A stretch of DNA of 63,185 nt, counting the filler, from Globobulimina sp. (lineage: Eukaryota): the NCBI GenBank assembly GCA_003354225.1. It is 36 parts of 36 records of this genome, joined end to end, with 100 filler letters (N's around TTAATTAATTAA, not from the genome) between each part and the next. Parts side by side here need not be neighbours in the genome. Positions count along the whole stretch, not along the records: positions 31,659 to 33,316 come from PIVH01013512.1; 35 more parts are not named here. One strand, given 5' to 3'. Below the pieces are notes generated by a model. That model ran no database searches and had not been told where the DNA came from. It worked only from the letters and a program-made list of their open reading frames with translations. This document shows, one piece after another, positions 1-63,185 of the stretch (position 1 is the stretch's first letter; every line of letters starts with the position of its first letter). A program made the position numbers and the translations under genes.

Positions 1-74
1 TTTTTTTTTAATATTTTTTTGTAGTCGGCAAGATGATATCTATATACTGTACATGTAGAGTATACAATATGTAC

Positions 75-245
75 CTTAGTCGGTTCCTGTTCCTTGACTT
101 TGTTAACAGTAGTTCTGGTATTGTATCGTTGAGTCATCGTTTCGAAACCAATAGCAGCACCAGTAGGCCTTTTCGACTGTTGTTGAGCAGCAATCATCGT
201 TTCGAAAACAGCAAAAGTGTTTGATTGGAACAAACGTTTTCTCAT
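75..245 (-). CDS. Small hypothetical protein, first exon (MRKRLFQSNTFAVFETM...EQEPTK)
   Basis: ATG at 245, 57 open codons ending at an AAG|GTACAT donor-like site; FETM occurs twice. No recognisable family. Confidence 0.35.
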
Positions 246-767
246 AAATTTTTTGAATCTTATATTTCGAAAGATAAGATAAGAAAGCGTCATTTTTTTT
301 ATCACTACAACCTTTCTTGTGTTGTGTGTGAGTGTTGATCTATTTATACCTGTCATGGTTAGGAATATAAAAAAATGGCTTCACTGTCAAAATACTGGCA
401 TAACTGGCATAAATTTTATCTCCTACGATTTCCTTATTAATATGTTTTGGAATAATGCGAAGTGCACTTGCACAGTAAGATAACTGTTTGTTGTTATTTT
501 CACTACACCACCTTGGTTGGCAGTTGGCATATTATTATTATTATCATATATCGGAGTACCTGTATCTTTTTCTCTGAATACCACTACCCATATGTTTTCT
601 CGCCATACTCTCAAAGAACTATTGAGATGACTCATGTATAGTGTGAGAAGTATTACGAAATAATTTATGACACAAGATAACTAAAATAAATAATAATCAA
701 ATAAGTATAGTAATAAAATAGACACATTGAAAACAAAAGTGAAGATCTCATTTTTTATAACTTTGAT

Positions 768-1129
768 TCAAGAGCTGCTGCTGTCTTCATCTCCACCTTT
801 TCTGTCAACGGCATCGAAGTTGTAAGGTTTAGGTATTTTCCGTTGGAAAATTTCGACCATGTCTGTTACTTCGGTACTTGAATCCTCTTCGCGTTGGGCT
901 TTAATAACGATTTTGCTTTGATCGGTAATCTTGTATTCAAACATTTCAACTTCCGTGCCTTCTTTGGCAAATTTTATTCGAAACTAAAAATGATACACTT
1001 ACAATATAAAACAACACAAGCACAAACAAACAATACCTTCGGCATGTCAGATTTTTCATTGGAGACCCATGCATTACCAGTGTGGAATGAAGGTCTACCG
1101 CCACGACCAGGAAAACAACCACGAGACAT
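768..1129 (-). CDS. Spliced 102-aa hypothetical protein (MSRGCFPGRGG...DMPK|FRIKFAKEG...GGDEDSSSS)
   Basis: Exons 1129-1037 and 983-768 joined in frame by a 53-nt GT-AG intron (984-1036, GTATTG...TTTTTAG). Confidence 0.6.
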
Positions 1130-1285
1130 AGTGATGAAAGCGTAAAATAGTAATTCGAGCAATAATAAATATCACAGTTGATTTCAACAAGCGCTTAATA
1201 TATAAAGATTGAGAGAGGGGCACGCTTAAACATGATAAGTCACGTCATATGATGACATAGATGACATCAACATAGTGTCGCAATA

Positions 1286-1659
1286 GTGAGCATCGAGCAA
1301 AGTGACGCTATCAGTGTTTACTGTTTGTCTGTTTGTGTCCTGTGGTCTTTCATCATAGATTTCGATTTTGAGTCAAACACGAAACAATTCTTGAATTTTT
1401 TGAAATTCTTGGCCAAATTATCCATTACCGAGCAACGTTCATTTATCGACAATGCCACTAACAAACATGTGAATATGTTGGTTATTTTCATTCGTCTTTG
1501 CAGTTCTGGAAAGGTATTATGTCAGGACAAAAAACTTTTCAATCGGTTGGCAAAACATAGCGAAGTATTTTTTGCTCTGAAAATGGCAAAAAAATCAAAT
1601 ACCAATACCGCCGAAAAAGTGCAAGCTTTCAAGGGAGTGCTTCATGATAAATACAGTCT
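1286..1659 (+). CDS. Basic helical protein resembling a small conserved Polinton/adintovirus protein (partial)
   Basis: FLKFLAKLS..EQRSFIDNATNKHVNML...G.V....RLAKH..V..L resembles the Maverick/adintovirus pattern as I recall it (FL.LLAK....RK.LL..A.K.QI..L.E..LN.L.GN.P). True start uncertain. Confidence 0.4.
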
Positions 1660-1759
1660 NNNNNNNNNNNNNNNNNNNNNNNNNNNNNNNNNNNNNNNNN
1701 NNNTTAATTAATTAANNNNNNNNNNNNNNNNNNNNNNNNNNNNNNNNNNNNNNNNNNNN
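1660..1759. other. Artificial contig spacer (N44-TTAATTAATTAA-N44); first of 35 such spacers
   Basis: Same 100-nt block recurs every 1756-1759 bp; TTAATTAATTAA gives stops in all six frames; contig lengths fall monotonically 1659 to 1656. Confidence 0.99.
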
Positions 1760-1878
1760 ATCATCAAATAAAATATATGTTGCTGCACCAATCCAAGCAT
1801 CACCACAACTAACAATATTTTTTATTTCTTTTTCAAATGTTTTTATTTTTGTTATTTGTTTAATATCTTCATTTTTAC
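1760..1878. repeat. 119-bp exact direct repeat at both contig ends (second copy 3300-3418)
   Basis: ATCATCAAATAAAATATATG...ATCTTCATTTTTAC identical at 1760-1878 and 3300-3418; period 1540 bp. Confidence 0.95.
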
Positions 1879-2053
1879 CATTACCTTGCTGTCCATATTC
1901 ATTATCACCAATAGAATATAATAGCAATAAAATATAATAATGGAACGCATGAATGATGCTAATAATATCTGTATGGATGTATGGAGTGCTACAGTTTCTA
2001 ACGTATCCACTTACTAATAATTGGGATCGTCTTTTCCTGACAGCATTGTTCAT
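1760..2053 (-). CDS. RCC1-repeat protein, N-terminal part (continues through the contig end-overlap into 3418-2276)
   Basis: ATG at 2053; LYSIGDNEYGQQGNG RCC1 motif; runs in frame into the 119-bp terminal repeat. Confidence 0.85.
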
Positions 2054-2275
2054 TTTCTGTGAACGTTTTCGGATATTGATGAGAAAAACATGAATGAAAT
2101 GAATGACAAATTATTAAACGTATTTTCGCAGCGATAATAATAATATGTGATGATAGCGTAAAGAAAGCAGCTTATGAACAAGATCATCACTTTTATTATT
2201 TTTGTTTTTATTTTATTATAAAGCAGTTGATAAAAACAACGAAAATTCAAATGTCACTTTTTTTTTCATCTTCAT

Positions 2276-3418
2276 TTAAATTTGACAAATTACTATTCGT
2301 GTTTCAAAAGATCCAGGATACATTTCAATAATTTCTTCATGTTTATCAAAATAATTTGAATTAAATAATAAGGGTTTCTTAATATTTGATGGCGGATTGC
2401 CATCACGAACATATAAACATTGATTATATGCATTAGATCCCCATAAATAAAATTTATTATCCGCTGTTTTAATAATATTATGATTTGAACCACATTTAAT
2501 ATCAATAATTGTTAATGTTCCATTTGGTTGTGGTAAAAACACATTTTTATTTGAACCATTACCACATTGATATAAATGATTCCTTCCAAAACAATATATC
2601 TTATTTTTTTATTATTACATATATTTGTATATGACAGACAAAACAACACAAAAAGATCAAAACTTTCTTATTTAATGATAATAATATATTATGATAATAA
2701 CCACAACATATTTTACCAATTTTAATATTGTTTTGAATAAAATATTGTATTCTTGTCGCTAAATATCTATGACTATCATCTCCATGGCCTAAACTACCAT
2801 CTCTGCCGTATCCCCATGACCAGACGACACCATAATTATCATCAATTGCTAAGGTATGCCAACATCCACAAGATATATCCTTAAATTTTATTTTTATTTG
2901 AATTTCTTGAATATTTGATGATGATTTAATACCTTTACCTAATCCTAAACCACCATAACCTACATCATAACCAGCAACATATATTTTACCATTTGTACTT
3001 AAAAATGTTGTATATTTCCCTGCTGTGGCTACTTTTTGAATCGATAATGGTGTATTAATTGGTGCCCATTTATTATTATTTTCTGTATTTGTTTTTATAC
3101 CAAATTGATTATAAGAATTCCGTCCGACAGCATATAATTTATTATCATTTGAAATACAAAATGAATGACTTGATCCATTTGGTGCTGTAAATATATTTTT
3201 TATTTTCATATCTTTTACTTGATGCCATATATTAATATTATTATAATGTCCAACACCTAATACACCCCATCCATTATAACCGCAACATTCATATGTTTCA
3301 TCATCAAATAAAATATATGTTGCTGCACCAATCCAAGCATCACCACAACTAACAATATTTTTTATTTCTTTTTCAAATGTTTTTATTTTTGTTATTTGTT
3401 TAATATCTTCATTTTTAC
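2276..3418 (-). CDS. RCC1/BLIP-II beta-propeller protein, C-terminal part, one intron (2600-2663)
   Basis: LYAVGRNSYNQFG, ISCGCWHTLAID..VWSWGYGRDGSLGHG, ICCGYYHNILL, IKCGSNHNII..FYLWGSNAYNQC; a 64-nt GT-AG intron restores the frame. Confidence 0.9.
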
Positions 3419-3518
3419 NNNNNNNNNNNNNNNNNNNNNNNNNNNNNNNNNNNNNNNNNNNNTTAATTAATTAANNNNNNNNNNNNNNNNNNNNNNNNNN
3501 NNNNNNNNNNNNNNNNNN

Positions 3519-5017
3519 CTATCCCTTGTTTTATTTTGTGTTATATTCTCGTTCTTATTTGTTGTTGCAATAAGAGCATCCTTTTCATTCTCTTTCTCTT
3601 CTTCCTTATTTGACGATGTTATTGTTTCATTTGTTTTTTCCTCAGAAATTGGTAACAATCCACCAAACTTAGAAGCATCTGAATATTCGTTAACAATATG
3701 CAATCCACTTTTAGTCGCAATATCAAATGATTTTGAATTTTTGGTTCTTGCCACATCACTTTTATACATATGTTGCGTTTGTTTTTGCATAATATCTGCA
3801 TCCGGATCAGCCACTTGGTCCAATGTCTCATATTTTCTTTTCTCTGTTTGTTGTTGTTTAACGCACCAAAAATATCCTAAACATAAAAATAATAAAAATA
3901 AGACACAGCCAACAATGATACCGATGATCGCAGCCCAATCAGCAATATCATCATCTGCTCCATCACCATTATCCTCCGTTGGTGGCTGTGTTGGAATTGG
4001 TGTTGGAAACGGATATATTCCCTCTCTATAACAAACAGATGTGTTTCCCTCACAATTCCATGAAGATAATGATATTATACATTGTTCATCATAGCCTGCA
4101 TCACAACTCATCATTGCTTGATAACTCATCTCTACATTTCCTGTTTTTGCTACAAATCGGGTTAAATCTATATCATCCCAACTATTGATGGCATATAACC
4201 TCATTTCATTATGTATTGTTCCTGAATCACCTGACAAGTAAACAAAAATTAAATATATAAAACAAAATAATATGACATTTTTTGGATATTTACTCCATAA
4301 AATTGTACAAGAAATAATTGATTTGTGTGGACATTTATTTATGTTTTTCGTCTTTTATATGTCCACACAAATCAATTATTTCTTGTGAGCGATACGCAAA
4401 TATATATCTGGTAAATGTCCACAAAATGTCACTATATTTATATTATACACCCCATAAATGAAATGAATACCATTTATTTGACATCTTTTGTTATGATTAA
4501 GAGCCGTCGGACATCCAACCTGCATGTTTTTGCATGCATTCCTATTATTTGCACAATTTATTGTTAATAGTGAGGTATTTCTGCCATCAAAACGTCCATC
4601 ATAGCATGAAAATAAATTATTACAATTAATTAGACATTGCCCAGTATTTGGACAATGTATATATGAATTAACTAACGCATATTGTCCATTTGCATGAATT
4701 ATACAGTTTGAGGTTTGTGGACAATAAATCTCGATGGTATCGCATGAATAGTCACCGTCACAAAATATTACACAGTTTGCATGTGATGGACAATAAATTG
4801 TTGATTCTTTTGTGGTTACACGGCACGAGTTTTTACCCAAACAAGTAATATTACATTGTCCATCCATGTTGTTATTACAATTTATTGTAGCTCCATCGCA
4901 TGAACCCACACCATTGCAATTTATCGAGCATGTGGTTGATGTCTCATTGCATGCAATTGTTGTATGATAGCAGTGTGATGCTGACCAGTCATTATCACAA
5001 TTTATCACTTCTGACAT
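3519..5017 (-). CDS. Cys-rich repeat single-pass membrane protein (multi-exon, partial)
   Basis: Repeats of C.I.C.G..SC...I.CP; PTPIPTQPPT stalk; TM WAAIIGIIVGCVLFLLFLCLGYFW; basic cytoplasmic start. Confidence 0.75.
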
Positions 5018-5383
5018 TAACGGATATACTGCATATCATATATATTTGATTACACATGAATTAGTTCGGATTAACGTAATTAATTACGAAACTGAGATGT
5101 ATGATAAGGAAAACAATTGAATTTGGAAAGTTTGTTTTCATTGAGGACATGACTCGATATTAAAGATAAGGTAAGTTNNNNNNNNNNNNNNNNNNNNNNN
5201 NNNNNNNNNNNNNNNNNNNNNTTAATTAATTAANNNNNNNNNNNNNNNNNNNNNNNNNNNNNNNNNNNNNNNNNNNNTGTTCAGTCAATAAGAAAAAAGA
5301 AACATTTGTAGCGTGAAATCTGAGATCCAAAAAACAATTCAACCAACAGAAAAATGTTGTAATTCAAAAACATTAAATATATT

Positions 5384-6040
5384 TTAAATAAATGTTGATG
5401 AAAATCCAAATGGCACATCAACGTCAAACTCAATATCATCGTCAAGTTCTGAATAATTATCCCATTCATTTGTAAAATCGTCTGTGAATTCATTAGTTTG
5501 TTCCATTGATGTGGACAATGATTGCAGTCCATATTTGCTTTTCAAATTTATGCCTAGTTTTTGTTCAGTTTCTGTTCTTAGGCTGCTATCAATTTCATTT
5601 GTATTGTAATCTTCGTCATCACTCAACCAATCCAATGGCGGCTCATCCGAATCGGAATTAGTTTTTGTTTGCGGTGTGTCTTGGATTGGTGGACAAAATT
5701 GTGGCGCATTGTTATCACTGTGATTATATCTTTTCGCATAAAACATTCTCGTGTTATGGTGATTTAATCTATTATTTGAATTAAATTTATTTTGTTGAAC
5801 AATATTTTTTTGCCGACCATAATATTTTGGATGGTCCCATGGAGAAATGTTTGTTGCTTTTTTTTGTAATTCATTAATTTGGAAACGTAACAATGCCGCA
5901 GCTTTACATACTAATACATGCGGCGGAATATTCCCTGGAAGATGTGCCAAATTCAATGCAGTTTTCAATTCATTCAATGACTGTTTATATCGTGCTGCCA
6001 GCAATGTTTCTGTAACATTCACAGTTTGATTCATGTTCAT
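5384..6040 (-). CDS. Hypothetical protein with acidic C-terminus
   Basis: Open frame over 200 codons; no family recognised. Confidence 0.5.
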   Translation of the reverse strand: MNMNQTVNVTETLLAARYKQSLNELKTALNLAHLPGNIPPHVLVCKAAALLRFQINELQKKATNISPWDHPKYYGRQKNIVQQNKFNSNNRLNHHNTRMFYAKRYNHSDNNAPQFCPPIQDTPQTKTNSDSDEPPLDWLSDDEDYNTNEIDSSLRTETEQKLGINLKSKYGLQSLSTSMEQTNEFTDDFTNEWDNYSELDDDIEFDVDVPFGFSSTFI

Positions 6041-6300
6041 GAAGTTGATTTGTTTTGTTTTTGAGATTTTAAATATCAATCAAAAAAAGAGCAAATCAAC
6101 AGATATTTCAAAAAACGTTATTTATTTTGTTTGGGTTGGTTGATATTATGAGTTGCATTCATAGTAAAATCATCTCATAATTGATCACTGCAGTTAGCTA
6201 TATCGATTATGGTGTTTTAAGTTAGAATTAGTGTATAAGTTAAAAAGTGAACGCGCGGACAAAGTATGTTTTATTATTTTATATGGATATCAGCCATTTA

Positions 6301-6936
6301 TCAGGCCCATATATGTATTTCTCCCGCTTTGTTTCCGGTATAAATTTCATTTTGAACATCATTATAAAAAATCGCAGTAATGCGCTTTAATGGATTTTTA
6401 CGCGTAAAGGTATTTTGCCTCTCTTTATTAATTTGCGGCGATAAACACCATCGCGGTTTTAAGCCTATTTTATTTTCCATCATGTCGTCATCGCACATAA
6501 TCCAACCAAATAAAGCGCCGTCTTCCAATGAATTTATTTGTATAATACCTTCTTTCCGTGCATCTTTTTGTAAGTTTACAAATTTGGAATAATAAATAAT
6601 TTTTGTTTGATTCGCAGTGATAAAAATCACAGATTCGCGGTTATCCGCATCTTTTATATGTTGCTTTAATTGAAAGTCGTCGCTGGAAATCAAATCTAAC
6701 ACTCCATAATGCCCACATTTTTTGTGATTTTCTTCTTTATGTTTCTCTTCTTTTTCTGCATCTAATTTGCGATTAAATTGCAAGCTCTTATAATATAATA
6801 ATCGGTTACATCGTTTTAAAAATAAATATGCGTCGGGAATCTCAAACTGATTCACTATTTTCGGCGGCTTTTTTTTGTCGCGACACTTTTTTACACAAAA
6901 AAATAAGTTTTTATATAGAAAAATAATATAACTCAA
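6301..6936 (-). CDS. WD40-like propeller protein, C-terminal fragment
   Basis: Ends ITAIFYNDVQNEIYTGNKAGEIHIWA, like an uncharacterised plant/protist WD40-like family; IFITANQTKIIYYSK also fits. Confidence 0.65.
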   Translation of the reverse strand: MSYIIFLYKNLFFCVKKCRDKKKPPKIVNQFEIPDAYLFLKRCNRLLYYKSLQFNRKLDAEKEEKHKEENHKKCGHYGVLDLISSDDFQLKQHIKDADNRESVIFITANQTKIIYYSKFVNLQKDARKEGIIQINSLEDGALFGWIMCDDDMMENKIGLKPRWCLSPQINKERQNTFTRKNPLKRITAIFYNDVQNEIYTGNKAGEIHIWA

Positions 6937-7351
6937 NNNNNNNNNNNNNNNNNNNNNNNNNNNNNNNNNNNNNNNNNNNNTTAATTAATTAANNNNNNNN
7001 NNNNNNNNNNNNNNNNNNNNNNNNNNNNNNNNNNNNTTTACTGTTTGGTCACTGATTTTTTATGTAAACACAGTGGAGTTGGATATTGCTTTTTTGATAG
7101 ACAAAATTTGCTGTACCTTTTTGTGACACAGATTTACTTTTCACATCAACATCATATGCTTGATGTATTGTGAATGTACAGTTTGCATTCACTTTGCAAA
7201 CCCAATGCAAATATACTTTTCATAAATCATATACAAAATATTCAGTTTCGTCTCCTTTGTGATATTAAGTTTTTCTTCAAGAGTATGATTCCACCGCTTT
7301 GTGTTAAGAATGAGCAAGATGTACAATGATTAAATTATTACATTACGAGAA

Positions 7352-8695
7352 TCAGAGTGTAAAATCTTTATTAGCATATTTTTCAACATCATAAAATTGA
7401 GCCACAACAACCCTTTTTTCGAATGTCCTCCCTTGTAACGAATCTTTTGCAGATTGCGCCTGCTCACAAGCCTCAAATTCAACAAACACTTTTCCTAAAC
7501 CCGCCACAATGTCCACCGCATTCAATGCTGGTCGAGGAATCGTAATACTTTTCACAGTGCCATACTTTGAACATTCATCCTTTATATCCTCCACAATCTC
7601 CCTATACTCGTCATCATCTTTCAAATCATCATTGGTCACCATTTGCGACAATATCAACACATTTGATTTCGAATTCGTTTCAATAACTTGCATTTGCTGC
7701 AGCTGTGCCTGAGGCTGTGCTATGTTGACGTTCTGCGGTGTCTGCTGTTGTATAGTCGACGGTGTATGTCTCCTAACCGCCAACTGTCGATCTCCAATTT
7801 TAATGCCATTCAATCCCACAATGGCCGAATCAGTCACATTGGCATCCTCATACTGAAAGAAACAATAACCTTTGGACAGGCCGGTCGATTGGTCCTTGGC
7901 CAGGAAAAAAGCGCGTAACTGGCCATAAGTGGACAGCAATTCCTTCACCTGTTCCTCTGTCAAACTGTACGGTATTCCTCCACAGTACAACTTATTCGGC
8001 CCATTGGGCACAAAGTTGCTCACAATGCCCAGAGCCGACGTATTCAATTTCGGCACATTATCCGCTCGCAACTCCTGTGGCAATAAACTTGGATTGTAAT
8101 TTGCCGGTCGTCCGATTTTCAGCGACTCGCCGAAGAACTGAATGCCTTCCAACTCCATCGCCTGAGTCGCTTCTTGCGGCGAACGAAACTCTACGAACGC
8201 AAATCTACAGAGTGGCAGTGTGTTATTTTAATTATATCACAATTATAAGATATAAAAGTACCTCTTTTGCGCGTTCAGATAGACGTTGGTCACCGAGGGT
8301 TCCTGCGCCAGAGCTTCGGTCTCGTCCTTTTCGCCGTCATTGACATTGTTTGGTTTCGCTGCGATCATCGTAGCATTGAAGAACTTACGAATCTCATCTT
8401 CCGACACATTGTGCGGTAGGTTTCCGACATAGATGCGCTTACTCGCACGAGTGGCATGCATGAAATTGGCAGTTTGTTGGTTGACAGTGGTGCTTAACTC
8501 GATGTTGTTATCCATTTCGTTCATAGCTTGGATGCCTTCCATGTTGTTCTTCATATCAATGTCCATCATAGTGATAGCAGCATCCTCTGCGTCCATCGCA
8601 TTGCTCTCAATGTTGCCCATTCCGAGCACATTGCCCAAGTTCGGATTGCCAGCGCCCGCAGCCAACGCAGACAATGTGCTCGATGACAGCAAGCT
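7352..8695 (-). CDS. U2AF2: Splicing factor U2AF large subunit (RRM1-RRM2-UHM), 5' partial, intron 8205-8261
   Basis: ATRASKRIYVGNLP; KR|FAFVEFRS; LKIGRPANY; NKLYCGGIPYSLTEEQVKELL; SKGYCFFQY; DDDEYREIVEDIKDECSKYG; GLGKVFVEF. Confidence 0.95.
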
Positions 8696-8795
8696 NNNNN
8701 NNNNNNNNNNNNNNNNNNNNNNNNNNNNNNNNNNNNNNNTTAATTAATTAANNNNNNNNNNNNNNNNNNNNNNNNNNNNNNNNNNNNNNNNNNNN

Positions 8796-9630
8796 AGGCA
8801 AAAAAGATTGTTGGGGCAAACGAAGAAGACGAAAAAAAGGAAATGGACGCGGTAAAAAAAGATATAGAAAAGACTGCGATGATGACGATGATTGGTGGCC
8901 AATAATTTCATCGACATGGGCCAATTTCAATGATACCTCAGAAGATTATTTCAATGACACCAATGCCACGTACATGGACACCACAGATGCCACGGACACT
9001 ACAAATGATATTAGCACTACGACTACAAGTACCACAGAAGAGGAATGTCCGCCTATCTTAGAGCTGGATCCAGCAACATCACCTTGTAAATGTTGGGAGG
9101 GTTCTTTATTGGCAAACTGTCCTATACACGACGGCCGGTGTGAAATAGTGGATGGATTATGTGAGTCGGTGGGTGTTTTTGCACCAATGCAGGCGGATGA
9201 TGGTGGAGTTGAAAGCGGTGGATTTGAAGCTGGTACACACGGTACAGTTTAGTGTTGATTTTCTTTTGTATTTTTATACGTTTTTGACGTTTGTAGTGCA
9301 CATTATTATGGATTTTGTCTTGTTTTGTATATGTAATTGATTTGTGTTTAGACGGCGAGTATTATTGGCGGTGCTATTGCAGCGGCTGTGATTATATTAT
9401 GTTTGGTGATTGGCGGTATTCTCTGTGTGCGGAAAGGTAATAAATATGACAATATTGCGGCTGTGGATGAATGTGGTGAAGGGATTGAATTTGGACAGGC
9501 AATGCCAATGGAAACGGGAGGAAGTGGAGAAACAGGAAAAACGCACACAATCATTAAATATCAAAGCAGCGATGATGAAGATGAAGATAACAATGCATTG
9601 ATTGATGGGAATAATAATTATACAAAATAG
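8796..9630 (+). CDS. Single-pass membrane protein with Thr-rich stalk and small Cys domain (partial, one intron)
   Basis: Thr-rich tract, Cys cluster, GT-AG intron about 9242-9351, TM IIGGAIAAAVIILCLVIGGILCV followed by RKG. Confidence 0.65.
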
Positions 9631-10554
9631 AAATTCAAATAATAATTCTAAAAATTGTCAAACAATTGTTTTAAATGAAACTTGCATGTACGGTGATTAT
9701 AGGAACGAGGATTGTTTATTTGCCTATTTATGATTTATTTTTTCTTATTACTATATTATGAAAGTCCTTTTCTTTAATTATGTACAGTAATTTTTTTGAT
9801 TCTATTTTGTTTTGTTTGTTTTGTTGTGCTCGAGATTGAATATTTGGTTGTTTTTGTCTGAATGTGTATGTTCTCCTGCATTATTATTGAATTATATTAT
9901 TATTATTATACTCGTTTCATTTGATTTGAATTTGCTTTGTACAAACAGGGTGGTTTTTGTTTTTTGGTTTTCTGTGAAAACCTTTTCAAGTAAAGTATAA
10001 TTTAATTACACTCGACACAAAAGTTGATGCGATGTACGAATGCAACCCTCTATCATCGACTCATAGAACATTGATTCTGCAACGTGCACAGAAACAGGGT
10101 GGTTTTCATTTAGTGGTATTGTTTTTTGTATAGAATATTCCAGTTGGCGGTGATGACTGAACTGAATGGAACTGAATGGTTTTATTGATATTGCCTGCTA
10201 AAGCATACTCAAGTCAATTTAACGAAAAAAAAAAATAAATAAAAAGATATGCACCTAAAATAAATGTTGATAGGAAGAACGTCAAAAACGTCAAAAACAG
10301 AAGAAGGAACCAGATAAAAACGCTTCCGAAAAATGAAATAGTATAATAATAAATTGAAAAAAAAATAGTACATTCACTACATTGTAACTAATTATATAAA
10401 ATAAATGAAAATAATAACAAATAATTGCATATAATGAGAAAAAATAAAGCCATANNNNNNNNNNNNNNNNNNNNNNNNNNNNNNNNNNNNNNNNNNNNTT
10501 AATTAATTAANNNNNNNNNNNNNNNNNNNNNNNNNNNNNNNNNNNNNNNNNNNN

Positions 10555-12213
10555 TTTCATCTTTATCTTTCCATTTTTGTTGATCCGTTTTTTCGTCACT
10601 AATATTAACATTATGGTTACCACGAATATCATGAATTGACTCATATTTTGCTAATTTTTCAATAATATCCAATTTTTGTTTGGCCAATTTGGTATATGTC
10701 ACTTCAAAATAATCGCTTGGTAGTTTGCCAGGGGCACAATATTGTGCATCAGTTTGAGATGATAATTGTTTTGCAAATTGCTCGGCCATTTTAGAATTTA
10801 TGTTCTGTCGCTTCATTTTTTGTTGAAAACGTTTTGCCAAATTTGTACGATGTTGGGCACAATAAAATATGTTACCGTCTAAATGATGTCCATTGGCCGT
10901 TGGTTTATTATTACAATTTCTAAACGCACAAACTGCAGCATGTGATATTTTATGTTTTTTGCCAGCAATACTTATCATATTTTTCGTTGTTGTTAGCATA
11001 GGATCAGCATCGATTTCTTTCCTCCACTCTGTCAATGATGCTTCAAATTGTTTCTTGCCTGCAATTATAAAAACAGTCAATTATCAATTATTATGAATAA
11101 AAATACCAAAAGAAACATACATTCATTAAGATATTCGGGTGACCAATTTGGGTCAACTGTGGGTTGTATTTTATTTTGATTCTTCTCATCATCATTGTTT
11201 CTCGATGTTACCCGGTGAACTAAAGGAGGTAACACCGGGGTAATATATGCGGTGACGATATATTTAATTGTTTATTCATTGCAGCAATTGCTTTTGGATC
11301 AATATCCATGGCGGATTTTGAATTTATAAGTATTATGACATTACGATCAATATTTCGACCATGCGGTACATATTTCATACATTGCCTCATATTTTCAATT
11401 ATTGCTTTATCAATGTTGTATAAATTGTGGATATCTAAATTTATCAAAATGCCATTTAATGTTTGATTAAATTTCCCAGGTTTGTCATATATAACTTTAA
11501 TTTGTGAATTTCTGGATTGATATATGCCACCAATACATAATAATGTTAGATTTGGTGATGCTTCTTTTTGCTGCTTAGGTTGTGGATTGCATCCCATTGC
11601 TACATTAAACGCGGCAGAATATTTGTTCGATGCTTTATATTTGTTATATAAAACATTTTGCATATTTCTATCACCACAGACTTTCACTAATTTTTCATAT
11701 TCAGTGCGGCATTCAATTGCATTTTTATTATAATATTTTGATACTTTTTTATATTCAATTTCCAGTTTAAATAATTTAATTTGCATTTGAATTCTTGATG
11801 CTTTTGCTGTATCATATTTCATTTTCATTGTAAAATCTGTCTGCTTCAATTTATGCGTTCTAGCAACCCGATCATTGCGTGTACGCCTTACATGCGAGTT
11901 TATTGAATGATTGCAGCTGTTACAAATACCGTTGTCATTCACACAACATGTATCCACAGAGGATGTACTGCAATCCGCATGACATACACTGGAACACCTG
12001 TTACATACAGTAGTTGCTATGGATACATTCTCGTAATCAGTCACATTTACATCATTTGTATAATTTTTATTGTTGAATTCCGTTTGTATTAATTGATTTA
12101 TCGTATTTTTTAATGATTTAATGTCAATTTCTGTTTTTAATTTTGCTCTAATAAATAACCCTAATTTACGCAATAATTGTTGAAATAATTTCTCGTTGAA
12201 AAATGAAAAGGGT
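10555..12213 (-). CDS. Large hypothetical protein with Cys/His cluster and coiled coil (partial, spliced)
   Basis: TTVCNRCSSVCHADC...C.V...GIC.SC.H....H cluster like those following some protist P-loop GTPase domains; long open frames on the minus strand. Confidence 0.5.
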
Positions 12214-12335
12214 NNNNNNNNNNNNNNNNNNNNNNNNNNNNNNNNNNNNNNNNNNNNTTAATTAATTAANNNNNNNNNNNNNNNNNNNNNNNNNNNNNNN
12301 NNNNNNNNNNNNNGAATAATTGTATAAATACATAC

Positions 12336-12599
12336 TGCATCATCCCAATTCTCGACAATTCCATATTTTATGGGATGTTGCAAAGTAAGAATGCCTCGTT
12401 TTGCTTGTGCTTCATCTCCAACATAGGTATTTTTCTGACCCATACCAACCATCACAACGTCAGTACGCGGTCTTCCAGTGATTGAAGGAAATATAGCTCG
12501 CGGTGCGTCATCTCCGCCAAAACCTGCTTTCATAACTCCTGAGCCATTGTCAATGACCACTGACGCATTGTCTTCATAGACTTCAAACATGTCCATCAT
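12336..12599 (-). CDS. ACT: Actin (divergent paralogue), first exon
   Basis: [30 protein letters not shown]...[33 protein letters not shown], then GTATGT donor at 12335. Confidence 0.93.
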
Positions 12600-12642
12600 A
12601 GAATAATTAATATTTGAAAAAACTGTCACTACTACTAACGTC

Positions 12643-13780
12643 ATGTTTCTCTTGTTATTAGCAGTAGCACTTCCTGTGATTGTTTCAAGTGCGCGATTTG
12701 TTAGTTATATTGATAAAATCGAGGGATGGTGGCCTGATTCAGACATATTGAAAGCATGGGGCGTGCCTGGCTATACCTCAAAATATGCATATAATGTGTT
12801 AAATTTAGGTGAGCAATATACACCATACTATTACATTTAACATTGTCAATATAACTTCATATTTGATATTCAAAAATATAGCATTCCTTCAGTCATCAAT
12901 ACAGCCATCAGATGCATTGGATCCTTGGGTCGATCCTACCAAATTCTTCAGTGCTGAGACGATGCAAAATATGACAGGCTCAGCATCCCCAACTGATGAC
13001 CAATTCAGATCGGCATTAAAAAAACTGTATCAATCTGCCAATGTAAAAGTGATGGTGTCATGTTTTGGAGCTGGCGATGTTAAGTCAACATTTGTTGCAA
13101 CACACTCTATAAATAAATATAACTGTATTTTATAATATTATCAGTATCCAACAAGGTCAAAAGATCCGACATCGTTAGGAAAACAGATCGGAGACTTTGT
13201 GATTAAATATCAATTGGACGGAGTGGATATTGATTGGGAGGAATCCGCAGCATTTCAGTCTGGCGATGGTGTGGGCGAGAATTGGTTGGCAACTTTGACA
13301 TCATCGATGAGGGCCACTTTAGGCTCAAAATACCTGATCAGCCATGCACCGCAAGCACCATATTTTATGGGCACTGCCACTTACAAAGCTGGCGGATATT
13401 TAGCCATCCAAAATAAAGTTGGCAGTCAAATTGATTGGTATAACATTCAGTTTTATAACCAAGGGACCAGTGCCTATAACACGTATCAATCACTGTTTGT
13501 TGCATCAGAGGGTTGGAGCACAAATTCGAGTGTTTTTCAGATAATGAATGGTAACAATGACCTGAAAGTCAAGACGCCATCGAATAAGATTGTGGTCGGT
13601 AAGCCAGTGAGTCAGGGCGATGCAGATAATACGGGATATGTGGCACCATCCAGTTTGGAGAGTATATTTGGCGAAGCTGTGAAGCAAGGATGGAATGCAG
13701 GATTTATGGATTGGCAATTTAGTTCAGATCTTGATCAAGGCTTTCGATTTGCAAATACTGTGTCTGCTGCATTCCATTAA
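12643..13780 (+). CDS. Secreted GH18 chitinase, complete, introns 12809-12881 and 13079-13144
   Basis: Signal peptide [24 protein letters not shown]; catalytic [10 protein letters not shown] (DxxDxDxE); [27 protein letters not shown]. Both introns restore the frame. Confidence 0.92.
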
Positions 13781-14072
13781 ATTAAATATATTATGTGTCA
13801 GACTATATTAGTTGTATTAGTGTAATATATAATTTTGTTCGCATTTATGAAGGTCGAAATGTTAATTATTATGCCATTCCAATTTTTCTGACAATCAAGA
13901 CAACAAAATGTAGCAAACAAAATTTAAATACACATAAACAAAATACTAAACGATATATTACAAAAGATAACCNNNNNNNNNNNNNNNNNNNNNNNNNNNN
14001 NNNNNNNNNNNNNNNNTTAATTAATTAANNNNNNNNNNNNNNNNNNNNNNNNNNNNNNNNNNNNNNNNNNNN

Positions 14073-14718
14073 GAAACAGAATTCATTGAATCTCGACATT
14101 TTATAGACAATGAAACGCAAAATAAATTAAATAATTTGAAACAACATAAAATAAACATTAATTTTGGTGATTTTCATGTTGAAGGCGATGTTGTAGTGAC
14201 CGGTGGATGTAATCAATTGGAAGAACATGGAAATAATTTAGCGATGCCAGTATTGGAGGAAAATGATGAAAAAAATGTTATAATTAATAATGAAATGGAT
14301 GGTCCAACAAAACAATTTTTAAAGTTTTTGGAGAAGAATAAATTACAAAAATATTTCTCCAAATTTCAAGAAAATGAATGTTGTGATATCCGAGATATTG
14401 AATATTTAATTGATGATCAACTGTTTTTGGAGAAAGACATTGGAATTACGCACCGAATACATCGTAGGAAATTATTAGGAGAATTTAAGAAATTAAAAGC
14501 AAATATGGATTCGTTTCGAGAATCAACTCTTTTCTCACCAATTATGTTTGAAAAACTCTCAAAATATGGAATTGTAACAATGAATATGTTAATTGTGTCA
14601 AGAAACAAAACAAAAATCAGACTTGAAGCATAAATTTGGTTTAATTGATGATAATCAATGCGATTTATTGTGGAATATAATTACATTACAGAACAAGCCA
14701 CAGAATGAAGGAATGTAA
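14073..14718 (+). pseudogene. SAM-domain protein C-terminus with a frameshift near 14590
   Basis: FLEKNKLQKYFSKFQENE..DI..I..L....LEKDIGIT...HRRKLL is SAM-like; another frame continues CQETKQKSDLKHKFGL...LLWNII...NEGM*. Could be an assembly error. Confidence 0.6.
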
Positions 14719-14899
14719 ACATTAATTGGTTTAAATTTGAAATGATAATTGTTTTTTTTTTGAGTTCAATATATATAACGCTTCCTACAGAAACTGTACA
14801 CGAAATAGTATTATAGGTCGCAATCAGGACACAGGTCCGATTCCAGACTCACAGATTATAAAATTAAAAACAGTCAGTGTAGTAACGTTTTGTTGTCTA

Positions 14900-15731
14900 A
14901 TGAGTGCACTATACACTCAACCATTTGATAGAGATAAAACAAAACGCAAAATAGTTGTTTCTGCTTTCCTATCAAGTCTTAATTATAAAGCCTTTATTAT
15001 TCCATTGGAGATTATTGATTTATGTTTGATGTTTTATAATGAAGTGAGTTATTGGACTATAAATGCAAACAATTTGCAAATGTTTTTGGGCGCAGATAGT
15101 GGCTACGAAATATTTAGCAATATATGCTACCATCATATGCATGGAATTCATGTGAAATGCGGATTAATATCAAATAGAAAAAGCAAGAATGAAACTGATA
15201 AATTCTCATTTCAAGTGTTTATGGGAAACGATGTACGTAAAATTATCATCTTTTTTCATATTTATTGTGTAGAAACGAACAGAAATGTTAAATATACGTC
15301 AATATTTACGCGCGTTGATGACATTAAACATGAGTGGGCTTTCACTAATTTGCCCTTATTCGATTGTACACAGTTTAATGAGTTAAATATGAGGCTATAT
15401 TTTGACATATTGGATATTGAATATATGAGCTCAGGAAACGACGAGAAACACATTGATTATCATAAAAATATCAAACTCAAAAAGCATATCTCATACAAAT
15501 GGAGAGTTCGTAATGATTTATTGGATGTTATTCATTTATGTCCAGCCGGAAAAGGATATTTTTCACAGAATTTTGGCGCTCAAAATAAGAATTGGTCATT
15601 GCTTTTATTACCAAACGGAAGAAAGGGAGAAAGTGAAAATTTTGTATTATTAATGTTAGCAATAAATAGAATTCCAAAAAAGATATATAAGATTGAGGTA
15701 AAATATACAATTAAGAATAATAAAAATGAGA
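14900..15731 (+). CDS. F-box-like N-terminus plus tandem MATH/TRAF-like domains (partial)
   Basis: IVVSAFL...IIPLEIIDLCLMFY; YKWRV....GKGYFSQNF...NWSLLLLPNG......VLLML is MATH-like. Confidence 0.6.
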
Positions 15732-15875
15732 NNNNNNNNNNNNNNNNNNNNNNNNNNNNNNNNNNNNNNNNNNNNTTAATTAATTAANNNNNNNNNNNNN
15801 NNNNNNNNNNNNNNNNNNNNNNNNNNNNNNNTTTGAACAAACAAAACAAATTAAAACTAGCACAGCGTTGAGTTA

Positions 15876-16976
15876 TTACAATTCAGTTTTTCCATCGACA
15901 TTTGAATCATGATTTAAATTAAATACTTGGTTATAATTACTTTTCCCATTATAAAACTGAATAAATGGCAATCCATTCGTCATAATTATCCCTTTTCCAT
16001 TAATAACATCAGGCACTCTTTGAACTGCACTGTTCGCAGTAACTAGATAATCATCGATATGCCCAAATGATAATGATTGACGATTATATTTACCAATAAT
16101 ATTATAATCGACACCCATTGCATTGGAATTATTCAGTAATGCAAATATATTCGATACAGAAACAATTAAATCGTTTACTTTTATGGTAAATGTATCATTC
16201 ACACCGATTGATTTACCATTATCAATATAATATTGTTGCTTTTCCACATCACATCCCATACACAACACCTTTTCATTGTAATTAAATATCGAATTACATT
16301 CATGATATTCAACATAATTTTTGTTGCCCTCATCATCCAAATATATACCCAATGTATCTTCGACTATGCGATATGCAATGCCTTCAATAAATATTTTAAA
16401 GAAACCACTGATAAATGAATTGCACGAATTATATGTGTCCAAATCTCCATAACTTGCATATTGTTGATAATATATATGATTTACATTGAAGGAATACGTA
16501 ACTTTTATTGCATTAAACTTTGGTACTAAGGGCAATATCGATGGTAATAAAGAATGAACAAATAAATCCTGAACACCTGTGCCCATAATACCAATTTTTT
16601 TGGATTTGCTCACTTCATTTAAATTATTTTCATCTGTCGATATATTTAATATCGAATTGAACATTTTATAATGATTACGGATATTGTCGGTGGTTGTAGT
16701 TGCTTCGAAAATTATGTTTGGTTTTGTATTTGTTAGTAATTCGATAAGATTATCTGATGAAGTTACTTCGACTCCAATTTCATTGTCCAATCCAATGAGA
16801 GCGCCAACATCAGCGCCAATATTCGATGTCCGTGTAACACCGCCAACACACTTTAATCCATTATCTATCGCTAATTTTGTAATTCTTGTACCAACATTGC
16901 CAAGACCAATTGTCACAAACGTTAAGCAATGGCAATGATACCAAAGCGCAACATTCAAAATAAAAAACAAAGACAT
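15876..16976 (-). CDS. DapB-N / 2,4-diaminopentanoate (amine) dehydrogenase-like oxidoreductase with signal peptide and KTEL
   Basis: Rossmann IGLGNVG; IGADVGALIGL...IGVEV; KPNIIFEAT; IMGTGVQD; TANSAVQRVPDVING; hydrophobic leader and C-terminal KTEL. Confidence 0.7.
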   Translation of the reverse strand: MSLFFILNVALWYHCHCLTFVTIGLGNVGTRITKLAIDNGLKCVGGVTRTSNIGADVGALIGLDNEIGVEVTSSDNLIELLTNTKPNIIFEATTTTDNIRNHYKMFNSILNISTDENNLNEVSKSKKIGIMGTGVQDLFVHSLLPSILPLVPKFNAIKVTYSFNVNHIYYQQYASYGDLDTYNSCNSFISGFFKIFIEGIAYRIVEDTLGIYLDDEGNKNYVEYHECNSIFNYNEKVLCMGCDVEKQQYYIDNGKSIGVNDTFTIKVNDLIVSVSNIFALLNNSNAMGVDYNIIGKYNRQSLSFGHIDDYLVTANSAVQRVPDVINGKGIIMTNGLPFIQFYNGKSNYNQVFNLNHDSNVDGKTEL

Positions 16977-17071
16977 AACCAAAAAAAACTTCACTGAAAA
17001 ATAAAATTAGAATAAAGCATTTCACTATCGAGTCGTTACAATTGTATATGTTGCGTTGAATGTGTTGATTA

Positions 17072-17300
17072 AAACCTCATATCGATTTAATAGACGATGC
17101 AAAGCATTGGAGAGGGGATATTGGCACTGGAATGAGTCAAAATCAATGGAATGACTGGTTCGTATCCTATGAGAAATATATTATGCAATATGCAGAAATT
17201 GCCACCAATACTGATGTTGAAATGTTTTCTGTTTCTACAGAACTCGTTACACCATCCACACAAGAATCATTTTGGAGGGGTTTGGTGCCAAAAATAAGGT
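17072..17300 (+). CDS. GH113-like glycoside hydrolase fragment
   Basis: KPHIDL....HWRGDIG.....WNDWFVSYEKYIMQYAEIA...VEMFSVSTEL......FWRGLVPKIR; similarity ends abruptly on both sides. Confidence 0.65.
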
Positions 17301-17590
17301 TGCCATTTATGACCAAGCAAGATATTGCATTTATCATTGAAAAGAATGCACACAATATTTCAGCGTGGGTCATTTTTGCACTTCAAAGTTTTTTTTGAAG
17401 CTGAATATCTTGCTTGAGAATAAATGTTGAAAGCTTAAACTTTTAAATTAAGAAATGGTTATAGTGGAATATTGACGGATCCTGCCAATTNNNNNNNNNN
17501 NNNNNNNNNNNNNNNNNNNNNNNNNNNNNNNNNNTTAATTAATTAANNNNNNNNNNNNNNNNNNNNNNNNNNNNNNNNNNNNNNNNNNNN

Positions 17591-18851
17591 TCTTCATGTG
17601 ATGCTAAGACAATGATTCCAGTGTCATCCGTATCATTCTCATTATTAACATTTACATTCGAATCATTATCGTTGTTATTGGCGCTTCGATTAGCAATACA
17701 ACATATTTTCAAAACATAGTGAAAACAGCCATTCATCTCATTGCCTGCGTTCATAAAAATGGACTGTTTACACATTGGACACAATTCGGATGATTTAGTA
17801 ATCCACGGATCGACACATCCTTTATGGAAGCCGTGATTACATGGCAATAATCGCAATTCCTCATTGCATTGGAAATCTTCTAAACAAATCGCGCACGAAT
17901 CATTATGCGGATTCATTGCTTCTTTCTTGGAACCAAAGGAGTTTAATAGAAACAGAGACATGTTCTTCAAATTATTGCTAAACGAACCTGCCGTAATCTC
18001 CACAGTTTCTGTCATATCCTCATTCTCTGTAATCACTATTTTTGCATCTTTTCCTTTATACAAAACCACTGGAATTTGCGTCAAATGTTGTCTCCGTCGC
18101 GATCGTTGCACATAATTGCTATTAATTTATATTTGTTTATTATATTTATAACTAATATATATATATAGAGTACATACACAATTTTCTTTCGTAACAATGC
18201 AACGCAAACAATGAAACACCACAACGTAGGAATTACAATAATAACAATGCCAAATGCAGCCAGCCAGAAGGTGCTCGTTGGTGCAATATACTCGCAATCT
18301 TGGTCCAATATCGCATAGACACCATCAGAATTGTCATGCATAGGCAAGGGGGTGGAATATGATAATAATAACTTCAATATCCATTGATATGTATTATGTG
18401 GCACGAACACCGAAGGGATGGTAATGGGTTTTCCACGTTGTGTCGGATCCTGACTCATCACAATCCATTCATCATTCGAGGTGTTGTAATCGCCCACAAT
18501 GACGCCGGTAGCGCCTAATAACTCTGCATTCGACACTTTTTTACTAAATGTACAGTTCCCGCGTAATATCAATACAATTTGGTCTTTATACATTTGATTG
18601 TATCCGGTTACTTTATTGCCGTCGGTGTAATGTGTTGCTGTCTCATTTGTATATTTGGCCACACCGCAGGCAATCAATGGGTCCATAATCTGCAAACGTC
18701 CCGATACGTTAAATTGGCCTGGCTTGGGACCAAAATTTGCGGTGCGATGGTAAAATTTCTTGTACTCCGATGCGTTTAATGAATGCTCAAATATTTTTAA
18801 TCCCGTTGATAAGATCATCATGACGTTTAAGGTATAAAAGTATAACCACAT
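17591..18851 (-). CDS. PA-TM-RING-H2 E3 ligase (RNF13/RNF167/RMR-like), one intron
   Basis: ANFGP; IVLILRGNCTFSKKVSNAELLGATGVIVGD (PA); ITIPSVFV; TM; CAICLEDF...LRLLPCNHGFHKGCVDPW...CPMCK. Confidence 0.92.
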
Positions 18852-19043
18852 TGTGATGGGTTGGTGGCTGTGTATAGGCTATTTTTACCTGCTATTAATA
18901 TTATTTTGCTATTTTTGGATTTGCAGATAATTGTCGAGCTATTTTTGTATTATAATTAGTTACAAGCAGCTGCAAAATGAGACACTATTACCTGCACTCA
19001 AACGACTCGAGCAAAAACTTTTTTAATTTGATAAATATCGAAC

Positions 19044-19249
19044 ATGGGTAATTCCAAAAGCAATAACCAACAAAGCTCCAAAAATGTTGAAGAAAAGACA
19101 GGTACAAATGATAAACAGCAAGAGGGGAAAACTGATATTGATGAAAAGGAGTTTACATCAAAATTACAGAAACTAGCTTTTATTCCACATATAATATTAA
19201 TGGGTGATTCAGTGCTTGACAATATTGCATGGGTTAAAGATCAGGAGAA
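19044..19249 (+). CDS. SGNH/GDSL-like hydrolase N-terminus with myristoylation-type start (partial)
   Basis: MGNSKS start; HIILMGDSVLDN block I motif. Confidence 0.6.
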
Positions 19250-19349
19250 NNNNNNNNNNNNNNNNNNNNNNNNNNNNNNNNNNNNNNNNNNNNTTAATTA
19301 ATTAANNNNNNNNNNNNNNNNNNNNNNNNNNNNNNNNNNNNNNNNNNNN

Positions 19350-21008
19350 TTTTAAATGTTGGGTTGCTTTTACAAATATCTCGTCATATTCTTGAATATT
19401 AATTAATCCTGAACTTAATAGCTCTTCCTTGAATGAGCCATAATAAGATTTGACAAATAAATCTTTTGGAGAATACCCAGGGTGTAAAAAATTGCATGGC
19501 CTGCCTTCATCGTCTAAATTCTCGTAAAATGGCCAATAATAGAATCTCCAGCCAGTGCTCAATATGCGTCCGAAACCTTTGGACAATATCAAAAAAATGC
19601 AAGAGCGCGTGTTTGTTATTTGGATGCATGCAATTATACATATTACATACGCTTATTTGAATCACGGTATTGTTGTAATCTGCGGACTATAGCAATGTTT
19701 GGAAATGTGTGATAAATGTTTGAGTCGTGCTCGGAAGCTACATCTTGTAGCATGGCATCAGTATCATACTGGAAATCTACTAAAAATTGTTGTAACTTAA
19801 TCAATGTATGTAATGGAATATTGATATCCAGATCCAAATAATCGATTGCTGCCTCCATAAAAACAGTTTCTGTGATGTTTTAAGTGGTTCATAAATCATC
19901 TCAAATAATAACAAATATACATACCAGCATCTTGAGAAGGTACACCTGTTGGCACCGTTGTGTTGCTGAATACATTAAACTTTGAAGTTGCTTTGATGTT
20001 CAATGTAAATTTATTATTATTATTATTAAATCTTTCAAAACTGATTGAGGGCATAAATCTTTTCTTCTTCACCTCAATCATTTCACAGAACTTGTCATCA
20101 TTGCACAGAACTTCGTGCTCAAACGACTTATCAGCCCCATTGTTTGTGTCTGATTGTGCACGAAGTCCAATCTCATACAAATGAAAAATATTAAAATGAA
20201 TACTTGAAATTAAATCATTGTAGAAATTAAATGTTGGATCACCACCTTGATCTGATACCTCCTCTCTGTTTCTCTGGTTGCGCCGTGATGTGAAGGCACA
20301 ATTTTCCAATTTACATTCCGCAAAACTATATTTTGTAATTAATATTGATTTTATGCCATTTAATTCATTCCTGTGTTGAGTCAATAAATGTGTTGAATCA
20401 TCCAATATATTCACGTATATATTTGTACAGAAATCAATAAATACATCTTTGTTTTTATCATTTGACGATAGTTGCAATGCGTTACAATATTGCAGACATA
20501 GCATAAACCGCTTTAAATAAGCACAACTTTCAATGGTTTGAGCGCACCGCGTGTCTGTTTCTTGAAATATTCTGAAATCAATCCTCTCTGTTGTTGTCGA
20601 AACCCGCTCATTCTCTAATCGTTGCTGTTCCATTTGTTTGAGATATTTCTGTTGTTCCAATTTTTCATTTTCCAATCTCTCAGCTTCCACTCTTTCTTGT
20701 AGCATTCGTTGTAATTTTTCCTTTTCCAATCGCTCATTTTCTCGCTTCCTCTCCTCCTCCTTCTGCCTCTCCACTCTCTCTCGCTCCTTTTCTCGCTCTC
20801 TCTCTTCTGTTTCTTTTTGTATTCTATCTGTTTCGGTGTTTGTGTTTGTTTTTGCTTTCGTCCTTGCTTTTTCCTGTTCGATCCTCTGTTGTTGCTGTTT
20901 TATCCTTTCTTTCTCCAAATTCTCCTGTTCCATTCTCTCCTCTTATAACCTTTCTTTTTTAATCCTTTCTTGCTCTATTTTTTGTTGCTGTATTCTTTTT
21001 TTTTCTTC
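19350..21008 (-). CDS. Charged coiled coil plus lineage-expanded-type domain protein (partial, spliced)
   Basis: E/R/K-rich helix; C..LKRF..CL.Y, ILDD..HLL..H, C.L..C...RR, IHF.IFHL, later G.RFYYWPFY...SY.SFKEELL. Confidence 0.55.
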
Positions 21009-21165
21009 NNNNNNNNNNNNNNNNNNNNNNNNNNNNNNNNNNNNNNNNNNNNTTAATTAATTAANNNNNNNNNNNNNNNNNNNNNNNNNNNNNNNNNNNN
21101 NNNNNNNNACAACGAAAAAGTTGGCATGATATGATTTTCAGTCAGTTGTCAAAAATCAAAACAGC

Positions 21166-21791
21166 ATGACTTTGTTATTAAGTCTTTTCGTTGTCTGCGT
21201 TATTTCTCCCGCTTTCGGCTGTAATTATTTATCAACCTTTGTCGTAGGCATAGAAACTGCAAGAATCACTTTGGATGTATGTACTGTATTACACTCAAAT
21301 GACAGTATGGAACAATCGATGGAATATAAATGTTCCGAGGACAAGACAGAAGTGGTCCGATATTTCTATACTGATTCAAATAAATGTCAAGGGAATTATG
21401 AAACAGTCGATTTGATAGATCCGAATGAATTTAATTGTGATGATGATAAAGCATGCCCTTATTTTATGGTAAATCAATACAAAACAAAAATCTCTGAAAA
21501 TAAAGATGGATCAATTAAATGTGAAAAAGATGCAAATTCATGGTCCAATCAAGCATACATTGCTGGTCAATGTATACATCGACAAAAACGAATATGTAAT
21601 GGTCATACTCACATTTTACGTATGTTGATGAAAATTGCACAATATCGGAAATAATCGCAAATGTTACATTTGCGAAAGGCTGTAATGATGCACAAGAGTT
21701 ATGGCTTGAGGCTGATTGTATGGACTCTTCTTCAATTTTACATTGTATTAATATATTTATTGCAATTGTAACATTATTATCAACACTGTAA
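21166..21791 (+). CDS. Secreted Cys-rich protein, probable frameshift near 21590
   Basis: Signal peptide; Cys spacing; a second frame ends in a hydrophobic GPI-like tail. Confidence 0.5.
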
Positions 21792-21973
21792 TAAATACAT
21801 GAAACACAAAACATTTTGATACTGAATCACAATGTTGAATAGCAATAAAAGTGTCATTTGTGCATTTAACCGTCGCAGTTTGAGAAAAATCAGGATCAGC
21901 ATCACAATCTGTTGAGTTGTGTTATGTTGTGTTGTGTTGTTGTGTGAAAAAAATAATATATTAAAATATTTTC

Positions 21974-22700
21974 TCAACTTGCAATATCATTCCATAATTC
22001 ACGAGATACGGTCTCTTTGCCTTTGTTACATGAATATTTATACGAACCACCAAACAGCCCAAATGGCAGACATTCTCTAGACACTCTTTCTTGAATCCAC
22101 TGAGTCCATTCTGTTGAATGTGAACAATTATCTCCAAAATATGTGGAATATTCAATATATTTTTTTGATGATGCATACATTTTATCAAATGTATTATTAC
22201 AAGAAACTGTGGCACATTCATTGAGATTATAACTAAATTGAGATGCATGCATAGCAACATCTGATTTATTATTATTACATTTGAATGTATCCACAAATAA
22301 TGCATCATATGAGTCAGATTTACAATTATATTCAACTCCATTTACACATTCATCTGTTACAATTATTTCATCTGTATATGAATTCATGTCACATTCACCA
22401 TAAATATATCCTCTATTTCTGACCGTTGATGTATTACAATTATGGCCCGATGAATCCCAACGACAATGACATTTTGTATCTCCATCTTCGCACAATATTG
22501 ATATTGATAATATTATTGTGCTTTCGTCACAATCCAATGAATCATATATATTGTGTTCTATATTCCAATTTAAATTGATATCATCATAAACACACAAAAA
22601 TTTCTTTGATGATTTAGATTTACTTACTTTGGATACAGATTGAATGCTACATAAATCTGTTGGATATTTATCATAATAAGTGCAATATTGATTCTCTGCT
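21974..22700 (-). CDS. Cys-rich extracellular protein (partial)
   Basis: Open frame over 230 codons with regular Cys; 5' end replaced by a bacterial scrap. Confidence 0.55.
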
Positions 22701-22767
22701 GTTACAGCTTTTTTTTAGCGGCGCTTTGGGCGATTTTAGGCGCAGGGGATGTGGCATTTACCGAAGC
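22682..22767 (+). CDS. Bacterial DUF4040 (Mrp/Mnh antiporter subunit) fragment at contig tip
   Basis: GC jump; translates AILILCCYSFFLAALWAILGAGDVAFTEA. Confidence 0.65.
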
Positions 22768-22867
22768 NNNNNNNNNNNNNNNNNNNNNNNNNNNNNNNNN
22801 NNNNNNNNNNNTTAATTAATTAANNNNNNNNNNNNNNNNNNNNNNNNNNNNNNNNNNNNNNNNNNNN

Positions 22868-23591
22868 AAATATAGAAATTGTAGTTAATACACTATACTT
22901 TGTCATTGATGATAATATGTCTTTATTTGCTTTCATAGATCTAATTCGCGGTCGTTGTGGAAACTGACTGCTTATTGATCGGCTGTTGATTATTGGCGAT
23001 GGCGGATTTGTAGAATCTGATTTGGACAGTTCCGAGGAAGGATGAATGCAACTTTTTGTAGAATCTCTCATTACTTTAAATAGTTTAATAATATAAAGCG
23101 ATGATATCCAGAAATATGCTAATATGATGGCCAACGTTCCAATATAATAAAACTTTTGCTACTAAAAATAGCACGGCATCACTTACACCAAATATGATGG
23201 AAAAATAAAAAGTGTTTTTGATACATTTAGTCAACGCATACTGTGTATGGTCAAATATAGCACATAATCGACAAAATAATAAAATAATAAAAAATAAGAA
23301 ATGCCCACCATACAAAGGAGTTGATGTCATAATATATAATGTGTCATATTTAAAATTTCCATAACATAAATTGATGAGTCGCAGACAATGATGAATAAAA
23401 AATAAAATAGTTAATACAATAAATACAACAGTTGTTTTAAACATTGGTAGTCCATCAGTCATTTTTTTATTATATTTGATATAGACACATAGGATAAATA
23501 TATTTAATGTAAGCATGATAATCGTTGGTATGATGGATAGGCACATAATTGCCACTCTCTCGGACCCTACAAAATGAGTGACTTCTGTCAT
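22868..23591 (-). CDS. GPCR-like multi-pass membrane protein, frameshifted/partial
   Basis: Successive TM helices with LLFCRL..IF..T.Y; frame break near 23110. Confidence 0.55.
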
Positions 23592-24626
23592 TATAAAAAT
23601 GTAACTGATCGAAGCCAACCTTAAGTTTTGAAGTCGCCATCCATTTCCATTTTAAAAACAAAATGTTTCTGACAAAAAAATTAAAGCATTTAAGTTTTAT
23701 GTATCTATCAAAGTTCATACAGATTGGTGCAGTATCATGGCTGTTATCGCTGAGATGACAAATATACAGAAAAACATTGTTTGATACATATGGTTTATTA
23801 TCAACTGGTTCGATATTGCTGTTGTAATTTTGAATAAGGTCCAGTTACCATTTTCTTTTTTTTTCAATTCAAACAATAGACTCGAAATGAAATTCCATGT
23901 AAACAATGATTTATTTTTTGCTAATTTTTTCAATGTATTTTTCATTGCGAATTTGATTGCTTCCTTTGGTGATTTCATGCCATCATAATATACCTCCAAT
24001 GATGAGTTAATATGCTGTACAGAGCATGTCCAATTACTTATTTTCTTTTGTCTCAATGTTGGATTATTCTTTATTTTAATCAATAAATCATGACCAAATA
24101 AATGTGTCGTAACTATTCCATTCATCTTTAATATGCTGATATATATATCAACAATTTGTGCGCAAATTCATTAATATTCAATTCGAAATAAATAAATAAA
24201 TAAATTACCTTTTGTCTTTGACACTCATATTATGCTTTAATTCATGTTTAATAATATTGTTCGTTGACTTAACAAGCGATTCATTTCCCATAATTGCTTG
24301 TTTTATAGATTGTGTGGAACAGCAGCAACAAGACATGTTTAGAAAATATTTTTCCTCCCTTTAAGATTTTCGAAACATCGCATTGTGTCGTTATAGTAAA
24401 CCATGTTTCCATCCACGTTTGTCTGGCTTTCCGTGTTGAGCATTTCGTCTGTTGTCTCGTATTTGGATGAGATTGAAATTAATGCGATGAATATATTGTA
24501 TAAAGAATGGAATGGGCCATATTGGANNNNNNNNNNNNNNNNNNNNNNNNNNNNNNNNNNNNNNNNNNNNTTAATTAATTAANNNNNNNNNNNNNNNNNN
24601 NNNNNNNNNNNNNNNNNNNNNNNNNN

Positions 24627-24700
24627 GGGAAACTGTGGATCGGTACCGACAGTGGGGGACTCAATCGTTTCGATCGGCAGACCCATTCGTGGAGCCATTC
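24627..24700 (+). CDS. Bacterial two-component regulator propeller (Reg_prop) fragment at contig tip
   Basis: GKLWIGTDSGGLNRFDRQTHSWSH with higher GC than the flank. Confidence 0.7.
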
Positions 24701-25154
24701 ATATCCAAAATACTTATTATTTTTGAAAACCATTGCTCATTATTTCAGTGGTGATGGAGCTACGATTGGCATAGTGAATGATTTGAATTTTGGTGAAATT
24801 GATTTAATTTCTGATGATAGCAGTATTCAACATATCTATCTGCGGATTTATGGAGTTGAAGGTGTATTGTTGGAGATAGATTTAATGGAAGCTAAATATC
24901 AAAATATTGATGAAATTGGTCAACATATCATAAATACACATATAAATGATACACGTCAAGGCATTGAAAATCAGGAATGGATTTGTGTTGGGTATAATGA
25001 ACCAAATCAATGGATATCAAAATTATATTTTATGAGTAGTATATTTCTTGTATTCATTGGATTATCACCAATAATTTCTGGAGTCACTTGTGGCATCGGA
25101 TTTTGTTGTCGCAAATGCAAACACAAAAGTAAAGAAAAAGAAAAACAATCATAG
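24701..25154 (+). CDS. C-terminal fragment of a membrane protein
   Basis: Open frame ending in a TM helix and Cys/Lys tail (GIGFCCRKCKHKSK). Confidence 0.5.
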
Positions 25155-25321
25155 AATAATCCCAAGATTAATTAAAAAAACATTATTTAAGCTGTTTTCG
25201 TAAGCACAGCATCCTGTCGTTTGGTTGAGAGCTAAGAAGAAAATACATCATTTCATTGTTGTGATTAGTTTGACATATTTTTATTATTAAATAAATCATC
25301 TCAATTCATCTGTGAATACAA

Positions 25322-25920
25322 ATGACAGCTAATCAAACAAACATTGCATCACCAGCCGAAATGGAGAGTCGCTTCTTCAAAAATTCAATAGCAATGCCAA
25401 AACCAAATGTAATTTCAAAGACAAACGTAATTTCAAAGACACCACAACCTAAAACCACACAAAAACTGTCAACATTGAATAATACAAACAACCCACAATA
25501 TAACAACCCAAACAGTACCAATACACAACACAAACATTCCCGGGCCCAATCTCAGCCCAATCTGAAATCCACACATCCGCCAAACCCACACAATCCAAAT
25601 AATCTTATTAATGATCCAAATGGTGATTCATACACTGACGCGGCGTATAATTATGCCACATCTTACGCAACATCGGCATATAGCTACATATCCTCTTTTT
25701 ATCCATCCCCTGATCCTGACGCCATTCACGAAAATGACCATGACACCACTAACGATATCGATAAAATACCTAATTTGGGCTTACCACAACACTCAAAATC
25801 TCTATCTGACATTCAAAATGGCTCAAAAAACATAACCAATGGACACCATTCGAAGTATAATAATAATAACTATGATACATCCATACCGGACACAAAACGA
25901 TACCCGTTACGTAGACACAC
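25322..25920 (+). CDS. Low-complexity N/P/H-rich protein N-terminus (partial)
   Basis: ATG at 25322 and about 200 open codons. Confidence 0.5.
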
Positions 25921-26031
25921 TTTTTATTATCTTATAACTGTAAATATATACATGTTTCGTGCATAAAATAATAGAATGACGGAGATTAAAGGCAATGCAT
26001 CCTCAGATTCAAATTTATGTCCATTATTAAC

Positions 26032-26284
26032 CAACGTCTGCAAGAATGGCATCGATGTGGTCATTTTCTGCGACACTGCAAACTCCAAGCTGGTCCCGTT
26101 TTTCCCAACGATCCGGGAACATCTGCTTTCCCAGAATGTTCCCGTCATCGAAATCGACCATCATTTTGGCGCGGACAGTGAAAAACTGGCGGATCAGGCG
26201 GTGACGCTTTACCAAAAAGCCAATGCCACCACAGAAATCACCGGTGAGCTTCTCAAAAAAATCCACCAAAAAAATCCCGATCTG
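26032..26284 (+). CDS. Bacterial DHH phosphoesterase fragment at contig tip
   Basis: VVIFCDTAN...VIEIDHHFG...ANATTEI; GC clearly above the upstream DNA. Confidence 0.75.
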
Positions 26285-26967
26285 NNNNNNNNNNNNNNNN
26301 NNNNNNNNNNNNNNNNNNNNNNNNNNNNTTAATTAATTAANNNNNNNNNNNNNNNNNNNNNNNNNNNNNNNNNNNNNNNNNNNNGTAAATGTTTGGATTT
26401 GTATCTTGTGCTGTTGCCTTTAAAAAATCAGATAAACACGCTCTACGTATCAGTGACCTGAACATTTGACTTTTTGCTTTCAGTGAAATGGTCGATGGTA
26501 ACGTACAGTTTTCTGCAGTTTTCCAAAAGCCTGACTGAATATTCACCAGCTCGAATCTAATTATATAAATGCACGGCTCACTAATTACATTCAATTGTGG
26601 GGATTAGTGATAATAACGAATGCATATGGTTGCAATTAATGAATGAATGATCGATTACATATACTGGCATTTTTTATATTATTTCTTTGACACAGAGACA
26701 AAAACAGAAAGCAAAAAGGTGGAGAATGTATATGTTGCAGCACATAATGAATTAATGATATGATTGAAGATGATGTGGATGAAGAAAAAAAAGAGAAACA
26801 ATATTCGAGTAAAGGTGGTATAGAATATGAGGGGGATATGTTTTATCCATCATATTGTTATGCAAAATGCAAACAACTTAACTATGTTACACAGAGTAAC
26901 GATGATGAATTTGAATATTTTATTTCTTGTGGATTAAGATAATGGAGTGGATGGCTGATATTTAACA

Positions 26968-27380
26968 TTACAAGTACTGGAACATTTTGGTCAACATTTG
27001 AAGCAATCCGTTGACGATCTCCTGCGGTAAGTGGTCGTTCTGGAACCATTGCCCCAACTTATCGGCGATGCGCTTGGAGCGGAAAATGAGCGACTTAAAG
27101 GCGTCCAAAATGGAACTCACATTCTTGGACTTGTTGAAGTTCTTTTTGTTGTGGCTCTGGCTGCGGCTGTTTTTGTTTTTGCTGCGTTTGATGGTGTTGG
27201 CGAACAACTCGATTAATTGCGTGATATTGTCGGGTTGGCACAGCACAAACTCGAACCAACGCCGACAAGGCGTCCAACGACAAGGCATGCCCCGATTTGG
27301 TCATATCAATGTAGAACTGGCACATATTATGCTTCTTAATCTCGAACAGCTTCTCCTTGTCCGCGTCGCTGGGGGGGGAA
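26968..27380 (-). CDS. Helical/ARM-like fragment, possibly MAP3K-epsilon/Cdc7-type kinase tail, frameshifted
   Basis: QFYIDM.....LDALSAW and ILDAFKSLIFRSKRIA segments lie in two frames; weak recalled similarity. Confidence 0.3.
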
Positions 27381-27590
27381 TTTGCTGATATTATTATACA
27401 GCTAGAGTCAGATGAGGAAGAATCAAGAAGATAAATTATGTAAAGCGCGCTGGAATCAGAGGCTGAAGCGAAGCCTAAACACGAACCAAAATATTTAGCT
27501 CCAGGGACAAAGCCAGAATCAGAACCGAACGATTAGTGAGTATTTGCTGATTTGTTGCTGATTTTGTAGGTTTTTGTTGTGTGTGTGTTT

Positions 27591-27636
27591 GTGTGTCTTG
27601 ATTTGTGTGTCTTGATTTGTGTGTCTTGATTTGTGT
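27591..27636. repeat. 14-bp tandem repeat (GTGTGTCTTGATTT) x3
   Basis: Read directly. Confidence 0.85.
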
Positions 27637-27838
27637 ACCTGTTCTGTTAAATTAAACTGTTAAAAACAAGTCAGTCTGCGAAAACTGTAAAACTGTAAAA
27701 TCGTTCTAACCATCGACCATTTCACTGAAAGCAAAAAGTCAATTGGCATTGCGAAATTGACAGATTTGGAAAAAAAACCTCAACATCCTTATTTTTATTA
27801 AACCTTTATCAATATCAAACAATCAGATACTTCACAAC

Positions 27839-28042
27839 ATGATGATGATTACAGTAATTGTTATGGCCATAGGAGTAATTTTTGGTGTGCATGGGCAGGC
27901 ATATCACGCTCATTGTGATTTAGAAATAACAGTATTTAATGAACATTGTCTGTTGCTTAATTCATTCATTATTAATCAAACAAACAATAGAATTGGATTT
28001 GGTGAACAATGTAAATATTCTGATTTAGGAAATGAATTTTGT
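27839..28042 (+). CDS. Secreted protein N-terminus (partial)
   Basis: Signal peptide MMMITVIVMAIGVIFGVHG then HAHC. Confidence 0.5.
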
Positions 28043-28142
28043 NNNNNNNNNNNNNNNNNNNNNNNNNNNNNNNNNNNNNNNNNNNNTTAATTAATTAANN
28101 NNNNNNNNNNNNNNNNNNNNNNNNNNNNNNNNNNNNNNNNNN

Positions 28143-29800
28143 CTCCAAATAACACAAGTAGCACAAGCATAATTTGTGAGACAATGGACCTAGATTTTGA
28201 CATTGTATCCGATGCCGCATACTTATCAAAATCAACATGACCTCCCGTGGAAATACCAAAGATTGCTCCCAAAGTCAGCGAGAATGAGTCATCAATATAC
28301 TTCGCAATATAATAATATTCAGCAAATACAAAACCAAAGAAAAACAACAACCATAATAAGGCAAAATTAGTAATATCCGCTGTCATTTTTTGTACAATAA
28401 TCAGCAACAAACCAAAGGTTTTACTCATTGACAACAGTGTGGATACTCTTAAAAATGCTAAAATCATTGTAAATGCGTATATTGTTTCGAAAACTATAAC
28501 GAAATCGGAATATAAATTACCGGTTTCTCTGTTATCCAATAAGTAATAAAATCGTATACCAGCTAGTATTCCAAAGTTAAATCCTAAAAATAACGACGAT
28601 AAATCAGCGATAGTCATTCTAAACAATCGATGATTATTTAATGTCATATATACAGACTGCACAGCTGAGGATAGACCAAATAGCCACAAAATAGCTTCGA
28701 AGAATATAAATGGCGATGAAAGAGTTAACCTTCGAGCAGCAAAAAAAGATAATAACACAACTTCGCATACAAATAATAATAAATGTATTATATATTTACC
28801 GCAAGGCATAGCAGGGAATGACCGATAATGATCAGTGAGCAATGCAAAAAAGTTAATGCTATCATAGCTTGAAAAGTGATCGTGTGCATGCGGGGTATTA
28901 TCGCCTTCGATAAATGACGAACATTCCCACATACCGTGCAATATGGCCATGACTCGTTTGTTTGCAATAAATGTACCATTTTCCGACCGGATAGCAATTT
29001 GCAAGCAATCTAATGGTGGTTCGGATGTTGGTTCTAAGTCTGTTGGACATTCGAGACAAATCAACGCAGCGTGATCGCTGTTAATATCTCGTATTATATC
29101 AATTGCAATGTTTGTATAATGTTCATATAACTTATCGTATTCTTCACAATATGCACTGGCGTTCTTTGATATAATTTTTGTAAATTCCGCTATTTTTAAG
29201 CAAATAGCAATAGGAAATTGGCTGTCAATCAAACATTTGTTGGAATGAAATTGTTCTGAATGGAATGTATAATAATTATAACATACCTGCCTTCCACGAC
29301 ACGCTTGCAAACTTTGTGAACGTGGATTGGTGGGAAAATATGGAGTTTGTGCGGCATTTCAAATAATAGTCGTATACCAATTGCCTGTTTAATGCATAAA
29401 TGAGCTGATAACATTTAAAAGGAAAACAGTTAAAAAACTAAGCTGATGGCAAGATCATAGCAATGTATTGCAGTGGAATCCATACAATTTCTTCTAAAAA
29501 TGACAACATTTCAATATATTTTAATGTTATGTGGAAGCATAAATGTCCATACTTTTAAATGTATAATGTCAGCATAAGTTGGAGGTTAATTAACATAATG
29601 ACATAACACATACTTTGAACATATCAATGCTTAATATTTTATCAGATAACATGTTGAATGGTTGGTTAACTTCAGCAGCAAGCTCGGAAAAATTCGGTGG
29701 CGCATTATTTAAAATGTCATGGGTGGATTCAATTAGTCCTTCAATATACTTTTGCAATCTATCCATTGTTTTATTAAATTTCTTTTTATCTTTCAATTTA
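28143..29800 (-). CDS. TRP cation channel (TRPM/TRPC-like), partial, spliced
   Basis: CLQIAIRSE...FIA...V..IL..MW; P..KY; S4-S5 linker FLRV..LLSMSKTFGLLLIIVQKMTADITNF; pore helix TLGAIFG. Confidence 0.82.
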
Positions 29801-30393
29801 NNNNNNNNNNNNNNNNNNNNNNNNNNNNNNNNNNNNNNNNNNNNTTAATTAATTAANNNNNNNNNNNNNNNNNNNNNNNNNNNNNNNNNNNNNNNNNNNN
29901 ATGTTATAGTAAATATTTGCCTGTGATCAACGCTGTACCAGCTGTTACATGTAGAAGCACCAAGACCATTTGTCAGTATTGTATTGCCATTTTTTCATAT
30001 CCATATTTTCTCAATATAATACATAATATTACCATCCGAAATAATTCATGTCTGCCTAAATAATTCTGCGTTCATTGTTCTGTTCACAGTCACCAATTAC
30101 TCACCATATAACTTAAATATTTCTTGATGTTTATATTTTGTTGTTGTGACGATTATTGCGTTTTTGTTATACCTGTTCAGACGAAACAGACCTTTTGTTT
30201 ACCGGGACAGGAAAGGATTAAGTATTTTACGCACAATGCTCTTTCAGCGTTTTTTGTAGTAAAATTAAATTATAAAAAAATAAATACAGTATATATATTT
30301 CAAACATACAGTATTAACAGTCTGATGCTCTTCGAACAAAAAGTCATATATTTTGCTCAAGTTTTATCTAAAATTCGCATTTAATAAATACAA

Positions 30394-31551
30394 TTACGAT
30401 TTATTTATTTGCTCAGGTGGTGATTCTAACGATGCTTTGACAGAATTGATTACAGCAATATTTATTTCACGATATCTTTCCAGATCAGAAGTAGTTGTTC
30501 TTTGTGAATCAAACTCTTCGTTTTCAGGTTTCATTGCATAGCAACTTAATATTTCTACTGTGTTATCCTCTTTTCTTTCCTGTATGATTGCATTACTTGA
30601 TATCGTTATATTCACTGTTTTATTTTGTGCGACATTTTGTATTGTTTCTGTATGCTCCATAACAACTTCCCCCGTTAATAAACATGATGAACAGCAACAA
30701 CATAACTTGAATCTCCTTAAAATCCGAACAAGTTTCAAATATTTATCGTTATTGAAATCAATCATTAAATATAAAATAAGCATTGTCAGCGATATGTCGA
30801 ATATCCCAATCAAGTGCAGATCCCTAACCATGTGCACAAAATTTAAATCAATCTCATTCGAGATAATACCAATAAATGCAAAAACGTATGAAAATTCAAG
30901 TAATATTGTCAGTACAACAATTTTTTGTAAAACAATCTTAATTTTATGTACAGTTTGGTAATCTTTAGAATGATGAGTAAGTCGATATATTTGAAAAATA
31001 TAAGCAATTAAAACTGCCAAATCCCATATAAAAAAACCAAAAAAAAATATTGTAGCAATAAGCTTCGATATTCCTTGCAATGTGAACGATAAACACTTAT
31101 TTTGAGTTATATCGACTGTGTGAAGATATAATAATGGAAATAGAATTAATGTGGCTACTACGAAAGAGCCAGAAACATAAAACACGATAAATACACATGG
31201 ATGATAACCATAGCTGCAGCTGTCAGAGTTGATGTGATGCCGAGAGAAACAGTATTGGAGTCGAGAAATTTGATAAAACGTCAACATCACTTTGGTACAC
31301 AGGATAAATGCAGCTGAGAATAAATAGAGATGCTGACAAATTGGACGAATAGTTGACAGCAATAATAAAAATGACGAAATAATGCAGCATCCAAATATTA
31401 TTCTTGCGCAATATTCTAATATTCGTTTGTGAATGTTTCCGGTTGTTGTTGATGACTGTTCAAGCCCTTTTTTAATGTGCGATTGAAATACATATATTGT
31501 TAAGCACAATATACAGATCATCAGGACTCTGCTAATCCAATCGGTAAGCAA
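30394..31551 (-). CDS. 7TM GPCR-like protein
   Basis: Seven hydrophobic segments; YQISRLQYCFS (DRY-like position); WDLAVL..YI; Cys-rich tail LCCCCSSC. Confidence 0.75.
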   Translation of the reverse strand: MLTDWISRVLMICILCLTIYVFQSHIKKGLEQSSTTTGNIHKRILEYCARIIFGCCIISSFLLLLSTIRPICQHLYLFSAAFILCTKVMLTFYQISRLQYCFSRHHINSDSCSYGYHPCVFIVFYVSGSFVVATLILFPLLYLHTVDITQNKCLSFTLQGISKLIATIFFFGFFIWDLAVLIAYIFQIYRLTHHSKDYQTVHKIKIVLQKIVVLTILLEFSYVFAFIGIISNEIDLNFVHMVRDLHLIGIFDISLTMLILYLMIDFNNDKYLKLVRILRRFKLCCCCSSCLLTGEVVMEHTETIQNVAQNKTVNITISSNAIIQERKEDNTVEILSCYAMKPENEEFDSQRTTTSDLERYREINIAVINSVKASLESPPEQINKS

Positions 31552-31658
31552 CTGCGTCNNNNNNNNNNNNNNNNNNNNNNNNNNNNNNNNNNNNNNNNNN
31601 NNTTAATTAATTAANNNNNNNNNNNNNNNNNNNNNNNNNNNNNNNNNNNNNNNNNNNN

Positions 31659-31968
31659 CGATTTGCGAGCTGCTTTGGACTTGACAAATAGTCGTTTCTT
31701 GACTGTCTTTGGTTTCTTGACAACCTTTCTGCTTCTTTTCTTGATAGTTTTCTTAGGAACCGACTTCCTTGAGCGTTTAGTGTTAGCCTTAGTCTTCTGC
31801 TTTCTATAACGTTTCTTCGATGAAGGAGCGGCAACAGTTGATGATGAGACAGAAGCAGTAGGAAAACGCTCAGCAGTGGAAGACAACACACCACCAAAAC
31901 CTAAACACACCTAACATACAATACAGAAACTAGAATATTTTAAGATTACCTGAATTAGCAGCAGACAT
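31659..31968 (-). CDS. Lys/Arg-rich DNA-condensing-type protein, intron 31901-31949 (3' partial)
   Basis: ATG TCT GCT GCT AAT TCA G|GTAATC...TTTAG|GT TTT GGT gives MSAANSGFGGVLSS...KKRYRKQKTKANTKRSRKSVPKKTIKKRSRKVVKKPKTVKKRLF. Confidence 0.65.
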
Positions 31969-32060
31969 GAGAACCCAACCACACACGACCTTAACAAAGT
32001 GTGTAAATGACAAATTGATCGACTGGACATCTTTTATACCCACAACTCGTCACTGATTGG

Positions 32061-32732
32061 TCAGTTTACAGGAACAAACACAGCTTGATGATCCTTCATG
32101 ATGTCAGATCTTATGCGTAGATGTTTGACATTTGTAGCTAGATCGACCAATATGTAACCATAAGGTTTCTGCATTTCAGTGTCATATGCAGATTGCAATG
32201 CACGCCTGAGCCCAATTTGACTACCCAGAATGGCCACTTGTTGCTGCATTTTAGGTGAGTTGAGAAGAAAGTAATAACCAACATTTTGGGCGATGATCCT
32301 GGATGCAGGAGTAGGTGCGAATATAATATGCCAAAACAACACCAAACTGACATTGTAATGACGAGCCACAGTGAACAAATGAGCCAACTCCTTGGAGGCA
32401 GTGGTCTGCATGGTGGCGTCGTCAATGGCCATTATGGTCTGCTTTGTGCCTGCCAAACTTTTCATTTCCTCTTCGGAGAAACTTGATGCCTGAATAAACT
32501 CTATTTCTACACCCTCTGTAGCCAGATTTCTTTTTGTTTGCATGTAGCTGTCTTGATAGCAGTTGTAAAAGAAAACTACACGGTCGGGTTTTGGATTATA
32601 GACCAGTTCAGCGTGCTCCAATGTCTTTAAAAATAGGCTAGTTTTTCCACTTTGAGTTGTCCCACAGAACAGTATATTTCTTGGAAGCTGTAACCTGGCA
32701 TCAAATTCAAACGATTGCCTCAGTGATGACAT
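32061..32732 (-). CDS. A32/FtsK-HerA family genome packaging ATPase (Polinton/adintovirus type)
   Basis: FDARLQLP; Walker A GTTQSGKT; VFFY..YQ..Y; Walker B MAIDD; arginine-finger LFT.ARHYNVS; SRII..N..Y.FL; KPYGYILVDL...LRIRSDI. Confidence 0.9.
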   Translation of the reverse strand: MSSLRQSFEFDARLQLPRNILFCGTTQSGKTSLFLKTLEHAELVYNPKPDRVVFFYNCYQDSYMQTKRNLATEGVEIEFIQASSFSEEEMKSLAGTKQTIMAIDDATMQTTASKELAHLFTVARHYNVSLVLFWHIIFAPTPASRIIAQNVGYYFLLNSPKMQQQVAILGSQIGLRRALQSAYDTEMQKPYGYILVDLATNVKHLRIRSDIMKDHQAVFVPVN

Positions 32733-32840
32733 GACGACCGCTCATTAACAGACACAATTACAAACTGATATATTATGAAGGTTAACAACTTTATACATCA
32801 TTTCCTTAAATTTACTGCTTGCTGTATGGTCGTGTCAAAA

Positions 32841-33239
32841 ATGTTGCTCACACTCAGCAATAAATTCTGTGACAGCGAGGAACGATACATTTACCCTACT
32901 CATTTTACAAACCGCACACCTTTTGTTTTGGTATTCGACGAATCAATGGCTGATGATAAACCAACCAATCATTATGTGCGTTTGGAAGCCATAGCCATCG
33001 ACCCATGGCCCAGCAAACCAGTTGTTGTCTACTGCAGTCTATGTGAACGACAACCGTTTGGAAGATTACTCGAAAAAGTTTTATCGATGACCTATGGAGA
33101 AGAAAAGTTTTCAAGACCACGAGTACAAGTTCAATAGGGCAGGAATAATGATATTGAAATTGAATTGAAAACTGTTGTCGGCGAGCCTGTTATCACTGAT
33201 ACTGTTACTGTGCAATTGTCTGTTGAGAAATTTGAATGA
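32841..33239 (+). pseudogene. Minor capsid (penton, single jelly-roll)-like gene with in-frame TAG at 33135-33137
   Basis: MLLTLSN...YP..FTN..P.VL; V.L..I; VVYCSLCERQPFG....VL; past the TAG: DIEIELKTVVGEPV...VTVQL, matching the Polinton penton layout. Confidence 0.65.
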
Positions 33240-33416
33240 TCATTTAATAAACAACTGCCTGTTAAACATTCTATACACAATAATACTAACACAACACACA
33301 ACAACAAATAATGAGTNNNNNNNNNNNNNNNNNNNNNNNNNNNNNNNNNNNNNNNNNNNNTTAATTAATTAANNNNNNNNNNNNNNNNNNNNNNNNNNNN
33401 NNNNNNNNNNNNNNNN

Positions 33417-35074
33417 TCGTTATTTCGAAGGTGATTTATCTAAAAATCTGAGTTACGACAGTGGCAATATAATGTTCTCCGCGTCGTCACTCCGCCTCAA
33501 AACGGGCACCTTGGATGAATTGGGCTTACCAATCAGTGTAAAAAAAGGCTATTTAAAATCACTAACTATCCGCATCACCATCGCCTCCTTCACCGTCTAC
33601 ATCGAAGGCAAAGGCTTATTCCTCTTAGTTTACCCACAGCACTCCTCTCAACATTTCGATTACGAAGCACATAAACGACAGCAATCAGCCATCAAACAAT
33701 CCCTTTTACGCAATGCCGAACATCGCATGTTATCCACAGAGTGGGAGTTCCTAAATCAACAGCCATCTCTTGGCCAAAAATGGTATAAATCTCTGACCAA
33801 ACGTTTCCTTAAAAACGTGAACCTCAACATCATGGACGTCCATATACGATATCAAGACACCTCCACCATTGCCCACCATCCCTTTGTTATGGGATTGACT
33901 CTAAAATCACTCACCGCCATTAATTTGGAGCAAAGCGAGCATGAACAACCCGAAGAGCACGAAGAGGAACAAAAACAGGATCGAATCTGCAAGAAAGTGA
34001 GCGTAGAATCACTGTCATTGTACTTAAACACAGCACAGTACGATGACGACAATGATAATATTATCTGGAATGAGGAGCTGTTGTCCAACGAGGAAATAAT
34101 CGATAAATTCCAAGAAATCCCCTCCAAACGCTATAGATGCAGTTATTATGATTATATATTGGCGCCATTGTCGTTATCATTTATTATGTACATTCACGAA
34201 CACATTGAACGGCATATTCACGAAAACCCACACAATCCCAATAAATGGAAGGCGCGCATCGAATGTAAGATAAATGTGGAACGGTTAACAGTGTCGCTAA
34301 CCTGTACACAATTGAATACCTTGCAATTATGGCAAAAATCGTGGAAATATGTACTGGCAAAGATGGAGTTGGAACAGGTTTTGAATGAAATGAAAAAGAA
34401 GCGACCCACAAAAAAATCTGGTCATAGCAAGTTATGGTGGCGATATGTGACACAATGCGTCATTTCATTGCATCAAAACGCCAAAGAAAAGGCGTTGGGA
34501 CAACATATAAACCATAATGGAATTGACTGGAGTGCGATTTTAAACTTTTCAGAGTACAAAACGCAATATTTCGACTTGTATAAACGCAAAATGCGACCCA
34601 ATTCCATCAAGAATTGGTTAAAGGAATTAGATACCGACGAAACTATACAATTGCAAGAGTTGGAACACATGTTATCATTGGATCAGATACTAATTTTTCG
34701 GTCGTTGGCCATTGCCGAATTGAAAGAAGAAATGGAAAAAAGAAAGTTGTTCATTCAGCAACGCGAACAGAAAAAACAAGAGGAAAACAAAGATAGTTAT
34801 TTCATGACACGAATGTTATACAATGCAGGGAATTACGCCAAATCGTATGTAGTTTCTGAAGAGGAACAGACGGAACAATATAAATTGTCGCATGTGGAGA
34901 GGAAGAGAGTCATTTTTGGCATTGATTTTGCCTCACATTTGGAGAAAATGAAGTTGCCGGACAGCTATGTTCGGTATCGATTTGGATTGATATTCAATTT
35001 GATTTGTATTAATTTATACGAAGAGAATATCATTGCATCGCTGACCATTACGTCCAAGTTACAGTTTCAGATTC
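33417..35074 (+). CDS. VPS13: VPS13 N-terminal (chorein) region, partial
   Basis: LDELGLPISVKKGYL; NVNLNIMDVHIRYQD; PFVMGLTL; YILAPLS; RP......WWRY; Y..LYKRK; LEH.LS..QIL.FRSLA. Confidence 0.9.
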
Positions 35075-35534
35075 NNNNNNNNNNNNNNNNNNNNNNNNNN
35101 NNNNNNNNNNNNNNNNNNTTAATTAATTAANNNNNNNNNNNNNNNNNNNNNNNNNNNNNNNNNNNNNNNNNNNNCATATGGTATTGCTGTTTCTTTTGAC
35201 TTTTCTTCAATAGTTCTAAATGTCAATGCTCCTTTTGCGTTTGCCGAGGATGGATTCCCCTGACATGATGGCAATTAGCTAGAAAAAACTGTTAAGGATT
35301 CCTCACTAAAAAAAGATTCCTATGGCGGTCGCATGTTATTTACAGTTGAAATGAGGAGTTTTAATAGATAGCGGTCAGTATTCACTACTGTACATACATG
35401 CAAACACGGCAACATTTATTTTAATTTACTTTTAAAACAAAAAAAACAAAGTTTGGTTTAATTTTCTTCAATAAAACCAAAAAAAAAGGAAACTTTTAAT
35501 GACATGTATCCACAGTATTTATTGGTTTACAATT

Positions 35535-36700
35535 TTACATATCATCAAAGGACATATAGCCACCATCAGATAAACTGTTTGAAATAACAATCAATTGAAC
35601 GTCGGCAAATACTTTTTGTATATTATGTGCATCCGTGGCACAGGTTAAATGCGTGAATATTTCTCTTGTTTCGTACTTTTTATTCACTTTTTTAAATTTA
35701 CGGATGATAAATTGGGCCGCTTTCTGAAAGTCAAAACACCGGCCATCATATCTTCTGAATGACTTACATTGGTTCAATGGAACTTTATTTACGCAATGTT
35801 TCTGTTGAAATAAGTCTTTTTTGTTTAAAAACAGTATCATTGCGGTTTCAGATAATGTCTCATTGTTACAAATCTCATCAAATAATTCAAGCTGATCAAC
35901 CATCGCATTTTCTTTTGCATCTTCATGTAATATCTCATCATAACAACTTAATGACGCAACAAAAATAATTGCTACCACAGAGTCAAAGCAATGAACTGTG
36001 TATAAAACAAAACAAAACATTTTATTTATTCCAATACTATCAAATTTTCCCTCTTATACACATTTTGCACCGATTTAAATGAAAAAAGTAGGTGATCCTC
36101 CATTATTTTTCAGCGTCAGAACGTTTTCTAACATGCACTAATTCCAAATATGTAACTATCACTAAAATGAAACAAGAATATTTCAGAAACTGCCCGGCAA
36201 ATTAACTCCATTCGATTCCTACGACCGATTCAGATAAGATTTTGCCAGTACAATAATGAAAAATGTTAAGCTGCTCTGACGCTGAGACACTAACAAAAAT
36301 ATGAAGGTATATACTGTAGATATAATTATTAATAACTCCATTTTCTTCTGTGTGATTTTTGCCCGCCAACATCAATAACATTAAACCAATCGTTTTCAAC
36401 TTTAAACTGCATTTCATGTAAACCTTTTTCATTGCAATACAGAATTAACAGCAAACAGATATATACCGAGGACCACAATGTACATGACCTATAGTTGGGA
36501 GTCGACATAACATGATGTCTTGTTTGCTCGGCACATATTCAGATTGTTGGATCTCAGGCAATTTGTCCCAAAAATGAGCAGATGAGGTCTCGATTTTGGT
36601 AATATTTCGTTTGTTATAAATTTCTTTCATCACAGGTTCATTCCATAGTGATTGTACCGATGACATTATGTCTTTTAAATCGTCCAATGACCGGTTGGGG
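35535..36700 (-). CDS. Heterotrimeric G-protein alpha subunit (5' partial; introns 36424-36488, 35996-36336)
   Basis: YVPSKQDIMLCRLPTIG; DVGGQKSHRRKWIHCF; IIFVASLSCYD; ILFLNKKDLF; HLTCATD. Confidence 0.93.
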
Positions 36701-36719
36701 TTTATTGGTGCCTCACGCT

Positions 36720-36832
36720 TTAAAACCCGAGCGCGCACCCGTCTTTACGCGGATCGGATCCACCGACCAGAACCCCGTTGTCCCAATCGATCCAGATCGC
36801 CTGACCGCCGCCGATCGCCGCCGGCGCCGCTT
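36720..36832 (-). CDS. ggt: Bacterial gamma-glutamyltransferase C-terminus at contig tip
   Basis: Very GC-rich; [32 protein letters not shown]. Confidence 0.85.
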
Positions 36833-37352
36833 NNNNNNNNNNNNNNNNNNNNNNNNNNNNNNNNNNNNNNNNNNNNTTAATTAATTAANNNNNNNNNNNN
36901 NNNNNNNNNNNNNNNNNNNNNNNNNNNNNNNNTATTGCAGCTGGAAATGTCAAAAGAAACATTGGAACAGCCAGCATCGGAAGGGATGTCACGGAAATTG
37001 GTCCAACATCTATACAATATTCAGAGACAACTTGAGAACAACTTTCATCTGAATTCAATTTTTCGTTGGCTTATAGGTGTATTTAAGCAGCTTTCTTGAC
37101 ACAATGAACCAAGGCAACCTTGTTAAGGATTCCAAAAAAACTGTTTAGTGCAGTTTTTCTACAAAATGGTATCAATTATTTCAGCAAAAGAACATTTAGA
37201 AAATATACGATTAATATGAAATAAAAATAAAATGCCCATTCGATCACTGAATGTAATATGTTATGTATAATATTAATTATTGGTTTTTCGTGACGTTATT
37301 AAGTACGTATAACGTAAACATTCAACGCTCAAAAAACGCTGCGATTTTAAAC

Positions 37353-38590
37353 ATGCACTCCGTAAAAATCCAGCAAATTGCAATGGGAAATAATGATAAA
37401 GAAAACGAGAGTAAATCTGCTCTTTCCTCCGATGATGAAGTATATGCTCAAGACGTCGACCACAATTATTCAGATTTAAAAATTAATAAATTATTTAATC
37501 CATATTCCGCATCATCAAGAAATACTTTATTGAGTCGATCCAAAGCCAGATTGTCTCGATCAAATTCAAATCGTCCCAATCATCATCAAAACAGACCTCA
37601 TACCACCACCAAATATAACCGTTACCATCACCATAATCAACAAAAACAACCGCCAAAATATGCCAATTGGGGAATGAAAATTGATTCGACGGAGGCATTG
37701 CGTGAACAAATAATATCATTAAAAAGAAATTTTAAAACAGTTTGTGGTGAAAATAAATTAATTAAAACCGAAAAAAGAAGAATGGAAAAGTTATTACATA
37801 AAAATGATAGGAAATTGAAAAGATTACTAAATACTGTTTCTAGCGAATCACTGGTCAATGTTCCGGATATGGACAATTTTTTAGGTGATGAACATAGAAA
37901 ATATGCAAGCACCGAATTGTTAGATGTGTTGGGTGTGGCGCGTCGTCATAATATTTTATTGAAGCAACAATTGGAAAAAACAAAGCAAGAATTACTGACA
38001 TCACAAAGTATAATCAAGCAAATGCAACATGGAGAGGAATATGGTTTGGATGGTGACCATGAAGAGAATGAAGCAATTATTGAGCATTTAGAGGACCAGT
38101 TATCTGAATATAAAACAGAAATTGTTGAATGCCACAATGTATTCGATACGCTGACCAAATCCAATGACGATGCATTACGCAAATTAGATGAAAAAGATAA
38201 AGATGTAAAAGATTTATTGTACGAAATTACAGAGTTTGAAACAAAAAATGACGATTTAGCGATTGAGTTAAAACAACAAAAACAGATTGAAACACAGAAC
38301 CAATCACAAAATATAAATTTAGCAAATCAACTAAAGCGACAAAAACAGATTGAAGTACAGAACCAATCACAAATAAAAAATTTAGCGAATGAATTAAAAC
38401 AACAAAAAAAGATTGAATCGCAGCAACAATTACAAATTAAGAAATTAAGCAATAAATTGAGTGACATTGAAATTGAGTTAAAAGAAAACATTGGATTTTA
38501 CCAAACATTTGAAAAATCATGGACTGAATGTAATAAATTTATTAATGGATTGGTTGCTAAAACTCAAGAAAACCAAAATAATCCAAATAA
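37353..38590 (+). CDS. Coiled-coil protein (partial)
   Basis: Open frame over 400 codons with heptad pattern. Confidence 0.7.
38256..38444 (+). repeat. 63-bp (21-aa) coding tandem repeat x3
   Basis: LAIELKQQKQIETQNQSQNIN / LANQLKRQKQIEVQNQSQIKN / LANELKQQKKIESQQQLQIKK. Confidence 0.85.
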
Positions 38591-38690
38591 NNNNNNNNNN
38601 NNNNNNNNNNNNNNNNNNNNNNNNNNNNNNNNNNTTAATTAATTAANNNNNNNNNNNNNNNNNNNNNNNNNNNNNNNNNNNNNNNNNNNN

Positions 38691-38982
38691 ATTTGGTTTC
38701 AAATGGATTGAATGGTTTTTTATGGAGAAAGACAGATTAATACAAAGGAAAAAATTGCCAGTTCCGCCACCACCGAAAATATTGGAAAAAATAGAGAATG
38801 GCAGGAATGATAAGAAAGATATTTGTTTAATGTGCGGCAATAAAAGAATAAATAGTTCGTGCATCCCATCCGGATTTGTATTCTGTTATAATTGCATATT
38901 TCCATTCATTCAACAAAAGAAATGTTGTCCCGTCACAAAACTGCCTTGTCTGCCCATGCAAATCAGGCGCATTTATGAATGA
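38691..38982 (+). CDS. PEX12: Peroxin 12 C-terminal RING
   Basis: FKWIEW...LPVPPPP...ICLMC..KRIN....SGFVFCYNCI..F.....CPVT.LP....IRRIYE. Confidence 0.9.
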
Positions 38983-39082
38983 TTGATTGTAATTTCGAAG
39001 TGCGATTTAGTTTGAATAGGAAATTAGTAATCTGATCACCCCAGAAACACTTTCGTGTGGTTTTTAAGTCCGTGTCTCTAAT

Positions 39083-40066
39083 ATGAACATGTCTCTTCCC
39101 TCAGAAGTGTTTTTTGAAACACATAATGGAAAATATATTGGCAATCATCATGAACACACATTGAAACTGACAGAGACTAAACGTTGGTGGAGGACGGAGT
39201 ATCATTCAGGAAAATATGCATTTAAGTCCAAAAGCCACCAGCGATACATGTGTGCCGCAAACGATGGCAATTTGACAGCAAATCGTCAGAAACGAGTAGA
39301 CTGGGAATTATTTTCTATGGTGCATCAGGGCGGAGAGCGGTACAAAGTCAAATGTTACGATGGCAAATATATTTATTTGAATGGTACAAAATTCAGACAT
39401 AATAAGGGCGGCGGCGGCGATACATTTCGAGTCAGCAACTTCGATCATGACGAAAAAGTACAAAAAGAGAAACATGAACAGGTTAACGAAGAAGAAAAAT
39501 ATGATTTATTATCAGCAAATATTCAAGAAAAAGATAAAGAAATTAAATTATTACAACAAAAAAATGATGCAATGGATTATCAATTTAAATTAAACGAAGC
39601 AAAAATTAAATCGCTTTCATCAACTTTTAATCAGAAAATGCAAGAAATGAGATCAATGAATGAGACACAAAACAATAAAATTAAATTATTAAATGATAGG
39701 ATAACAACAATTTTTGAGGAAGAAAGAAAAGAAAAGAAAGAAAATGAGAGTGAAATCAATAAATTAAAGCAAGAAATAAATAAATTAAAATCGAATGTAA
39801 ATGAGTATAAAAAAGGGAATAACAATGAAAATATGAATAAATTACGTTTATTTTTTGAATATGAATTAAATTTACCACAATATTTTGATGCAATCATCGA
39901 TGCGGGTTTTACAGATATTTTATCATTGAATGATTTAACAAATGAAGATTTGAAAGAAATAAATGTTAAAATTGCACATAGAAAAAGAATATTAAAAGCT
40001 ATTCAACAAAAACAACCTAAACAACAACCACAAAAACAACCGGAAGGTGGTACTGATTGGCATTAA
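39083..40066 (+). CDS. Fascin-like beta-trefoil + coiled coil + SAM domain protein
   Basis: FETHNGKYI, YAFKS...RYMCA..DG.LTANR....WELF (fascin-like); LNLPQYFDAIIDAGF.D..SL.DLTNEDLKEI.VKIAHRKRILKAI (SAM). Confidence 0.8.
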   Translation: MNMSLPSEVFFETHNGKYIGNHHEHTLKLTETKRWWRTEYHSGKYAFKSKSHQRYMCAANDGNLTANRQKRVDWELFSMVHQGGERYKVKCYDGKYIYLNGTKFRHNKGGGGDTFRVSNFDHDEKVQKEKHEQVNEEEKYDLLSANIQEKDKEIKLLQQKNDAMDYQFKLNEAKIKSLSSTFNQKMQEMRSMNETQNNKIKLLNDRITTIFEEERKEKKENESEINKLKQEINKLKSNVNEYKKGNNNENMNKLRLFFEYELNLPQYFDAIIDAGFTDILSLNDLTNEDLKEINVKIAHRKRILKAIQQKQPKQQPQKQPEGGTDWH

Positions 40067-40883
40067 AAGTATTATTATGTACAGAATCCTTGTGTCTGTG
40101 TGTATTTATTGTGCTTTGCTGTTGCGATACACAATTAATATAATATAATATAAGTTGGAATCCGCAGTTACAGTGTTTTTGATTTCATAATGAAAAATAT
40201 TTATGGTTTCTGCCCTTTTTGATTGGTTATTGCACAGTAGACTCAATTGACAAACAGGAGTGCTATTTACATGACACTCAATCTCAGTATTTAACAATGA
40301 CAACATACAAAAAACAATCAGCATACGTAGCATGTCTTACTAACCACNNNNNNNNNNNNNNNNNNNNNNNNNNNNNNNNNNNNNNNNNNNNTTAATTAAT
40401 TAANNNNNNNNNNNNNNNNNNNNNNNNNNNNNNNNNNNNNNNNNNNNACATATAAAATGCACTGAAACACATCATTGTTAATTGAACATATAATAATGTG
40501 GCGCGTCTCCAATTTCCTTTCAACTGTTCTTTTTTTTTCTAATATAATTGATTTGAACACCAATTAAAATTAATGTTAATAATACACAAAATGTTTGAAT
40601 TGTCAGCGTTGTGTAGTTTGTTGCGCTTTTTCCAACTGCCTGTATATATATTATATAATATATTAAATGAATTATTTGTACGTATATAGATTTAAGAATT
40701 ACCCAATCATCAATATTACCACCAAACATCATGCCAAACTGAAACATACTCATATTGCTTCAAATTAAAATAATGCTAAAGCTTTGTCGTAGGTATTGTC
40801 ACATGGGTATTAGTTGTTGTCAATTTTCTGCGTTAGTAAAACCTACTACACTGTTTTTCAGTGACTTGAATTTTATAGTGCTA

Positions 40884-41672
40884 ATGGCCATGGGAACCTT
40901 TAAACTATTTGCTCGTTTTAGATTTAAATACAGCTCAAAACATTACCATTATCATATTTATTTTGGTACTATACCACCATTATTGTGGATTACATCCAAA
41001 GGGATCAATCGTAGAACAACAAATAATGGAAAAATAAAGGAATACGCGTTAAAAGAATCGATATATTTCCCAACAAAAGCAGTGCACCACGGTATACGGC
41101 CAAATGTCGATGTTTCATATACTTTGTCCCATTCATTTTCATCGGTAATTAATGGTTATAAAATGGCAGAAATTCCATCATCAAATGTATTGCACGATTT
41201 ACTTCGTGAAGACTTTGACGAATTGAACAAATTCCACGAAAGAAAAATGATTGATCACAAATTTGTGCATTCAAAGGAATATATGAGGTTTCGTGTGATA
41301 TTAAAACCGTTTTCATGGTTGGACAATATACCAATTTTAAATTATATATTTAATATTTCCGTGACAGCATATGAGGACTGGATAATTGATTGGAAGCAAC
41401 ACAGAGCAGAATGCTTAATTACAAATGATTCGCTACGATGGACTTTCTCCGTTGATGAGCTAGTTATCATTCAAGGAATATCGAGCGGTGCTACATCATC
41501 AAAAGCATTGCGAAATACAACACACACCAAATTATATAAAGCATTATATATAAATGCGTTTATACCAATACCATCGATCATGTTTTCAAATTACAAAAAA
41601 TACTCTGACTCCTATATCAATGTTATAATGAAACTGGCTGCATTTCGTTGTAACTCTTCTTCTGTTGATTGA
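40884..41672 (+). CDS. Possible PRELI/MSF1-like lipid-transfer domain protein
   Basis: YTLSHSFSSV...P.SWL...AYEDWIID......ITN.SL...FSVDE spacing; weak. Confidence 0.4.
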   Translation: MAMGTFKLFARFRFKYSSKHYHYHIYFGTIPPLLWITSKGINRRTTNNGKIKEYALKESIYFPTKAVHHGIRPNVDVSYTLSHSFSSVINGYKMAEIPSSNVLHDLLREDFDELNKFHERKMIDHKFVHSKEYMRFRVILKPFSWLDNIPILNYIFNISVTAYEDWIIDWKQHRAECLITNDSLRWTFSVDELVIIQGISSGATSSKALRNTTHTKLYKALYINAFIPIPSIMFSNYKKYSDSYINVIMKLAAFRCNSSSVD

Positions 41673-41984
41673 AACAAATAATTTTGTGTTTTGTTATTAG
41701 AGTTTTCCTATTTAACCTTCTTTTTGTTCATGATCATTGATGATCAACTTTTTTAAAGCTGTTTTTATTGTTAAGATGAAACTTCAAAGTAGTACGGTTC
41801 GCATGTTATATAGAGATGACTGTCTTGTCCACTGTTGAGTTTGTGACTTGTACGTTGCTACGTATTCACCATTCTGTTGCAGATGACTGTGATGGGAGAT
41901 TTAGTTTTCCGCAATGGAATATAAACACAATCATCAGATACCCATCAAATTCCTTCTTACAAAGTAGGAGTGGAAAACAATCAT

Positions 41985-42104
41985 GATCAGCTCTATAAAT
42001 CGTGAGGACAATCGGCGAAGCGGATATTGATTTATTTTCTCCAGCAATTGCCTCCGTAAACTCTTGGATTTTCTTCGATGTCTGTTTTAATGATATTTTT
42101 TGTT
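41985..42104 (-). CDS. Dynamin/Mx-like GTPase scrap
   Basis: KIQEFTEAIAGENKSISASPIVLTIY resembles the dynamin segment before the G3 motif. Confidence 0.45.
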
Positions 42105-42204
42105 NNNNNNNNNNNNNNNNNNNNNNNNNNNNNNNNNNNNNNNNNNNNTTAATTAATTAANNNNNNNNNNNNNNNNNNNNNNNNNNNNNNNNNNNNNNNN
42201 NNNN

Positions 42205-43861
42205 TATTGAAAAAGAAAACAAATAGCAAGCAGCACATAAATGAAATGAAAAAAATAGAAATAAAGATATTGCAAATCGAGAAAGAGATTATGATAAAAC
42301 GGCAGATAGAATTTAAAAACAAAGCAAATGAATTATTCAAAGATAATATGTTAAAAAACTTATTCAATCATTTAAAAAATGAAGCAAATAATGATGCAAT
42401 AATTGAATATAAAAATAAAAAACTATTTACGGATATTGATATTATTGAAAATGGCACAGAATATTATTATGATTTATATAGTAAATATAAAGAATTACCG
42501 AATTATCCCAATATTAAACAAACAATCAATAAAATAATTAATGAGTCATATAATAATGATGAAGATGAAGACAATAATCCATTCCAAGAAAGTGAATATG
42601 ACATTGCATTGAAACAATGTCTAAACAGCAAAGCAGAGTCATTCGATCAGATTGGATACTATTTATTAAAACTAATGAATAAAAAGAAAGACATCAGAGA
42701 ATATAATATAAAAATGATTAATTTAATTTATATCCTATCTAAATATCCTACGAAATATCACATTGTGAAGTTGCACATGTTAATGAAGAGAAATACTGCC
42801 AAAATATATCGAGACTTCCGCACGATTACGATTGCGAGCAATAGGAAAACATTAATAAATACCATGCGAATTAATAGAATTAAAGATAAATACACATTGA
42901 ATATCCATCCTAATCATGCAGCATATCAAAAGGGACTAAGTTGTGAGATATTATCATATGCACAACAAATAAGTATTAATTATGTTGTCAATGAAAATGG
43001 ATTCGCAGTTATGAATATATCGGATTTAAATCAAGCATTCGATCATTGCAATAGGGATAAAATGATAATAAATGAAAATGAAATTAAAATCACAGGAAAG
43101 AATCTAAGATTAATAATAGATCAACTTAAAAATATGAAAGGTAGAATAGGATGGAAAGGAATGTATAGCAAATTATTGAATATAGTCAAATCAACACCGC
43201 AAGGCGATAATGGATCCGGTGATAATTGGAATTTATACACATCACCGATACTTTACCACCGATATGTTATGATATCAATATGAGCTCCAGCAAATTCTCT
43301 GATGATGGCTTAAATATTGCAAAGTCAAAAACTGCTCTTCAAAAACTAGTCAACATCGAAGAGACAGTCAGTCACAACCTCAACCTTTCAATGAATCCAA
43401 ATAAATCATTGAATATAATATATGCGAGGAATAGTAAATTAAGAGATGAAATATTGCAGCAATGCTATTTTTACAATGGAAAGTATTCAAAGCATTTACA
43501 TATAAATGGAGATCCAGTGCCAATTGCAAACGATAAGCAGGTCAAAGATGGGAAACTAAAAATATTGGGAATATGGAGAGATTTTAACAACAAATTAGAT
43601 TTTAAAATGATTCATTTTAATAAACAAATCGAAATATTTATTAATCTAAACAAAAAACTGTATCTTAGTGGAATAATTGGAGCAGAAACCACATTATCAC
43701 TACAAAAACAATTTTATGCATTAAAAATAAGGCCCGCAGTAACTTATGGAATGATAATATTAGGATTGGCACAAACACATTATAATAAATTGGATTCGGC
43801 TCAACACAAAATATTATCATCAATAATGAATAGTGGATTAAGCGCCGACGACATTACATTG
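42205..43861 (+). mobile_element. Non-LTR retrotransposon reverse transcriptase region, frameshift near 43250
   Basis: L.K......FRTITIAS; IHPNHAAYQKGLS; SDLNQAFDHCN; TPQGDNGSG..WNLY; second frame FSDD, SMNPNKS, LKILG, IRPAVTYG. Confidence 0.85.
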
Positions 43862-44102
43862 NNNNNNNNNNNNNNNNNNNNNNNNNNNNNNNNNNNNNNN
43901 NNNNNTTAATTAATTAANNNNNNNNNNNNNNNNNNNNNNNNNNNNNNNNNNNNNNNNNNNNTTATTTTTTTTACTTATGATTATTTCTGATTCATTTTAA
44001 CCCAATCGATACGGCGTATATTCAAAATAAAAGGCGATGCCATCGTTCGTCAGGGTTTTTTCATAGTATTTAAGGTGTTTTTTTTTGGTAAAGCATTAAA
44101 TA

Positions 44103-45618
44103 ATGTCCACAAAGTCACGTTCTATATCAATTAGATACTTGTTTATTATCATGGTTATTGCGATGCTATTATTAACTGTATACATTTTGAATACATACCC
44201 TTTATTTGAAGAGCCTGCTTCATCATTAACAATTCGATTACCATTACCATCATATTTCCAATATACATGTTATTCATTTGGATCTATTTGCAAAAAATTA
44301 AAATTATCTAAAATCAAGACAATAAATGAATTCAATACAATTTGCAAATGGATATTCAATAAATTATCACAAAATATATCATCATTAAATCCATTGTTTG
44401 TTCTCTCATTGAGAAGAGAATATTTTTTTATGTTAAACATATCAAATAATCAAATAATAATAAATCCACACTGCAATACTTCATTTATTAACAACTTATT
44501 CCAACCACTTCATTTAAGTAAATTCCATCATTGTAAAGATCCGATCTTATATCATACGCATATTAGTAAAGCAGTTGGAACCTCTGTTTTTTTTGGAGTT
44601 AAAGAAATAGCAAAAAAGATTGGAATGAATGATATAGAAATTACACAAAGAATACGAAGAGATTTATTTGATATTGAGATTGGAAAATATATATTCAAAG
44701 GAATTACAAACAAACTCACTTCATTCAAATCATGTAAATGGTTGAATCAATATTTAATAAAACAAAAGCATAAACCACTTCGCGTAGAGAGTGAGTCCCC
44801 ATTAAGTATGCATGGAATATGTGGCGAGTTTTATAATTCGATAATTCTGCGAGAACCAATAACTCACAGATTATCAATGTTATCTTATCAGAATATGTTT
44901 GATCAAAAAAGGGCCGCTTTATACTGTAAAAATAAAACAACTTCAAAATGGAAAATGTGTAAACAAATTTCAGAAATGAATGGTTTTCTATCCGAAATAT
45001 TCGATTCTGATAACAATGTTGGATATAATTCAAATTTAGAAAGGATTGAAAATCATGAAATGCTAAAAACGATCTATAATGAAACAGTATTAATGGAATA
45101 CATAAATCCTGCGCGAAATGAACGAAATTTTGGAATTGGATACAGATTTTATCGAATTACTGACAAAGTCTATCAAAATTTCAATACCTCGCAATTGTTT
45201 GGATGGTTAACAAATACTTATATTCGATGGATTGCATTAAATAAATGGAATAAAAATATAAATCAGCCATTAACAGATTGTATGAATATAAATTATTTAC
45301 ATTTAAATGAATTGCATTTATTCATTGCAAAAACAATTTTATTAAATTATGATTATGTATTACCATTTGATCGTGTACAGTTTCATTCGAATAATCATAA
45401 AATTTGGCGATATTACGCTAAAGAAATAGAAGTGAATATTTTTCAGAAATATAAAAATAGAAATACTCCATCTCTCATCACATATTGGCCGAAAGAGAGA
45501 TATCTTCGAAAAACAAGACATCAAATATCTACATTTTCATTACAAAGTTTATTCCAACAAACCGGTGAAATTCAATTGCTAATTGACCGCACTAAACTTG
45601 ATTTGCACTTTTTCGAGT
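44103..45618 (+). CDS. Golgi-type (type II membrane) sulfotransferase, partial
   Basis: N-terminal TM; 5'-PSB HTHISKAVGTS; 3'-PB ILREPITHRLS. Confidence 0.75.
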
Positions 45619-46096
45619 NNNNNNNNNNNNNNNNNNNNNNNNNNNNNNNNNNNNNNNNNNNNTTAATTAATTAANNNNNNNNNNNNNNNNNNNNNNNNNN
45701 NNNNNNNNNNNNNNNNNNGAGTGTAAGGAAACCAAATAGCGAGAGCCAAGACGACAGCATGCTTAATTATGTTTTTTTTCTTTACTCACAAATAAGTCAC
45801 AATATCTTCTGAAAATCTCATAAATGAAAGCATGGCCCAGACGAATGGAACACGACATAACAAAACGCAACACGTACATATATACAAAGCACCCACATCC
45901 ACATTTTTTTGATACATTTTGTATAATATATATTGCATCGGCTCTCTATGTTTAATACTCTCGATATGATCTCAGGACAAATGGTTGTTTAATACTCTGT
46001 ATTCTCTAATTTTATAATGTATTCGATTATGATCTCTAATTTTATAATGTATAAATAGCAATTTATTAATAATAGCAACCCATAGCAATTACTACA

Positions 46097-47375
46097 ATGC
46101 ATTCGAATTCAAAAAAGATTGTCAGCGATGAATCAAAACTAAGTCTCATTGCAAATAAAGAACAAAGTGGACGTAATAAAAAAATGTATAAAAATGCGTA
46201 TTGTAAATCACGTCGTGATTGTTGTTGTTTTGGCAGTGGTTTACTTTTAGCCATTATCTTCAGCACTGCATTTTTTTTAATATTTGCATTCTCATTCAAT
46301 TCCAGCTCAAACCACAAGGACAGAATTACAGCGCCATCAAGCATCAGATTTGCAAACTCGTCGAGGGGCTCAGATTACATTTATTTGGAATGGAAGGCGC
46401 CACAATCGAGCGGTGGTTCGTTCATTCAATCATATTCATTGCAATATAAATATAAATCAAATAATGCTGTACATGTCGACGCAAATTGGACTGACGTTTT
46501 TATGGCAGACAAAGGATTATTATTAAATGCGAACATTACAGAGTTAACAGCTTCGACGGCGTATCAATTCAGAATCAATTCATTCAATGCATTTTTCACG
46601 TCGAGTTGGAGTGAAATATATAATGTTTACACAAAGGCAGCAATAATACCATCGGCGCCATCCGCGCCGTTTATAATCAATATTGAAAAAAATGCGGATA
46701 ACAAAACAATTAATGTCACCGTCGCATTTAGCAAATATTCAGACGGTGGAGCTGCCATTGATTTGTATGCAGTATTTTATCACTCATTGCATGGAGCAGA
46801 GGTCAAATCATTTTGTAACATCACATCCGCGGAAATTGAAAAGTTTAAACGCCATAAGTTGAATCAGCTAAATTGTACTGGAACAATTCGGACAGCTGAA
46901 AAAAATACAATTTATGCGCTGGGTGTTACTGCCACAAATTATGTGGGAACTTCAGCTTTATCCGCAATGACAGCGTGCGTTATTCCAGAAATGGATTCTG
47001 TGGAATATTATATGTGCAAACTTCGAAATGTTCCGTCTAAAATCCAGCAGTCGGCAATATCTGTGGCGATATCACCGTATGAGATTGACGTAAAATGGCT
47101 CGCTCCTTTGCATGAGAGTGATGCGCCAATATTGTCGTATGAACTGCAGAGAGACGATTGGATGAAGGATGAGTCATTGCATAGTGTGGAGATCCCCAAT
47201 GATGGATTATCGCTTTATGCACAATTACAGCCATTGACGCCTGGCTCGCCGTATCAACTCAGGATAAGGGCAGTTAATAAGTATGGTGCAGCGGAATGGA
47301 GCGACTTAGTGACTGTCACAACTACGGAAACTGAGAAATGTGGAAACTATAAAGATTTGACAATACTGAAGGAAC
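46097..47375 (+). CDS. Type II membrane protein with three FN3 domains (partial)
   Basis: TM then LEWKAP..SGGS.I.SY, LTASTAYQFRI.SFN, LTPGSPYQLRIRAVNKYG..EWS. Confidence 0.88.
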
Positions 47376-47488
47376 NNNNNNNNNNNNNNNNNNNNNNNNN
47401 NNNNNNNNNNNNNNNNNNNTTAATTAATTAANNNNNNNNNNNNNNNNNNNNNNNNNNNNNNNNNNNNNNNNNNNNCACTAGCGACCAT

Positions 47489-47990
47489 CATGGTAACTTT
47501 TGCATAGAAATATGAAAAAGAAATATGGATATTTCAAAACTCATCAAAAATATAATAGAAAAAAAAGAAAAAACATCAGGTCGAAGCTTTAAAAAACTTA
47601 GTCAATCACAAAAGAAGTGTTTAGAAGTGTAAACCTAAAAAGTCAAATGTGTTTCCAACAAGTCCTATTCTAAAGTAGATAGAAAATGGTGAATATTTCT
47701 TTCCATAGAAATATGATAGTAAAATGTTATTTTCTCTTTTTTTTTTATTATATTTTTGATGAGTTTTGAAGAAATATCAATATTTCTTTTTCATATTTCT
47801 ATGCATTTTCTCTGAAATTCTAGCCCTTGGATATTCACGAAAATTTCACGAAAAGTATTTGTCACGAAAAGTATATCTCCTATACAAGCTCTATGCAAAT
47901 TTCACGAAAAGTAGAATTATCACGAAAAGTACTTTTCGTGAATATCCAAGGGCTACAATTTCAGCATTTTCTAATGCAAAAGTTACCATG
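47489..47990. mobile_element. Non-autonomous foldback/MITE-like element with about 90-bp imperfect inverted arms
   Basis: 47489-47577 pairs with 47723-47804 plus 47974-47990 (CATGGTAACTTTTGCAT / ATGCAAAAGTTACCATG); right arm interrupted by the inner MITE. Confidence 0.65.
47812..47964. mobile_element. 153-bp MITE, 32-bp TIRs, 8-bp TSD CATTTTCT
   Basis: TIRs CTGAAATTCTAGCCCTTGGATATTCACGAAAA / TTTTCGTGAATATCCAAGGGCTACAATTTCAG (31/32); TSD at 47804-47811 and 47965-47972; internal TCACGAAAA repeats. Confidence 0.88.
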
Positions 47991-48255
47991 AACTAAACTA
48001 ACATACTAAAATTAATCGGGGTTTAAAATTCAGATAAAAATGTTAAATGGATTCAAAAATTAACAAATTGATCAAAGCAACAACATAAAATAAAAAAAAA
48101 GAAACCAAACATCTGACATTGTTCATCCGTTAAAACACTCGAAAATATCATTTGTTGTATACATAAAAACAATACAATACAATAAACAAACAAATAATAA
48201 GAATATATATTAAAAAAATAGAATAAATGGAAGGGGAAGTTGTAGGAAAATAATA

Positions 48256-49132
48256 CTATTTATCATATATATAATATTTCTCAGATTTCACTTTTCTGCT
48301 GTTGCTATTTTCGGAATGACTTCGTTGTAATCCAGCATGCGGAGTATGTAACTTTGACACACTTTGGATGTGATATTTTTTGAGTCCATTATTAAAAATT
48401 GGTGTTTGACAACTTTGACTCCCTCCATTTTGCGCAATTTCTTTTTGTTTTAGTTTTAGTATTTTTTTATTGTGATTAATTTGTGAGGGAAGCATTACTG
48501 TTCGTGTTATTTTACCGCCTTTACCAATGGAAAAAGATGATGCACGTTTTACTCTTTCTGGCCTTATTCTACCTGCTATATATTTATATTTATATTTATT
48601 ATATGTTTGTGAGTATATATGCGATTATGCGGTATGTATAATTATTGCTTAACACATTGATTTTGCTCTCATATTATGACTATGTTTGCCCATTTTCTTG
48701 CTCAAATGCTGCACTTTGTCCTGCAACGATTCTATTTGAATGTTTTTAAGCCTCAAAGTTTGTCGAATGGTTTTATTTGATTCTTCCAAATCTCGAATTC
48801 TGTCATCTTTCATTCCTAACTCTTTTCTCATTGCTTTCAATTCATTTTCTAATTCTTTTATTTGTTCTCTTTTACGTGATTTATGATGATGGCGATGACT
48901 GTGACTACGATGCCGATGAATGACCGGCGTGTCAGGTTTGGATTGCTTGTTAGTAGCGAGGGGTGAATATACCTCGCCATTCAGATCCACGGTAGCTTCA
49001 ATCGACGGTTCTGGTGTTATATTGTCGCGATCGCTGTGATGTAATGAAATTTTAACATCATCGTCAACGGATCGACTCATCGACTCAGAAACGCCTACTA
49101 CTCCAACGACAGAAGGCAGGCCCACTGCACCG
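48256..49132 (-). CDS. Hypothetical coiled-coil protein C-terminus (spliced)
   Basis: His/Arg tract and coiled coil; AT-rich intron-like gap about 48575-48655. Confidence 0.5.
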
Positions 49133-49242
49133 NNNNNNNNNNNNNNNNNNNNNNNNNNNNNNNNNNNNNNNNNNNNTTAATTAATTAANNNNNNNNNNNN
49201 NNNNNNNNNNNNNNNNNNNNNNNNNNNNNNNNCTCTACGAAT

Positions 49243-50229
49243 ATGAACGAGGACAATGACCAGAGAGTGGTGCGGTTTCGTGTGGACCACAATATACATA
49301 ATCCCCCGCGAACACGTACCCGCACTCCACACTCATCGCGGAGCAATACAAAAACGCGCAACTCCCTGCCTGAGCTGCCATTGTTGCTGCCATTGTCTCC
49401 CAAACACATCAAAAACCACTCATCGCCTCCCTCCATGCACGCAAATGCAAGTCCTCCCGCTGAGGATGAAGAGGTCTGCACTGAGTCTGATCACAATGAC
49501 GAGTTCGAGCCGATATCTGCCAGCAAGATCCAGCGCGATTTTTGTAAATGGAATAGCAAGCGAAGGAGGTCGCGGTTGGACAGCAATAATAACAACAATG
49601 GACACACCATTATCTATAACAGCAATTATAACCAAAACTATATATATAACAATAACTATAATTGCGAGGAAGAGGACAAAAAAGTAAATTTAAAGTCAAA
49701 CGCTACCACACCATCACCGGCACCGCCACGGCATAGCAATTATAATAATAAGCTGCCGCCCTATAATACGCCAATGGGCACAGAGTTTAGTAATCAAACC
49801 GTGTTGATTAAGAATGGCACGTTTTCGGGGCAAACCTCGCCGAATATATACGAGGAACAGACGCCCATTGAGGAGCTGTTCAATTTCTCCAATGAGAATA
49901 CGCCGGCACCCGTTGTGCATGCGGGGGACAACAATCTTTATGCCTTTATGTCGCCGGAGCAGCTGGAAAACGCGAAAAAAGGACACAAGAATGTCATTAA
50001 TAAACATCAGCTGATTGTGGAACAGATTCAAGCGGAGAAAAATAAGAGAATGTTACGTTGGAAATGTCCGGAATGTTTGAAAAATGAGAGGTCGTTTATG
50101 TTTTTACCATGTCGGCATTTGGGACTTTGTCAGAAATGTAATCTGCAGAAAATATCGAAAATTATGAAATGTTCCACTTGTAACTGTGCCATTAGACAGA
50201 AAATACCGATTAACTTTTCAAATGATTAA
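49243..50229 (+). CDS. Protein with C-terminal RING-HC (zf-C3HC4_3 type)
   Basis: CPECLKNERSFMFLPCRHLGLCQKC......CSTCNCAI. Confidence 0.85.
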   Translation: MNEDNDQRVVRFRVDHNIHNPPRTRTRTPHSSRSNTKTRNSLPELPLLLPLSPKHIKNHSSPPSMHANASPPAEDEEVCTESDHNDEFEPISASKIQRDFCKWNSKRRRSRLDSNNNNNGHTIIYNSNYNQNYIYNNNYNCEEEDKKVNLKSNATTPSPAPPRHSNYNNKLPPYNTPMGTEFSNQTVLIKNGTFSGQTSPNIYEEQTPIEELFNFSNENTPAPVVHAGDNNLYAFMSPEQLENAKKGHKNVINKHQLIVEQIQAEKNKRMLRWKCPECLKNERSFMFLPCRHLGLCQKCNLQKISKIMKCSTCNCAIRQKIPINFSND

Positions 50230-50989
50230 ATTTTATGCTTGTGTCCGTATATGTTTTTAATTTCTTTTGTGTGTGTTTTTTTTTGTGTTGGTATTGGTGC
50301 GGATTTTCGTTTGTTTTTTTTGTGTGAATTTGAAAAGTAATCGTTTTGTAGGTTGCTTTTTTTTTGTGTGTTTGTGTTTTTTTAGTTTGTTTTTTTTTTT
50401 TTTTTTGTTTGTGTGATATATCATAAATTCATAATACATGTTTTTTCTGTTTTGTATGTTGTACAAATGTCAAATAATCTATAAACACAGAATAGCATCA
50501 TTGATTTGATGCTGTTGCTCAATAATTCAACCTTATCCATCCATACCTTTACAGATTGGCTATAAATATCTTTTTTTTATCTTGTATATTTTAATTGTTT
50601 AAGCATTTTGTGTGCTATTTGATTGTTTGTCTGTTTGGTGTGTGTGGTAAATTAAATATCAATTCAGTAATACCCAATCCGTATAACTTTGCCTCTATAA
50701 CTTTGCCTCTACAACTTTCAAAGTTCAAGTTCTGACTTTTTGAAGAAGAAGTGCGTTCTGACATATATTTGTAACAACAATGGAAGGAATGCATTAAAGT
50801 CAGAGGTTGCGAGGTTTAGAAGTTTATGCGTTGAGAGGTTGGGATGTTCAGAAGTTGGTGGATAAAAGTATCGTAATAATAATTTCATTNNNNNNNNNNN
50901 NNNNNNNNNNNNNNNNNNNNNNNNNNNNNNNNNTTAATTAATTAANNNNNNNNNNNNNNNNNNNNNNNNNNNNNNNNNNNNNNNNNNNN

Positions 50990-51379
50990 TATAGTTCGTA
51001 AACCGATTCCTGCGTCGAATAAATGTGAACGTTTATATTGTGTCTGGGTTTCGACACAATACAATTCGCAATAGATTCTATCCTTACATTGAGAGGGTGT
51101 CTTTAATGGAATTATCTCAAAGATTATGCTGCCTTTCTCGTTTCTCAAAGCTAAAATAAATGTAAATGTTCCAATTCGCATGATGTTATTAGTAAATTCT
51201 GCATGATCTGATAAGAGATATTCCAATGTCTTCGTTCCAATCCGCCAATAAATTGCGTATGAACAGTATATATCACACTGTTTACTGATTGCAAGTGGTA
51301 ATCTATCTATGTTGGATTCTCTCGCAAATCCATCAATTAATAACAATCTACGTTGAATATGTCCTTCGTCACAATACAT
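50990..51379 (-). CDS. F-box-like N-terminus + MATH-like domain (partial)
   Basis: LLLIDGFARE...LPLAI...C..Y; YWRI; IYCELYCVET resembles IYCVET of the 14900 ORF. Confidence 0.5.
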
Positions 51380-51775
51380 GATCGATTCGAGCTACTCAAA
51401 AACCTCTAGGCTGAATTGTAGCAATTACGAGTTGATGAGTGCATCAGATGATTAATTATGGATTAATTGCATGGAGCATCACTACCATCGGCCTCACAAC
51501 TTTATATATTTGGTGGTTTATACATAATCAATTATCAGAAATCTGAGGAAAATTATGACTGCTCTATGTTTATCAAGTTTATACTTTTTGATCTATTTTA
51601 AGCTACGTATCAACTCACAACAATTACACCCTATTAAATATGATGGAATATATTTTAATTTGTGCGTTTTATATTGCAATGGTTACAGCAAATACACGGA
51701 GATTATTAGTATCACAACCAATGTTACCATCTGAATTATATGAACCACATCAATCAGTTGTTTGTCAACATTTAA

Positions 51776-52480
51776 TTGATGCATTTGCAATACAACATGG
51801 ATCCGCTACGTCGTGACATGTTTCAAGTAACATCAAAAACCTTTAGTGACAGTTACGATATTACTCAAAGCGGTATCTTTTCAAAGGTGTGCAACACATT
51901 GATTCACCAAACAATAGCAAATCACAATCTTGATGCTGATCCACAACAATTAGAAATAAAAATTGAAGTAGATAAAGCTAAGCATTATAGATTGTATCTT
52001 TCCAATATAAAGACGAAGGAACATTATTTAATGTACAGCTCTCTCTCTGCAGCAGATATTAACCTGCTTTCTCCTCAACTTTGTTCATTAGATTTAGCAT
52101 TGGATTTATTTAATATTTATTACCTTTCTGCACCAAATGAAGAAGAACGAGAAATGGTGCGGAATTTATTCGGATTTATGATTGATTCACAAACTGGGGA
52201 TTTGAATTCGAAATATCATTTTGTTGCTGGAATCAGTAGAATGCAGAATCCATTTCGAAATTTATTCAAAATTGCTCATAAAATGGTGAGTGACTCAGAA
52301 GAAGAAATTAGAAGGATAGTGTCTGAAAAGCGAGGTAATTTGGTAGGAGAAAGAACATTGATACTTCGACTCAATCAAAAAAGATACGAAGCATGCATTA
52401 AATATGAGTATCGGTACAACAGTGGTCATACAGGAAAAGCATACTATCCGTTGATTGGAGAACCAGTTGTTGAACCTTGA
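51776..52480 (+). CDS. Hypothetical protein
   Basis: 234-codon open frame; no family recognised; start uncertain. Confidence 0.5.
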   Translation: MMHLQYNMDPLRRDMFQVTSKTFSDSYDITQSGIFSKVCNTLIHQTIANHNLDADPQQLEIKIEVDKAKHYRLYLSNIKTKEHYLMYSSLSAADINLLSPQLCSLDLALDLFNIYYLSAPNEEEREMVRNLFGFMIDSQTGDLNSKYHFVAGISRMQNPFRNLFKIAHKMVSDSEEEIRRIVSEKRGNLVGERTLILRLNQKRYEACIKYEYRYNSGHTGKAYYPLIGEPVVEP

Positions 52481-52857
52481 AAAGATCGAGTTTAATAATT
52501 ATAATGCATTTCCTCGTAGCTTTGAACCTCTTAATGTTGTGATTCTGACCAGCATTGTATATATATTTCTGCTTTGGAGAATCATCTGAATATATTTTTT
52601 TTTCAGATTTAACTAGTTTCGATACTTTTCTACAAATTTGATGCATNNNNNNNNNNNNNNNNNNNNNNNNNNNNNNNNNNNNNNNNNNNNTTAATTAATT
52701 AANNNNNNNNNNNNNNNNNNNNNNNNNNNNNNNNNNNNNNNNNNNNTTCTATTTACAATCGAGAGAACGTATGAATTGAGGAAGCAAAGCATTGTGAACA
52801 GCCAATATAGTCAACACGAGTTTTATTTAAAACCTTTTCTTTTTTAAAGACATTTCA

Positions 52858-54006
52858 ATGCCTTTTTCGTGTGCCTTTATGTGTTTTATCATCTTGTTCC
52901 ATGTAATAAGAGTGATTACTTATTCGCAGGTTGTATTCGCAATCTATTTACAGTACTTTGATGCCAGATATTGGTGTTTCCCTCTAAAAAAAAAAAAATT
53001 AGAAATATTTTTATCATTCGAATTTGAAAAACAATTTAAACCACAAACTCCATGGTTTAACAAGTCATTTTTAGGCAGACATAAACCCATTAATTTTATT
53101 TTAAAATTCACCGACATTGATGGCGAAAATATCGTTTTCAGCACGCAATTTATTACGGATTTATACGGAGATAATTATAATAAAAATAAAAAGAAAGAGA
53201 GTGTGTTTTGTTTACGGATTCAAGATTGGAACACATTTAATTATATCAAATGTGAGGTTGAATTGGATAAAATTCAAAAAAGAGAGACGGATAATGATAA
53301 TAAGGAGGATGTGCATGGCGATGAGCGGTGGGACAATTTTAATAAATTATTGATACGCGGAGAGGGCGGATATGTTAGTTTTGATATTTATGACCTTCGA
53401 TCCATTGTTTTTAAAGCAATACAAAATAAGCGATATATTTATAAATTTGAGACAAAAAATTTACAAAAAAAGGATGGTGCGAGATATGAAATATTTGGTT
53501 TCATTGATAAGGAATGTCATCGTTTGTATGCAATTAAAATGATATTAACTACAAAATCATGCATGAAAACTGGTTTTTATATGTTGCCAATTTATGGGAA
53601 TATATCGGATGAGATTGAAGTAAAAAATGCAATGATTGTGCCACAGAATGAAGAAGAGAAATATTTTGAGAATAATGGATTGGAGAATGAGTTTAAAATT
53701 GATGGCATTGTAAATAAATATTATGATATTAAAGGCGATATATTGGCGCAGAAATGTAGAGAGAGAGAGGTTGATATTAAAGAGTTTTATGATGATATTG
53801 ATACAAAAGAAGCAGGAAATGATATTGTTTTGTTACAGAAAAAAATCCAACAACAAGCAAAAATCATTGATGATTTACAGAAGAAATTACAAAGTAATTC
53901 AATAATAAATGGTAACGATGATTCAGTCGCTAAATGGGCAAATACGTTAAGTGATAAATTTGAAGAAATTGCTACATTATTCAAGGCATTTCCTGGTAAT
54001 AAATAA
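52858..54006 (+). CDS. Hypothetical protein with C-terminal coiled coil
   Basis: 382-codon open frame; 5' end uncertain. Confidence 0.55.
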   Translation: MPFSCAFMCFIILFHVIRVITYSQVVFAIYLQYFDARYWCFPLKKKKLEIFLSFEFEKQFKPQTPWFNKSFLGRHKPINFILKFTDIDGENIVFSTQFITDLYGDNYNKNKKKESVFCLRIQDWNTFNYIKCEVELDKIQKRETDNDNKEDVHGDERWDNFNKLLIRGEGGYVSFDIYDLRSIVFKAIQNKRYIYKFETKNLQKKDGARYEIFGFIDKECHRLYAIKMILTTKSCMKTGFYMLPIYGNISDEIEVKNAMIVPQNEEEKYFENNGLENEFKIDGIVNKYYDIKGDILAQKCREREVDIKEFYDDIDTKEAGNDIVLLQKKIQQQAKIIDDLQKKLQSNSIINGNDDSVAKWANTLSDKFEEIATLFKAFPGNK

Positions 54007-54503
54007 ATAAATCCGTGTGTATAATACTAGTTTTTTTGTTGTCTTGTGCTAAATGAACGATTGTAGTTTTTTGGCTTTCACACTCACCACACATAGAAAT
54101 TAAACACGTTAATCTTACTGAACATGAACAAGTGTATGGTGTGATGTTGACTGTTGTATATAAGTACGCGAGAACAAAATACTAAAACTAAAAAAAACAC
54201 ATTGAAACAAAAACATATTACACTATTAAATAATAATCGGATTTGGAAAATCAGATTAAGTTTTTTTAAAAATAAAAGATAAATCACATAATCCATCATT
54301 CTATTTATTGGTTGTTGGTCGTGGCGGCGGTGGTAATATCATACCAAACTCATTAAATGTATCAAACGTTGGTGGCGGAGGGACATGATATTTATTAAAA
54401 TTCNNNNNNNNNNNNNNNNNNNNNNNNNNNNNNNNNNNNNNNNNNNNTTAATTAATTAANNNNNNNNNNNNNNNNNNNNNNNNNNNNNNNNNNNNNNNNN
54501 NNN

Positions 54504-54642
54504 CGCAAGCGAAAGATCTGTTTTCACTTTCTTAAACCAGGCTGTGGGATTGTACGTGTCCTCATTGTCTAATGAAAAATCCAGATCTTCCGAAAAACGA
54601 GGCAGATTAAACAGGAAACGCAGGGCGGTTCCACCAACAAAT
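54504..54642 (-). CDS. Bacterial AbiEii-family nucleotidyltransferase fragment at contig tip
   Basis: FVGGTALRFLFNLPRFSEDLDFS carries the GGT and RFSEDLDF motifs. Confidence 0.8.
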
Positions 54643-55776
54643 GACAGATTCACAAATGCAAAAAGTATTACAAATGGCGGGTGAAGGCGGAACATGGGGC
54701 GATTGTTGTACAAAAGGACAAGTAACTGATGATACTGAAATTGGAATGGCTTTAAGCTATGCTTTGCTTTGTATGAAAAATGAAAATAATAATATTTTTA
54801 ATGTAAAATATATTTGTTTTGAATATTATAAATGGTATGAAAGTGGGCCGTTTGATATTGGTCAAACGACACTAAAATCAATTATACAAAGTGAGAATGG
54901 AAGAAATGCAGACAAAATGAGGCAATGTGCAAAGAAATATAATACATTTATGAAAGAAACATATCGCGGTTTAGGTGGTATTCGCTCAAACGGTTCGTTG
55001 ATGAGAATTATGCCATTAATACTATATTGCTATAAAATATATAAAGATTATGATTTGGATGCAATATATGATATTATTGTAAGTGAGTCATCGCTGACAC
55101 ATTATAACCAAGTTATATTTCATTGTAATATGTCATATTGTGTTGCTGCGCTATATTTATTACATAATTATCATGAAAAGGATCGGAATAAAAAAGCATA
55201 TTTTGCAGCAAAAGATTGGTTATTTCAACAATTAAAAAAATATGATTTACAAAGTGAACATGCTTCGATATCTGATGATTGTAATATTAATATTGAGGAA
55301 GAATTCGAAGATACATTGGAAGTAAAGATATCATGTTGTACGGAAGTATTAGAATGGATATATAATGCATGCGAAGGAGAAGAAGATTTCTCACCAACTA
55401 CGCAAATTATTGGTCATGTTAAGGTATTACATATTTATGATATATATTAAGGTATATATATATGTTGATTATGTTGATGATAATCATTAAGATCGCATTT
55501 GAAAGAGCTTTTTATTATTTATATAATGGATATTTATATGCAACGGCTATAATAGAAGTGATTGAGTCCGGCGGTGATACGGATACAAATGGGTGCATTG
55601 TTGGTGCGTTGTTGGGCTGTTATTATGGTTTAAATGAATTAAATAAACAAACTTTAAAATATAAATGGTGCCAAAACATTATGAATTGTAAACCAAGAGT
55701 TGATTATGAAAAAAGAAAAATATATCAACCTCAATTGTATTTTAAACAAAACATTGTTCAACAATTACTATCATAA
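54641..55776 (+). CDS. ADP-ribosylglycohydrolase (DraG/ARH), 5' partial, intron 55424-55491
   Basis: GQVTDDTE; PFDIGQTT; SNGSLMR..P; LTH; GGDTDTNGCIVGALLG. Confidence 0.92.
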
Positions 55777-55810
55777 AATATAATAGTTCAACACATCATT
55801 AGGTGCAAAA

Positions 55811-55874
55811 AGCTTTAAAAAACTTAGTCAATCACAAAAGAAGTGTTTGGGGTGTGAACCTAAAAAGTCAAATG
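55811..55874 (+). repeat. Dispersed repeat also present at 47586-47650
   Basis: AGCTTTAAAAAACTTAGTCAATCACAAAAGAAGTGTTT...AACCTAAAAAGTCAAATG shared by two contigs. Confidence 0.85.
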
Positions 55875-58017
55875 CCTATTCTAGCTGAAGAATGGAATCA
55901 ATGATTCAAGGTTTCAATGTTTGTAGGTGCGACAAAATCCGATTATGTTTCTTCATTAAATGCAGTTCTTTCAATGAATTAAACAGAAAAATAAGTTAAT
56001 AATACGATGCAGAGATATACATAATTTGACAAACACTAAAAAAAGGTTAATAATATGATGCAGTCATTCAGAGCAAAACTCATTCAGACATACACAAAAA
56101 CATAAACATGCAAACCAACAAAAACAACACACACATAACACATACACACATTATTTTTTTNNNNNNNNNNNNNNNNNNNNNNNNNNNNNNNNNNNNNNNN
56201 NNNNTTAATTAATTAANNNNNNNNNNNNNNNNNNNNNNNNNNNNNNNNNNNNNNNNNNNNTCAATATTAAAAAGAATTGCTTCGGAGAGTCAAGTATATC
56301 ATTATTGAAATCAAAATTTGTCTCAAAATTCTCATTATTCACAATTTTTTTTGTTTGATTCAATCTCATTTCGGCATTTTATCCACGCATTGAACTGCTC
56401 CACAATATGGATTATGGAATGAATGCTAGTATTTGCTGCATTGCGTCATGAGAAATTAAATGATTTTATGAATGGAATGGAGCATAATTTCAGTTGCATT
56501 GATTTTCTTTCATTTGGTGCACACCGCCCCGCATATATATATATATATATATTTATTTTACAGCAGATTGATTATTTTATGAATTGAAAATGAAATACTG
56601 AGTGATGGTTGATCTAACCGCAGACGTATTATATATTTTATGTTAGGGTTGATCCAACAGCACCACTGCCATCAGCAAATTTATATATTTTATGTTTTTT
56701 ATTTTATTTGATTTGTTTCTTCGATCATGAAATCACACAAAGTCATCCTCAAATCTCACAAAATTATTTCACAACTCATCGTAACTAAATCATAAATAAG
56801 TAAATTTTCAAATCACAAAATGAATTGGTAGTTTGATATTGAATTTGTTGTTGTTGTCATATGAATTAAATAGTTTAGAATTGCAACAGATTGCAAACCA
56901 ATTCATATAACAACAATATTACAATCAATACAAATAAATAAAATGTAGGATAATTAATCTCAATATCAATATACCAATGTTAACAATTCAATTATTCAAT
57001 TCCAATAATCTCATGATTGTTGCCAATAATCTCGTGAGTGATGATTGTAAACACAATATAACATATCCACTATCATTCTTTTCCCCATGTACTGCTTTTT
57101 GTGCCATGCCAGTTAAAATAAGTAGGCCAAAACACATTTCAAATTTAAAAACTTTGAGTGGGTATAACTTTTTTGTTATCCACAATGGCACAAAATGAGT
57201 TTCAGAACTGTTATTAGAATACATTAAGCTATATCATATCCAAATTGTAGCTAGTTATTTTACTTTGAAATGAGTGATTCAGTAAAGATGACACAATGCG
57301 ATCACAAAAGACAGCGAATAGACACTTGGAACAATGAAATGGTGTACCGTTGCATTTGTTTTCTAATTTTGCAATTTCTTTTGCATCATAAACACATTCC
57401 GTGGGAGAATTGGCAAAAAAATACTAAATCAATCATTAACAATTAATCAACAATAATAAGTTCTTAATACATAAACATTTTTACGTATCCACTTTACCTT
57501 ATCCTCTCTCTTTATTTTTAACTTTCTTTTACTTTAAAACAACAAAATAAAAACAACCCCTTTATTATATTTCTTTTTATTCCGTTAATAAATATATCTA
57601 ATTTGGTTTCCTTTTATATGTTAACCAATCAATGTTTTAGTATATGATGATGAGATAAAACATATACTCAATATTTAATTAGTTTGTAAGCAATTATTTA
57701 AATAAATATTTGGGCAATTAAATTAATTTTAGTCTATTTTCTCTATGAATTATCCCTTTTTTGTTGACCCTATTACATTATTTTTCTTTTTTCTCTGTAT
57801 CTGTAAAATATATTTGATTATCTATATGTCAATTATGTGTCATTATATATGGCATAAAAACCATATATTTAATAAATCCCTTGTGTGATTAGTAGTGACG
57901 TGAATTAAATTCAATATNNNNNNNNNNNNNNNNNNNNNNNNNNNNNNNNNNNNNNNNNNNNTTAATTAATTAANNNNNNNNNNNNNNNNNNNNNNNNNNN
58001 NNNNNNNNNNNNNNNNN

Positions 58018-58368
58018 GGCAATGTTGATACCTTTTGTGGATATGCTAAAAAGACAGACAAAGGAAAACCTGTGGATGTGGATGCATTTTTATCTGCTGT
58101 GAGGATACAATCTGTTCAGTTAATGGAAATCGAGGCCATTGAAGAAAAAAAAAGAGAAGAAAGAAATGAAGAAGAGGTGCAAGAGGAAGGTGCTGATTTT
58201 GATGATATGTTTGTTGATGTCGATGATGAAGGGAAACTAAATGATTTTGAAATTCATGTTAATAGAATATTGGCAAGAACTGCTGGTTACGGTGGAAGTA
58301 TAACGAGTGGAGCGACGGTTGATACTGACGATGGAAATGTTGATAATAAAATAAAAAGTGATTCTTGA
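58018..58368 (+). CDS. Acidic C-terminal fragment of a hypothetical protein
   Basis: Frame open from contig start to TGA. Confidence 0.45.
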   Translation, partial: GNVDTFCGYAKKTDKGKPVDVDAFLSAVRIQSVQLMEIEAIEEKKREERNEEEVQEEGADFDDMFVDVDDEGKLNDFEIHVNRILARTAGYGGSITSGATVDTDDGNVDNKIKSDS

Positions 58369-58650
58369 AAATACAAGTTTGTGTATAAATAATATGTATA
58401 TGTTTTTGTCACCTTTTTTTTAATGTGAAAATACGCCATTTATTATTGAATGTGTGATCCGTTTTGTTGTGTGTACTTTTTTTTTGTTTTTTTCTAATAA
58501 ATAAGTATATATAAACGAATTATAATTCTCAATTTATTTATATAGTTATTATTTGATTGCATGACAACTTTATTTAGGTACATTTCCGACCAATTTTCAT
58601 ACTGTGCAAGGATCCGAAATTATATTTACTTGCAAAACAAAATGCAATTT

Positions 58651-59673
58651 TTACAGTTTAACATCTGAATTGTGACCACCAATTTCATTTTCCCGTTGAT
58701 TTTCCAGCTCGATTTCTTTTGCAAACTTACGAAACTGTCTTTTAGCTATGATTGCCACATAAACTGCAACAACAAAAGCAATGATTGTGCCAACAATGCT
58801 CAATATCAAAATTGCTTTCTTCTCAGCTCTCGATAAGTTCTGCGAGACGTGTTTTATTTCAATGACTGACGACAGAAAAGATCCGATACAACACATCATT
58901 ATACAATCTGGCAACATTCCAAAATTCCCCAAAACATAATGCAACAAAGATATGTTTGTCAGTCCCATCAAATAATTCATCACATTATACGGTGTTAAAA
59001 AAGTCAATCTCAATAAAAATGCGATTTTAAGTCCGTGCTGTTCCACAATTTTATCAATCACCTTAAACTGCGGATATTTATACGCCAACCTTTCCGTACA
59101 ATTCCTCATTAAATACCTCCCATTGAAAAACGCCTGAATTGCTCCAATCTGTGAACCAACAAATACCTTTTACCAATATGCATAAATTAAATACATTTCT
59201 CAGTTTATAATCAGACACAATTCAAGTTATTTAACTAAAGCAATGGAAATTGGCAGTCCCTTTGTTCCATAAACATGCGTGAACACAAAACCTGCATATT
59301 TTAGTTTTAATATTCAATTTGTCTGCATTCATATCGATTGTTTGCCACATACCACCGCCAACAGTCAAAAGTGTTTCAGGTCCAAAGAGAGCCAAATAAA
59401 TCCAACAAAACAACAAATATGCAAATATGCCCTCGATCGGCTCCTCTTTAATCCATTGCAGGAAATAAATAAAATAATCAAGCACCTGTTCGTAGTAAAT
59501 AACGCCGGAAAAGAAGATAGTCGCAAGAATCATCACAATGCTTATTTTCAACCAAAACGCCGCTCTATTATAAAATGGACGCGTATCTATTGTTGGCGAC
59601 GAGTTTGTGTCGTGGATGGCTGTATAATTTGCTGCAGCCTTTGCTGTACAAGCTATGGGATCTAATAACAGCG
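58651..59673 (-). CDS. TVP38/TMEM64 (VTT/DedA) membrane protein, spliced
   Basis: PETLLTVGGG; AFFNGRYL; GLKIAFLLRLT.LTPYNVMNYLMGLT; GMLP. Confidence 0.88.
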
Positions 59674-59773
59674 NNNNNNNNNNNNNNNNNNNNNNNNNNN
59701 NNNNNNNNNNNNNNNNNTTAATTAATTAANNNNNNNNNNNNNNNNNNNNNNNNNNNNNNNNNNNNNNNNNNNN

Positions 59774-60876
59774 TGCAAATAAATCGCGAATTCTGCCCCT
59801 CTCCAACTTGACATTAGGCGCCAAAGTCCAGCCATACGGTAACTCGACACCGTTACACTGAGCTATACTGTTCAATAAATCAACTGCTTCATCGTAGCGA
59901 CCAGCTACAACCAAATAGTGTGGTGATTCGGGCAAACATAATGTTCCTACAAAGGCAAACCATAACGGTACGGATGATAATATTAAATACCATCTCCATG
60001 TTAAATATGATAAGGTGAGCCATGCTAAAAACACACTGAACAGAGCACCAACACTCCAAAATATGCCTTGTATTATCATTGCTTTACCGCTCGATATGAG
60101 TCCCGCCGGTCGGTTCGGGTTAGTGAGATCGCCACAACTTGCTGGACAATCACCGCCGCGGGGGATAAATTCTGCAAACAACGTGAATGCGACGCAGCCT
60201 GTGGTCATGAAAAAACCGACACCAAATCTGAACACTATCATCCATGCTAGATTGGGTGCTATACCTTGTATTTTTAATTGTGTTTTTTTAATTAATGGAG
60301 TAATTAACAGTATTTTCACGCTACTCTAAATTGGATATGATTTAAATCAATAAAATATAATAGGATCTATTCCCAAACAAAATATCTGATCAAAAGTTAC
60401 CATATAGAACCACATAGATAGTGATAGATTGGAATATATCCGATTTAGTGTGCATAAATACTGTCAATTAATATGTAATGATGTGTTTGTTGTCTACCTG
60501 ACAATACACCAAAAACAGCAGTGCATAGATTGCCAATAATGATAACTTTTTTACGTCCAAATTTATCAGATAAAACAGCTAACGTGGTAGCACCGAATAA
60601 CATTCCTACAAATACTGCGACGCCAACCCAACTGGATTGAGTTCCTGACAAATTCCATTCTGTTCTGAGAACTGGTAATAAGAAACCTAAAAGCATCATT
60701 TCCATCGCATCTGCTGCCCAAATTATACCCGTTGTGCAAAATATCCAATATTGATATCGACCACATCCTATTTCGTAAATCACTTTAGCAACAGGCCATG
60801 GATCAGGTGTTTGTTGATTAGCAATCGGTGTTGATGCTGCTTCTGCAGATTCATCACTTGGGTCACTCTCAGACAT
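59774..60876 (-). CDS. SVOP-like MFS transporter (3' partial, spliced)
   Basis: IG.GRYQ; WAADAMEMMLL; LSDKFGRK; RF.VG; AEF.P; WRW; LPESP. Confidence 0.9.
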
Positions 60877-61028
60877 GATACTGATGTTTAATAACTATCC
60901 ATACTACAAAAACGGTTTTTTAATTATAATAAGTAAGTAAGATGGCAGCCGTTAAGCAATAAGCAATAAGTTATCATTTATTAAAAACGCAAATCTGATA
61001 CACTGGGGAAAAAAAAGTAGTTTATAAT

Positions 61029-61429
61029 TCAGTTTAAATCAAACTGTTTAATTTCCTTCATTGTGAGCCTATCTTTTTCATCAACAAATATTTTCTGCAA
61101 CAACTCCTTCACCGACACCGATAAATATTGTTCTCGCCGCCAACGTTTTAATATCTTCTCCATATTTCTATCCAATACAATCCACTGAAATAACTCATCA
61201 TTTTCGCATGGAACCCTCCACGGATTGCAACCAATTATCAACGTAAATAAAATAACACCCAAACTCCACACATCTGCTGCTTTGCCATTAAACACACACT
61301 TTTTGAATATATTCGGTGCGCAATACGCTGGCTTTCCGACTCTTAAATCCGATTTAAATCCTTCTGCTAAATCACTATCATTGCACTTCTGCGCGGCGCC
61401 AAAATCAATTAAACGGATCTTGAAATCCG
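61029..61429 (-). CDS. Ser/Thr protein kinase C-lobe (CAMK-like), partial
   Basis: LIDFG; VGKPAYCAPN; ADVWSLGVILF; R in subdomain XI. Confidence 0.88.
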
Positions 61430-61529
61430 NNNNNNNNNNNNNNNNNNNNNNNNNNNNNNNNNNNNNNNNNNNNTTAATTAATTAANNNNNNNNNNNNNNN
61501 NNNNNNNNNNNNNNNNNNNNNNNNNNNNN

Positions 61530-63185
61530 AATTTTAATTCATTGCAAGCAATCAAAGATTGGATGGATATGGAAATTAAGAAACCATCAATTTTAGGTTC
61601 TGTTGATAGGGAAGGCTTTGTCATTAGAATTAATTCCTCATTTCATATGAAACAATTTGAGCAATCAATGGCTAAATATGTTCGCAAAGGGCATATTCAA
61701 ACGGATAAAAATTGGATCAGAACTTGGAAAAAAGTACAGTTAATACACAGTGAACAGAAAATTGATGATAAAAACATGAAACAATTCAAAAAAAAGAAAA
61801 AGAAATGTAAACCTTCATTGAAAACATCGTTGATAATTTGTTGTGGACTGCCAGGGTCCGGAAAATCTACGTTTGCAAAGCATTTATGTGGACATAGGGA
61901 TGAATGGGAAAGAGCAGGAACGGATTTATTTGGTAAGGATAAGAATGCCGTATTTTCCTTTGTTGCAAGAATAGCAAAAAACAAACAAAAGAAATGCATT
62001 GTTGAAAATTGTAATGTCACTGTTGCAAAACGTGCTGAATTGTTAGACTGTGCGTTTAAACCTCGTAATGCAGTGTGTGTTTATTTTGATATTGATAGAA
62101 ATCAATGTGTGAATAGAACGAAAAAGAGAGAGAATCATGAAACAAAGAATCTATTTAAACATGCAAAGGGGAATAAAATTATTCATTCATTTGCTAAACA
62201 ATTACAAATTCCAACAGCAAAGGAAGGATTTAAACACATTATTACCATACAAAACGATTCTGATATAAATGCATTGTTATCCAGATTGGGAGTTAAACAA
62301 TGCATAAAATCGAGTTATATTAAAGAAGTGCAACAGGAAGAAAAGAAAAACGATTATGATAATGATGAAGCAAAGGCGGAGGAACACAAAGCAAATGTTT
62401 CTAGAAAGAAACAAAATTTTTTGATCAAAAATGATAATGATTTGTATGTGGCATTAATGGCAAAATCAAGATTCGCAATGAATGTTAAAAGTTTATGTAA
62501 GAAATTGCAATTAGAAATAAATAAGGTATTGAATATATACGTAATTGGAAGTAGAGAGTGGGGCAATGCACAGTCTTCGTCTGATTGGGATGTTATAATT
62601 GTAACAAATGATAAAAACGATCGAGTGTTTGTATCGGTTGGTAATGTCGACGCATATATTTTGGATAAATATCAATGGAAAAGAGAATTAAACCACAATC
62701 GGTTTGTATGTTGGTTAACATTATTTTTACCAAATCAAGCAATTTGGAAAGAAAATTTAAGTGTTTCTCATGTTAATAAAAATGAATTAAATTACGATAA
62801 AAGTTTAAATGATGTAAAAGTGCATGGATTTGGATATGGACTATTTGTGAATGCATTATCTCGAGAAATTGAGAAAGATATAAAAAAAATAAAAAAATTT
62901 TATAGAAAAAATAAGTTGGATAAAGTTTACAAAACATTTATTCATTCGTACAGAATGATAAATATTTGCAAAAAAATTATTGTTTTGTTACAAGAAACAT
63001 ATGCAATAAATGATAATAACGATAGTATTGATATTGAATGCGAATCATTTGCAGATAAGTCATTGATTGGAACGATTAAATTTGATGAAATTGAAGATAT
63101 AATTCGACAGAAACAGAAGCAGCTTGAAAGTAGTAACAGTGACAAACATACATCTGATATTTGGCTCAATCAGCTCAGAAATGGT
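61530..63185 (+). CDS. RNA ligase + polynucleotide kinase + nucleotidyltransferase fusion (open at both ends; absent from ORF track)
   Basis: 552 stop-free codons: EGFVIR...AKYVRKGHIQTDKNW (ligase motifs IV/V); GLPGSGKST at 61845, IVENCN, C..R...R..H, P...EGF (PNK/AAA_33); NIYVIGSR.WG.....SDWD at 62547-62591 (Pol-beta NTase). Confidence 0.85.

Follow-up and report, generated by a model that had tools for sequence, protein, structure and literature searches.

Probable morphogenesis-module fragment of a Polinton/Maverick-type virus-like element in an AT-rich unicellular eukaryote

Results

Gene content of the contig

The window, i.e., the whole stretch of DNA analyzed here (63,185 nucleotides, assembly GCA_003354225.1, deposited as Globobulimina sp.), consists of 36 contigs of 1656-1659 bp each, with N...TTAATTAATTAA...N spacers between them. 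Positions 31659-33316 are one entire 1658-bp contig with a GC content of 0.40, which is near the upper end of the range across the 36 contigs (0.26-0.43). A packaging ATPase gene and a Lys/Arg-rich gene lie on its minus strand, and a small ORF is found on its plus strand. Every coordinate and motif given in the first-pass annotation of this contig was correct when the sequence was read again, including a further ATG near the contig edge (33311-33313, plus strand), which is followed by a single codon that ends with the contig (33311-33316). The other contigs contain genes for actin, G-alpha, VPS13, RRM and RCC1 proteins, and their source organism is a eukaryote. No Rfam match was found in the entire window. 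A long inverted repeat was sought in the contig and not found, the repeats present being short and at chance level. Major capsid protein, pPolB, integrase, protease, terminal inverted repeat and host junction are absent from the 1658 bp, and a tblastn search of the whole window with the proteins of the viral contig L001 (see below) found no Polinton core genes in the other 35 contigs.

Packaging ATPase

The gene at 32061-32732 (minus strand) encodes an intact A32-like genome-packaging ATPase of 223 aa belonging to the FtsK-HerA superfamily. It scores 27.3 bits against Pfam Pox_A32 (PF04665; curated cutoff 22.8, E 3.2e-6), and its FtsK_SpoIIIE score is below the Pfam cutoff for that family. We could confirm the Walker A (GTTQSGKT, residues 24-31), Walker B (IMAIDD, residues 100-105) and ARH motifs and the PYGYILVDL...LRIR tail, all of which had been read previously. 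Residues D104 and D105 are invariant in alignments of 14 and 40 sequences, whereas for G29 and K30 this applies to just one alignment, that of 40 sequences (A3), many rows of alignment A1 being truncated at the N-terminus. Candidate arginine fingers are R124, which is kept in the close clade, and R145, which is nearly invariant in the 40 sequences.

The AlphaFold model of the ATPase (pLDDT 94.3) has a RecA-like fold, and the best 10 rows of a PDB fold search were all chains of the STIV2 B204 packaging NTPase, with STIV B204 at ranks 13 and 16 (E 5e-7 and TM 0.47-0.58 for the B204 structures). The best BFVD fold matches were adenovirus IVa2, the mavirus FtsK-HerA ATPase, giant-virus A32-like ATPases, the FtsK-like protein of Drosophila-associated adintovirus 3 (rank 11, 19% identity) and Sputnik V3; identity to the BFVD matches was just 12-20%. 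A PDB sequence search with the ATPase profile gave only two weak and irrelevant rows (E 0.014 and 0.91), and a PHROGs search likewise gave only weak rows (E 0.025 and 0.19).

By exhaustive HMMER profile search, the family of the ATPase has 6731 members at E<=1e-3 and 322 at E<=1e-30, with the best matches reaching E 1e-83. The clusters of these relatives carry no taxon labels, and their only annotations are "hypothetical protein" and "adenylate kinase family enzyme". One family member, of the classical type, is encoded on the IMG/VR contig L001 (12 kb, viral) and shares 26% identity with our ATPase over 216 aa (E 2e-23). L001 also carries a 1157-aa ORF, an rve+chromo integrase, a 255-aa penton-family protein, a 472-aa ORF and an adenain-like protease. 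In a tree of 119 rows, the ATPase of our contig falls in a 33-row clade apart from the 86-row classical clade that holds L001, each with an SH-like support of 99, i.e., it is in a sister clade to the L001 ATPase within the same HMMER family. Members of the 33-row clade occur on contigs of up to 22.6 kb (P0019; P0004 on 7.3 kb, P0009 on 5.7 kb). Since our searches yielded no gene context for this clade, the Polinton-type assignment is made by family membership and not by synteny. The tree also shows that the earlier description of the ATPase as closest to the animal Maverick/adintovirus type was overstated, as the protein lies outside the classical group. Its sole named adintovirus match is the fold match at rank 11. 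Pattern scans for close-clade ATPases returned 29 and 165 pattern matches in IMG/VR, 168 and 125 in JGI metagenomes and 23 in prokaryote genome contigs, of which none was confirmed.

Pfam, family, tree and fold neighbors identify the ATPase as a viral packaging type and not as a cellular or plasmid FtsK-HerA protein, the case that the first-pass annotation had set against its own reading. Among viruses, a giant virus (Nucleocytoviricota), a virophage or a PLV insertion might be considered as the source instead of a Polinton/Maverick-type element, given that the named Pfam match is poxvirus A32, that many BFVD neighbors are giant-virus ATPases, and that the contig has no Polinton hallmark gene. 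The atlas clusters near the plus-strand ORF, most of which are from Nucleocytoviricota, would fit such a source as well. However, judged by E-values, the sequence similarity of the ATPase to the Polinton family (2e-23 to L001, and down to 1e-83) is far greater than that to A32 (3e-6), the BFVD matches remain at low identity, and close relatives were not found in IMG/VR. We regard this origin as very unlikely and place the 223-aa protein, a genuine A32-like packaging ATPase, in the Polinton/Maverick family.

Lys/Arg-rich gene and spacers

The ATPase stop is followed by a 92-bp spacer (31969-32060, minus strand) and then by a gene for a Lys/Arg-rich protein with its ATG at 31968. This gene had been proposed to be spliced, and its position, its composition and a plausible 49-nt intron agree with that proposal. 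Exon 1 (31950-31968, minus strand, 19 nt) consists of the ATG and 16 nt and encodes MSAANS-, the predicted spliceosomal intron (31901-31949, minus strand) reads GTAATC...TTTAG with GT..AG borders, and exon 2 (31659-31900, minus strand) runs open to the edge of the contig. Within the basic frame itself there is no in-frame ATG. A host intron elsewhere in the window (8261-8205, 57 nt, GT..AG, AT-rich) is of the same style. In the spliced model, the open-ended product of 87 aa contains 29 K+R and one D+E, and the part encoded by exon 2 begins with GFGGVLSS... and continues into a 54-aa tail with 28 K/R. The product has no Pfam match. In one related subclade, all four ATPases end in K/R-rich C-terminal tails, which links a basic segment to the ATPase of our contig.

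The minus strand of the 92-bp spacer contains CCAAT (32060-32056) and TATAAAA (32038-32032), the latter 70 nt upstream of the ATG of the basic gene. On its other side, the ATPase gene is separated from the plus-strand ORF by a divergent intergenic region whose length of 108 bp (32733-32840) had been given correctly, and here the minus strand has TATAAA at 32795-32790, 63 nt upstream of the ATPase ATG. As read from the sequence, these CCAAT and TATA motifs may be promoter elements.

Small plus-strand ORF

The plus-strand ORF (32841-33239, 132 codons) begins at a conserved start, ATG 32841, and is predicted to encode a small all-beta protein, which makes it a candidate vertex/minor capsid protein. 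An in-frame TAG, which the first-pass annotation did not report, is found at 33135-33137 after codon 98, and the frame then runs on for 33 codons to the TGA at 33237-33239. An AATAAA hexamer 6 nt past the TGA (33246-33251, plus strand) may serve as a polyadenylation signal. There is one intact homologue of 134 aa, 75% identical and with a sense codon at the stop position, and it adjoins a 94%-identical ATPase variant; the longest contig recorded for each of the two is the same one, with a length of 1969 nt.

Neither Pfam (E<=10) nor PHROGs gave a match to the ORF. The AlphaFold model, made from a two-sequence alignment, has seven strands and no helices, and is unusable at a pLDDT of 33.3. When aligned with hhalign to a profile of 27 Polinton pentons, the ORF gave a P of 0.043, the score being reached by 10 of 200 column shuffles, and a control with the reversed profile scored 15.2. 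The single hhalign match is to the C-terminal strands of the penton, the register that would be expected, and the N-terminal half of the ORF had no match. A by-eye alignment of the ORF N-terminus to the N-terminal penton motif was dropped, as hhalign did not support it.

Atlas recognition of the ORF (1914) is below the level where matches are reliable, and its atlas rows are leads only. The displayed rows were viral wherever taxa were recorded, and four of the 30 named matches lay in clusters where PF21507, the penton family of Sputnik V18/19, occurs (on 19% of the members of the row displayed). Nearby clusters were mostly from Nucleocytoviricota, as mentioned above.

The divergent layout described for the "penton-like gene" at 32841 is correct, and its penton identity is tentative, given the hhalign P, the lack of a Pfam match and the low pLDDT. 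The ATPase may well come from a Polinton-type element while the ORF encodes a lineage-specific accessory protein and no penton or capsid protein at all, and we give this about the same weight as a capsid role. The database searches, the model confidence, the shuffle result and the unmatched N-terminal half all agree with an accessory protein, as does the size of 132-134 aa compared to about 255 aa in classical pentons, and the low atlas recognition. On the other hand, hhalign aligned the ORF in the register expected of a penton, the low-confidence model is built of beta strands without helices, the atlas leads are viral and include PF21507 clusters, and the ORF adjoins a packaging ATPase.

Copies and variants

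Sequencing run X1 contained 11 contig pieces that match the contig at low depth, with identities from <90% to >99%. Of the 16 ATPase variant sites listed in X1, 13 are synonymous, a pattern indicative of purifying selection across the copies that occur together. The X1 pieces do not cover 31659-31995, and runs X2 and X3 of the same sample gave no cover. Two X1 pieces span the TAG at 33135-33137, but so close to their ends (about 30 nt or less) that differences at this site are not listed.

These copies could equally represent a virus population, and the contig might then come from a free virus, episomal or exogenous, that was co-sequenced with the eukaryote. An intact ATPase under purifying selection, the lack of a host junction or terminal repeat on the contig, and a GC content near the top of the range are compatible with this. 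We nevertheless find a free virus unlikely, even though none of the opposing observations is decisive: one gene carries a premature stop in the contig's copy, variants from <90% to >99% occur at low depth in a single run, the candidate spliceosomal intron is of host-like size, and the fragmentation into contigs of about 1.6 kb is typical of repeats.

The contig could also be a contaminant from another eukaryote, e.g., an animal or prey, and not belong to the organism of the other contigs. Its words were found in only one of the three runs of the same sample, and in the classical ATPase family some gene models carry fused C2H2 and FLYWCH zinc fingers, domains that point to animal gene models. 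However, the ATPase lies outside the classical clade, the GC3 of the element genes (0.36-0.43) is inside the range of the host genes (0.10-0.48), and the predicted intron is in the host intron style. Contamination is very unlikely in our judgment.

Discussion

Our preferred explanation, which we consider probable, is that the contig derives from the morphogenesis module of a dsDNA virus-like element of the Polinton/Maverick type (Preplasmiviricota), most likely from one of several copies in the nuclear genome of an AT-rich unicellular eukaryote. As inferred from its family, the ATPase would pump the linear genome of the element into a preformed icosahedral capsid. The divergently transcribed beta-rich protein of 132-134 aa would be a small component of the virion and may be a minimal vertex (penton) protein; the premature stop would cut it short in the contig's copy. 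The Lys/Arg-rich protein encoded downstream of the ATPase would neutralize and condense the packaged DNA. The TATA-like boxes, the AATAAA hexamer and the single short intron with GT..AG borders suggest genes that are expressed by the host nuclear machinery.

A more far-reaching interpretation is that the contig samples a deep, uncharacterized sister lineage of the classical Polinton/Maverick viruses, with a minimal vertex protein and nuclear-type promoters of its own. This would fit an ATPase clade that comprises 33 of the 119 tree rows and of which pattern scans of IMG/VR, JGI metagenomes and prokaryote genomes found no member. The lineage would also have a basic core-protein gene with an intron, fused to the ATPase in a sister subclade. 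We consider this interpretation possible but unlikely. If true, this virus line would have adapted its virion genes to being expressed in the nucleus of rhizarian or other protist hosts.

The first-pass annotation had placed the element in a lineage from which hardly any viruses, if any, have been described, which is overstated. Polintons are reported from Rhizaria, including a pPolB of Reticulomyxa filosa (bioRxiv 10.1101/809541), and protist genome assemblies have been screened at scale for Polinton-type elements (PMC10120064). Because the wide occurrence of integrated viruses of the Polinton kind among protists is already established, the contig is an ordinary find, and 1.6 kb of sequence in which a single gene is securely identified does not by itself alter existing knowledge. 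If the host is a foraminiferan, the contig would add capsid-module evidence, namely a packaging ATPase and perhaps virion proteins, to the polymerase-only Polinton record of that group, and such evidence would favor the elements being, or having been, genuine viruses in foraminiferans. Leads on the diversity of small eukaryotic dsDNA viruses are the separate clade of the ATPase, its link to a basic tail, and the candidate minimal vertex protein.

Comparison with known systems

If the host is foraminiferan, the element of our contig would be of one kind with the "Rhizarian-type" Polintons (Paulinella micropora, Reticulomyxa filosa pPolB) and would share their host group. Those Polintons are defined on the DNA polymerase (bioRxiv 10.1101/809541), while our contig has no polymerase.

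The plus-strand ORF resembles the Polinton penton and the Sputnik V18/19 penton (PF21507) in its beta-rich prediction and its position in the morphogenesis module. It has about half the length of a Polinton penton, with no significant match in sequence or fold; the profile match to the penton C-terminal strands is marginal, and the V18/19 clusters are an atlas lead.

Adenoviruses have basic DNA-condensing core proteins, which the Lys/Arg-rich product resembles in being extremely rich in Lys/Arg, these making up 28 of its last 54 residues. This likeness is one of composition, and the product is a low-complexity sequence. In the available part of the adintovirus paper, the sole core protein mentioned is protein VI-like.

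STIV/STIV2 B204, adenovirus IVa2 and poxvirus A32 share the fold and the catalytic motifs of the ATPase but only 12-15% identity, and IVa2 and many A32 homologues have extra domains (target lengths of 344-449 aa), unlike the 223-aa protein described here.

A further comparison is with the Polinton/Maverick elements (polintoviruses, adintoviruses). The genes of our contig are divergent with promoter-like spacers of their own, whereas the core genes of L001 are listed all on one strand, and the ATPase has NSPK/SSPR where classical Polinton ATPases have KNPRD. Nevertheless, the Polinton/Maverick ATPases belong to the same profile-search family, are of similar length (about 210-230 aa), and have in common with our ATPase the Walker A and B motifs, the H125/R145/N150 columns and the GY(I/L)L(V/L)D...R.R tail.

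The packaging ATPase

The contig at 31659-33316 represents part of a Polinton/Maverick-type element. One of its genes is securely identified, a packaging ATPase of a clade distinct from the classical type. Next to it stand a small conserved gene, predicted to be beta-rich and broken in this copy, and a basic gene with a plausible predicted intron. The ATPase ORF (32061-32732, -) encodes 223 aa with GTTQSGKT, IMAIDD, ARH and PYGYILVDL...LRIR, in agreement with the first-pass annotation in length and all motifs listed there. In Pfam, the protein matches Pox_A32 (27.3 bits, cutoff 22.8), and FtsK_SpoIIIE stays below its cutoff. The AlphaFold model, built on a 40-sequence alignment, has a pLDDT of 94.3, and its best fold matches in BFVD are adenovirus IVa2, the mavirus FtsK-HerA ATPase, A32-like ATPases of giant viruses, an adintovirus FtsK-like protein and Sputnik V3. 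Among PDB fold matches, chains of the STIV2 B204 packaging NTPase take all ten top rows, with STIV B204 below them at ranks 13 and 16. A grouping with cellular or plasmid FtsK-HerA, which the first-pass annotation had named as an argument against its viral reading, is thus not what the Pfam, profile and fold matches give.

An exhaustive profile search put 6731 proteins in the family at E<=1e-3, of which 3639 reach E<=1e-10 and 322 reach E<=1e-30. A word-indexed search gave 15 relatives among 220 candidates (29-95% identity), all on short Logan, ENA and NCBI contigs, and the exact window protein was not found in the collection searched this way. Pox_A32 was matched by 8 of the 10 longer family members scanned; some also matched Adeno_IVa2 weakly, and some carried C2H2 or FLYWCH fingers. 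The 337-aa relative P0022 has two C2H2 zinc fingers and an ATPase 41% identical to that of the window, which reflects either a genuine fusion or the merging of two gene calls.

A FastTree phylogeny was built from 119 rows, namely the window ATPase, that of L001 (a viral contig with a classical-type Polinton ATPase) and 117 of the 165 relatives; the 48 outside 185-270 aa were left out. The tree, midpoint-rooted and without labelled outgroup or taxon names, divides into a clade of 33 rows containing the window and one of 86 rows containing L001, each with SH-like support of 99. This places the window ATPase outside the classical type; the hosts of its clade are not readable from the unlabelled tree. 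Pattern scans of IMG/VR, JGI metagenomes and prokaryote genome contigs found no members of the 33-row clade, and the gene context available to this analysis for the clade is that of the present contig.

The basic gene

The first-pass annotation had described a spliced Lys/Arg-rich gene 92 bp past the ATPase stop, and the model fits exactly: an ATG at 31968 opens a 19-nt exon (31968-31950, -), followed by a predicted 49-nt GT..AG intron (31949-31901, -), after which the basic frame, which has no ATG of its own, resumes. On another contig, a host gene for an RRM protein (RRM_1, E 1.5e-31, 7355-8227) is split by a 57-nt AT-rich GT..AG intron (8261-8205, -), so the predicted intron is of host-like size. 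The spliced product is 87 aa and open-ended, with 29 K+R and one D+E, and has no match in Pfam; it may be a DNA-condensing core protein.

In all four members of one subclade (P0023, P0032, P0036 and P0067) of the window's wider 20-row clade, the ATPase continues in frame into an acidic or Pro/Glu-rich linker and a K/R-rich tail, possibly a fusion of the packaging ATPase to a basic DNA-binding segment. Together, these tails and the separate downstream gene of the window indicate that a basic segment is repeatedly tied to this ATPase. The low complexity of these sequences does not allow homology between the tails and the window's basic protein to be demonstrated.

Putative expression signals accompany the genes. 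The basic gene ATG is preceded on the minus strand by TATAAAA at a distance of 70 nt, with CCAAT further upstream, and the ATPase ATG by TATAAA at a distance of 63 nt. On the plus strand, AATAAA lies 6 nt past the small ORF stop. Such motifs might also occur by chance in AT-rich DNA.

The small divergent ORF

A 108-bp spacer (32733-32840) separates the ATPase from the divergent plus-strand gene, and a further ATG stands at 33311, 3 nt from the contig end; both are as annotated earlier. An in-frame TAG (33135-33137, +), after which the same frame runs 33 further codons to a TGA at 33237-33239, had been overlooked. Of 9 candidates in the word-indexed search, one proved to be a homologue. This protein, P0167 (134 aa, 75% identical), has a sense codon in place of the TAG and remains conserved past it. 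This intact homologue argues that the small ORF is a real gene and that the window copy is truncated or mis-assembled. The longest contig listed for both P0167 and P0016, an ATPase variant 94% identical to that of the window, is 1969 nt, which makes conservation of the gene pair probable.

The divergent gene of the first-pass annotation is therefore real, with P0167 as its homologue, but it is only a candidate penton, and we consider the chances roughly even. Neither Pfam nor PHROG matches it. A low-confidence AlphaFold model from two sequences (pLDDT 33.3) has seven strands and no helices. A penton profile was made from 27 of 62 available sequences, namely the 255-aa protein of L001 and 26 of its 61 relatives. 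In hhalign, residues 63-120 of the small ORF align locally to penton residues 167-233, the expected C-terminal strands, as the one match, with a P-value of only 0.043. The score was reached by 10 of 200 column shuffles, and the reversed profile scored 15.2 against the real 18.1. The N-terminal half alone gave no sensible match to this profile. In a protein atlas, the displayed clusters were viral wherever taxa were recorded, and the Sputnik V18/19 penton family occurs in the clusters of 4 of 30 named matches; with the query recognition value below the reliable range, these serve as leads only.

Copies and genomic setting

One public sequencing run, X1, contains 44% of the sampled words of the contig. 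Eleven of its contig pieces fall on this stretch, five at >=99% identity, one at 95-99%, three at 90-95% and two at <90%. Within the ATPase, 13 of the 16 listed differences are synonymous; within the small ORF, 3 of 5 are, and all five lie downstream of the TAG. The varied identities and mostly synonymous ATPase differences indicate that several diverged copies or strains coexist and that the ATPase has evolved under purifying selection. Both points are compatible with a multi-copy element active now or recently, whether as integrated copies or as a virus population.

The window (63,185 bases) is a concatenation and not one genome stretch: 36 contigs of 1656-1659 bp follow each other in order of length, separated by N-runs around TTAATTAATTAA. 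ORFs crossing the spacers (X runs, ending ...LIN) are artefacts of the joining. Positions 31659-33316 are exactly one contig, with a GC of 0.40. Elsewhere in the window, coding sequences for common eukaryotic proteins (actin, G-alpha, VPS13 N-terminus, RRM, RCC1, GH18 and fn3) identify the source as a fragmented eukaryote assembly. Near-identical RCC1-repeat coding sequences on two contigs (2604-3416, - and 1712-2110, -) share the stretch NEDIKQITKIKTFEKEIKNIVSCGDAWIGAATYILFDD and have a GC3 of only 0.10; they represent either a gene duplication or contigs that overlap at their ends. Most of a very AT-rich contig (GC 0.28) is taken up by two long overlapping-frame ORFs (42207-43280 and 43226-43861, +), which match nothing in Pfam at E<=1e-5 and by eye are reminiscent of a retroelement ORF.

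Comparison with known elements

Polinton-type elements are already in print for Rhizaria. The definition of a "rhizarian-type" rests on DNA polymerases from Paulinella micropora together with three GenBank proteins of Reticulomyxa filosa (bioRxiv 10.1101/809541). A capsid-gene screen of all public protist draft assemblies reported copies numbering in the thousands for the rhizarian Paulinella (PMC10120064); the main text of this paper contains neither Reticulomyxa nor foraminifer. Among the matches listed in our search of the literature on Polintons/Mavericks/adintoviruses, Rhizaria and Foraminifera, no capsid module was described for a foraminiferan. If full elements of the window's ATPase clade prove unusual, the significance of this contig would rise.

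For the classical clade, an alignment of its ATPase members led to one contig, L001 (IMG/VR, 12,321 bp). Its ATPase (204 aa, 26% identical to that of the window, E 2e-23) has a 1157-aa ORF on one side and an rve+chromodomain integrase on the other; then come the 255-aa protein, a 472-aa ORF and a protease of adenain-like type (Peptidase_C5). This is the canonical Polinton/adintovirus set, in which the 1157-aa and 472-aa ORFs, without a Pfam match, are only the candidate polymerase and capsid. Small basic ORFs follow the ATPase (L001 6297-7021, +). Just before the 472-aa ORF lies one of 129 aa (L001 8909-9298, +), whose N-terminal part is amphipathic and rich in Gly and whose C-terminus is rich in Arg/Lys. 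BLASTP found no similarity of these ORFs to the window's basic protein, which their layout loosely recalls.
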